62,472 nt of DNA, filler included, from Choristocarpus tenellus KU-1152 (GCA_964200185.2; 9 parts of 9 records of this genome joined end to end with filler, not necessarily neighbours in it); one strand, 5' to 3'; positions 1 through 62,472 are shown, numbered from the whole stretch's first letter. Made by a program: numbers and translations. The notes: generated from the letters alone by a model not told the origin.

Positions 1-110
1 CTACTCCAAAATGTTGTCGAGTAGGTAAAATGTCATTAAAAACCCTTGGGAAGCCAAGCCCCAAATGGACAAACAGGGCAAAACTCGTACCCTCTAAGAT
101 ACTTTCACTC
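1..110 (+). mobile_element. MITE family A, 3' part (cut by window edge)
   Basis: Ends CCCCAAATGGAC...TACCCTCTAAGATACTTTCACTC, the right end shared by other copies in the window. Confidence 0.85.
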
Positions 111-404
111 AACAGTGACACTTGTACTCAAGTGGTCAAGGCTCTGAACATCTCGATTTTGCTCAATGAATCCTCAGCTGGGCTATCGACCAAGTATAGT
201 ATTATACAGGATCCCCTCCAGCAGGACCGGAAACTTCATCCTGGGCCAGGACCTTGTTTGGAGCAGTCCTTTGTCCAAGAAATTGATGTTGGGATGGTCT
301 TCGTAACAAAACCCTTGCGCTGTGAACCTGCCTTCCTTGAAAGGGTTCATAAGATTTTCAAGATGGTGTGGCCCTAATGTATGAACTTGGTGTTTAAGCA
401 TTAC

Positions 405-986
405 CTTTTCCCAGGTGTTGCTGTTGAGGGTAAGATTGTGGATAGCCATAGAGCAGGGCCTTGATACCTCACATTCTCTAGACAGCAGAATCTCCATCGT
501 TTTCAGCACGCCACCTTCCAATAGGCGGTCGTGGTTGGACCTGCAGGTGAGGGATGAGGGATGATGTGATATATAGTAGGGCAGGTGCTCAGGATGGGTT
601 TGTGGTAGATTCTGTACTGATAATAACATTCTCCAGAGTACTATGTAGTACTTCGAATAATACGTAGTAATAACACAGCATGGGTGACTTTACTGTAAGA
701 TGTAGGGTGGTAGATGAGAGGGGTCAACAGTGTACCCTGTGTTGGGGAAGGAGGATGAAGTGTCGTTTGAGATGGGGAAGAAAATTGTTTGGAGATTGTA
801 CCCTACAATAAAAACAACAGCTCAATTGTGTTCTGTGCAAAATCAATTGTAGAAGGACGAGTTGAGCAGCTGTGGAGAAAATCAGAGGTGGTCTTCAACA
901 TGCACAAGCTCCCTTCGATGATAACTATTACTATTGTACTTCCATACATGTTTTGGCAAGCAATAGAACCAAGCATACAGAGGTAG

Positions 987-1041
<55 letters not shown>

Positions 1042-4000
1042 TCCCTCTCTTAGGAATGGTACCATGAGCTGATCGTAGTCTGCACAACAAAGACTACACA
1101 GTACCATTGGTGTGTACCAACACCCATGAAAAAAAATTGTAGTCAAAAGTAAAATGTTTTGAAGAAGACGTAAGGAATCTCCTGGATTGCTTACCAAGTC
1201 AATGTTGCCCCCCCAAAAGGTTTGATCACCTTATTGTTTTGCAGTAATTTGGTAACAAGTAATTTCTGATACTGATACTTCAAACAGAGTGCGAAATGCC
1301 TTCAAGTAAGTTGAAGTTATTTCAGGGCAGTTTGTGAACGTTGACAACATATCATGCATTGACTGTAGCCATTCTCTGCAGTGCACGTATTACTATTTTG
1401 CATATTGGCATGGTCCGGGTTTCTCCTGCGTCCTCCCCCTGGCAGCTATTTGGGGTGCAAATTGATATCAGTGTTGCCAACTCGTTTTTGAGTTGACTTT
1501 CTTTCCACACATTGGGTTTTATGCTATGGTTGCCATAGTCCTGTGACAGTTACCTTGCCAAGGCATAGGATTGGCACCTTAGAGAGCACTCACTCACTCA
1601 GGCACAAACCAAAAGAATCAAGGAAAGTATGCTTGTTTGACCTCACCATTGTCATGGAAGTGCCAATCATGCCTCCTGGAGTTCACATTGTCCATAATAT
1701 AAAATGCTTGCCGAGGGTTACTCTGTACATTACAGAGTATGGACACTCTGTCCAGACCTTTCAACACTTCTTACATACACTATTCAGGACTATATATACA
1801 CACATATATAAAGACTCTCTCCAAACTTCTTGAAACACTGCCTCAGCACAGGATACAGTAATACCGTATAGTACTTCAAAAACCAAGTATATATATATAC
1901 ATGCACAAAAAAAATGTACACTTTGAAGTATGTATCAATCCCGTTATTCAAAAAATAGAAACAGAGTATTGCGGTCCTCATTGGGGGGATGGCACAGCAC
2001 CCTGCAAAAAACCGGAACGTTCCTGGCGCCAATCTCGATTCGTTGCTACCAACCAAACAATCAATATTGATGCCAGGGACTCTCGTTTTGTTCTCTCATT
2101 TACTAAAGTCAGCCCCTACACATGATGAGGTACCACTTATGATCTGCACAAGCAAGCTGCAAATCCCAATTGAAGCTCTTTGTGTAAAGTCTTTTGACAC
2201 ACATGGCCAGGGCAAGAATATGTTCTGTTACAAGTGTACTTTGTCAACATGACCCACCTGTGGTACAGGAGGTTGCAAAGGGCGGAGGCAATTGCCACTG
2301 CAATATCCTGGGACACAGTCGAGGCTCCCTCCACGGCATTGGTCAACACCTCGAGAGCCCCGTGGTCCACTAGCATTGAAATGCATTCCTTTTTATATTT
2401 TTTTCATTCGAGTAAAAAAAATATATATATTTTTGAAAAAAACGGCGATAAAACGATAGTTGGTGAGGACAACAGCGCGAGAAAATGGTTCCGCAAATGC
2501 TCTTTTTTATTTCTGTCGGTCCGTCAGCATTTCACGTAATACCTGAGGGTGCGAGGAAAGGTTCTTGCGTCAAACTGTAGATATAGACTTCTTTGAGGCA
2601 CTCTGCATCTACAGTTGTACTTCGTTGCTTCCTCACCGTCCAATAGGAGAGAGGATGACAGCATCATCACATACGTGTGTTCATTTATTTTATTTAATGC
2701 TACAAAGTTCAACCGCCACCTGCAGATAAACATCTGCTGATTGCAGGCATCTGGCACCATCCACAAGGCAAGTCTTGTTATCAATCTGTTGCTAGTTACC
2801 TCCCGGTGGCAATACAGGCCAACAACAGTACATCAATTTCCTCCTAGAAGACAACTCTAACCCTAAAACCAAATTATTGGTATAACTTATTGTCATACCG
2901 TCCCCATTCCTTTCTACCCACCTGTGTGTGTTGTCATGTATAAATATATACACCGCCCTCCTTTCTTTTACATTTGTTGGACTTCTTTCAAAGAGAACTG
3001 AAAAAATAAAATTATTTTTCATATTTTCTTTCTTATACTTAGAAAGTTATATTTATGGAAAGGGTGAAGAGACCTCCCAGCTCACTCTTGTACGAATTAG
3101 GGTTAAGGTTGGGATTAAACAACGATCACAGCTACCCAAGCATTAATGTCAACCCTAACCCTACCACGGACAGCTTCCCACTCAGGTTCATGGATTTTGT
3201 TTGAGGGCCCGTAACAAACTACAAACAAGGTGCAGAAAACATGCACACGGCACTCCATCTCACCCCAAAGGGCTGTCCTTACTTGATTTAAAATAAAGAG
3301 GCCTCGAGCTCTGAAAAGATAATATTAAATTTTGTTGTAGGAACATTTAATAATGACTTTCGAACTTCAAGAAGAAGAACAAGAACAAGAATGAACGTAT
3401 GGGGAAGATTTCGTAACTGTTCATATTGCACATACAAGGCGCGGGAACGAGATCAACAAAAACAGTAGAAAAAAACATTTTATTAGTAACTACACCACTT
3501 CATCATCGCAATTACTCGGAATAATTATGACATTCAGGTCCAAGAAGGAAGGTACAAGAAGATCGCGAAGACAAACTAATGGTAACCATGATGACGATAA
3601 TAGTAATTGTTAGAACAATTATAAAAAAAAATAACATGGACAACAAATAATAATTTTCAATGTACCCGAGCTGCGCCCGAGCCGAACGCGTCCTATTGGC
3701 TCAACTCGGCCCGCAGGCTACACCAGTAAACAATCCTCTCTTTTCACAAAACCCCCTCCTCTCAACCAAACCCCATCAAGCATTACTACGACTCATCCTG
3801 ATCTCCTTCTTCTTTCTTGAAGCCTACGCTCTAAACCATTGGCTTACCTTATCTGCGCTCATTTTTGCTACAGAGTGCACCAGTTGGCAAAGCGTCGACA
3901 TCCCCAGAAGGGCTGCCCCGTTGCCTGTTTCCACTCCTACACTGGCTCTTTTCCTTGCCCCTACAGCCAGCAACGTTTGTACGGCCTCGCTGGTTATTAG

Positions 4001-4371
4001 CCGAGAGGCATTGGCAGTGTCCACCGACAGGTTCCAGACAACGGCGGAGGCGTTGTCCCAGACCTCCTCCTCCACCACCATCGTTGCAAGTATCCCAATG
4101 ATGCCCTTGTCCATCACGCGGGGGTTGGCATCGGTGCTGCACGTGCGTGCAAAGGCGGTGTGGTGTGTGTGTGTACATGAGCATGGACTGTGCCAAGTTG
4201 TAGTTTGTCATACTTCAAGAGTAAATTGGTGAGGACTTTCGAGATGCAAGTTGGGGATGAAACAGTCTTTTCATCGTGTGCTGCGGGCTGTTTGCATTAC
4301 TACTACTACTGCTGCTGCTGCTACTACTACTACTACTGCAGCTGCTACTGCTGCTGCTGCTGTTGCTGCTG

Positions 4372-4416
<45 letters not shown>

Positions 4417-6132
4417 TTACTACTACTGCTGCTACTACTACTACCTCTACTATATTTAATATACTATAATACATATAATACATGTATTGGTATATACCTC
4501 TGGCATCACATACTGTACATTAATTCTTTGTTGTATTTGTTGTATTTGTAACCAGTGTTATTATTGTGTTACTACTAGACAAGAGAGAGAGAGAGAGACT
4601 GGGAGAGACGGAGGGAGGAAGAAACCACTGCAACTTGTCCTGCCACCCCTCACATTCCAGGACAACATTGCATGTGAGTTGGTGAACTGATCTTTCTTGG
4701 GAACAATGAAAATATTTTAGTGCATATGTATTGTTCTTGAACGTTGTGAAAAAAATAGAAAAAACATCAGTGGTCAAATAAAAAACCGATAGAATTGTTG
4801 ATAACCCGGCAGGGGTGTCAAACAGGGGCGATGGCACTCACGGTCCCTTTGCAAACACCTCTCCCTTTTCCATCCTCCTGTCTGCCCCCACCCGTTGTAC
4901 CTCACCCTTGAAGTCCTTCATCAAACCTTCCCCTGCGGCTCCAGCACATCTACAACGCCCACCTGGAGGTAAGGTTTTGTACGGCTAACGCCAAGGTAGA
5001 CCTCGTATCACTTGTTGCCTCATCTCTCATCTCAGAAGCAACAGTGGAGAGCAGGCCGGACTCAATGACCTCCCGTCTCAGGCTCTCCATGGTAGACAAG
5101 TGCAAGGCAACATCGGCCACTGTCCTAGAAAAGGATGCACAGGAGGTGGTTTGTGGTCTGGGGGCGTTTGGTTGGGGTGGAACCTTTGCAGTACAAGGGC
5201 AGGTGCTAGGAGTGCACTGATTCGATTGGCATGAGGTGGACAGACAGTTAGTTTGTACGAAAGGTACTACAGTGGGGAGTTTTGTCAAATATTTCCTGGC
5301 TTGTTTCTTGCTTTATTTTTTGCTAGTAGCCGTGCTGTGTATGTATTATTGTGGCACCCTAAATCAAATGTATGGAACATTTCTTTAATTTAAGTTACTT
5401 TTGTGTCGAGCATTTTTTGCTGTATGGTGTATAAAACAAACACAGTAGATTGGCTCGATTTTGTCTTTTTATTTGTCACTTGAGATTTGCATAGTACCGT
5501 TGTTCAAGTGGCCTAAGAACATCTAAGAACATTAAGGATAGTAGGACAGAGATGAAAAACAATGAAATATTAGTAAGGCCTCAAAAATAGATTCAAAACA
5601 TAGAAAAAATGGATCATATATTTATTTAAACATATGAGTAAGTAAAATAGATTCAAAACGTAAAAAAAACTCAATTTTGTCCCCAAGAGTTGTATCGAAT
5701 TTGGTAGCATTGCTCAAGTGTTATTTTAAAAATCAAGAACGATAAAATGTAGCACAGCAGAGAGAGAGAGAGAGGAGAGAGAGAGAGGGTTAGGGTTAGG
5801 GGACAGCAACACACACACCGATGGAATGCTGTTACCCTGTAACATCCAATGTGCCTTCAATTTCTTTATTACGAGTGATTCATTGATGTAACAACACAAA
5901 TGTTGAGGGCAGATAAACAAACATTTTTGAATCTACTCCCGCGGTGCGCAAGAATCAACGAGATAAAGAGCAAAGCAAATATGGGTATATAGAGCAGCGA
6001 TACAGTTTTTTGTTTTTTTTCCCCTGTACTTGTTCCTAACCTGCTGTTGATGACGGCCTGTTCGTGGGTGGAAGTGGAAGCCACGAGCATGTTGAGGCTA
6101 GTCAGTATGAGGTCCAGCACTCTCACCCTTTC
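405..6132 (-). CDS. Armadillo (ARM)-repeat protein, internal exons (partial gene)
   Basis: Exons 6132-6041, 5124-4963, 4136-3881, 2388-2258 and 540-405, all with GT-AG and consistent phases. Repeating ARM-like units: VIESGLLSTV..ALAVQNLTS, VMDKGIIGILA..ASAVVWNLS, LVDHGALEVL..IASALCNLL, LLEGGVLKTM..CSMAIHNLT. Start and stop not found. Confidence 0.8.
989..1037. repeat. (CT)n microsatellite
   Basis: Direct reading; explains the RERERE/SLSLSL ORFs. Confidence 0.95.
4298..4443. repeat. Compound (TAC)n/(TGC)n microsatellite, intronic
   Basis: Direct reading; explains poly-Y/C, T/A, L and V ORFs. Confidence 0.95.
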
Positions 6133-6667
6133 CTGAAAGTAGAGATGTGAGGACAAGATGGCATTGAAGGCAATCAAATGCCAATGGACCAAGAAGACGT
6201 AGCGTGGACATAGGAATCTGATTTTGTCAATGGGTGCGAGCGTCCCTCTTCCTATTGCATATATATGACGTCAATTGATCGGGTCTGATGGTGTTATAAC
6301 TCAGGAATATTTTGGTGTTACCCCTAAGAAGGAGCCATGAGTGATTCGAGAGGTTAGGCGAGGTTGCATTTTAGGGATCTCAAGAGCTGGTCAAAAGAGA
6401 TGCCGTTCACTTTTGTACAGTTGAGAAAGAGTGTTTGCTTACTTGTGGGGTTGCCTTGTGTGTGAATGGAAAGGGGGAAACATCTAGGTTATACACTCTT
6501 GTGCACATGAAGCAATGAAATAGGGTGAATCACACAGGGTAAGTAAGAAAGATGGCTTGCACTGCAAAAAGGGCCCCAGCCTGCCTAACTGCCTCTCAAT
6601 TACTTACTACTTAGGCTCGAATATATCAGCAATTGTTTTGAAAATAGAGATAATACTATTTCGTCAC

Positions 6668-6926
6668 GAGCCAAAGTACCTTAGAGGGTAGAGCCACGTC
6701 CATTTGGGGGCCAAAATCCAATGTTGAGATTTTGATATAATTTGGGCCATTATGTTTGTTGGGAAGTATCAATAGCCATGTCCTGGATACACCTTTTCAT
6801 AATGTATACATTTTACCTACTCCGAAACATTTTGGAGTAGGAAAATGTCATAATAAAACCCATCGGAAGCCAAGCCCCAAATGGGCAAACAGGGCAAAAC
6901 TCGTACCCTCTAAGATACTTTCATTC
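6668..6926 (+). mobile_element. MITE family A, full length (259 bp)
   Basis: TIRs GAGCCAAAGTACCTTAGAGGGTA ... TACCCTCTAAGATACTTTCATTC; subterminal GTCCATTTGGGG / CCCCAAATGG; TSD imperfect (tcac/cacc). Confidence 0.9.
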
Positions 6927-7134
6927 CACCTCCTGGAGAGCGTGTGATCAAGAACAACAAGGGTAGCAAGGGAGGAATACGCATTTCTGGGATGCTTCGT
7001 ACACAGCCCTGTTGCAGCCTCAAGCACACTTCCTGTTCAGCTGTCGTCATGCGATCTTTCCATTCTGTCTCTTCTCCTCCTACAAGGTTCTTCACAATAT
7101 CCTTCTCCCCAACTAGGCAAATGACACTCCAATA

Positions 7135-7320
7135 GGCTCAACGTATTTGGGGGGGGGGGGTGACGGCTGTCCATTTGGGGTCCATCTTTCCATGTTGCAA
7201 TTTTAGGCCGATTTGGTTGCATGCATTGGGTGGATAATGTAAGTGCACTTCTCCTGGTCAGGTCCTGAATGGACACCCTGGTGCAGACTCCCCCCCCTCC
7301 CCCCAGAGATACTTTGACCC
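7135..7320 (+). mobile_element. MITE family B, full length
   Basis: GGCTCAACGTATTT-polyG ... polyC-AGAGATACTTTGACCC; 4-bp TSD AATA (7131-7134 / 7321-7324). Confidence 0.9.
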
Positions 7321-7403
7321 AATACTCCAACTTCAAGTTATACCAGTCTTCTCCTGCTGTTGGTCTCTACCCAACACCTACCAACTTCCCTCTCTCACCC
7401 CCC

Positions 7404-7439
<36 letters not shown>

Positions 7440-7457
7440 CATCCACTTTTTTTGTGT

Positions 7458-7557
7458 NNNNNNNNNNNNNNNNNNNNNNNNNNNNNNNNNNNNNNNNNNN
7501 NTTAATTAATTAANNNNNNNNNNNNNNNNNNNNNNNNNNNNNNNNNNNNNNNNNNNN
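7458..7557. other. Artificial contig linker (N44-TTAATTAATTAA-N44); identical linkers at 10385-10484, 18007-18106, 26137-26236, 29523-29622, 39073-39172, 48728-48827, 51526-51625
   Basis: Identical 100-nt spacer with stops in all six frames, seen 8 times. Confidence 0.97.
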
Positions 7558-10182
7558 CCCTTCCCCCCACCTGCACGCCCGAACACCCCTCCCCCACCAT
7601 CACCACCACTGCCCTTTCCCTGCTTGGCACCCTTGAACCCAAAGGATATTGTTTGTTTTTTGCCTCCACCTTTCTTCCCAACAAGCACAACACTATTCAG
7701 ACCAGGTGCTGCTTTCTGCTGGGTGGCCTCCCTGTTCTCCGACCCACCACCTACCTCTCCGGCAGCCCCTGCCCCTGCCCCAGGTGTATCCGCCTTGGCT
7801 GTTGTCACATTTCCTGATGCTACAGCTTTGCTTTCAACTACCATGGCAGCATCTGGTGCTACAGAGGACGCCTGGTCAGTCCCACCAGTCTGCAGGTCCC
7901 AGCACAACACCAGGATGGCAGTACATGGAACAGGAATTAAATGCAGTGTGTGGGGTGTGGGGGGGGGAGTGGGCAATAGGGAAAGGATCAACCCAATATG
8001 TCAAAAGTCCCTGCAGGCATTGTTGAGAGAAACTACATCTATCCATCTCCCTCCTAGTAGCAATCGACTGACCCGAGACTAAAGTTGAAAAAAAATAATC
8101 CACGGTCCAAATGATACGGTGTTTTGTAAGCAGAAACAACATACAGATGTTGTTCACAAAATACATCTTAGTAACAAACGGGACTGACACACATGCACAT
8201 GAACTTTAATGAAATGCGAACCAAAAACGCCTTTGCTGCATAAGAAACCATTGAAGTCAACAATACAATTAATTGCCCTGACCAACCCAGTCTACCTCCC
8301 TCCACAACCTGTACGTTGTATGTTTAGTGCTGGAAGCAATACACCTGGTGTCCAATTTCATATCTGAGACAGATCCTTACTCACATGATAGCGCAAACAC
8401 ACCTGATCAACAACAGTGAAGGGTGGGTCTTGGTCTGGGGTATGCTGGTACCACTTCATGGCCTTGCAGTACAGCTTGCTACGTGGGTCATAATAAACAC
8501 CCGACAAGGATTCATAGAAGTACCTGCCAAAGGGGAACAAAAACACATCACATCCCTTCTCATTCTATAGGTACTGAAGACATCAAGGGGTGAGGACTGC
8601 ACCAGGCAACACATCAGCCGCGGCAAATCAATCAAATGTAAGGTCAACACCCTGAAACATTTCTTGATAAAAAAAAATTGATAGATAAGAGAAACCCTAC
8701 TGTAACTCATATAATCCAAACTACAGAAACATCCCCTCCTCCCCTCCACCCAAACCCCAGAAACAGTCAAATCCTAGTAACCCATCCACTCAACAGTGTA
8801 TCCGCTCATGTTCCCTTCTCATCACACTGATTCACACACACCCGCTCTGTCCGTCAAACACATAAGACCCTCCAGCCTCCTGAAAAGATGGAGGCCACTC
8901 AGGGGGAGCCTTCTGTCTCTTGGCCAAAGCAGCAGCTACTACCTCTGCTGGAGTTCCTGAGCTCCTAATTTGGTGTGCATTTCCACACAGTAATGGGCAA
9001 CATAAAAGAACAATCAGAAGGCAACACACATGAATGGAGAGGTTGTTTGGCATTTTTGAGGTGGGACTGGATGGGGAGTTTGGAGTGGTTCCTATGAAGA
9101 AAAAGGAGGCAAACAAGATTGCGTAACTCCAGTGACAAAATGTCAGGATTCGTGAGGTTTAGTATTGGGATACAAAGGTGGGGGGGAGGTGAGGGGCGTG
9201 TATTTTGGGGGCAGAACTGAGGAGGATGTGAAATCAGATATAAGGGTTGATAAATGAGGCTAGCTACTACAATAGAGTAGAACAGGAGAAGAGTGAGGAG
9301 AAAAAAATATAATATATATACTGGATTTTCACATAAAAAGGCAATAAAAATTAATAAATATCTTACCATTGTCAGTGTATCACAAAAATCAAGTGTATTT
9401 TTTTTGTCTGCATACTGAAGCCAATCCCCCACAAAATAAAAACCACTTCTAGCAGGAAAAAACTCAAGGCATGTCTGAGAAGAGCACGGATGTTATTGCT
9501 CTGTGTTCAAGTTATTGTTCGCATGCACATATTGGCACAACAAGTGAAGTCATACCAACCACCTCCCTTATCTCTTCTACCTAAACTCTACCCAAAACAT
9601 GAACACACACAGTACCACATCACAACAAGCAGGATCAAGTGCACAAAAAACTTCAAATGAAAAAACTCACCCTCGATCACCTCCACTTCCATTCCCTCCT
9701 GCCTGCATCCCTCCCCGGCCCATATGGTGCTCTGCCCTTAAACTCCCATAGTATCCATCATCAACCCCAACCCCAACCCCCATCCCCCCCCTACCCCCTC
9801 TTCCTCTGTCCCTCAGGCCCTGTGCCCCAGACACCACCTCTGCTGAGAGCGACCCAACCCCCGTGCCAACCCTCCCAACAACTGCAGCATTCTTGGCAGC
9901 TTCCTGTGCAGCTGCCCTAGCTGCTGCAGCAGCACTTGCCGCAGCAGCCAGGGCAGTTGCAGCGGCTGCAAGCTGCGATGCAATCTGCATGCCTGCAGCA
10001 GACTTGGAACTCCCTCCAGAGCCAGCAGCTGTCATGAGGGAATTGGAAGAACCTAGGAACACCGATGAGGAAGGGTTCTGGGTAGCCAGACCTTCAGCAG
10101 CCGCAAAGGATAGCCTTGCTGGGGAGCCATCGATGTGGACACCCCCAGCTTTGGTGGCAGTGGTAAGTGTGTGCTGAGCATG
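7558..10182 (-). CDS. RBM5/RBM10-like RNA-binding splicing factor (end of RRM + OCRE domain), partial
   Basis: Exons 10182-9671, 8964-8842, 8523-8403 and 7889 to the gap, phases consistent. RRM-end-like IDGSPARLSFA; OCRE aromatic octamer repeats YVFDGQSG-YFYESLSG-VYYDPRSK-LY. Confidence 0.75.
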
Positions 10183-10500
10183 CTGAAAATAATGGTTCAC
10201 ATAATTCATGTTTTTGAGGACAGGAGGACAAGCGGGGAATCAGGAACAGGTTGAGTGTGAGGGATATGGTGTCATTGGAGGAGAACAGGGGGAGGGGGGG
10301 GGGGGGGGGGAGGGGGGGACCGGGGGAAAAAAAACCCTTGTTGGCCCGTTTTCTGGGTAAAAAAAGGGGGGGAACAGGAATCGANNNNNNNNNNNNNNNN
10401 NNNNNNNNNNNNNNNNNNNNNNNNNNNNTTAATTAATTAANNNNNNNNNNNNNNNNNNNNNNNNNNNNNNNNNNNNNNNNNNNNACCCCCTGGGCCGCCC

Positions 10501-10674
10501 GGGGGGGGGGGGGGGGGGGGGGGGGGACTACACCAGGGTGTCTATTTGGGCCATAACCAGGAAAAGTGCACTTTCATTATCCATCCGACTTATGGAATCA
10601 AATCACCCAAAAATCGCGACATGAAAAATTGGCCCTAAATGGACAGCCGCAAACACCCCCAGATACTTCGAGTC
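10501..10674 (-). mobile_element. MITE family B at contig start
   Basis: polyG-ACTACACCAGGGTGTC...AAATGGACAGCCGC...CCCCCAGATACTTCGAGTC; matches other copies. Confidence 0.85.
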
Positions 10675-10699
10675 TGCTGGCGGTCACACATTCATACCA

Positions 10700-11200
10700 C
10701 TTCCTCTGCCGGATAGTGGCCCTGGTGCTCTAATCCTCAACCGTAGTTCCAAACTTCTTTGTCTTGGAGGCATATCTTCCTTCTCCAGTCCACCTTGCTT
10801 TTATTTCCAGCAGCTCATCCCCCATGCATGGAACTGACTCAGCAATAGGATTCTCCACTTGCTCATAGTTGACATGAGACTCTTGCACCTAGTCTTCACA
10901 AGAGAGCATCTTTGTAGGACAGGAAATGATCAGTGCGTTCCAGTTTGCGGAATCCAATGCGTGGTAGAAGGGATTAGTGGTGATGTGAGGGAAGGTCAAG
11001 ATAATGGGTCTGGCACCTATCATACAACCATTTAATAACAGAACTTCAACCACCCTGTTCTTGACCTTTCGAATCTTGAGGCCAGGTGATACGCGTGAGG
11101 TCGTGTCAGATACCGCTTGGCTGTATTTGCGAAAACAAATCCAAGCTCTCTGAATCCTTTGGCGGATGTCAGGAGTGACAACGAGCGGTAACTGGTGGTA
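10700..11200 (-). mobile_element. Degenerate RTE-like LINE, C-terminal part of reverse transcriptase ORF
   Basis: TPDIRQRIQRAWICFRKY...LKIRKVKNRVVEVLLLNGC, then after frameshifts HHKSLLPRIGFRKLERTDHFLSYKDAL. Typical post-RT region of RTE-clade LINEs. Confidence 0.65.
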
Positions 11201-11435
11201 AGTCAACCAAATTAAAAACTTCTAGTGTGTTGGTGTGGAAAGAAGAGTGAAATGTCCAAATTTTGATACTTCCCTTTTTCAAAAAACATAAAAATGTTGG
11301 AGAGGACGGAATGCGAAAAAAGTGAAGAATATTACGGAAAAAACAAAAATATGTACAAGGATCAACGCACGCAACTTGTAAGCCCTCCCCTCCCTATACA
11401 CGACAATCAAAGGGTGTTGCAACGTTATTAACACC

Positions 11436-14400
11436 ATGAAGCTCGCTGTCGTCCTCGCGTCGGGGGCAGTCCTAGCGACAACATGGTAAGCTACGTTTCC
11501 CATGCTTTTCTGTATGGCGCTGTGAGATTTCGTGTGTAACATGTGTTGATTGGTGTTGGGGGTGTCACTGACAAGGAAGGTTCGACCACGAACCTGCCAG
11601 ACTCTCTCCCCTCCTGCCTAAGATATCTTAGGGACCTTTGATTTAATGTAGAGAAAGGAATAAATCTCGCTAACTCATCGCATGTACTCGTTTGAGAGTC
11701 CCGATCGTCAGTAAAGTTTCATGTAGGAGGCTTCCTCATGTATGGTGCCAGTGTGCAACCTCAATCCACTCCTTACCACCCGTGCAATGCCCCTTTGCGT
11801 TAATCATACATAGTGATGCCTTCGTGGCATCACCTAAAGTGGGTGCTACGTGTTCCCGGGCACGACCGGCCCGCATGACGATGGTGGCCACCGCCGATGC
11901 TCCAACAAAGAAAAAAACCGTGCCTGGAGGTGTCATGACGCTCTCGAGGTACATGCTGGAGCAGGCCCGACAAAACATCGAATACCAGGTGTAGTACCTT
12001 TTAAAAACTTACGAAACCTCTCTGCCCAATCTGAGCTGCTCGGTTATGGTGACGAAGGCATGAATGCGTAGCGAGAGATTATCATCAGGAACTGATAGTT
12101 GTTCTGTACTCGTTGCTTATGTGTATCCATTCATTCCCCAGTCTGCGACGTAGTCAAAGCCAGTAGTAGAACCAGGGAGTAGAGTCGGGTGTGAAGGACT
12201 GGTGAGTGTCAGAATGCGGACTACTCAACTCGAACGTGTTTGATGTGCTTTTCTCGATCGACACAGGTCACACCCAGCACTTGAAAGCGTATCCCATGCC
12301 CCAAAAACACCCGTTCTTACCACAAGCTGAACACATCCTTCTTGTTCCCCGATCTTGGCTATGTTTTGCTCGTTTATGCTTGCCTTGTCTGCAGGAGTTG
12401 GAACAGCTCATGGGGTCAGTCCAGTATGCATGCAAGACTATCGCTAACCTGGTCAGCAGGGCAGGCATCTCGGACCTCACAGGACTCCAGGTACATAAGT
12501 GACCACAGCCCTGAAAAGGGCCGTGCAGGGTAGAAATTCATAATTCGCATGTAGGCTAGGCGAGGTCAGGATATTCACTGACGCCCAATTCGAGGTGAAT
12601 ATTGTGGTCTCTTCAAACCTTATCTTACCCTAGGTTGTTGGTTCTTGAAAATCGATTGATTGGAAGATTCATGACATTTTTTTTTGGTGTGCCCTGTTGC
12701 TTGCTCTTTGGTTGCAAGGGGGTTGAGAGTTTTTGCTCTGCCTACTGGACTGGTCTAAAACAGTTAAAGTTGATAGAATTAGTGCAGTGGTGGTACTTCC
12801 TGAATATGCTGTGTAAGGTACGTTTAGCTTGGTGTTGACTTATCTGAAGTTGGTAGTGAATGGATTTGTTGAGGTCGTACTCTTGATCTTTCTTCCCTGT
12901 CCTATAGGTGTAGTCCTGCAAAGGTGAGTGATGTGAGTTGGGAGTGGTTCTACTATGTAAACAATACTGAGAGTGAGGTAAGTTGGAAGATGTGCTTAAA
13001 ATTAGAATGAAATTGTTGCCAACAATTAAAAGGTGGTTGTGGAGTTTTGACTGTCAGAGAGATCGTTCATTTTGTCTGATTTGATACTAGTGTCAATTTG
13101 TAGCCTGCATTATTCAAATTATGGATTTGTTGAGGTCGTACTCTTGATCTTTCTTCCCTGTCCTATAGGTGTAGTCCCGCAAAGGTGAGTGATGTGAGTT
13201 GGGAGTGGTTCTACTATGTAAACAATACTGAGAGTGAGGTAAGTTGGAAGATGTGCTCAAAATTAGACTGAAATTGTTGCCAACAATTAAAAGGTGGTTG
13301 TGGAGTTTTGACTGTCAGAGAGATCGTTCATTTTGTCTGATTTGATACTAGTGTCAATTAGTAGCCTGCATTATTCAAATTATGGACTTGTTGGAAGGTG
13401 TACGCAGGAGATAATGGGGGGAGGGGGTAAATTTCTTGCAGTGTATGACAAACAAAAATGATCCCTCGCTGTGATAGGCTGCAGCTGTTGTCCTATCACC
13501 TATTTCTTGCTGTCATCGCCACAACCAGCTGTAGTTACTGCTTCGGATCTTTTGCTGAACCCTTTGTCCAACCTAAACTTATGGATCCTGCTCTTGGTCT
13601 ATGGTGTGTCTACAGGCGGGTGGTGGTTCAGTTAATGTCCAGGGGGAGGAGCAGAAGAAACTTGATGTCATCTCCAATGATGTGCTCAAGAACGCCCTTC
13701 GCTCCACTGGTGAGAGCTGTGAATGGAAGAGATAGAGAGGGGAAGGTTGCCTTGGCTGGGTGGGATTTGCTGTAGGAGTTGTTGGATTGGGACTGAGTGA
13801 AGTGTTGATGGGTTGGTTTTTTTCCGGATTGTCAGGGTTGAGATTAGTAAGTTGTATTTTGTGTATACTGTACAATTACGTGCTTGATCAGATGATACAT
13901 GTTACGTACAGTGTTTGAAAGTTGTGGACTGGGTTGGTTGGTAGGAGTGTATCCCATTGGAAGAAGATGTGAAGGAGGGTTATTACTGTCTTCTCACTAT
14001 ATAATACATTAATGGTTTCATTTTTTCTTCCCTGTAGTCATGCTGATGGCTAATTTTTTTGGTAATGCCAATATTGGTCAATGTCCAGTGGGCACCACCA
14101 AGTCATAATATGCACATACTCTAAATTACACACTGGTTTTCAACTTGAATGTATCATGTTTGTGTATTGCACATATCCTTACCTGCCACAAGCGAATACG
14201 GAGAGGATGGGGAGGAGTGTAAAATGTGTAAAATGCTTTTTGTTTCGAATGCAGTTGTGTTACAGTTTGATGATCTTGAGAGAGGGGTTGATTTTGGCCA
14301 TTTTGAGTTTAAATGTCTCTTTGAAACTTGTGCAACATACACCATGCTCATCCCTGATCAACAAACAGTAAAAAAAAACAGTAAAAGCAGTTACACCGCA

Positions 14401-17400
14401 CACAAGGGAAAAAAGTTATGCAAATTTTTGTAACAAAAATTTAATAATGATGAGAACATAAAAATGTAGATTGCCCCCTGATCAGGGCCTTGGTCTGCTG
14501 ATATATCCTGAGGGAATATTATTCCACCAAGCCTAACCCTAACCCTAACCCTACACATATTATAATATCACGCTGAAATGGTCTGTATTGTATCATATTT
14601 TAATCGAGGGGAAAGTTGTTTGTACTGATGTATTGATTTGATAAAACATACCAGGTAAGCTGGGCGTGATAGCGTCTGAGGAGGAAGACCACCCTGTCCT
14701 TGTGGAAGAGGCTTTCAACAGCAAGTACGTTGCTGTGTTTGACCCCCTGGATGGGTCCTCTAACATTGATGCTGCCATCAGCACCGGCACCATCTTCGGC
14801 ATCTTTGAGGAGAATGAGGTTAGTTGCATCAACATAATTCTTGGCAGCCAGTAGATCGGGAAGAATCTAGTGGGTATATAGTTTGGTACGGATTTTGGAG
14901 GGAAAAGATTTGAATAATGATGGAGACCAGACCCAATTTCTTCGTCTGGATAAGTTGTTTCTTACCTGGATTGGTTGAGATTGTTAAGTTTAGGGGAGAC
15001 TGGAAGGATGTAAGATATGTGAGCGTTCCTCAACACCCACAATCTACTGTCTTATCTGTTAAGTATTTCCCATGGACACATCTTGATTTGAAGCATTGTA
15101 CTGCTGACTTGATTTTATTTGCTGTCGTGTAATTGAAATGTTCTTAGTGTCTGAGTCTGACCTGTCCTTGTCCCCCCTGCCCATCCCGAACTTTTTCTTC
15201 AGGAGTGTATTGTGGATGATGATATGGACATGGATGAGGCAGCCCAGATGTGTCTTCTTAACACCCTTCAGCCCGGAGGAAGCCTTGTCGCTGCAGGTAA
15301 GAGCGGAAGGGTTTGCCTTTGTGTTGCGATGAGGCTAACTGTTGGCTGTTGACTACAGTGTGTATACCTTTCTACATTTCCAACATTCTATGCTGGGCCA
15401 TGCGGTGGTCTGACTATGAAATAGATTGGTTTTGACGTTTTGATATCGGCGATTGTATCATGGCTTTGATGGAGGATACTACCTACGAAAATATTGTTGG
15501 TTATGTACTTTGCTGTGTCATCACTCCCTCTAATGGGCCACAAGGCAGGTTATACAGGTATAAGGCTGAAACAGTTTTGAGGGATCAGAAAAGAATTTGG
15601 GGGTGCAGCACTCTGTTCGTTGTGGTTGCTGCAATATCCTGGTTTGATTGTTGATTGTTTAACCTTCATGTAGGTGATCGTCCACGTCAGCAAACTCAAC
15701 CCCTTGCATGATTGCTTTGATTGCCCCCCTATGAATGTCCCATCTCACGCCTGGAAGTCTCCTCCCCTTGCTTTTTGTCTGCAATGATTGTGTTGTCTCT
15801 GTGCATGTGTTGTCTTTTTTTTTTTTGCTCGTGAATGGTGGGTCTGAGAAGGGTATTGCATGTACTCATCCTCCACCATCCTTGTTTTCACCATGGGTAA
15901 TGGGGTCAATGGCTTCACCCTTGACCCTACCATTGGAGAGTTTGTGTTGACCCACCCCGACATCCAGGTCCCCAAGCGTGGCAAGGTATGTACAATATTG
16001 TATGTACTGTGGTACTGTGGCAATTGAGATTGTACTGTGGGATATGGATAGAGAAATTATAGAGTAAGCAATTGTACAGTGGTGTATGACTCGAATCATG
16101 AGGATGCTTACAGTGGTTAGTGTTGCAAGAGAAATGTGAACCCCCTCTTGATTGCCAGTCTAACTGCCCCCCCACACACTCCTCTTCTGCACTGTGGCTA
16201 TGTTTGTTGGTAATTCTGTCCATTCCTCTCTTGCTGTTCCTTTTGGTTCCCAGATCTACTCCTTCAATGAGGCCAATGCCCCCGACTGGAGCCCACCTCT
16301 CCAGAAATACGTAACCTCCCTGAAGGAGGTGATAATTTTATATCGCATGCATTAGTGTGCGCAATGGGAACTGTTGATGCCTCTCTCTCTCTCTCGCTAG
16401 AGACAACAGGCAGTAAGGAAGGTAGTGTAATGCTTTTCTATGCAGTTCAAGGAACCAATTTATGAATTGTTGTCCTTTTTTGGTTTGTTCAGTGTTTTTC
16501 ATGTCAGAAGATTGATGGCATCAAGGTTGTAGATGATGTTGATATTGATATTGATGCTTACCTTCTCCTCGCATCGTTGCTGTGTTTTGATTGGACAAGG
16601 GAACTGGAGAGAGTGGCAACAAGTACAGCTCCCGTTACATTGGGTCCATGGTGGGTGATGTACACAGGACTCTTCTCTACGGTGGCATCTTTGGTTACCC
16701 AGGGGATGCCAAGAACCCTACCGGTAATAGGAATAGAATAGGAACAGGGTGTATCACCTTTGTCTGCCTTCCCTCTTCTCTTGGTTGTATTGAGTGTTGT
16801 GGAAATATAGCGGGTAGTGTGAGCTGAGAGGATGTTTCTGATTTGATGATTTGTTTAGTGGAGCTGGTTGTGCTCTTTATTTTTCTTTCCCTTGAGATCT
16901 ATCACTCCCCACTGTGTACACATCAATGCACTTAAAGAAATGGGTTTTATCCACAGAGCTCAGGTTCGCCAATACGTTGCTCTTCATGCTTATAAGTTTA
17001 TTATGTTATTAGTTCATTGTCACCCGCTATTCTCTCCTGTCACAGGCAAGCTCCGTCTGCTGTATGAGGCTGCACCCATGGCTTTCATCGTTGAGCAGGT
17101 CTGTGTCAATGAAAAAAGAACGCCTTGGAAGGTTGTGGCATGAGAGTTAGCAGTCGCACTTGTTACCAATTGTTCCTTACCTCACCTCACCTTGTATGAC
17201 CCTTACATACTTGAAGCTTTAGAGTCAAATTTGGGACTGTGATTTGGTGAGGTTGCCTAGGCATCAAAACTCCCTTCAGAAGTACAATTATTTTTTTCTT
17301 TTTGCATCCCATTGATTTGGACTTGTTCCATGTTGAAGATTTTCTTGTACATAGACTGTGATTTAACTTTATGCACCCATCCGATTCCGATTTAGTGGTT

Positions 17401-17860
17401 GATTGGGCTATAGGTACCATATGTTGATGGTATCTGATCTGTTGCTTGTGCCACCAAAGTTGACTCTTACTGCTTGATGGAAAGGCAGGGGTGATGTTGT
17501 TTTATGTGCAGATTACATATTGAAGTATTTGTGTGAATGAAACCCCTCTCATGAAGGCTAATTCCAGTCTAACCTCAAGTCACAGGTAAAGTGGGAGGAA
17601 TTTTTCTCTCCTGCACTAACTATCAGGCATCTGTCTATCCACAGGAGGTCCCCATCCTCTACTCTTATCTGATTCCCTGTCACTGACTGTACTTCTATAT
17701 TGTCCTTGGTTTGCTCATATATGAACAGGCTGGTGGGAAGTGCTCGACTGGGGTAGATCGTGTGATGGACTTGAAGCCTGAGAAGGTGCACCAGCGAGTG
17801 CCCACATTCCTTGGCTCTGCAGATGATGTCGATGAGCTGTGTAAGGCATTTGAGTCATAA
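11436..17860 (+). CDS. FBP: Plastid-targeted class I fructose-1,6-bisphosphatase, complete, 11 exons, 396 aa
   Basis: Exons 11436-11485, 11814-11988, 12395-12490, 13616-13709, 14655-14818, 15203-15296, 15852-15985, 16254-16328, 16600-16723, 17046-17098, 17729-17860 (sum 1191 nt, all GT-AG). Motifs [71 protein letters not shown]. Presequence [22 protein letters not shown]. Confidence 0.97.
12860..13386. repeat. 261-bp tandem duplication in FBPase intron 3
   Basis: ATGGATTTGTTGAGGTCGTACTCTTGATC... starts at 12860 and 13121; near-identical copies. Confidence 0.92.
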
Positions 17861-17907
17861 GAAAGATGTGCGATTCATATTGGAATGGGGTAAAGCGATT
17901 GGTTGAG

Positions 17908-17942
<35 letters not shown>

Positions 17943-18106
17943 GAGGAAGTGGGGGGCCGCGGTCGGGGCCCCCCCCCCCTGGTCGTCGCCCCCCCTCTCC
18001 CCCTTTNNNNNNNNNNNNNNNNNNNNNNNNNNNNNNNNNNNNNNNNNNNNTTAATTAATTAANNNNNNNNNNNNNNNNNNNNNNNNNNNNNNNNNNNNNN
18101 NNNNNN

Positions 18107-18171
18107 ATGGGAAGTCAAGCCCCAAATGGACAAACAGGGCAAAACTCGTACCCTCTAAGATACTTTCACTC
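18107..18171 (+). mobile_element. MITE family A, 3' end at contig start
   Basis: CCCCAAATGGACAAACAGGGCAAAACTCGTACCCTCTAAGATACTTTCACTC. Confidence 0.85.
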
Positions 18172-18789
18172 ATATGTGAATGTAGAATAGAGCCAGCTGC
18201 CAAAACATTTTGCTGTTCTCTGCATCAAGTTTGTGACTTCAAAACCCTTCAATGCCACACATTTTATGAATGAGTTTTAAGCATACATATATATATATAT
18301 ATGTGTAGTTCACTATGCCACTATGCGTAACTTTGACCTTGAAAGGGAATAGCATCTGAACTATAATATAATGTAGGTATCACAGACCAGGGTCCTACCC
18401 ATAAATCATAAAAACAAGTGACATTTTGGGGCAGGCATTGACTTAAGAACATTTAACAATAATTTGTTGGACTATAAGTAGAAGGGAAAGGGGGCATCTG
18501 ATGATCGTTGCTATATTATTTATTCCCCTCCTCCGAAACATCTGTAAAACACCAGTGGGCATAAAAAAAAAAGGGTGAAATATAAGGCAGGGAATGCTAT
18601 ACTGGTACCAATAACTTCGTCTGGGGTTGTCCTGTCATAACTTTCGATGTAGACATCGGATTAAAAAAATAAAAGCATCTTCGTGATGCCCGTCACAATG
18701 CCCTCCAAAGTTCGGGCTTCGGTTTTCTATTTTCGCCATTTTTTTTTCTATTTTTTAAGAAAGATCGGTCATATTGGGATTTGAACCCT

Positions 18790-19338
18790 CTAATCTAGGT
18801 CACCCAGAGTGGAAACAGATACATTACTACTTGATTTAAGTATAGGGTCTAGGTGGAAAAAAACCTCCCCACTCTTTCTTCCTGTGTGTTTGCGTACCCA
18901 CTCTTTGACCTCGGCATGGATGTCCTCGTCGAGGCCCAGAACAAAACGCCTCTTGTCGCGCCCTTGCTCCGACACCTTGCTTTCCTGAGGCGGCAGAGAC
19001 TGCACAGCAGTGCTTCGACATTGTTGAAGATCCAACCATATTTGTGTGGTAATCTTTTCCATGCATCTTCTCTCAGCATCAGTGCCGCGGCCGCCGCGTG
19101 GTCCATTGCGCAATTTGATCATGCTGCTGTGCCACAGTACTCGTACTTTCTCGTCACCTAACATCGCACTGAATGTCACACGGGACTTGCTTTTCCGTCG
19201 CCTCTCGACAGAGAAGGTGCTGAGGGTAGACCCAGGGGGAAGAGTGGTCTCGGCAGCTCTCCTTGCCTTACTGTCATGGTTCTTGTTGCTGTGTGGGTCA
19301 CGTGTGTGTGTGCTCTCAAAAAGTCTGCAAAATCGCAC
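18790..19338 (-). mobile_element. Possible N-terminal fragment of an IS630/Tc1-like DNA transposase
   Basis: CpG-rich 182-aa ORF. SEQGRDKRRFVLGLDEDIHAEVKEWVRKHTGRKSG resembles the S-x-QGR...DED...WVR...KG N-terminal region recalled from such transposases. No DDE domain seen. Confidence 0.35.
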
Positions 19339-21768
19339 TAAAAAGATGTCCGCAAATCTTGCTTTTTTTAAAATATTGCCACAAGCACGGTAAACGAGCA
19401 GCGACTACCCCGCATCGAGTTTTTGCGGGAAGTTCAGCCAACCACTTCATTTTTGTACCTTTTGAGGTTGTTACCATCAAAATTGCGCCGGAGATGTTCC
19501 TGCGTGTTTTTGTCACTATTTCGTCGGGGCATAGTTCCCGTTTACGTAGTTAGTACATTCCTATACAAACCTTCAACTCCTCTTCACATAATAAGCTTTC
19601 ATTTGATATGTATTTTGTTGTAAACTTCTTGTGGAAAGACAGTGAAAAAAAGCAAGATTGCTCCAGGACACTAAGGTATTGGTACTACTTTACCAACACA
19701 ACATCATATAGATTCTGTATTGCTTACAATGAGTCAATCAATTGAGAGGTAGGTAGGTTTGGACCATTTGCATTCTAAACCATCTAAGTTATCCCATGCA
19801 AAACAATATTTTTCATACTTTATGTGCATAATAACAGTGTACGTAAAATGGACATTCCCCTTTCCGCAGACAAAACGCAAATGTTCTTTCAGCAATTGTA
19901 TAAAACGGCGTTTTTTACGTTTTCTCAGGATCTTTAAAGTGCAACCCTGGTTACCTCTCAATTAGTCTGGGTCAATGATAATAAAAAAATGTAGTAATAA
20001 AGATAATATTACGTTGTATAATACTAATGAGAATAATACAACATATCAAAAATAAATATATTTAACAGATAAATGATAATATAATAATAAAGAATATTCC
20101 TTTCTTGTTGCTACCACTACTACTACAAATAGTATTTTATCATACACTATTTTGCCCTCCAACGTTTCACAGAAGTTATATATGAAAAAGGGGAAACATA
20201 AGGAAATAATATACACAGCACGGATACACTCTTCAAGACAATAAACACCAGGTAAATAGTACAATACAAGACTAAAGGTCCCTCCAATATACCAACAAGA
20301 GTTGTAGTGAGTTTGAAAATAAGAGAACAAGAAAACTACTAAAACTGCAATAATAGTTGAATAACTGCTCCTAGACTGACAATAAGAAGGCAATCAAGAA
20401 GCAAGAGCAGAATCCGACAAATCAGTCAAGCCTCTCCTAGCCCATCAATCTGGTGACTCAAGTTTAACATGCATGACAAGTTTGGAGATTGCCACTCAAG
20501 AAGTTATTTCTTTTACCCAAGGACATTTTGAAGAGGTCATCCAGAAAAAAAGAAAATTGTAAAGTAAAAAACCCCAACACTATGACTATAGAGTCAGTAA
20601 AAGAAGAAATACCACGAGAAGAGTTCTATAAAGACAACAAAACAATTGTAGAGGTCCGAGATCAGATACACCACCAACAAGAGTTGCAGTGTAGTTTAAA
20701 ACAGGAAAACATACACATTTTTTTTTTCAAAATTTTGATTGTAGTGTAGTATTACGAAAGTATTATTTTATTGTTTTCTGAGGCTGTGTGAATGTTCGTT
20801 GGTAGAACCGCTTGGTCTTAGACCCCCAGCGTCAGATTTCTATCCCTGTGAAGCATTTGATTGGTAGAGGTATATAATCAACGCTGCTCTGAATGGTGAA
20901 TAATGAGGGCACTGCCAACCACGTTATTCACAGACAGGGTGAAATTTTATCTATTTTCTTGCTTTCTCATACAGTGAAAATGTCTACTTTGTCACAGCAT
21001 ATTTTCAGAGAGGGAAATGTGGGGTGGGATAGCCATCACCCTCTTTGATCCTCTGAGCTACATGTGCTGCATGATAATCTAGCAAAGCTCTACTAATAAT
21101 CGCAGTGTATATACAACTACAGTGCTAGACAAGGAGCTAATAGGTAGGTATCAAAACTCGGTTTTCAGGACGATTTTTTTTTTTTTCACTTTTTTGAGAT
21201 GCTAATTTACGGTTATATGTCACTCTTCGCTGCATCACCAGAGAAGCCCTCACAATCTACTGACACCATCTACATTTCGTCTGCAGGAGAGTCCTAGCTG
21301 TTGCACAGTGCTGCCTAGAAGTTGAGATATAGGTTTGGGGATTGTCTGATCGGGTTAGGAAGAACCTTGTACCTCAACCTGATGACGCCCAACAAAGCTA
21401 CGTTTTGCTCTATGTAGTAGTTGGGAGCTGTGGGGGGCGCCCCATGGTTTCAGATTTCAACAGTTCATAATCATTTATGAGATACAAGTGATCCCGCACA
21501 GTGGTATGACAGTTGCGCTTCTGAGGACTATGTAACTGTTGGATCACGGAGAAGCATAACCTCGAGAAGATTGTGGACAAGGGGCCGAATGTGCTAAAGG
21601 AAGAGTAGACAAAGCCCGAGTTGATACCATTGAGTAAGTTGCCAAATGTGTCCAGATGAGGGAGTCAAAGCTGAAGATGGTTGATGAGGATGAAGAGAGC
21701 GAGTTGAGGGGGAAGAACCTCATTCCTCCCGCTGGGACTGAGGATGACATCCCCTGAGTGTTTGAGAT

Positions 21769-21948
21769 GGCTAAAGTATCTGGGGGGGGGGTGGCGGCTG
21801 TCCATTTGGGGTCCATTTTTCATGTCGCGATTTTTGGGTAATTTGGTTGCATGAATCGAATGAAAAATATAAGTCCACTTTTCCTGGCCAGGGCCCGAAT
21901 GGACACCTTGGTGTAGACCCTCCCCCAGCCCCCCAGATACTTTGAGTC
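21769..21948 (+). mobile_element. MITE family B, full length
   Basis: GGCTAAAGTATCT-polyG ... CCCCAGATACTTTGAGTC; TSD AGAT (21765-21768 / 21949-21952). Confidence 0.92.
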
Positions 21949-24912
21949 AGATTGAGGGGAATGTTGAAAGGAATGAAGAGAAGGACGAGTGTGTGGACGG
22001 AGGGGTGGATGGAGACATAACAGCTAGCTTAGATATGAATGGAAATTAATGAGCCTGTGTGAACTCAAAACATTTCAATATTTACACTTCTTCAGAATGA
22101 CTCAAACATCAATGAATAGCAAGGCCTGGGAGGCCTGTCCCCCACAGTTACATGCAGGAATACATATTATTTTGTGTCTGCCACGAGCAGAATGCACCAA
22201 ACATTTGTGGTCTCTTTCGTTTTTCATGCTTGTACGGTGAATAGTTAGTTCAAAATGCTTAATTTTTACACCAACAGTAAATATTACTTTTCTCGAGTCT
22301 TGTATCGATACAAGCGTCTTAACATGCACTCTCTGCCAGTATATGTGCTTGCTCATGTAAAGTCGTGAAAATATGTGCTTTTTCCAACCAACACGTACTT
22401 CCCACCTCATTCCAACAATCTCAAAACACCAATATTACCTCCATACATACCATGTGCTACCTATCGAAATCCAATTTTCTGCTCATACCGCCTCACCTCA
22501 TACATAACTTATTCCGATTTGAGCAAGAATTCCAAAAAGGGTACGGCATACGCCAAGTACTTACTAGAGTTCCTATAAAAAACACAAACTTCATACCCCA
22601 CTCCAGATATGAAAGCCTCAAACTCACCGGGCAATAGGTATAATGAAAGCCAACCCAAAGATCATCAATAGCATCACATGCACCACGCCTAGCGCCATCA
22701 GCGCACCAGTTGAATCACGACGCGTCGAAGGAGAGTGGTTTCGTTTAAGGTGGGTGTGATAACATTTTTTCTTACTCTTCATGAGGCTGGTTTCGTCGTT
22801 TCATATCGTGCCTTCAGCGCGCAGCGCGCTTTAGTTTTGTAAGGTATGAGAGGCAAACACCCATTATCCAAGTTTCAACACATCGTACGATCCAGAGTCC
22901 TTGACAGCATGAATCCTGGGGAGGGAGGGAGCGGAGAGAAAGGGAGGTAAGAAGAAATAGGAATGTCATATACGTCGTATTTCACACTCTGCTGCCCTGG
23001 TGGCTACAGGAGGGGAGTGTTTCTGCCTGACACCTATACCCTCTCTAGTAACTCGGGTAATCCCCTGCCTTCTCGAGCCAGTTCCCCACCCCTCATTCGA
23101 AAAAATGCGGCCCTCCACCTATCTATCAAAATTTAATTTGTTTTGATACTCTAATAATGTAGCCAGGGTATCCATAACCGCCGGTCTTCCTATGGAATTT
23201 GCAACTATTGGACTATGCGAAGATGCTCTTTGTATGTTCTTGTTTAGTCTTCCTTGACTTCATTGGAGGAAGAAATTGGTGCTTATTGAGGATATCGCGT
23301 TCGTTTCCACGCTCCTATATCTCATTATAGAATCTCCCTCCGGATAGAGGATATGTGACACACCATTTTTGGAGCAAATGGCCCTCTCTTCTGGTGTGAC
23401 TCGATCTTCTTGCAGTGATGATGCATTTCCCACATCAAGTTTGTCGTTTGATCAGATAGTTGAGGGAAATCTCACACGTAAGTGTCTCACAACCATAGTT
23501 TGGTGTACCGTTTTAACATGAGGAATGCAACCTCACCCTACCCTCATGTCTGTGGGTTTCAATACACACTGGTTCATGCCCTTTTATGTACAACGTATGG
23601 TACCCCAGTTGCCCTCCGCTACTAGTATCTATGCATCTTGAAGCCAGAGTCCAGTATGGAATCTGTTGGGCAACTGGTCTATGAGACCACCACAAAATGC
23701 GCTTATCTTGTCAGCATTGCCTTCTCCGTCGCAGAACCCCTGCCGAAGGTTGTGTGCTTCTGTGATCATGTGAGCGTGTCTGTAAGTGTGTTCGCCCAAT
23801 GTAAGCATATGCATGCACTTATTGCAAACATTATTTCGTGGACGGATTTGCCATTGCTTTCCCTCTTCAGTCTTCCTGCTACACTCTCTTTCACAACCCC
23901 TAAAGTTGGTAGTGGATTGAATACCCCCTGACGTGAAGTTGAATAGTTACCTGTGGCTTTTATCTACCATCGGTGAGCTCGCACGCTCAATAACAAATAT
24001 CAGACTGGGAGATCTAGTGTGTGCAACTGAACAGAGTATTTCAACATGTACCACTCATTATCATTAGTGCCTGAGTTCAGGAACTCCCTGAGATCGTTGG
24101 CACTTGATTCCTCTGTGTGACACCACAGAGAGGACTTTTTTTTTACACATCCTGTTTGTTTGTAGCGATGAAAACTCTGTCCATTTCAATCACCAGCTGC
24201 ACACATAGACTGGTGACTAAGTGGGTCCGATTGTTCCTCCTGTGATGCCTGCTAGTCGCTTTTGGTAGGGGCTTACGAAACAGTTCAGGTCTTTATGTAG
24301 AGGTTTCAGATTTGTGTCAACTACTCTCAAGACAGACTGGTTCACCGCTTTTGCTGCCTTGTAACACCATCAAGAGGTTTGAATTGTTCTGCACGACAAC
24401 CTGGCGTTTTCAGTTGCGACAGGGTCTTTCTGGGTCACTGATCTCTTGAACTGCTCTCTCAAATCTGCATTGCAGGTTGGGGCACAAAAGAGATCCTGCA
24501 TTCCTCTCTCTACTATCATAGCATCCTAAAAATGATATATGTCAACTACCTTGATCTGTGCACCAAACTAACTGTGATACTAAAAAACTGTATCTATTAT
24601 AGTTGACTATAATTCAGGGATCGGTTTGAATTGTGGGCATCACGACTGAGGTACCCTAACCCTTCTTCTGCAACAATAATCGCCTGAGCTGTTTGATCAT
24701 TTGCAGGCACACACACACATGGATCCCAAACCTCTCACACACCTCCCCCTACCCCCCACAGCATATCTTTGAAGAGCCGCCGTGACCTATATCCCTCCTA
24801 GTATCTGATCATGCTGTACTATGCCGTGTACATATATGATTCCCGGCCAGCTCTCAACCTGCATATGTTTTTGTGCTCCTTGTACCCCTACCCCCTTCCC
24901 TGCTTGGCCTCC

Positions 24913-24952
<40 letters not shown>

Positions 24953-26236
24953 TTCCCCTCCCCCCCCCCCCCCCCGCTTATTTTTTTTTGTCCCCTTTTC
25001 CCCCCCCCCCCTCCCCCCCTTCCCCCCCGTGCCCCCCCCCCCCCCCCCCTGTTTGTCCCATTTTTGTCGACCTTCCTGCCAAGCTGACCACTCCCTCCTT
25101 TTTTATGTTCCCTGCACACATGCTGTCTGTTGGGCTTTTCTCTCCTCATCCCCCAGTGGCGCCCAGAAGCCCAAGTTCAGACCTCAGGCTAAAGCAAGGA
25201 AGAAGCAACCCGAGAAGCCGCCTCCTGGAGATGAAGCTGGTTTGTGCTGTGGCAGCTCATTGTTCCTGGTGTTCTTTTAGAGTTTATTTAGGGTTGGTAT
25301 TCGCGACGAAAAGAAGTTTATTTTCATGGTGTTTTCACTATCACTTAACCCCCCCCCCAAAAAAAAAAAAAAAAAAAACCTCCCCCCCCCCCCCCCCCCC
25401 CCCCCCCTCCTTTTTTTTTTCTCTTTTTNNNNNNNNNNAAAAGACGCAATACGATTTTTTGGGTTGCCGGAAGTTCAGCGGTGGGCTCTCCCAACCCCCC
25501 CAAAAAAAAAAAAAAAAAAAAACCCTCCCAACCCACTCCAACCCTCGCTCACACATTAATTCATGCACTGTGTGTAAGAAAATAGTTTCCTCCGAATTTT
25601 ACCTTCTCATCCTCCGGTCCCTACCATTGGTTTTGTTCCTGTGCTTCTCTTGATCATACCCCTTTTCACCCCCTGGTCACTATAGTTTCTTTTGTTCCGA
25701 TCTCCATCGTCATCAATAGGCAGGTGGCCAGTGGATTACCGGGCTGGGGTCTCAGATTACCGGGCGGGGGGCTCGTCGGCAGGAGATTGGGAGGGAGGTC
25801 AAGGTGGTGAGTGATGACGGACATGGAAGGCGGTGGTGGATGGGGTTAGGGTTAGGGGGAGGAGTGTTTCTGTTTTCTTGCATGTTGTGGTGTGTGCAAG
25901 ACGATGACAACGGTATTACGCCCTTCGCATTTTGAGGTATACCTGGAAATAGACGATCTTTAGGGCATGCATCGATCGACTGGAGTGCTCATCGTCAGGC
26001 CGAGATGATTTCTGATGAGTGTGACATCGTGTTTTGGGTGGATGAGTGTGACATCGTGTTTTGGGTGAACGCACCATCAGTTTGGGAGGACTGGGAGAAT
26101 TTCGGGAAGCCTACTATAACCTTGCTTTTTTTTTTTNNNNNNNNNNNNNNNNNNNNNNNNNNNNNNNNNNNNNNNNNNNNTTAATTAATTAANNNNNNNN
26201 NNNNNNNNNNNNNNNNNNNNNNNNNNNNNNNNNNNN

Positions 26237-26402
26237 TATCTGGGGGGGGGGGAGTCTACACCAGGGTGTCCATTCGGGTCCTGACCCGGAGAAGTGATCT
26301 TACATTATCCATCCAACGCATGCAACCAAATCGCCCAAGAATCGCGGCATGGAAAAATGACCCCAAATGGACAGCCGCCACCCTCCCCAGATACTCTGAG
26401 CC
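26237..26402 (-). mobile_element. MITE family B at contig start
   Basis: TATCT-polyG...CCCCAAATGGACAGCCGCC...CCCCAGATACTCTGAGCC. Confidence 0.88.
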
Positions 26403-26461
26403 AGAACAGCTTGTATCCAACCAAGCACTGTTTATCTCCCCTAACCTTCGAAGGTGTCCAC

Positions 26462-26716
26462 GAATCAAAGTAACTTAGAGGGTAGAGCCGCGTCCGTTTG
26501 GCGGCAAAAATCTAATGTTGAAAGTTTGATGTAATTTTGGCGATCATGTTTGTTAGGAAGTGTCAATATCCTTGTTCCTAACACACCCTTTCATAACATA
26601 CACATTTTTCCTACTCAAAACATTTCGGTAGGTTAAATGCCATAAAAACCCGTGGGATTCCAAGTCCCAAATGGACAAACAGGGTAAAACCCTTACCCTC
26701 TGAGATACTTTCTCTC
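26462..26716 (+). mobile_element. MITE family A, diverged full-length copy
   Basis: GAATCAAAGTAACTTAGAGGGTA ... TACCCTCTGAGATACTTTCTCTC; no clean TSD. Confidence 0.85.
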
Positions 26717-27317
26717 TGGAGTCTCAGGAGGTTAATAGACCTGCATTGGTGACTGACAGTAAACGGATTGCTCAAGCTGTTTTGTGAGTGGGATGTGGGA
26801 CTAAGGGTGTATGTGATGGAGCAAGTGATGACCAGCTCAGCATTGGGACCCTATTTGACCTGGTGTACGACTGGATCACCTCTCATGCTGTGCACCACAG
26901 CCTGTCGTAGTGTGTACATGGTGTTGGACAACAGTCCAATCACACCTTGAGTGAGGGGAGGGATGCTACTGTTACAAGTGTGCAGTGTCGTGGGTAAAGC
27001 ACATGTATTGGATAAAGAAGTCGAATAGTATATTTGGTGATTGATTGAATGATTTTGATTAATGTCATCCTGCAATAGAATTTTGTCTCCAAGCTTGCAC
27101 TTCAGTTCAGTGACCGTTGATACATATTTGTTGGTTTTGTCGTGTGCAAGTAAGTGGTCGTTTACTTTGGCACGTTTATTGATAGTGCTTATTTTTGTGG
27201 TTTGCGCACTTCTTTTCTGATACTACAGAAAAAATGACAAGCAAATAAACCGTTACCGTATCAAATGTTGAGAATGGCATGAATATAAACATAAACGATT
27301 GTATAATGTCAATAATA

Positions 27318-27658
27318 CAATTAAAACAGCTTTTGCTTGAATGACATCTCCCTTAGACATATAATATAAAACCTCCTTTTCTCCAATCAAGGAATGTTAC
27401 TTTTCTTGATATTAAGTACATCTGGTCAAATGGTTTTGCTTGTTTTAATAGACTATTAACAAGATCTCCGGCTAAAATTTCTGGGTGGGCAGATATGTCA
27501 TATATTGGCTTGTCAGATTAAAGAGCGCTACATTGTCCTCCTCCTGGAATATCAAGTGCATCTATAATGCAGCTCTTCATACCAAGCATTCCTGCTTGAA
27601 ATGCACCAAAAATACCAATCGGTCCTGATCCAATAATAGCAATATCTGTTTGCTGCAT
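27318..27658 (-). pseudogene. Bacterial TrxB-type ferredoxin-NADP+ reductase (YumC-like) N-terminal fragment, alphaproteobacterial / Rickettsiales-like
   Basis: Hand translation from ATG 27658: [76 protein letters not shown]...(frameshift)SKGDVIQAKAVLI. Contains GxGxxG and the GGQCxxLYPEKPIYDI motif with Tyr replaced by TAA (27520-27518). Intron-less, AT-rich, absent from the ORF track. Confidence 0.88.
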
Positions 27659-28115
27659 TTAACCATGAACAGAAAAAAAAGAGGATCACTATCAGCTACA
27701 TAATATCGAAATGAAAGATGAAATGGCGCTAAAAGTGATTCTAGACCACTAAAAAACAATTTATTTAATTAATATTAAATTTTACACTTACCAACAGAAA
27801 CAATGGGGTGTAATAAAGTTATGATCGTGTTTCAATGTTATGTTTTTGCAGTACTAGACTCGTGTCTAGTACCATTGAAATTGTTAGTAGGTAGTCTTTA
27901 CTAGCTAGGAGCTGGTTAAAAATAGACAGAAACACATGAAAGCAAATTAAAAATAAGTGGTTATATTAATACGAAGGACTAGGGATAGAGATCCAAAATG
28001 TCAGAGGGCATAATAATAAAATAGAGATCCTAAGTTGAAATTATCTGTATAATCTATTATATTCGTATTTAGATATCAGATTTTTTAAATTGAAATTGAA
28101 TTGTTGCTAACTCTA

Positions 28116-28250
28116 GAGGATTATAACGACTATGAAAACAAAAAAAGGTACTAAAGGCAAAGCTAAGCGCATAGCTAAAAAATATTGTGTTCTTGCTGGT
28201 ACGTAGGTATTAGGTATATCATCTTTTAAATCAGTTGCTGCTGAATTTTA
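28116..28250 (+). pseudogene. Bacterial-type exported-protein N-terminus with Shine-Dalgarno site, interrupted by stops
   Basis: GAGGA at 28116-28120, ATG at 28132: MKTKKGTKGKAKRIAKKYCVLAGT*VLGISSFKSVAAEF*. Basic n-region, hydrophobic stretch, VAA cleavage-like site. Confidence 0.45.
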
Positions 28251-28327
28251 GGAATGTTAATATATTCATTAACTAATGATGAGCTTCTGAAAGAAAATGA
28301 ATCTAATTTAATAATATGAGGCTCATA

Positions 28328-28735
28328 TTATACATTGTAACTTTTTATGAACTGTTTTATCTTTTTAAGTTCAATTACATGATTTTCAGCACAATCAAAG
28401 CCAAGAGCATAAATTTCGTATCCTTCACTATCTATCGTGGCAAGAGGAGCTTTGAGGGTAACCAGTTCATATATTTTTTCTGGTATATCCTGCTTAGATA
28501 TATCCAATGCTAATACAGATACCTCTACACCTTTAGCTTTAAAAGGCTGTATAATAGATTTTGCATTTTCCGATACCGCTCCACGTCTACTTACTTGTAT
28601 TAAATATTTAGCACCTCGTTCCACTAATAACTTAGATAACTGCATTCCAAGCGCACCAAAAGCACCGGTTAAAGGGTATGTCGAATTTGAAATAACCTGG
28701 TATGATGCAAAGTTTGGTACGGTAAAATTATATTT
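28328..28735 (-). pseudogene. Type I polyketide synthase ketoreductase (KR) domain fragment, truncated and fused to unrelated sequence
   Basis: STYPLTGAFGALGMQLSKLLVERGAKYLIQVSRRGAVSENAKSIIQPFKAKGVEVSVLALDIS matches the KR consensus TYLITGGxGxLG..A.WL.ERGA..L.L.SR....G.EV....D. The downstream H-A-A-G motif and catalytic Tyr are missing. Confidence 0.85.
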
Positions 28736-29487
28736 TTATTATTATGCCCTCTGACATTTTGCAGATGTGTCAGGGGGAAACCANNNNNNNNNNCATATGT
28801 GTATATAAAATGTCCTAAACATAAGAATACTATAAGACAATGCGTGGAAACCACTAATCAGTTACATAATTATATTGTAAACGAGCAATATAACGCTGCC
28901 CATCTTGATATGCAAGTTGGTTTACAGTATCTTAAACAATAAACTGTGATTTCCAGTACAGTCCCTGGTACAGTTCAGACTTGGTGTACATTTTAGAGAG
29001 AAGAAACGAGGCCCAATAGTAGGAATTGAGGCCAAGTTGATTTTACGTACCTTATAAATGTAGACAATCTTATGGAGTAATGTATGTATATGGTTTTGTT
29101 GCTGTGGGTCCATCATCGAGGACCTTGCTTAATCAGGTGTAGGAAGTTAAGTATATTTCAAATACTTCCAAGTGCTTGACAATATCGATATATCAATACT
29201 CAGTATTTTATTGAAGAAGCAATGATCTTGTCCATACCTCTTCTTTGTGGTGGAATTAGTAGATCGTACTATATCGTAAGTCCTCAGAAATGCATCAATG
29301 GATGTTTGTGACAAGATCATCTCAACATCCTCTGTACTCTCCACCACGGCGATCAACCTTGCTCATAGCCAACTGAATTGTCATCTTGAAAACTGAAAAA
29401 GAGTGTAAGTACATGGCTTGGACATGGACGGTTCCTGATTCAGTATCACTCACTATATACCACACCAGCAGCAGGCAATTAATGAAA

Positions 29488-29522
29488 GACCCAAAGTATC
29501 TGAGAGGGGGGGGGGGCTCTAC
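29488..29522 (-). mobile_element. MITE family B end at contig end
   Basis: GACCCAAAGTATCTGAGA-polyG-CTCTAC. Confidence 0.75.
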
Positions 29523-29637
29523 NNNNNNNNNNNNNNNNNNNNNNNNNNNNNNNNNNNNNNNNNNNNTTAATTAATTAANNNNNNNNNNNNNNNNNNNNNN
29601 NNNNNNNNNNNNNNNNNNNNNNGTGAATAACAAACTT

Positions 29638-29809
29638 GACCCAATTAATCTTGGGGTGGGGGGGAGGTCTACACCAGGGTGTCAATTTGGAGGAAACGTC
29701 CATTTACATTATATCCATCTGACATATGCAACCAAATCACCAAAAAAATATCGACATTAAATAATTGACCCCAAATGGACAGCCGCCACCCCCCCAGGTA
29801 CTTTGAGCC
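29638..29809 (-). mobile_element. MITE family B, full length
   Basis: GACCCAATTAATCTTGGGG ... CCCCAGGTACTTTGAGCC; TSD ACTT (29634-29637 / 29810-29813). Confidence 0.9.
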
Positions 29810-31199
29810 ACTTCGGGTTTTTTACAAATGCGAATAGGATATTTTCCGGATTGTATCGAAAGGTTTCTAACAATAGAGAAACCAGCCCCCTCAAGTGAGA
29901 CTTACTACTTCATCCATAGAAATATGGGTGAATCACAAAAGATTGAAAAACTGGATAATAATGAAAATTGGCAAAAAAAGTGGGCAACTCTTGTTTACTT
30001 TGGCTCAGTATCAAAGCAACGGTGCCCCAGGGGATGCTTCTATGTACTGGGTCAGTTCCTCGAATGGGGGATGAACCACTTCCTCTGAAAGTGTTGGTCT
30101 TTGCGGAGCTTACAGTTGTAAAACGGTAGCAAGTTGAACAGGAGAAGAACAGGGGGTATGCCTCCAAAAGGACCTTGATTTGTTTGGGGTTGGAGTTAAG
30201 GGATGGTGCACTCGAGGGCTACAAACTAACAAGAGTGATATGTGTGTGTGGCTGACAGACCAACAAGTTTCATGGTCATTCCAAGGAAGTTGTGATAGAT
30301 ACTATTGTACGTCACACGAAAGCAGCACCACCTAAGGTCACCGAAGCTACCACCACCATCAAAATCTCTCTCCTGAACCCTGTTTTCTTTTTTGGCTCAT
30401 TTCTCTTGCATCCTCGGTTCGTTTTCTTTCTTCTCTTCTCCTTAATTTTTTTATTATTTTTTTGTCTCGAGAAGGTTCAATTCTTCTTCTTTTCTTCTCT
30501 TTTTTTTTTTCTTCCACTGCTTTGTTTTGTTTTCTCATTCTTATTGGGTTTTTCAAACAGTGCGTATTGTCTTCTTTGGATAATCTTTTCGAACAAAGGT
30601 CCAGGATCTCTCACACATATGTGAGGAAAAAAATAATAATGCTGGCGCTTTTCTGTTTAAATTCCTTGAACCTCCCATATGATAAGCAATTCTCAGTTTT
30701 ACGCACCTACCTGCTGTTACTTGGAGTACGTACAAATTTTGATCTCCAAACTTGGGAGGGATTTTGCTTCTCATTTTTTTTGTTCTACGAAGCATCAAAG
30801 AGTAGTTTGATAATTATATGAAGAGTTGTAGAAGACAGTGATTGTGTTGAGTACTCCACACTTTTTCTTTCTTGTTGAAATCCAGTAATGCGAAATGCGT
30901 TTGATCCAAGAAATTTAGATACCTTTTTTTGTCGAAAAACGGTCTTATAGCTACTACTATTAATACTCTAGTTTACATACAGTCCTTGGTTTTTGGTTGT
31001 TCTTTGATACAAATACGATAAATAATATTATTTGTGGGTGTATTGGTGTCTGAGTCCTCGCATGTCGCTTAACAGTACCACTACTACTCCCTCTGCATAA
31101 ACACGTACAAATACTTGTGGGCACGACTCATTCTCTGCGAAACGCGTACAAATATTTGTCCGTATCGCTCTCCTATCTGTGAATCATGCAGAAATCGTC

Positions 31200-32500
31200 C
31201 CGTGGTCGGGGCATTAGACCTGATGGTTGTCATAGGAGTTGAGTTCGAGAAGGGCAGGGCAAATGAGGAGATGCCCGAGCAGGGATGCCAGGGTGATTGG
31301 AGGGGCTTAGTTGACGTAGTTCACGGAGTTTGGCTCGAGTGTATGTGTGAGTGGGGAGTGGTTTTGGTTGGTATGTGAAGGGAATGGTGGTTGGGGTGCT
31401 TTGAGTAGAGACTTAAGGTAAGGTTGAGTAGCTCTGAGTAAAGGCTCAAGGTATGGTTAGGTTGGGCTGAGTAGAGGCTTGAGGTATGGTTGAAGTGAAG
31501 GTGGGGAGACGGGATGGGTGAAGGAGGATGGGTGGGGATGTGGTCATGTGTTGGGGGGTGGGATGCATTGGAGGGGCTGTGGATGAGTCAGCCGCAAGAA
31601 GCTTCTGAGTGGGTGGAATGGATGGTGGAAGTGTGGGTGGATAGGGTGGCATGGTAAGGGCAAGTCGGGGTGGGGGGGTCTTGAGCAGGTTCAGTTGTGG
31701 GTAGGTTGGGTTGATACTAGTAGTGACAATGGTGTGGCTGAGGTCGGTGTATTTTTGGTAGGTCGGTGGTGTAAAGTGTGAGGAAGGTTGGTAAGGTGAG
31801 TGGGGTTGGCAATGGCATCAGACCATAGCACGTTTGGGAATATCGGTGGCGTTTAGAATGGAAAATGTTGGAAAGGTGGGTGGGGGTGGCAATGGTTGCA
31901 GACCAGAGGATTTGGGGATGTCGGTGATGTTTAGGATGTGCAAGGTTGAGATCCTGGCACCAACGGTCGGGAGGAGTAGAGGTAACGCTGGATGTGGTGA
32001 CTGTGTTGGTGGTGAAGGTGGGAGTTACAGGGGGCAGTTGGAAGTGTATTATGTGGGTACGATGGAGCGGGAGTGTTATGGCAATGGGGGAATTGGCGCG
32101 GATAAATACCAGGCTGGTGGCAGTGGTGGTAAGACGATCTTGGACACAGTGGAAGCATACTTGGCTCGGGAAAATGTTGTCTGGGGAGGAAAGGCGTTTG
32201 CAAGCGGAAATTGTTGATGGTCTCACCAAATCCTTTCAAGTTCAATCTTGCCCCAGTAGAGTCGAAGGAGCCACTAGTCAGGATCATTGCCAGGTTCCAT
32301 CATGCGATGTTCCAACCGATGGTGGACAGCGTGCATCCCTTGTTCAGTGACCGCCTCATACTTGGTGGTCAGGGCATGCCAAGCAGAGAAGCTATTGTCG
32401 AGGTTGTTGTCACCGTGCTGCTGTTGTCCATGTAGAAGTGTTACAGCGTGCCCCTCAGAACTCACCTCCACAGGATGTACAACTCAATCCAACGACCTTA
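31200..32500 (-). mobile_element. Degenerate Ty1/Copia gag(-pol) relic
   Basis: SAWHALTTKYEAVTEQ...RLEHRMMEPGNDPD*WLLRL / LKGFGETINN resembles the Copia gag (UBN2-like) domain; many stops and frameshifts; boundaries approximate. Confidence 0.55.
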
Positions 32501-33238
32501 TAACGACGCTATGGGGGCATTGCCCTTGATAACAGTTTATAGGGTGTCAGGTATCCTTCTCTTCTTGATATTCCACTCAGTGCTTAGCTCAAAGCTCGAC
32601 TCAAAGTTTCGTTCAAGATAGGACTGGAGGCAAAAAGGGGTGTTGGTGTGACCAAAAACCCTCTTATTATTTTCATCATCCACCCAATTTCTTTGGTCTT
32701 CTATGCAACTGCTCTACACGTACTCCAATCATACACCTTTATTCTGCAACTTCTGAGGGACTCTGACAAATGTTACGTATGCATTCCGAATCTTACTCTG
32801 TATCTTCTATGAATTCATCATTTATTCTGTAAGGCTACCTATTGTGTTACTAATACCGTATATTGTTTGCACTTGTTAGAACGCAGGAAACAATTGTTCG
32901 TGTTTGCTAAAACATAGGAAGAAATGGTCGCGCTATTCACGTGTAACAAATGCTCGAACTTAGTTGGAACACAAGAAGAAATGCTCGCGCTATTCACCTG
33001 TAACAGAAGGTGTTAATACATAGGCTACTCATTTGGTTTGTCTCCATACGGATAAAGTATCGTCAGTTCATACTGAATGTTGATTTGTACATTGTACTGG
33101 TCGTTATTTTCACTTCCCACATTAGCTCATCATCACAACAACATCGATTACCTTTAGAACATCACAGTACATAGGAAGCATAAGAACAGTCGCTTCCTAT
33201 CATACATATACAGGCATAATATATGCCACATCAATTCC

Positions 33239-33418
33239 GGTTCAAATTATCTGGGGGGGTGTGGCGGCTGTCCATTTGGGGTCAATTTTTTCATGTCGCG
33301 ATTTTTGGATGATTTGGTGGCATAACGTCTGATGGATAATGTAAGCGCACCTTTTCTGGTTTTGGTCCAAATCGACACCCTGGTGTAGACAGCCCCCCCC
33401 CCACAGATACTTTGTGTC
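33239..33418 (+). mobile_element. MITE family B nested in solo LTR
   Basis: TSD TTCC on both sides; empty site visible in the paralogous LTR near 35275-35290. Confidence 0.92.
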
Positions 33419-33812
33419 TTCCCTCAGATTCGATTCAAGTCTGTCTTCTTGTTTTTTCTTTGTTTTTCCCTCTCTTCTTCTTCACTCGAGAAGTAATCAG
33501 TTGTATATCATGTGTTGATTATTATTTTTCTTGGCTTGCATTGCCCCCTCATAAGACATCAACATCACTCTGTACTAAGTGTACCTGATACACACCTGGA
33601 TGCAATATACTCAGAGTTAAAATATCCTCAGAAACCTTTGTCCGTCAAGGTAACAAGCCTCTTCAGAGAGCATGCATTTCTTCATTTGAGCGCCTCAATG
33701 AATACCCACACTTTCACATTAACCATCATCTGATTGAGTAAAAGTATGTCGTCAGATCTACTAGAACAAACTTACCGGTGCTTTGTTGCACTGTAACACC
33801 TATTCGCCATAA

Positions 33813-34069
33813 GACCCAAAGTAAATTAGAGGGTATGGCCGCGTCCATTTGGGGGCCAAAATGCAATGTTGCGAATTTGATGTAATTTTGGCTATCGTGT
33901 TTGTTAGGAAGTTTCAATATCCTTGTTCTGGACACACCTTTTTGTAATGTATACATTTTACCTAGTCCGAAACATTTTGGGGTAGTAAAATGTAACAAAA
34001 AACTCTTAGGAAGCCAAGCCCCAAATGGACAAACAGGGCAAACTAGTACCCGCTAAGAATCTTTCACTC
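33813..34069 (+). mobile_element. MITE family A nested in solo LTR
   Basis: TSD ATAA/ACAA; the paralogous LTR near 34995-35005 has a single ACAA. Confidence 0.9.
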
Positions 34070-34129
34070 ACAAGCTAGACACATCCACAAGAAAGCACGA
34101 TCCATTCGAATTCAGGTTTCAACAGAAGG

Positions 34130-34710
34130 TCTTCAGGTGGCAAGGAGTGCCGAACAGCTGGTCGTAGCGTTCCTCGAAGGTAGATGTGGACGTGGTGGTG
34201 GGAATTGTGGTGGCAGATGGAGGGGGAGCGGCTCTCAACCAGGATGTAGTGAGCCCGAGGCGCCACGGAGCTCAAGATTCCCACCACCAAGGTCATTATT
34301 AATTTGTTCCATGAGGAGTCATCACCGGAGAATATAAGGGGCTTCAATGTGCGTGGCATGGTACTGGAGTAGTGTTATCTTGATTGGTGAAGGTGGGAGA
34401 ACGATGGTAGGAAGTGCAAGACCAGTTCGTGTTTGTCGTTCAGGTGTTGAGGCTCATAAACTGTTGAAACCTGGGATTGAGTGAATCGTGCTCTTGTACG
34501 ATGGCAGGTTGGTTGTGGCGAAGGGACAGTGAAATGAAGCACCAGTGAAGTCATGCTGATGAACGTAGTGACATGATGTGCGTAGTTAAAGGTTATTTCG
34601 TAAGATGTTGCGGGTGTTCCTTGAAATGCTCAAAGGAAGAAGTACATGCTCTGAGTAGAAGCTTGGCACTTTGTGAAAAGGGTTTGTGAGGATGTTTTAA
34701 CTCTGAATAT
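34130..34710 (-). mobile_element. Copia 5' LTR end + primer-binding site + decayed gag start
   Basis: Minus strand reads ...CAGGTTTCAACA (ends 34462), then GTTTATGAGCC (close to the GGTTATG(G/A)GCC PBS of Copia elements), then MPRTLKPLIFSGDDSSWNK. Confidence 0.65.
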
Positions 34711-34894
34711 ATGACATTCTGTTGTCCCGCCTACTACAAATAGTCTCTGTTGCAACGCAGGTGGCCCTGTCTAGACGTGTCATGCATTTCAAGCTTAGGA
34801 CACCAGGGAAATGGGCAAGGAGGGGCTTGTTAGATTCTTGGGATTCTTCTCTAGCTCCTCGCCCTGAGGTGCAGGAATAAGTTAGGCACAACCA

Positions 34895-35502
34895 AACACA
34901 CTTTCACATCAATCGCTGTCTGATTGAGTAAAACTTGTCATCAGTCCTACCAGAACAAATTCAACGGTGCTTTGTTGCACTATGATACCCATCACCACAA
35001 ACTATACACAGCACAACAATGCAAAACACATACGAACTCAGGTTTCAACATTGTGCTTGAGAAGGGTTTCTGGGGATGTTTTTAACTCTGATTGTATTAC
35101 ATACCGGTGTGTATCAGGTACACGTAGTGCAGAGTGAGCAGGGTGAATTATGAGGGGCCAATGCCAGTCAAGAAAAATAATAAACACATGGTATGTAGCT
35201 GACAACTTCTTGTTTTAAGAAGAAGAAAGGGAAAAGCAAAGAAGAAACAAGAAGACAAACTTGAACCAATACCTGAGGGAAGTGATGTGACACATGGTAT
35301 GCCTGTATGTGTGATAGGCAGAGACTGTTCTTATGCTTCCTAAGAAAAGTCGTGTTTTGAAGGTAATTGATGATGTTTTGATGAGAAGGTAACGAAGTAA
35401 GTGAAATAACAACTATTACAATGGAAAAATCAACTTTAAGTATGGGCTGACGATACTGTATCATATCAAAACAAAATGAAATAAGTAGCCTATGTTTTAA
35501 CA
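34895..35502. mobile_element. Rearranged LTR copy: 5' part on minus strand (35502-35051), 3' part on plus strand (about 34895-35050)
   Basis: Minus strand begins TGTTAAAACATAGGCTAC (cf. 33011 TGTTAATACATAGGCTAC); the plus-strand part ends GGTTTCAACA at 35050. Confidence 0.75.
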
Positions 35503-35610
35503 TATTTGCCCTGTTTGTCCGTTCGGTGCTTTGACTTCCCACGGGATATTTATGCCATTTTTCGATATTCATTGTGAACACAGTTATTTAAAATGTATAC
35601 GACAATGAAA

Positions 35611-35866
35611 GAGCCAAAGTATCTTAGAAGGTAGATCCGCGTCCATTTGGGACCCAAACTCCAATGTTGCAATTTTGATGGAATTTTGGCTATAATGTTT
35701 GTTAGGAGATGCCCATATCCTTGTTCCGGACACATCTTTTCATAACGTATACATTACCTACTTCGAAACTATTGCAGTTGATAAAATGTCATTAAAAACT
35801 TGTGGGAAGCCAAGCCCCTAATGGACAAACAGGGGGAAACCCGTACCCTCTAAGATACTTTCACTC
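35611..35866 (+). mobile_element. MITE family A, full length
   Basis: GAGCCAAAGTATCTTAGAAGGTA ... TACCCTCTAAGATACTTTCACTC; flanks gaaa/aaag (ambiguous TSD). An older family A fragment lies at about 35505-35560. Confidence 0.9.
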
Positions 35867-35889
35867 AAAGGAGTGCATGGAGCAAGGAT

Positions 35890-37400
35890 ATTGACATTTG
35901 CTAACACTTACGTTAGCCAAACTTACTTGAGAATCGCAACATTGGACCTATCCTCTTAAATGCTTTGACTCATGTGAGAAAGAAAGCAATCAAAGCATCC
36001 ATGTGAACCAGCAAACCACTAAGTGGGCCAAAGTTGGCGAAGGCTAACGACATGACTTCTTTGAAATTGGCAGGGAGCAATTGATATCCCAAACGGCATC
36101 CTCTTAAAAGCATATTTGCCTCCAGAAGTGACAAAAGCAGTCTTATCCATATCAACTTCAACCACCGGAATTGGCCAATACTAACACTGAACATCACAAA
36201 TGGTGAGATACTTGGCACTACTCATGGTATCAATATGAGACCCCATATTACGCATAGGTCACCTCTATTGAACAAGGGTGTTTGTTTACAGTTGAGTGGT
36301 AGTCTACACAGACACGTGGAGAACAATTAGACTTGACTACGATGGAAACAGGACTACACCAAGGGCTGACACGTTTTCAATGGAGCCTTGCTCCTTCATT
36401 GTGTTAACGCATAAGTCAATTGCTTCTTGAGTAAGGGGGTTTGCTCTGTACCGTTTCCTATCAAAGGGCTTGATACCAGGTTCTATAGGAATTTCTGCTT
36501 TATCTCGAGTACATTTGCCCATTTCTGTTACATTAAACGAAAATACCAATGATTATTGACGAGCATGTAGGTCTTAAAGTTGAGACATTTACAACTTTTT
36601 GAACGTGGTATCTTTGGAAATATTTGTCTTACTGCAAGTTGATGAAAATCCTCTGAACCAATATCGATCTATCATTTCCCGACCAAGTACTGAGAGTGCA
36701 AGCAATGATGATACGATTCCATTAATGTGTGGGGTTCACTGTGTTGGTCTATATCAGTCATGTAATGTATGACTAGTTCCACTACAACAGCAGTATCAAG
36801 GCACGGGCTAAATAGTTCCACTATTTCAAGATATATTTTCTCGGGACCAACTCGGGGAATCACTAAAGCTCCAACGGGCAATGTGGTGTCACAAAGTGTA
36901 AGTGCAAAACGACAAAATCCACAAATAGATGCCAAGGTGAACTATTAGGAGTACGTAGCTCTATTGCACCGGGTGGGACAGGATGCATATCCAAACGTTT
37001 GAGTTGAGGGTGATTGCGAACAAATATTGGTGAAATACATGGGATATCACTTGCTGTGTCAATGGTTAAGTCATATTCGTCTTGCTCTTCAACGATGCCA
37101 AAAACACGATTTTTATTTTATTTTTGACGATTAGGGTTTTGGAGTGGATTGGTATCTACACAAGAAACTGTTGAACAAAGTTTGTTTTTTGTCGTACGGC
37201 CTTGGTTGAACTAAGGACAAAGAAAATGCTTGGTGACAGATGAACAGGCAAACACGCTGCCTGAGGAGCAAGTGGTGTTTCAAGTACCATCTGGGTTGGC
37301 TAAGGCAGGAGTGGGTCGAGTGACCATCACGAGTCGTCACCTGACAAACGTATACTGGCACTAACTATTCTGTGACGTAATTTACTGTACGTCAACATGA
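35890..37400 (-). mobile_element. Degenerate Ty3/Gypsy protease-reverse transcriptase relic
   Basis: Protease LTIDTASDIPCIS; PFDRKRYRANPLTQEAID; SPWCSPVSIV; PRVCVDY; DKTAFVTSGGKYAFKRMPFG; LVHMD (YxDD position). Frameshifted. Confidence 0.85.
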
Positions 37401-38396
37401 TGATTAGGCATAGTCGGGGACTATGCACAATGAGGTAGACAACAGGGTCGTGATGCTAAAGGCTCAGTCGAATGGACTGTCACAGGTGTACGCATTGACA
37501 ACCAAGCTGTGAATCTGGTCAGGGCTGCTTCCCCTCCTCGGAGATGCTCCACTTCTGTTCGGAGACATTTGTCCTCTCGTTGGGGTTGGACAAAGTCTGG
37601 ACAAGGAAACAGCATGGGAAGGGGTGATCACGTTAATAAAAATCATTCTGGACATTTTCCCACGTTCTTGGAGGGGTTATTGGAATAAGGGTGTGGGGAA
37701 ACGAATGTAATATGGGCAAATCACAAGGGGAACGTCACTCCACAGTATAGGCTAACATAAGAAAACAACTGTTTCAGGGGGACCTTGGAGATGTTTCGGT
37801 AAAAATTCGTTGCAACTGTTCACAGATAGTGCTGCTGATACACTACAGACACCATCGGTGGAGTAGATTAGGAAAGGTAGACACCACTGGCGGTGTAATG
37901 GAGGAAACGTAGAGTCAGATATATGTTTCCATATATTTCAGTTGAGCTCTACACAATGTTCATGTATGGTAGGGACCTGATATTGGATCATCCGTTGATG
38001 TATCATATATGCCACATATGGGAAGTAGATATTATTCTTTTCTGATTATTCATATGGACGTTACAAATCCCACATGGTAGTTTGCACTTGTCTCACCAAC
38101 CAATTCAGTCAGCAGAATCGAGACCATAAGCCCTTTGTAAAATTAACATTGCATATCTACATTAAGCTATTCATTGTCTTTCATCAAAGCACGAAGCCGC
38201 GGGTCCAATGTGGAATATTTCAACACGCGACGTAGCCTAGCTAACCCTTTCCTGGGACACTGCGCTGATCGACGAGGCTAGTAGTGAGCAAGTTATTTGT
38301 ACAAGATATTTGCTAGTAACCCCACCAAAGTCACGAACCTCCCCACGCTCGCTGGGAAGTAGGGAGACGATTTCTTCGATTTTGCTGTTCATTCTT

Positions 38397-38652
38397 GAGT
38401 GTGAAATTATCTTAGAGAGTACGAGTTTTGCCCTGTTTGTCCATTTGGGGCTTGGCTTCCCATGGGTTTTATTGTGACACTTTCCTACTCCAAAATGTTT
38501 AGGAGTAAGTAAAATATGTACATTATGAAAAGGTGTGTCCAGAACAAGGGTACTGACACTCCCTAACAAATACGATAGCCAAATTACATCAAAATAGCAA
38601 CGATTTTGGCTCCCAAATGGACGCGGCCCTACCCTCTAAGATAATTTGGCTC
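38397..38652 (-). mobile_element. MITE family A, full length
   Basis: TSD TCTT (38393-38396 / 38653-38656). Confidence 0.9.
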
Positions 38653-38770
38653 TCTTAGGTCATCCGAAGTGTTTGTAGCTGCGACCTTGCGCTACTTGAC
38701 CCTGACATAGTCCGTAAGGGGTCAATTTGGACGTGAGTCAAGGAATGCACCCAAGTTCAAAAGATAGTGC

Positions 38771-39072
38771 GTGAGTGCTTCAGCAGCCACGATAATATTA
38801 GCAGATGGTGTGGCAGCCGCATCAGTGCTTAACCTCTCCAATCGTGGAGATGGATGGCAATTACCGAATGATCATGCCCTTGCTATAGGAAGGAGGCCGA
38901 GTAGTAAATCTGCTGGTAGAAAGGGTCGAGGAAAGGGCTGCGTAGTCTGTTATATATGTGGCAAAGATGGTCACACCAAGTATGACTGCCCCGACCTCGA
39001 TCGGGCTACAAGACTGGGGGGAGATGACGACCAAGGTAGAAGATGCATGAGATGCACAGGGTTAGGTCACCA
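38771..39072 (+). mobile_element. Retroelement gag fragment with tandem CCHC zinc knuckles
   Basis: CYICGKDGHTKYDC and CMRCTGLGH (cut by gap). Confidence 0.7.
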
Positions 39073-40624
39073 NNNNNNNNNNNNNNNNNNNNNNNNNNNN
39101 NNNNNNNNNNNNNNNNTTAATTAATTAANNNNNNNNNNNNNNNNNNNNNNNNNNNNNNNNNNNNNNNNNNNNGGTCGCACTGGTTGGTCACCTCATGGGG
39201 GAGTAAATAGGAAACCAGCGGTGAAGGGGTCGCAAGGGGCTGGTCAGAAGAAGGAATACATGGGAAAGGAAAGGAATGGAGAATAGGGGAATGGCAAACA
39301 AGGAATAAGCTAATAATAATAATCCAGAATTCGTGAGCAAAACAAAACACATGATTATTAGAGCCATCTTCCAAAGAAGGTATACCCTGAAGGTAACCTA
39401 TCTTGAAGAATCTGGTATTCATATGACATTTGTTCTTGCATGTCGAAGATAACATCTGGTTGAAGTAAGAGCGGGTAGTTTGAGGGGGACCTTGCAACCC
39501 CCCCCTCATTCAGTTACCACTTGTTCACTCCTTTCCCAAATGATCTTCAGAGGGATTGCTTTCCCTCTTGACTTGTCTCTCTCCTTTCCCTTGCCTCGTG
39601 TGGGTGTTCCCGCTCCCCTTCATTACGAAGAACCTGTGGGCTTGTTTCCATCTGTTTCACACGATCATTTATATATATATATATATAAACACACACACAC
39701 ACAATCTCCTACCTACAATAGAATCTCTCACGTCGAAAAATCTCACTAGAATTCTTTCCTGTTTCCATAATCTAAGGTACACCTCTCATGGTACATCTCA
39801 GGTCGGGAGTTTTACCAAATGAGCGTCTTTCCTGTTTGTTGTGAGGGTCCTCTTTTTGATTGCAAGTTGTAACAACACAAAACACTCCATACACTCCTAT
39901 TTGCGAAAGTATAGTGAAGAGTCAACCATGATAGTAGAAGAAAGGAGAGCATGATCTCATAGGTAGGCTCTCATCCTCGTGTCTCTATTTTCACTTACTC
40001 ACCTCTCTAATAAAGGATTCCTTCAACATCATACATAGAGAAAATAATTTTCATAACGGCAAACATACCGTTACAGAGCCAAAGAAAAAGAGAGGTATTT
40101 GCATTTCAAGCCTGTTTTCGATCTTTTGTTGTTCACCTATATTTCTATTGATGAAGTTCTAAGTTTGACTTGAGAGGGTTTATTTCTTTGTTGTTTTAAA
40201 CTTTTCCGACACAATTCAGAAAATATTTTTTTACACATTTGAAAAAAAAAAGGCGAATTACACAATTTTGTCAGCATCCTTCAAATGCAACTCTGTGGTT
40301 TACTTTGACTCCGCGACTACTACACCACCAGCATAGTGTAATTCAAAACAAATCAATCATCGATCAACTGTACAGAAGTCCTATTTTTCTGTACATTTTA
40401 CTTGTGGCGGAGGTCATGCAGTGAACTGGTACCTCTTCTTCAGTTCTCCCAGTTCTTTGTCAAGCTTCGTGCTTGAGCTGGTGTCCTCTTGACGGACAAA
40501 GGTCAGTCTTAGATACCCTTGAGTGACTCCAGGACTCGTCTGTCTTAGATCATCTTGGGTGATTCTCATTGATTGGATTGGGTGTTGTGTAGTCCTCCCA
40601 ACTCAAGCATCAAGCTTGAGCTAG

Positions 40625-40881
40625 GATTGAAAGTATCTTAGAGGGTACGAGTTTTGCCCTGTTTGTCCATTTGGGGCTTGGATCGCATGGGGTTTTTATG
40701 ACATTTTCCTACTCCAAAATGTTGAGGAGTAGGTAAAATGTATACATTATGAAAAGGTGTATCCGAAACATAGATATTGGTACTTTCTAGCAAACACGAT
40801 AGCAAAATTATCATCAAAATCGCAACATTGGATTTTGACCCCCAAACGGACGCGCCTCTACCCTCCAAGATACTTTGGCTC
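40625..40881 (-). mobile_element. MITE family A, full length
   Basis: TSD CTAG (40621-40624 / 40882-40885). Confidence 0.92.
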
Positions 40882-41042
40882 CTAGCCCTCTCCTCTTCCA
40901 TTTCTCTTCGGGTTTGTTTGCATGCATCTTGCTCGCGCTGTTGTGTGCACAGTCTTGAGGTTGTCCTGGAATTCAGTTTGGACCGATCTTCACTTCCTCT
41001 CCTGATCCTATCTCCTCACAATTGTCCTCGTCAACTCCACCT

Positions 41043-41130
41043 GGCTCAAAGTATCTGGGGGGGGGTGCCGGCTGTCCATTCGGGGTCCATCTTTCCATGT
41101 TGCGATTCTTGGCTTAATTTGGTTGAATGA
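41043..41130 (+). mobile_element. MITE family B, 5' half
   Basis: GGCTCAAAGTATCT-polyG-TGCCGGCTGTCCATTCGGGG; truncated. Confidence 0.85.
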
Positions 41131-44100
41131 ACAAGAGCTTACGATAACTGTGCATGCACTGAAACCCCAGGTAGATATCAAGTGCTGGTACCAAAGGGAC
41201 TGAGGGTGAGGCACCCTTCGAAGAAAAAAATGGTGATTAAAAACTTGATTTCTGGTACAATAAGACACTTGAAGTAATGTTGGAGTATATAGTTGTTGCT
41301 TTTCTCGTTCAGGGTTGTATGTTGACCAAGTGTAAATGGCTACGGTGTAAAACTTCAAAACAGACTAGGGAATTAAATGTAACGGAACCAAACCACAAGC
41401 CGACCCCAGAAAGATGGTTTTCTAACACGGTCGGTTCATGGCCTTGAATTTTTTTAACGAGGCCAAGCGTAAGCCTGCTTGGTTGGAATGTATTGAGTAT
41501 CAGTTTTTCAAGGGCCAGGTCAAGGCCTTGAACAGCTTCAGCATGATTGGGTGTGGACTGGCTCAACCAAGAAAGTTATCAATGGAAAGGGTAGTAACCA
41601 GACTAGGGTGAAGAAGAATTTTATCAACCAGCCCAAAGCTTTATAATTTGCCCAAGGACTTCTTTATAAGGGTGGAGTGAAGCGCTGTTTTTGTGTTTTG
41701 TGTGCGCTTTTCAGACACACAATAATTGTGGAGTGGAATGAAGCTCGTAAAAAGCGCGAGTTATTTGTTTTTGGGGACATATGGAGTGTCGTTCTTTTGC
41801 GTACGTTTTCTAGACGCACAGAAAAATGACCCCCAAACAAAGTTAATATAATTGAGTGGGTACCTGGGGTTATTGTTGTTTCCTGCATCACACCACATCG
41901 ACTTGTACTATCTCTTCTCTGTTCCAGAATGCTACCAAGGGGCATCAGTTGGGGTTACTTGCCTTTCTTTGCACCAGGTGCCACAAACGGTGCAGGCAAG
42001 TATCCTACTTTCTGTCACTTGGAATGGACAACTTGTGGCGTGAGGGCAAGGAATTCTGATCCGTGAAAAACGTTGGCGATGGGTGGGTGGCCTGTGTCCC
42101 ATTTTTGTTGCTGTGTTTGCCACTGTACCTTAGATGAATGTGTATTGAAGATAGTCTTTACTTCTTTCCTCGGGGTCCCTTGCAAACGACATTCTCTCGC
42201 TTGCTTGGTCCATGCACCTAAGGTCCAATCATTTCTTTGCACAGTACTTCCAGTATTCCATCCATCTAGACTAAAGTGAACTCAACCTTTAAATGGGATG
42301 GGACTCAACAGAGCACAATGCTGTGCACGGGTAGCACAGGGTGGGGCTGTGGCAAGGACAGAAGAGGAGGGGAAGCTCAGCAGGTTGTACCCACTGTGCT
42401 CCAACAGCCCCAGGAGGAAATGAACAGTGGAAGGGTTGTTCCTGGGTGGAAGATCAGAGGCACTGTACATGGTAATACTCCTCATATCACTGCCTACAGA
42501 AATAACTCTTTCACAACGACAAACTTGAATACACTGTCCATGTTGGTGCCTTGTTTCTTGTATCCTGGGTTCAGCCATCCCACTGCTCGTCACTCCACCT
42601 CCTAGGACTTCCTCGATTTAATGCTGGGCCTGCCACAGCATTGCTCCACTTGTTGGTGAGGCTTCGCTACCTCAGTTTGTCTTCTGCATCTTTGCAGTAT
42701 GGCAATAGTTGGGATAGTAGGCCATGGTACTTCCACATTGACCATATTTAAACAAAACCAGATTTTCCTGAAAAGGAACCTTGCATCAAGGGGGTTTGGG
42801 CTCACAAATTAACGCTGGGACAACCTGTCCATTAACCATTGAACTATGAGGCTGCTTCTGCAGTCACTGTAAGGTTGAGGTGGCTTCATGAAGTATCACA
42901 CTAGCGTCCCCATAAATGCAACATATGCAGGTTTCTTTAAAATTATAATGTACTCTTGATGTATCCATTCTAACAACCAGGTGTGAGTACACCTGATCAT
43001 TTTCATGACCAATTGTTATATGAGGAGAGAAAGAGGTGTGTCAGTCCCATCACCCATAATCATATTGGATGTACTTGAGAACTCAGCATGATCGTGACCA
43101 ATTTTCATCAGTTGATGCCAACTGGGTACACCACCATGTTCTGTCGCCTGCTTCAGACTATCAAGGAGACGTTCCCCTGTTGATGGATGGGGATACAATG
43201 TGTGCATTGCTCCATGGTGATTGCACCACTTCTCGTGGTCTCGTTCCGTTTGATGACCTGTTGATGACTACATTTCCCACACATAAGAGCATTCTTGAGG
43301 AGCATGGGCATATATATATATGTCCCTTGTACCCACAAGAGCCCTCATATGTCACACACCTCCCTTGTAGCCTCCTGGCTACCTTCCACTACTAACACCT
43401 TCAACTGTCTACCACAGCCTCTTTCCACAAGAAATTTCATATCAAGTCTAATACTGTTGAATACGCAGTACCAACATGAACTGCAATGCTTTCCTGTTGC
43501 TTATTCGAGCACCATGCATAGCAAATGAAGCATGGACCAGGGAGCAATTCTATACACCACCAGGACGGGAACAAAAGAGCGAAGGATTGACATGCAACAG
43601 AAGTTGCTCTAGATTTAACCAGATAGTGACAAAAAAAAGCAATCAGTTAGATGACAAGTTGACACAAAGCCTCGGAACAGCAAAGATCATGACACAACTG
43701 AAATCAAGAACATTTTCGACCCCTCAAGAGCTAACATTCCCTCCTAGCTAGGGAAGTCAGAATATGTAAGGGCTGAGACAGGGGGTGGAAGAACATAAAA
43801 CTTGGTCCTCAATCCAGCTGCGGTGACGAAATTGTGTGAATGATAATAGCGGCCAGGATTCTCGCTTCACATTCTCTCGCATTTTCATGTGCTTTTCTGA
43901 GCTGGTCCTGATGGATAACAAAGCAGATAACTGCTTGGTGCCTAATGGGCTAAATAAATACACGACTCATTCTATGCTCAGGGGGTCACTACACAAGCCA
44001 AAAAACGAGGATTAGAGTATTTTCTATTGAGATAAGGTTTCTGCTCCTTAGCTCCAATTGTCGATTGAATTGTGTATCACATCCTTGCAATGGAGCATGC

Positions 44101-44536
44101 TACTTTGATGTACTCCTTGTTTGTAGCACCTTTGCATGCAGCAAAAGAATACATTGCACAGAAACACATGCACTTTCAACATGTGTCAGCCAAAAGGTAC
44201 TATCATATACCCCATTTCCATCATCTTGGTTTGTCCTTTAATGCTGTTGTCTCGGTACAAGGTGGGCAATTATATAACACATTTTCTCCCTCGCTCCTAC
44301 AATACATGCACCTCTTTCAGGCTCGCCTGGGTGACCACATTGCCACCAATCAAAGCAATTCAGACTGGAATGTACATGCACACAGCATAGCTCCAGCTGA
44401 ACTATACTGCCTTCCTATTGTGCACATCTTGTGATGAGCACGGTAGCTGAAGCAAAAGGCCAGGGACAGCACCTCAACAAGGTAGCCTACCCCAACCTCA
44501 CTCGAGGAATAAATGGTCACACAGGTATGGGTGCTC

Positions 44537-45571
44537 TCACATATCATCACTGCACCCAAATTGCACAAGCACACATGGTCCACCGTGGATAAGAGCAACA
44601 CCCAGCTCATTTGCTCTTTCGATAACCTCAGGGTTCTCACTTCCAGGTTGTAACCACACCGGTGTTGTTAGACCCAGACGGGACACCTCCTCGATCACTC
44701 CTAGTGTGATCGCTAACAAAATATTCAGTAGGAGTAAGGGGGGTAGGTATTGAAAACATGGAGATCGTAGGATCGGCTGCTCGTAATCAAGGAGTTAAAC
44801 CAAGGCTAAGTAAGGGAGGGGTTGCGGAGGGTGAATTGGGGATGGGGAAGAAATCGTTTGTGAATTGTATTCATAAATAAACAAATTGCAATATCATCAA
44901 TGTGACGAAACTACGTATCCACTATTATATGTACGGATAGAATGCCCTTGCGTTCAAGTTGAACTATGGTATGGAGTGAGGCGGGAATAAATAGCACTTC
45001 CGAACACATGGCAAGGTTCGGGAACAATGGGACAAAACTAAATGTATATTTCATTGTTATGTATCTAGCCATCCCATACTCATCGAAACGAATGTCAAAC
45101 AACGAGGTAGAACAACTCGAAATTACCTGGTGGGGTGACCACGGACACCGCGGTTCCGTGAAGGTTGGTCAGGGAAGACAGCGATGCAACACATTTGAGT
45201 CCCTCAATTGTGTCCTCTCGCGGATTTACAGGCGTAACTTCCTTGCCATTGTTTGAGTAACATCGAAGAACCTAAGGCGTAAGACGTATCAAGTCCACGG
45301 AACACTACTCAGGACATAGGTCGTAGTTTTGGTTAGATTAATACCAGCTATTTCATCTAAACCAACGAAATTATAGATCAAGATCGATGCTATTTTGGTA
45401 ATGTATGAAATGTGACGTTCAACACACTAATGTGGATAGATCCTTGTTCATTTAGAAAACCGGGGTCCTTGTCACGTTATACACCTTGTTTCCAAACTTG
45501 GTTCGATTTGTCGAGGCTCCGACAACTGCAAACCTTGGTGATGCTAGAAACATTTGTACCAGAGGTTCCAT
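44537..45571 (-). CDS. CoA-binding protein (YccU / CoA_binding_2 family), 135-aa core in 3 exons; an N-terminal extension is possible
   Basis: Exons 45571-45485, 45271-45127 and 44712-44537: FAVVGASTNRTKFGNK|VLRCY...VTPVNPREDTIEGLKC...VSVVTPP|AITLGVIEE...VWLQPGSE...GGPCVLV. An in-frame acceptor at 45601 suggests upstream exons. Confidence 0.88.
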
Positions 45572-47200
45572 ACCAGCCACAGGGACAGAAAGGAGGAGGT
45601 TCTGTCAGAGATGGGGTTTTGTTTTACTATGTACATACCCAACCTCCAACATGATGTATGGGAGGCTTTTTGCATGGTCTATTAAGAGCAGGAATAAGGA
45701 ACTGGTACAACAGTTGGATTTCGGGACAGGGACAGCGACAGGTAGAGGGACAGGGCAGTGGAAGGGAAAGGGAAAGGAAACCCATGGAGCTAGGAAATCA
45801 ACGAGGGAATTCCTCTCGATCTTGTCCTCGGCGACATCGCTTCGACGAGGGCTTGAATGGACACATGGGTATAATACCTTGTTCCCCAGTGCTACATTTC
45901 CACCTCGTATTGTTGACGATGCAATTTGCTATCTCCAATATGGTTGAACAAGGGTAAGTCAATACCCCAGAAATCTGTTGTTGGAAGAAATGGAGAATTC
46001 TTGAGTAAATGCTGTTGGTGAATCCCTTGGTCGTGGCAAATATACATATCTAGGTATACATACATATAGATCGTGAGTATCCTTACTGGGACCTCAACAC
46101 TACATCCACCCTACTGTTGGTTTCCAAAGTCAAGTCCGCGTGTTGTGCAAGGCTACAGTCAAAGCTCTGGCCGGAGAGGCGTTCTGGCGTAGCATGTCTA
46201 ACCTAGAGCTGGATGAAGGAGAAGAAGGACATGATCAAGATACGGAAAAAGTTGCATGCGATCGACCAAAACGATGGACTACGCAGACGTTGGACGATGG
46301 AATGGGGCACCACAAAGGCGTTACGGACAGCGAAAACCTCAATAGACGCCAGGACGAAAACGGTCGTCAAGGAGGGAGCACTATCACCACTACTTGGAAG
46401 CAGGGCAGTCAAATCCGCAACAGTGGCGAGTTCTTTCGGCGTTACCATCACCATGTGACCTTCCGGCGACTGGTAATATTAGTATCGTTTGTACTTCATC
46501 TTATTTTCTGTCATCTTCGATCCTTCCTTGCTCTCCAAAGCTGTGATGTGGGGCTTCTTCTTTCGTTTGAACGAAACCGTACATGCCTGTAACTTGAAGG
46601 ACTACTAAATGCCACCTTAGACATCTCTCTTGATACACAAGTACATATCCAGGTAGTCCAGCCGCCTCTCACGTAGCGATGTAGCCACAAAAAATCGAAA
46701 AATAGACGTTCAATGACAAAGTGCTCTAGAATGGCACCCTGCTGAGAAGGTAGGGACATAAAGTTTGGCTCCCAAGCATTTTCATTACCGTGCCACAAAT
46801 CATTTAGGTTTTTCTAGCAGATGACATAAATATACGAGAGGCGAACAAGGTTGTTTTGCATATGCTGACTTCTGGTATGGATGTTGCTTGCCCTAGCGCA
46901 TTGGGCAGAACTCTTGCCTGACCATTCCTCACCACATGCTGTCATCCAGTTACATCGGTCACCAAAGCACTTGAACGCGAGTCCTATCCGATCACATCTA
47001 ATCATCTCACCTCATGTCGTGGTACCACATCTCCACCCAGAAACCCCCATTGCACATGGTGCCAGGCCCAGGAATCCCGCAGATGAGTTCTGCCTATGTA
47101 ACTTGGCAATACTCTCACTCTCTCCCCCCCCCCCTCCTTCCTTGGTCGTATCTGTGGCGTTGGAAATGCTAGGCACCCCCAACAATATCTGTTCATTCAG

Positions 47201-47630
47201 ACACGTTCCCAGCCGGCTTGAGGCCATCCTGTCTCGATGTTTGCGGACAAATGGCAGTCGTTGGCATGCAAGAGGGTCTGGTGCTGCTGTTCGACACCAG
47301 TCCCTGGCCCTCGCCACCGTCTCCTGTACCTTCCCCTTCCTCTGCCCCTGCCACATCTCCAATCCATGCAGGTTCATTTTGGAGTCCTGATGGCTTCACT
47401 AGTACAAGGCCACCTCAATCTGGGAAAGAGGGACGGCGGCGACCATTGAGGGTCTTTGGGTCCATTGGTAGGGGAATTGTGCATGCTGTAGTCCTTGATC
47501 ACAGCAAGGTTATTGTGGGAAGCAGGAAGAGAGGGACCTCGTTGTCGTCCACGACAACCCACAGACCTAGGCTGGGCAGTTCTAACAGGCAACCTACAGC
47601 CCCCTACCTGGACGCCGGTTTTGTTGTAAG
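47201..47630 (+). CDS. Putative exon of a WD40 / beta-propeller-like protein
   Basis: AG/GT-bounded open frame: PSCLDVCGQMAVVGMQEGLVLLFDT ... IVHAVVLDHSKVIVGSR. No convincing partner exons found. Confidence 0.35.
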
Positions 47631-49807
47631 GTATTTACACCTGTTTGTGAGCTTGAAGAATGGTATCTTTTGTACTGTGGAGCTTAATGCATTCTGCTAC
47701 GCTGGAAATATATCCACATCCATCAAACAATTAGAAAGACACATCCCAAGATGGAGAGGTTGAGGGCATGGTACCAACAGCAACACTTTTTCCTGCAAGT
47801 ATTGAATGGTAACATACGTGTCACATTGAGTGAGCTGATATTTACAGGATGAATGAATTCGCCAGCAGCTCTAAGTAGTTCAACAATATATATATATATT
47901 TTCTTGAGGTTCATGTATAGGGTTAGGGTTAGGGACACCTCTGAGGAATGGTCTCCACTTGCATCTCTTCCAGTGTGATGCCATCTGGCATGAGTTGTCG
48001 GCACTGTGCAGTACCTTGGGGTGTCGCAGAATTGCAGGATGTTTTTGGGAGCAGGAGCAAGATAGTGAGAGGGGATGAAATGGGAATCAAGGGAGGGCCT
48101 ATTATGTTTCAATTCCAGCTACTGCTGTATGCACCTCCATTTCCTCTTGAAAGTATTCGCTGGCTTTTTTTCATTTTTCACCTGGTGGTTTTAAGGTGAA
48201 GGTACAAAACCAAGAGCACAAAATATTTACATTTTTTTCTGTAGTAGTCGGTAGTAGAGTAGTCTTAAAAAAGGCGTTACTCTTAGTAAAGAAGGGTGGT
48301 GCGGCACAAGGAAGGTAGGCATAGAACAAACCACTCCGCTGATACATTTTTTTTTTTGCAAAAAGAGCGCAACTCACAGAGGTAGTAAAGTGGTCAATGC
48401 ATAGTGCCCCCCATGCCTCCGCAAAAAAACAAAAAAAACAAAAAACCCCGATCAACAAGAATAGAAGTAAATCCAAGGTACTTGCCAGGTTTGGAGCCCC
48501 TTTTAAGTCAATCCACTCAGGGAGGCAGAGAGATCAACAGCCGTTTTGAACCTTCGGCAGTATGGCCATTTGACCCCCTGCATTGCACTGTCTCTCTTTA
48601 TCGTCCTCAAAGGGTTACACGAGGGCGGGGGGTGGGGGGGGGGGGGGGGGGGGGGGAACACTGGGGGGGGGTGTGGGGGGGGGGGGTTGGTTGGGTGGGG
48701 AGGACGCCCGGCCGTCCCCCCCCCCCCNNNNNNNNNNNNNNNNNNNNNNNNNNNNNNNNNNNNNNNNNNNNTTAATTAATTAANNNNNNNNNNNNNNNNN
48801 NNNNNNNNNNNNNNNNNNNNNNNNNNNAGGAACAATAACAAAACCACAGAGCACCAAACCATTGCTACCCTCCCCCCCCACCCCCAGATCCCTTGACCCT
48901 ATCTCTCCCAAATAGATACTTGCAAACAATTCTTGACAATGCACCAGAGCCTACCTCCCATATGTGATAATTACACACTCCTTTGCTGGGTATGACTTGC
49001 CAGATTCAACCTCTGAGGACTCTCGTCCACAGAGAGATTGCCAAGCACCTCTCCCGAGTGCAGTTGAGGTGTGGGTGAGATCCCCCTCCCCTCTCTTGCT
49101 TTGCTTCCAAGAATAAAGCACGTAAGATCAATAAATCAATAAAGTACACATGAAAAAATATATATACATTCAGCCAGCACACACCCAGGTCTGAACAGTT
49201 CTGTGAAAAATTCCCTCAGTCCCTGGCAAGCCCAAAACAATCCAGAATTCCACCTGTCATTCACAAATATGAATGAAATCCACTACAAAAAATAAGCACC
49301 ACCTTCTCTACCATACTTGGGCGCAAAACATAAACCAGAGTGTTCCTCTTGAGGAACTGCACGCAGACCACCAGCTAAGACCCTCCTGAGGGCAAGTCTG
49401 GCTCAAGGCCTACACCCCCTCCCCTCCACCCTAGCACACAACCCCACAAAATGCCTCTGCAGCCACTAACTTCTTGTCTCCCAGTCGACCAACCAACTGT
49501 GGAAGGCCAAATGGACCTTTGCACAGAAAATCCTCCATGAAAACCACCAGCAGCATTTACAGCATCCCCCCCCCCCCACTATTCACAATTCCTGAAAGAC
49601 TTGAGGCCGAGATTTTCCTCCTCCTCCCAAAACACTGCAACACTGTCTTTAACACCTCCTTCATACTCATCCTCTCCCTCAATTTTCCCACCACGCAGTT
49701 ATCCTATCCCACATCAGAAAACAACCCTGCCAAAACCCTCCCCTCAAGACTCATCCCACCCTCCTGCCTATATCAACAGATATCCCACTCTCCTTCAAAG
49801 TGTCCTG

Positions 49808-50612
49808 TCAAAAGGGCAGGGGGTGGGTACCAGTACTCACAAGAGTACCAATCACTTCACGCCCCACTCCATCCACAACAAATGCAGCCCCTCCCAAGGT
49901 TGATGCTAATTGACCCTTACTAACCATATCTGCTCCTCTTGCTCTGGTGGCACCAGCAGCCTCCTCCTCAACACCCATACCCATCTTCCTCAAGTCCTTA
50001 GACCTCTGGAATACTTCCAGACCTGCTGCACCTGCCTCAATAATCCTATCTAGAATACCTTCTTGGTCATTCCGATCGCAGTTGTTACATGTGAACGCCT
50101 GCACAAAAGGAAACCGTAGAGGGGAGTGCTGTTCAGCTGAGTTGGACGGTCAGGCTAATATTTATATATTCCATAATACTTCGCAGTTAGGGTTTTTTGC
50201 ACTGAGGAGGGAGGGAGGGGGGGGAAGGGGAAACGATAATGTGGGGGGTAGCGAAGAGACACAGAGAGGAGAAAATCTTTTTGACAAAGTGTTCATCATC
50301 ATGCACAATGTATAGCATTAATAGATTGTATGGTGTTCTTGTGTCAAGGCAAATGAGGAGGAAATGCAGGGAATGAGATCCAGGGTTACCTCATACTGTG
50401 AGCATCTTAGATCACTTTCAGGGTCGCCAAGAAAAGGTTCTTTGCACTACAATCAAGTTTGTTGTAGCACCTTCCCACATACGCCAATCAAACCACCTGC
50501 AAAACCTACGCCACTCACTTCTGACACTGTGATGGTGGGCGAAGCCAGGGCTTCAACAACCATGTTTGCCATGTCCTTGATGAATGCAGGGTCAGTGTTG
50601 AGCGCCGCAACT
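49808..50612 (-). CDS. hemH: Ferrochelatase, C-terminal two exons (partial)
   Basis: Exon 50612-50519 RVAALNTDPAFIKDMANMVVEAL (conserved RVxALNTDPxFI of cyanobacterial/plastid ferrochelatases) splices in phase to 50098-49808. The rest of the gene is off-contig. Confidence 0.75.
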
Positions 50613-51660
50613 CTACAAGTTAAGGCAGGTTTGATTCAGGGACAATTAAGATGGGGGTCAGCAAATCCCTCGGGCTAAAGATAACAAGTGTATTTTGAAT
50701 GCAAAGGGACAGTGCATGAATGACAGGAGACAACAACGTCTAAGAGCGTAAAAGAGCATCAGTTCAATGACGTTTGCGGATTCGCTGAGAATGGTGGTGG
50801 TAACATGGCAGAGATGGGATGGGACGCAGTCAGTGGTCTGCACAGGTGGCATGCACAGCAATACAAGCACATTTATACACATTTATATACAAGGCGAAAA
50901 GAAGGAAACAAAAAACCCCCCACAAGGGACGACACATCAGGTACAATGATAACAAGACCCAACAATAGTACTGGCTTTGAGCCAGATAGAGTTGGTATAA
51001 CCCACACCCTATGAACTGTGTATGGGTTTTGTAAAACTTTAAAATACCACAACTTTTTTACACAAATCTAAACTTAAAAAAAAAATCAAGTCCAATTTTA
51101 TTGGTATGAGTTCACATGGGAATTTGAGAACCAGTACATATGGACGGAACAAAACAGATACACCGTTTATCCATGTTTAACTCTGTCTCTGTTAAAAAAA
51201 AAGAAGTCAACTTAAGCTGCAGTCGGAACTCTTGTTTTGGGCTGGTTCATGGAGAAAGGCCCACACTGGCAAGATACTGTTTAGAATAGAAGCATACGGG
51301 CTTTCAGACAACGGGTAATTTTTTTGTTGTTGCTCAAGTACACTTGGGGAATCAAGTATTGATCCAGAGACCCACACAGCAACCTTTGACCCGATAATAA
51401 TTCAAAGACGAAAAGAAACTGAGACCAAAGCAATATATACACACATTGGGTTTACAAGCACACAGGGGATGGCATAGGAGTTCACTAAAAAACTCGAGAA
51501 ACTGTATCCTCTCTGAAACTACCCCNNNNNNNNNNNNNNNNNNNNNNNNNNNNNNNNNNNNNNNNNNNNTTAATTAATTAANNNNNNNNNNNNNNNNNNN
51601 NNNNNNNNNNNNNNNNNNNNNNNNNGAGCAGTGGAGAGGGAGTGGCGCTCGTGCTTGCGT

Positions 51661-51826
51661 GGTGGCTGTGGTGGCGGCTGTCCATTTGGGGCCAATTTTT
51701 TCCATGTTATGATTCTTGGGTGATTTGGTTCCATACGTTGGATGGATAATGTAAATGCACTTTACCAGGTTATGGCCCAAATGGACACCCTGGTGTAGAC
51801 CCCCCTCCCCCCAGATACTTTTGTTC
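51661..51826 (+). mobile_element. MITE family B, left TIR damaged
   Basis: GTGGCGGCTGTCCATTTGGGG ... CCCAAATGGACACCCTGGTGTAGAC-polyC-AGATACTTTTGTTC. Confidence 0.85.
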
Positions 51827-53171
51827 ACACTGGTACAACATGCAAGGAGGGCAAAGACAGCTGGCTAAGATCAAAAGACATTTTGCATTACCCTACACTG
51901 TACACGAATCGGTAATGGCAAGTAACCACCAAAATGAGAAAACACAGGTAGAGACCCAGGTGTGTTTTGGCCAGTCCAGTCAACTCCATACCAAGCTCGA
52001 TTAATAGGCTAGTCTATTGAAGAAACACCAGACAATATTCAGCAAGATGTCTTAAGAATAAGGGTCAGGGATAGGGTTAGAGTCAGGGTTAGGGATAGCA
52101 TCAGGTTAACGAATCTACACCAGAGAATTATGGGAGTGCTTGTGTGCTGGAAAAGGCCCTCTCAATGATATCTTGACCAAAATTGTTCCCTGTTCTTTGA
52201 TTTGTTACCCGGTAGGGATAGAACTGAGACGGTGCACCCTCAATATGGGTGCACCGTCTCTCTGATTTTGAACTGGTGTTGAGGAAATTTCCGACTTCAC
52301 ATCATCTAATTTCACATTTCCAACTCAATTTCAACAGTCACCATCAACTTGCTCAATACAACAAGCATTAAACATTCCCTAGTCAACACCAATTATCACA
52401 TGTCCTCCAGTGGAGTACATCGATCCTCAATTTAGGACAAGAACTATTTACATCATATTCTACCATGACCTTAGTACAACTACAACCAACTACTCACATT
52501 ATATAGTGTCAAGAGTCGGTTCACCCAGTGTCTCTCTACTTTTGATTTACGAAACAATCTACTGGTACCAACATGCATAACATCAACTATGACACATGCT
52601 TCAGAGGGCAACAAAATTCATCTATTCCACACCACTGCATTGTCAACAAACCAAAATGTCAATAACCTAACCTACACGCGGTCATAACTTCAATGACATC
52701 TATCAACTACTCATCAAAACAGCAACAAACAAAACAAAATTAAGTCAGTCAGTTTGATCAGTAGGACACTGCAATGTGATGTCGTTGAATAAGCACTTTG
52801 AGGTGAACTCCAATGTTGTTGTAGGTGAAAATACCACAATCCGATTTGTATCATTCTTTTTCACTGACCAAGAACATTTCACTATTCCATCTCAGGCAAA
52901 AAAAAGTTTCCACTTCCCAATAGGAGTCGGCTAAAACACCCCTGACTTTCAATTCCGGTTCTCACAAAGTTTTATACATACATGTTTACATACACAAAAC
53001 AAGGAGAAATGCATTCAAGGGAATCTAAGATTCCTTTTACCAGATCAACCTTTGCAAAAAGGGAAAACACTAGTCTCACTATTATGCAGACTCACTTGAT
53101 ATCGGGTGGGACAAGATTGTGGAGAAGACACAGCATCACCCACTTTCACAACACAACACAACACAGACTAC

Positions 53172-56100
53172 CACAGATCAACAACAGTGTCAGGGTCTCC
53201 AGAGGTTCTGTTCTTGAGTTTGAAGTTGACATCATGTCTAAAGACATCATCAGGAAGTTACAAAACGTGGAAGTCAGCTCATTATTTGCGGCTCCTACTT
53301 GCAGGCTCTTTAGTCACCTGTACTGTGTGGCCATCTCAATACCATTGAGACCTGGCATGTGGTAGTCTGTGATTATGCCCGAGTATCGGCCCTCTCTGTC
53401 ATTGGAGTTAAAGATGTTGGTCCTTATCATCTCCAGTCCAATCTGAGAAACAGTATACCAAGGAACAACTTGTCAAAAGGTGGGAGGTCACTAGGCATTG
53501 CTTGGGTACAATCAATATTACAGGTACAATCAAGATTACAGAACTGAAATCACAGCAGGAAAGAAACAGCAGACAAAAACGTAACACATAGCTCTATAGG
53601 ATACCACATCAGGCACCATCTCAATGCACAAAAATGCAACATACATACACACAAAAAGTAATTCCATGTTGTGCATGCATGCCGTATGACAGATAGTACT
53701 GCAGGACATGAAGCAGTTTTCAAAGTGAATAAAAAACAATATGTACGCAGAAGAGCTCAACCACAGCACATTGTTATTATTGATATAATAATCATAATAG
53801 AATAATTAGAAAATAATAAAATAACAGTAACAATAAAAATAAAGATAACATCAACGGTAACAAATCAAAACAGCAAAAAGCAATACCCCAGTATGCTGTA
53901 CTTGACAAGTGAACATTCTATCGAATTTGAAGTACTGGAGATGATACCCACAAATAATATGATCAACAAATATCAGCCCTCTAGTTCTCCTTCACACCAA
54001 CTAATATGATACTAACTCTGACCAAGAACACATCCAACCAACAACGTACAGGTACTAACCTTTCCATCCCGGGCAATATCAACACTCCAGTTCATGTTCT
54101 CCAGCAGGTTCTTGAAGAAGGAGCATGCAAGAACTTCATCGTCGACAAGAAGGATCTTCTTGATCTTCTCAGGCCTCTGCTGAGGACACTTAACTGGAGA
54201 CTTGGTATCAGAATCTGTTCATCAACCACCAACATGCAAAGTGGACAACAGGAGTTTGCGTGTGTGTGTGTGTGTATGTGTGAGTGTTTAACATCACATG
54301 AGAGCCTGTGGTAAGATTCTTTGAAGCAACTTTAGAGGGTCTGTTGTTATCCTTCAGTGTTAAGGGGCTTTAAAGGTTAGGGTTAACACGAAGGGTTAAA
54401 AGAAAAAAATGACAACTGTTACCACTACTTACCAAAAGAATCAATGATCCATAATCAACACTATCACCTTCTGTTTGGGCAATTGAGGAAGGAGCCCCCG
54501 TGCCTAGATCACCAGAATGAATGGTAGACCTGAATGATACGAGCATGGAATGAGTGACAACAGTGACACAATCATGATATATCAATAAAAAGAGGTGAGG
54601 AGTGATGATCACTGAGGAGTATCACTGAGGTACTTCAACATTTAATTATCCAATGCATAGATACAACACACACTAGGCAATGTAAAAGGACAACACGAGT
54701 ACCACACGGTTCAGTCAGTCTACAGTAGAAAATTAACACTTTATTATTAGTAGTAGTAGTAGTAAGGATAGTAATAATATTATTTAATGATGATAATGAT
54801 AATGATAATGATATTAGAACTAACATACCTCAATCTGTTCGGACACAGGTTCGGACACAGGGAACTTTACCCTTCCAAATCTATCCTGACAAAGACCACA
54901 AAATGGGCAACAAACATCCCATCATAATAGATACATATACACATTTGTGTACCAATAAAACTTTCCAAAACACCATCACTAAAGAGAAACCCCACCTGCA
55001 GTCCTCCTCATCAGGTTTCTTTTCCTGTTTACTCTCTTGGTCCACTTCTTCCTTGGTCTCCCTGGATATTCTTGCTGCATGAGTCACACTAGTCTGACCT
55101 TTATGAGGTTTGAAAAATCTCTCTAGTTCCACCTACAATAATAAGAAAAAAAAACATGTATTGGATGCAACCAATCAGTGTATTGGATGCAACCAATCAG
55201 TGAAAAATCAAGTACAGCAACCAATCAGCATTTCTGTCAACATGGATTAAAGATTCACAACACAAATTTTGGGTTGAACTGCAGAGTTACTTAGTTTGAG
55301 ATATGTTCAGTAGCAGTCTGTGCATCACTTCCATCACACTGCCACAACAAGAAGATATGCAAGCAGTTATCAACCCAAGGCTACACACAAGTACCATCTC
55401 ATACCATCTCATACCACCTCACCCAAATCTGATACCTCTTATGAGTGCAATGTGTAGAAATCGTAATGCAACTGGAAGATTGGTAGATGCTGTCACACTT
55501 TTTACAAACAACTACTGTCACACCCAAGTCACACCCAAGCACAAATAAATCTATGTCCGCTAAATGATAACAGGATAGGAACAATGACAAAGAAAACAAT
55601 ATTAACAATAATAATAATAATAATAGTACAACGAGTCACATAAGGGTACAGGCATAGACACATCCAATAGTAGAGGATTACACTCCTGACACATAGCTAG
55701 CTACTAACTAAACTAACAGTTAACTACTAACTACCAGGGCCAACGGTATACAGAAATATTGACATTGACACAAATACTAATAATAACACAAATACTAATA
55801 CTAACAGCACAAGCCCCAAAAATAGAACCAACGCTATAGATAGTATAAACACCTACTCTAGTGCATCGAACATGACTAACATGACTAACATGATTAACAT
55901 GACTAACATGATTAACATGACTAACATAACTAACATGATTAACATGACTAACATGATTAACATGATTAACATGACTAACATAATTAACATGATTTAACAT
56001 GATTAACATACATGACTAACATGATTAACATGATTAACATGACTAACATGATTAATATGACTAACATGATTAATATGACTAACATGACTAACATGATTAA

Positions 56101-57556
56101 TATGACTAACATGACTAACATGATTAACATGACTAACATGATTAACATAATTAACATGACTAACATGACTCCATCCCTACTTTCAACCATCACACCAGAC
56201 ATGGTCAATCATGTCCACATATCTCTTAGCGGGGTCACAGGTGAGTGGCCAGTCCAATCATGTCATGTCCTGTCCTATCCTGTCAACCAATCACAACATA
56301 TATCATAGCCTACTTTCTACATAGTCCATACAATATCATACACAAACAATACGTATTGTAGAGTAAGTATTGTACCCACTGTACCCAAACATACTCCATA
56401 ATTGCCCCAAGTGTCAAAAGAATTGGATGACACATAAAGAATTGGATGACACATCACACATCGATTATTTCTTGATTATAACATCAGTATACTATTAAAA
56501 TGCTATCACGATACTAACATCATACTAACATCATACCAATAATATACCGAGTAGTGAAGTGAAATGAATTAAGTGCTGAGCACGCCTACTCCAATCAACT
56601 GTGGCATAGTGTGGCAATGCTAATCACAACCAAGCACAGAATAGCAAGTATCAAGTATCAAAAATGACAACAGCATGGAATGGCATTTGCTGAAGAGGTT
56701 TGTTGGTATCAAATGGTAACTGTTTCTTACCAGCTTATTGGTTTCGTCAGTGCTGAGAGGCAGGTATGGGAACTCGAAGTAGAACTTGGTCTGTAGGGTC
56801 ATCAAATACAAAAAATAAAAGCGTTTTGAAAGCAGGTAAGGCATTCTCATCATTGGTGACAATAAAATGTATCAGTTGGGGTTCAACGGTCAGTTCATAT
56901 GGAATGTTGATTTTTTTTAGTTCTAACAGTGTAGCAGAAGCAGAAAAAAATATTTTGTTAAAAAATATATGACTACAATTTTTCACAGGTACACAATACT
57001 TGATGCAGTTTGAAGTTATTGTTACTATTAGGGCTATGGAAAAGTGTTGGTTGAAACAGTGGTATCGACCAATCAATGGAAGGGAAGAGGTAGAAAAAAA
57101 GAAACAACAGCCCTGGCTTGGTGTGGATCGTCAAGTGTTCAGTATTTACAAGGAGTTCAGCCAACAAAAGAGCATAAACCACACAGTGGAGTTGTTCTTG
57201 GATTAAGTCCGATTGGACTTGCTGTTCTTATCCCTCAAACAGTTCACATACATTCAGTAACCATAACCAAAGTGTGTGGACGGTTAAGGTAGTCAATAAA
57301 GACCACTCTCAACAAATTCACTCCACTTGATCACATTCACAATCACAATCACAATCACCATCAACATCAACACACTATGGCACTCTTGATTCAGCCATTC
57401 AGTCATTCAGCCAACAGTCACATTTGATCCACCACAGGTCCCCTCCAACATGCCCATGCAACACATCTGCATGGTTTTGGATCAAGCCCAGAGTCACAGA
57501 TCAATACCTAGGAAACAAACTGCAAGTCCCTCCACACCATGAGACAAATAGACAAC

Positions 57557-57597
<41 letters not shown>

Positions 57598-60500
57598 TAA
57601 TAAACTTGGAAGCAAGAAAAGACATCTACAAGACAAGTCATGAGCTCCACTCTTCACTTTAGAACAACACCAACAAGACGTTTCTTTTTAATATACCATC
57701 TCAACTCCATTCTATTTTTCTACCTACTGCCAAAATGTAATACTGCAATCACTAACATGTTGACAATGGCACCAGTGCACCTCTTATACCTCTGTACACA
57801 GGGAGAACAGGACATACCTAAAGTGGTGTTAGTGTGATATACTACATTAGACTATACCATACTAACTATGCTATACTTTACTCTTCTATTCTGTACTATA
57901 CTATACTATACTATACTATACTATACTATACTATATACTATGCTATGCTATGCTATACTATGCTATGCTATACTATACTATACTATACTATGCTATGCTA
58001 TAATATACTATACTATACTATATTATATTTATACCTTTCCTTCGGTGCCACCATACATTCCCTCATGACCTGCACGCCCCCCCAGAGCCTTGGCCTTCTG
58101 GGCAACCCCATACAATCCCATTCCACTCCCTCCACTCTGCTGCCCCGCCCCCTCTGGTGCCTTAAAAAGTAGACCTTTCTTACTCAAGGGAACACCAACA
58201 CCAGTGTCTTCCACCTTTTAAGGGATGAATGATCAAGAAGTCAGACAATTTAGAGTATGTAAGATATATCACAGCACACTCTCCAAACACTTTAGACTTT
58301 AATCTACATCACCTAGAGATCTCAACATTCACCTTGCCACAGACCAAGAGCATAATAATAAATTGTTATTTTTCTTGTCATCTTCCCCGAAACATTCAAA
58401 ACATCCAAAACATCCAAAGTACTTCTTGTTATCACACCATCTCTCTTTTCAAGACCAACTTCGCTGCTCCAGTGGAGTACTTGGAGTGCGTTCATTCATG
58501 TACATCAAAACACCAAACACCAAACACCAAAATGAAATAATCAAAATGAAATAATCAACCCTTCAAGCACTGCCAGACACAATAAATGCCCTTCTCATTT
58601 GGATGTTCATGACCTGCGCAAGACATTCACACATAAAAAAATAAGCACCTCACCTCAAATCTTAACATTTCATCCACTTTCCGACCCTGGACTGAAGAAG
58701 TAACCTTGGAAACAATGTCCAAATCCATGCCAGACTCTTCGTCAGCCACACGACTGGAGAAGTTTGAGTGACCAGAGCTCATCTTGTCAGTGGTGTGGCT
58801 TACACATCTTGAGCATTGAGGAGCTGCAAGGTTCCCTGGGGAACTGTCAAGAGGAAGGGGTTGGATTGGACTATTAATACATGAGAGCCTAGATACATGC
58901 TCCAGGAGTTCACATGGGGCAAAAATTATAGTCATCACAGAACTATCAACAGATCGTAACAGGTTCAATGGACTTTGCATGCTCTCCACCAATGACTTAT
59001 CATTATATCGTGAATAATGACTTATCAGATTACAATTTAGCAAAAATAATAATAATAACTCAGTTTGAACACCAGTTAAAAATATACACAACACTACCAT
59101 ATCAATATACAGATCAATACCATACCAATATACCATAACAATATACATATCAATACCATACCCATATACACACCAATACCATACAAGTGTACCATACCAA
59201 TATACACACCAATAACAGCAAAACAGCAGTGTATGTTACTGCTATTGATGAACAAGTGTCTGAAATTATGCACAAAAGTACTAAGCCATCCAACTCACAG
59301 AGAAGTGTCACAGATGAAGGTTATTCTAACTCAATAGCACCACCAGAGGTATAAATAACGACATTACATACATACACCAACAACAGGCATACATCAACCA
59401 CATGTAGAAGTAACTACAGTACATACAGTACATACAGATAGAAGTACATGTATGTAAAAAATAAGAGTGTAGGACAATGTCATCAATACATGTAACAAAA
59501 AATGTCGTATCTCAGAACCTATAATAATATAATGATAATATAGCAAAATAAAAACATGCAAAACAACAAAAAATAAGATTTTCACACCAGGGTGTTTCTT
59601 TGGTGTGTGATTGGTGTCATATTGATTTACATCTATAGATAGATGTAAACGGGTGTGCGATTAGTGGATATGTAACAGTATAGATATAGATATAGATATA
59701 GACATAGATATATATAACAGAGGTAAGGGATATGGATAGATGTAAGGTATATAAATAGTAGTTTGTGGATTGTTATTATGCGCAGGTCTGCCTTGTGCTA
59801 ATCATGTTAAATGTTCACCAATGAAAGAGCGGGTAGAAGGTTATCAGGGTGGTCAATGTGATGCCCTTTGAAGTCTCTCCTCAGTTGCTGATCACAATGG
59901 TCATTGTTAATACCTCCAGCTATTGTTCACAATTGTTGATACAAGGGGTTGTACCAAAGGATTTACTAATTGATTTACTAATTGTGGTACAATGAATATC
60001 CTTTGGTCTGCAGCAACATGCTATCTATCCTTGATGAACCAACACAACAATTTGTGTCCCAAGATGATATAGGATTGTCTTGTCCCTTCTAGTCACACAC
60101 TGCATCACATCGGCACCTTCAAATATACAACACTTTCAATTCTCTCAGAGTGTGTGGGTGGGTGTGTGGGGGGGCTGGGAATTTATGCCAAGACATCCAT
60201 GATGTCATCGATTTGACCACTGTGGTGTGTCTACCTCCAAAGTGGACCATTATATAGAGATGTACCACCCAGATCAACAGTTAGGGTTTCTCTCTTCCTC
60301 TATTCTTGATGTTTCTCTTCCACAACATTCAATCAAAAACATCCTACCACATACCATCAATTTCTTACAAACTTTACAGTGCAGTCATCTAACCTGTCTC
60401 CATCTCAAGGACATCTTCTGTACATGTACCACGTGTCCCTTCTGTACACTACCTAGCCTCACCTCAAAGGAGACATGGCAGCACTATTCCCCAGTTGGTA

Positions 60501-62054
60501 GCTGCTGTTACCAGCGTAAACACAAGACAGGTACCTTCGGATGTAAACATTGCAAGAGATCTTCCCCTCATGACAGTGCTTGGCAGCATTGTGGATGAGG
60601 TTCATCATCATCTGCCAACACCAAATCTGGTCCCCTCTCACAAACGAGGCGACATCAGGTGAGACCTGATGGGTATGGCACAACAACAAAACAGAACAGA
60701 ACAGTCCGATTGGTTAGTTCACAAAAAAAAAACACAGGTAACTTCATTTGGAAGAGAAGTGGGGGGGAGGGGGCAGGGGTTGCAGCAATAACTACAACTT
60801 TGCACCTGTAGCAAAAGGTCCACGCCGCATTGACCTATAGCTCAGGTGGACGATAGTGAATCAGTTCACTTCACTTGCCTTCCCTTCACATCACATACCC
60901 ATTACACTTGTGAGCAAAACTATAGTATAGTGTAGTGTAGAGTAGTATAGTATAGTGTAGTATAGTATAGTGTAGTGTAGAGTAGTATAGTATAGTTTAG
61001 TATAGTATAGCATAGTATAGTATAGTATAGTATAGTGTAGTGTAGTGTAGTGTAGTGTAGTGTAGTGTGGTGTGGTGTAGAGTAGTGTAGTATAGTGTAG
61101 TATAGTATAGTATAGTGTAGTGTAGTGTAGAGTAGTGTAGAATAGTGTAGTGTGGTGTAGAGTAGTATAGTATAGTGTAGTGTAGAGTAGTATAGTATAG
61201 TATAGTGTAGTGTAGAGTAGTGTAGAATAGTGTAGTGTAGTGTAGAGTAGTGTAGTATAGTGTAGTGTAGAGTAGTATAGTATAGTATAGTGTAGTGTAG
61301 TGTAGAATAGTGTAGTATGCTGTAGTATACTGTAGTATAGTGTGACATCCTAAACACCATCCTATTCCTCGTAAGTATGACAACATTTCACTGCGCCTAA
61401 GTATGACAACACGGTCACCAAGGACACAGACAGTTCAATTAGGGGGTACAATGGATCAAAGCCTAACCCTGACCTTGGTTAATACATGGACCTGTTCAGA
61501 GGTTATGTTCTTAGCGGTACACTGACACTTTCTAATCACTTCCCGAATATTCACAGGCCCAAACTGCGGTTGGGGGGCACTGCCCATGTATGATCGGGCA
61601 CGGTCTAGAGCATTTTCCCTAAGCAGCTCCATCATGTCTATTGTTGCCCCCATCTGCAGGTATACACACAGTAACACACAGTAACACACAACGGTGGTGA
61701 GACCATTGCCTAGCAGCAATGAGAATAATGAGACTGGTAAGCAGAGGGGAGGAAGGAGGAAGGAGGAAGGATGAGGAGTACCACAACATATCAAGTCTTC
61801 ACCTTCTGTACCAAACAGGCAACACACACTAATGTATCATGAATAAATTAATACATACATATATACATGCATGTATGTGTGTATGGGTATCTTTGTCCTC
61901 ATCCAAGATACAACAGATGAACTAACCAACCCACCAGAGTCAGGATGGGACCCACACCACTGTTGTCTACCATGTCAGCATACTGTGGGCAGACCTCAAT
62001 TGCACTCAGCCCTAGTTTCATCACTGTCATTGGCGTACCCAGGTCATGAGCCTC
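53172..62054 (-). CDS. Hybrid sensor histidine kinase (HisKA-HATPase_c-receiver), partial; sensor region beyond the window end
   Basis: Exons 62054-61935 (H-box EAHDLGTP), 61653-61474, 60665-60535 (N-box NLIHNAAKH), 59020-58654, 58214-58035 (G1 VEDTGVGV, G2 GGSGMGL), 56790-56731 (TKFYFEFP), 55132 to about 54996, about 54528-54468, 54214-54060 (KILLVDDE), 53442-53318 (ITDYHMPGLNG), 53237-53172. Linker exons are less certain; last receiver exon(s) not found. Confidence 0.9.
55869..56170. repeat. 9-bp minisatellite AACATGA(C/T)T, intronic
   Basis: Direct reading; explains the NHVSHV / MINMTN ORFs. Confidence 0.95.
57893..58023. repeat. (TATAC/TATGC)n pentanucleotide array, intronic
   Basis: Direct reading. 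Confidence 0.95.
60921..61341. repeat. (TAGTA/TAGTG)n pentanucleotide array, intronic
   Basis: Direct reading. Confidence 0.95.
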
Positions 62055-62472
62055 CTGTAGATGAAGAAATGGGGATGGCAATCACCACAGTCATCAATAC
62101 CCTGAAATTCCTTCACATCACTCACACAATGCTCAAAGACACATCAAAAACACATCACGATTTTCTGAGAGACATGACCAGGACTAGTGTATCATGAGTA
62201 CGAATCATCATGGAAACACCAAAAGGGAATATCCAATAGACAGGGTATGCGATAGAAGCATCCAATAGGCAAAGAGGATGGGGAGAACTCCTACTGAAGC
62301 TGACTACAACCTAGGTGTATGCACTGTCAGTTACCATTAGTATCCAGTCTATTCAGGCGTTAAAATGTGTCGAATGCTCTCTACCTGGATTGACATTGGG
62401 GGGGGGGGGGGAGGTTAGGGGATTAAATACTGGACAAATTGAGACAGTGCACATGAAATCCCTTAAAAAAAA

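Follow-up and report, generated by a model that had tools for sequence, protein, structure and literature searches.

Record CAXNAD020021037.1 of assembly GCA_964200185.2 carries, between high-copy repeats at its two ends, an AT-rich block (27020-28949) with fragments of three bacterial-type genes: a type I polyketide synthase (PKS), QueC (7-cyano-7-deazaguanine synthase) and a TrxB-type ferredoxin-NADP reductase (FNR). The 3286 bp of this entire record are positions 26237-29522 of the window, the whole stretch of 62,472 nucleotides, and the analysis was confined to that range. The left end consists of high-copy interspersed host repeats (26237-26786), named MITE-B and MITE-A in a preliminary description of this DNA, and a unique GC-rich flank (26787-27019) separates them from the block. 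On the other side, a second unique flank (28950-29426, about 38% GC) leads to the high-copy repeat of the right end (29427-29522). The AT-rich block of the preliminary description is borne out by composition: GC is 32.7% over 27020-28934, compared with 49.8% in the left flank and 38.2% in the right flank when this is counted as 28935-29426. The left boundary is sharp, GC going from 0.44-0.52 to 0.28-0.30 over about 50 nt near 27000, and the right boundary is soft.

The three fragments follow each other in the order PKS, QueC, FNR. All of them lie on the minus strand, and not in mixed orientation as had been claimed, each is 270-420 bp long, and their GC3 is 0.20-0.24. QueC and TrxB-type FNR are prokaryotic-type genes. 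Judged by their sequences, the gene fragments are without function. No recognisable gene was found in the left flank with Pfam and Atlas, nor in the right flank, where Pfam gave only a weak TRF match (E 0.016), and tRNA and Rfam scans found nothing. A 123-codon open stretch at 26854-27222 was taken as a chance ORF; it has no Pfam match, and the Atlas search was uninformative.

The PKS fragment is the beginning of a ketoreductase (KR) domain. Its larger part (part B, 28442-28734, minus strand) comprises the pre-Rossmann linker and the first half of the KR catalytic subdomain. The 135-codon open stretch that contains it (28735-28331, minus strand) matches the Pfam KR family PF08659 with E 3.8e-15 over profile positions 2-75 of 180, and modular PKS KR domains of the PDB with E 4e-8, which confirms the truncated PKS KR described earlier. 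The Rossmann NADPH-binding start (TGxxGxLG) is present as TGAFGALG. Homology stops at profile position 75, at nt 28442, and the second half, which would hold the catalytic residues, is missing. A smaller part A (NQLAYQDGQRYIARLQYN..., 28868-28931, minus strand) was detected by tblastx and tblastn and corresponds to what directly precedes part B in homologues, on its N-terminal side. It matches residues 41-60 of protein P0027 (locus L059) and also protein P0044 (locus L060). In L060 the two matches are contiguous, 10462-10518 for part A and then 10519-10758 for part B. Weak PKS similarity may extend past the stop at 28932-28934, as far as about 28949. The fragment thus resembles the KRs of modular type I PKSs (PDB 3slk and 7s6b, and P0044 with its operon-like cluster) in the pre-KR linker and the TGxxGxLG start, part B being 48-49% identical to P0027 and P0044. 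It differs from them in that it covers no more of the profile than positions 2-75 of 180, lacks the part with the catalytic residues and is interrupted by a repeat. In second place among the phmmer matches of the KR ORF stands P0002 (E 2e-26), a protein of tandem galectin-like repeats that matches residues 98-126 alone, ten times over, at 23-31 bits each. It was rejected because its repeats inflate the score, and QueC fits the same residues better.

The sequence between the two PKS parts is a high-copy short repeat (28735-28867, depth about 2.7e5), a non-autonomous element, inserted with a perfect 9-bp target-site duplication. The left copy of the duplication (AATTATATT, 28726-28734) and the right copy (28868-28876) are direct repeats with the same codon phase. 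The PKS halves are likewise colinear with the homologues and in equal codon phase, and the length across the junction is the same as in the homologues. At the loose ends at 28734/28737 the flanks vary among repeat copies. There are no terminal inverted repeats at the two ends of 28735-28867; the element contains the 10-N gap that had been noted at 28784-28793, and part of its sequence is missing. Since the gap is inside the inserted element, no coding frame crosses it, and the order and orientation of its two sides are supported by the colinearity of the PKS parts, whatever the true gap length. The loose-end consensus of other copies of the repeat, at other loci, suggests that about 12 nt are missing in the gap. 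An inverted copy of the left terminus of this repeat (26 nt, 27995-28020) is found within 27985-28030, flanked by a 10-bp direct repeat (ATAGAGATCC). It belongs to a perfect 28-nt inverted repeat whose partner is 28734-28761, and depth at 27985-28030 is about 3e4. This terminus copy may have been left by a second insertion, as its footprint, or may belong to the consensus of the family.

Downstream of the KR, the minus strand continues into a probable QueC fragment (28161-28432) that covers approximately positions 20-106 of the 210 of the Pfam profile PF06508. The breakpoint between KR and QueC lies within about 10 nt (28432-28442), and QueC homology starts in the same frame in which the KR ends. 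One piece, 28331-28441, matches profile positions 20-53 (E 0.025), and another, 28116-28247, matches positions 85-106 in another frame (E 0.024). Each match is weak alone and sub-threshold: the scores are 14.5 and 14.6 bits, and the cut-off is 22. The two pieces are colinear on the same strand, with a spacing of 35 codons for the 32 profile positions between them, and both match Pfam QueC and no other family. It is very unlikely, from these sequence matches, that two pieces would pick QueC out of 24,736 families in the right order by chance. A QueC-like family is the sole PHROG match (0.24), and neither PDB nor NCBIfam gave a match to the pieces. The fragment is broken by a stop at 28328-28330 and by a frameshift within 28229-28247. 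What had been read as an SD-led signal-peptide ORF on the plus strand (28135-28206, 23 codons) has no family match and is antisense to the QueC piece 28116-28247; we regard it as spurious.

The FNR fragment (27316-27658, minus strand) covers roughly the first 113 of about 340 codons, as seen in PDB matches, tblastx and alignments. Its best PDB match is 5ygq (E 5.7e-8), other FNRs coming next, and by tblastx it matched 57 FNR genes of GTDB; it was also aligned to those of loci L001 and L012. The N-terminal FAD-binding GxGxxG motif and the GGQ..YPEK.IYD region are present. Compared with the TrxB-type FNRs 5ygq, 2zbw and 3lzw, about 100 residues can be aligned, with the GxGxxG fold and the GGQC..LYPEKPIYD region among them, but only the first third of the protein is found here, with a stop and a frameshift and without the NADPH domain. 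A TAA codon (27518-27520) stands where bacterial FNRs have the conserved Tyr of their LYPEKPIYD stretch, the frame shifts near 27360-27365, and at coordinates lower than about 27316 homology is no longer found. The reading frame is therefore not intact, the NADPH-binding domain and the C-terminal region being absent, in agreement with the broken FNR of the preliminary description. An Atlas search with this piece was uninformative, and a search for homologous proteins with a 46-aa piece, confined to proteins shorter than full-length FNRs, gave no match. Upstream of the FNR, a 20-aa match to a NuoN-like neighbour gene in loci L035 and L115 was dismissed as chance: it contains a stop and is hydrophobic and of low complexity.

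Reads were analysed as Logan contigs. Two runs of one study (X1 and X2) carry the stretch, and no reads matched in a third run of the same study, from a different organism (X3). Depth over the unique parts is flat in X1, with 29.1, 28.2 and 27.5 over three long contigs, and in X2 it is about 5, with a range of about 4-8; right-flank depth is 27.5-33.8. In both runs depth is uniform over the block and its flanks, the reference being the unique flanks of this record. No second copy of at least 90% likeness was found in either run, and depth is at the single-copy level. By contrast, four stretches are highly repeated (26237-26786, about 27992-28027, about 28723-28866, and 29427-29522), with a summed depth of 3e4-1e6 compared with about 29 in the unique parts of X1, where approximately 18,600 contigs were aligned. 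The left-end repeats have a summed word depth of 1e5-1e6 and thousands of distinct contigs. The right-end repeat has a depth of about 2.6e4, and a G-run motif (D1, I3) is common to the left and right ends of the contig. Depth thus confirms as high-copy the repeats that had been noted at both contig ends.

Three X1 contigs assemble most of the locus. In record 6 (26661-28021, 0 mismatches, 29.1x), the complete FNR fragment is continuous with the GC-rich flank and with a portion of a high-copy repeat. In X2, records 11-13 cover the same ground; record 12 (26985-27168) spans the transition from GC-rich to AT-rich sequence, and another contig of this run is 27160-27852. Record 7 of X1 (27998-28752) contains the QueC and KR block, with repeat sequence at both ends. 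Record 8 (28836-29513, 0 mismatches) joins 32 nt of the right end of the inserted repeat to PKS part A and the right flank. Error-free contigs in this way link the left repeat and flank to the FNR, and PKS part A to the right flank. No contig of the runs spans the 24-nt repeat arm in which records 6 and 7 overlap (27998-28021), nor the N gap. Consequently, the adjacency of the FNR block and the QueC-PKS block rests on the scaffold of the submitter.

We think that the block is bacterial DNA that became part of the repeat-rich genome to which this contig belongs, presumably a nuclear one, and that it survives there as a fossil without function. We give this reading a probability of about three in four on the sequence data. 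With copies in the tens of thousands, the repeat cannot be bacterial, and from repeat copy number alone we infer a eukaryotic host. Transposition of the repeat into the PKS fragment means that this DNA resided in the repeat-bearing genome. The preliminary description of a decayed patchwork of bacterial genes among host repeats, and not a living contaminant, is upheld by the error-free contigs in two samples, by the uniform depth and by the repeat inserted into the PKS with its 9-bp duplication. We propose that three fragments from an AT-rich bacterium would have been joined at breakpoints, most of each gene being deleted, by integration through end-joining of fragmented DNA or by later internal deletions. 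A nonsense mutation and frameshifts would have followed integration, and the DNA would then have decayed like other host sequence, presumably in the nucleus. A short high-copy host repeat also transposed into the PKS piece and left the 9-bp target-site duplication.

Relatives of the FNR were collected by scanning GTDB with a 54-aa piece, which gave 57 loci, and by a metagenome scan, which gave 80 loci. The scans were seeded by exact 8-mers (HPEILAGD and SDKPIYDI), so that the sample is biased, and there are no Rickettsiales among its loci. The GTDB loci belong mostly to AT-rich marine Flavobacteriaceae and other Bacteroidota MAGs, with some Alphaproteobacteria, and no FNR of the metagenome loci was closer than those of GTDB. 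An alignment of about 110 columns gives the fragment 56% identity to the best Bacteroidota FNR and 50-51% to those of alphaproteobacterial MAGs; Bacteroidota and alphaproteobacterial FNRs are themselves 56% alike. A maximum-likelihood tree of the FNRs gave the fragment a long branch and no supported placement. For the KR stretch, an exhaustive search against 1.84 billion representatives returned the stretch itself and then P0027 and P0044, at 48-49% identity. The contigs of these two are AT-rich (34-37% GC, GC3 0.21-0.32), with packed genes on the same strand and SD-like motifs, an organisation that is bacterial and operon-like, and in GC3 the fragments resemble them. Among plasmid PKSs, tblastn gave at most 37% identity to the KR. 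IMG/VR viral contigs gave no relative of the KR or the FNR, a weak test because of its exact 8-mer seeding.

The preliminary description went further and named the DNA Rickettsiales-like. Some Rickettsiales have PKS/NRPS genes as well as a TrxB-type FNR whose N-terminus may be similar, and the AT-rich composition also counts for a Rickettsia- or Megaira-like endosymbiont as donor, in which case the insert would record a past association between an alga and a rickettsia. Rickettsial inserts have also been described from the nucleus of an alga (PMC4324946). However, the FNR identities (56% to Bacteroidota and 50-51% to alphaproteobacterial MAGs) are about the distance that separates these phyla from each other, the tree placement is unsupported, and the KR reaches 49% identity at most, and no more than 37% to any plasmid PKS. 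Moreover, no Rickettsiales appeared among the 57 GTDB or 80 metagenome loci of the 8-mer-seeded, biased scans. The Rickettsiales-like label is thus not supported by this sample, which contains no Rickettsiales, and we consider such a donor unlikely. An intracellular donor, such as the endosymbiont of the preliminary description, is at most inferred.

It has to be considered whether the fragments could be pseudogene copies of the host's own genes, acquired by an older horizontal transfer and then copied and shuffled in transposon capture or in the duplication of segments. That transposable repeats are interspersed with the block would fit, as would the common occurrence of type I PKSs in algae. 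To our knowledge, however, QueC and TrxB-type FNR are not usual eukaryotic genes, and composition and GC3 of the fragments are unlike the GC-rich flank. Neither run shows a second copy at 90% likeness or more, depth being single-copy, and besides the fragment itself no PKS among the 1.84 billion representatives exceeds 49% identity. We therefore find this origin improbable. It is quite improbable too that a giant virus or some other mobile element which carried bacterial-type genes had integrated and left the fragments, so that they did not come from a bacterium directly. AT-rich, intronless DNA and the match to the QueC-like PHROG family are compatible with such a source, and some large viruses and phages carry genes for PKSs and for the queuosine pathway. 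But the piece has no viral hallmark gene, the nearest KR relatives lie in operon-like PKS clusters, and the IMG/VR search, weak as it is with exact 8-mer seeds, found no relative of KR or FNR. Finally, transposition and broken genes together rule out a living contaminant and make an assembly chimera, in which reads of a culture bacterium would be stitched to host repeats, very unlikely: the scaffold is short, with a 10-N gap and two joins at repeat arms that run contigs do not span, but zero-mismatch, non-branching k-mer contigs from two samples unite host repeat, GC-rich flank and FNR, depth is equal over all unique parts in both samples, and a target-site duplication around the repeat inserted in the PKS is never an assembler product.

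Returning to integrated bacterial DNA, its decay is light. There is no stop in the 135-codon KR/QueC stretch and only one stop and one frameshift in the FNR, the target-site duplication is perfect, and so is the 28-nt match between the repeat-terminus copies. The transfer and the activity of the repeat therefore look fairly recent. In that case, the low identity to known bacteria points to an unsampled donor and not to erosion: no FNR relative exceeds 56% in the fetched GTDB and metagenome loci, and no KR exceeds 49% among the representatives of about 15 billion proteins. It may be proposed, though tentatively and as less likely than not, that the piece is a corner of a larger and fairly recent integration from an unsampled AT-rich, PKS-bearing intracellular bacterium.

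The block is an ordinary kind of bacterial DNA fossil, for which precedents are already known; we found no mention of the accession in the literature. Wolbachia-to-host nuclear transfers are well known in arthropods and nematodes. The block is similar to inserts of this type in being non-functional, fragmented, rearranged, decaying and colonised by host transposable elements, and it differs in host group and donor, in its length of only 1.9 kb and in lacking a known living donor. In Volvox carteri strain EVE, the nuclear genome contains an insert of approximately 9 kb with rickettsial gene-like sequences, in which several adjacent genes were read as endosymbiotic gene transfer and whose donor falls phylogenetically among rickettsial endosymbionts (Kawafune et al. 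2015, PMC4324946). The two cases share bacterial gene-like sequences from several adjacent genes in an algal, or here presumably algal, genome, for which a living symbiont is not needed. However, the fragments described here are shorter (270-420 bp) and more rearranged, one of them is split by a host repeat, and there is no donor placement.

Past intracellular associations leave traces in protist and algal genomes in the form of dead bacterial inserts, which are often dismissed as contamination. In this contig, the host repeat with its target-site duplication and the uniform depth in two samples are internal signs of integration, and the block is therefore useful as a positive control when the other parts of the assembly are screened. 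If it does belong to a larger, recent integration, it would point to a lost symbiosis of the host, which could be dated through the host repeats that jumped into it.

The ferredoxin-NADP reductase (FNR) fragment in the window (27316-27658, minus strand) has a relative in an uncultured bacterium of 27% GC, found on a 175-kb contig in GTDB (L035, 1623-3873), and the identical gene pair is also present in a JGI metagenome (L115, 3-2235). Both carry the same LYSDKPIYDI motif as the window's fragment, and overall identity to that fragment is only 43%. A gene for a NuoN-like membrane protein adjoins the FNR in both loci and, since this gene is very AT-biased, the bacterium looks like a reduced-genome organism. 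The nearest relative of the window's ketoreductase (KR) fragment lies on a Logan contig from SRR26324620 (23.6 kb, 37% GC). Its home is a compact, multi-gene modular PKS cluster, which also encodes an AprA-type loader, two thioesterases and a small protein whose EF-hand matches are faint.

Spanning the AT/GC boundary of the locus, 123 codons run without a stop (26854-27222, minus strand). Pfam and Atlas searches of this stretch gave no support, and it is probably due to chance. At the A-run at 27673, one contig of sequencing run X1 (depth 15.7) has one A fewer alongside the main 29x contig; a homopolymer error or an allelic difference may account for this.

Within 27985-28030, the terminus of the repeat that is inserted at 28735 recurs as an inverted copy of 26 nt, with the perfect 10-bp direct repeat ATAGAGATCC on both sides. 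It could be the solo-terminus footprint left by a second insertion, which would have produced a duplication of its own; alternatively, it could belong to the consensus of the repeat family. Several high-copy repeats (26237-26259, 26696-26711, 28747-28776 and 29485-29522) have in common a CCCTCTGA / G-run motif, and direct joins between them are frequent in run contigs from elsewhere in the genome (28023 to 29487; 26383-26403 to 29488). The common motif, together with these direct joints, suggests that they constitute related or nested repeat families.
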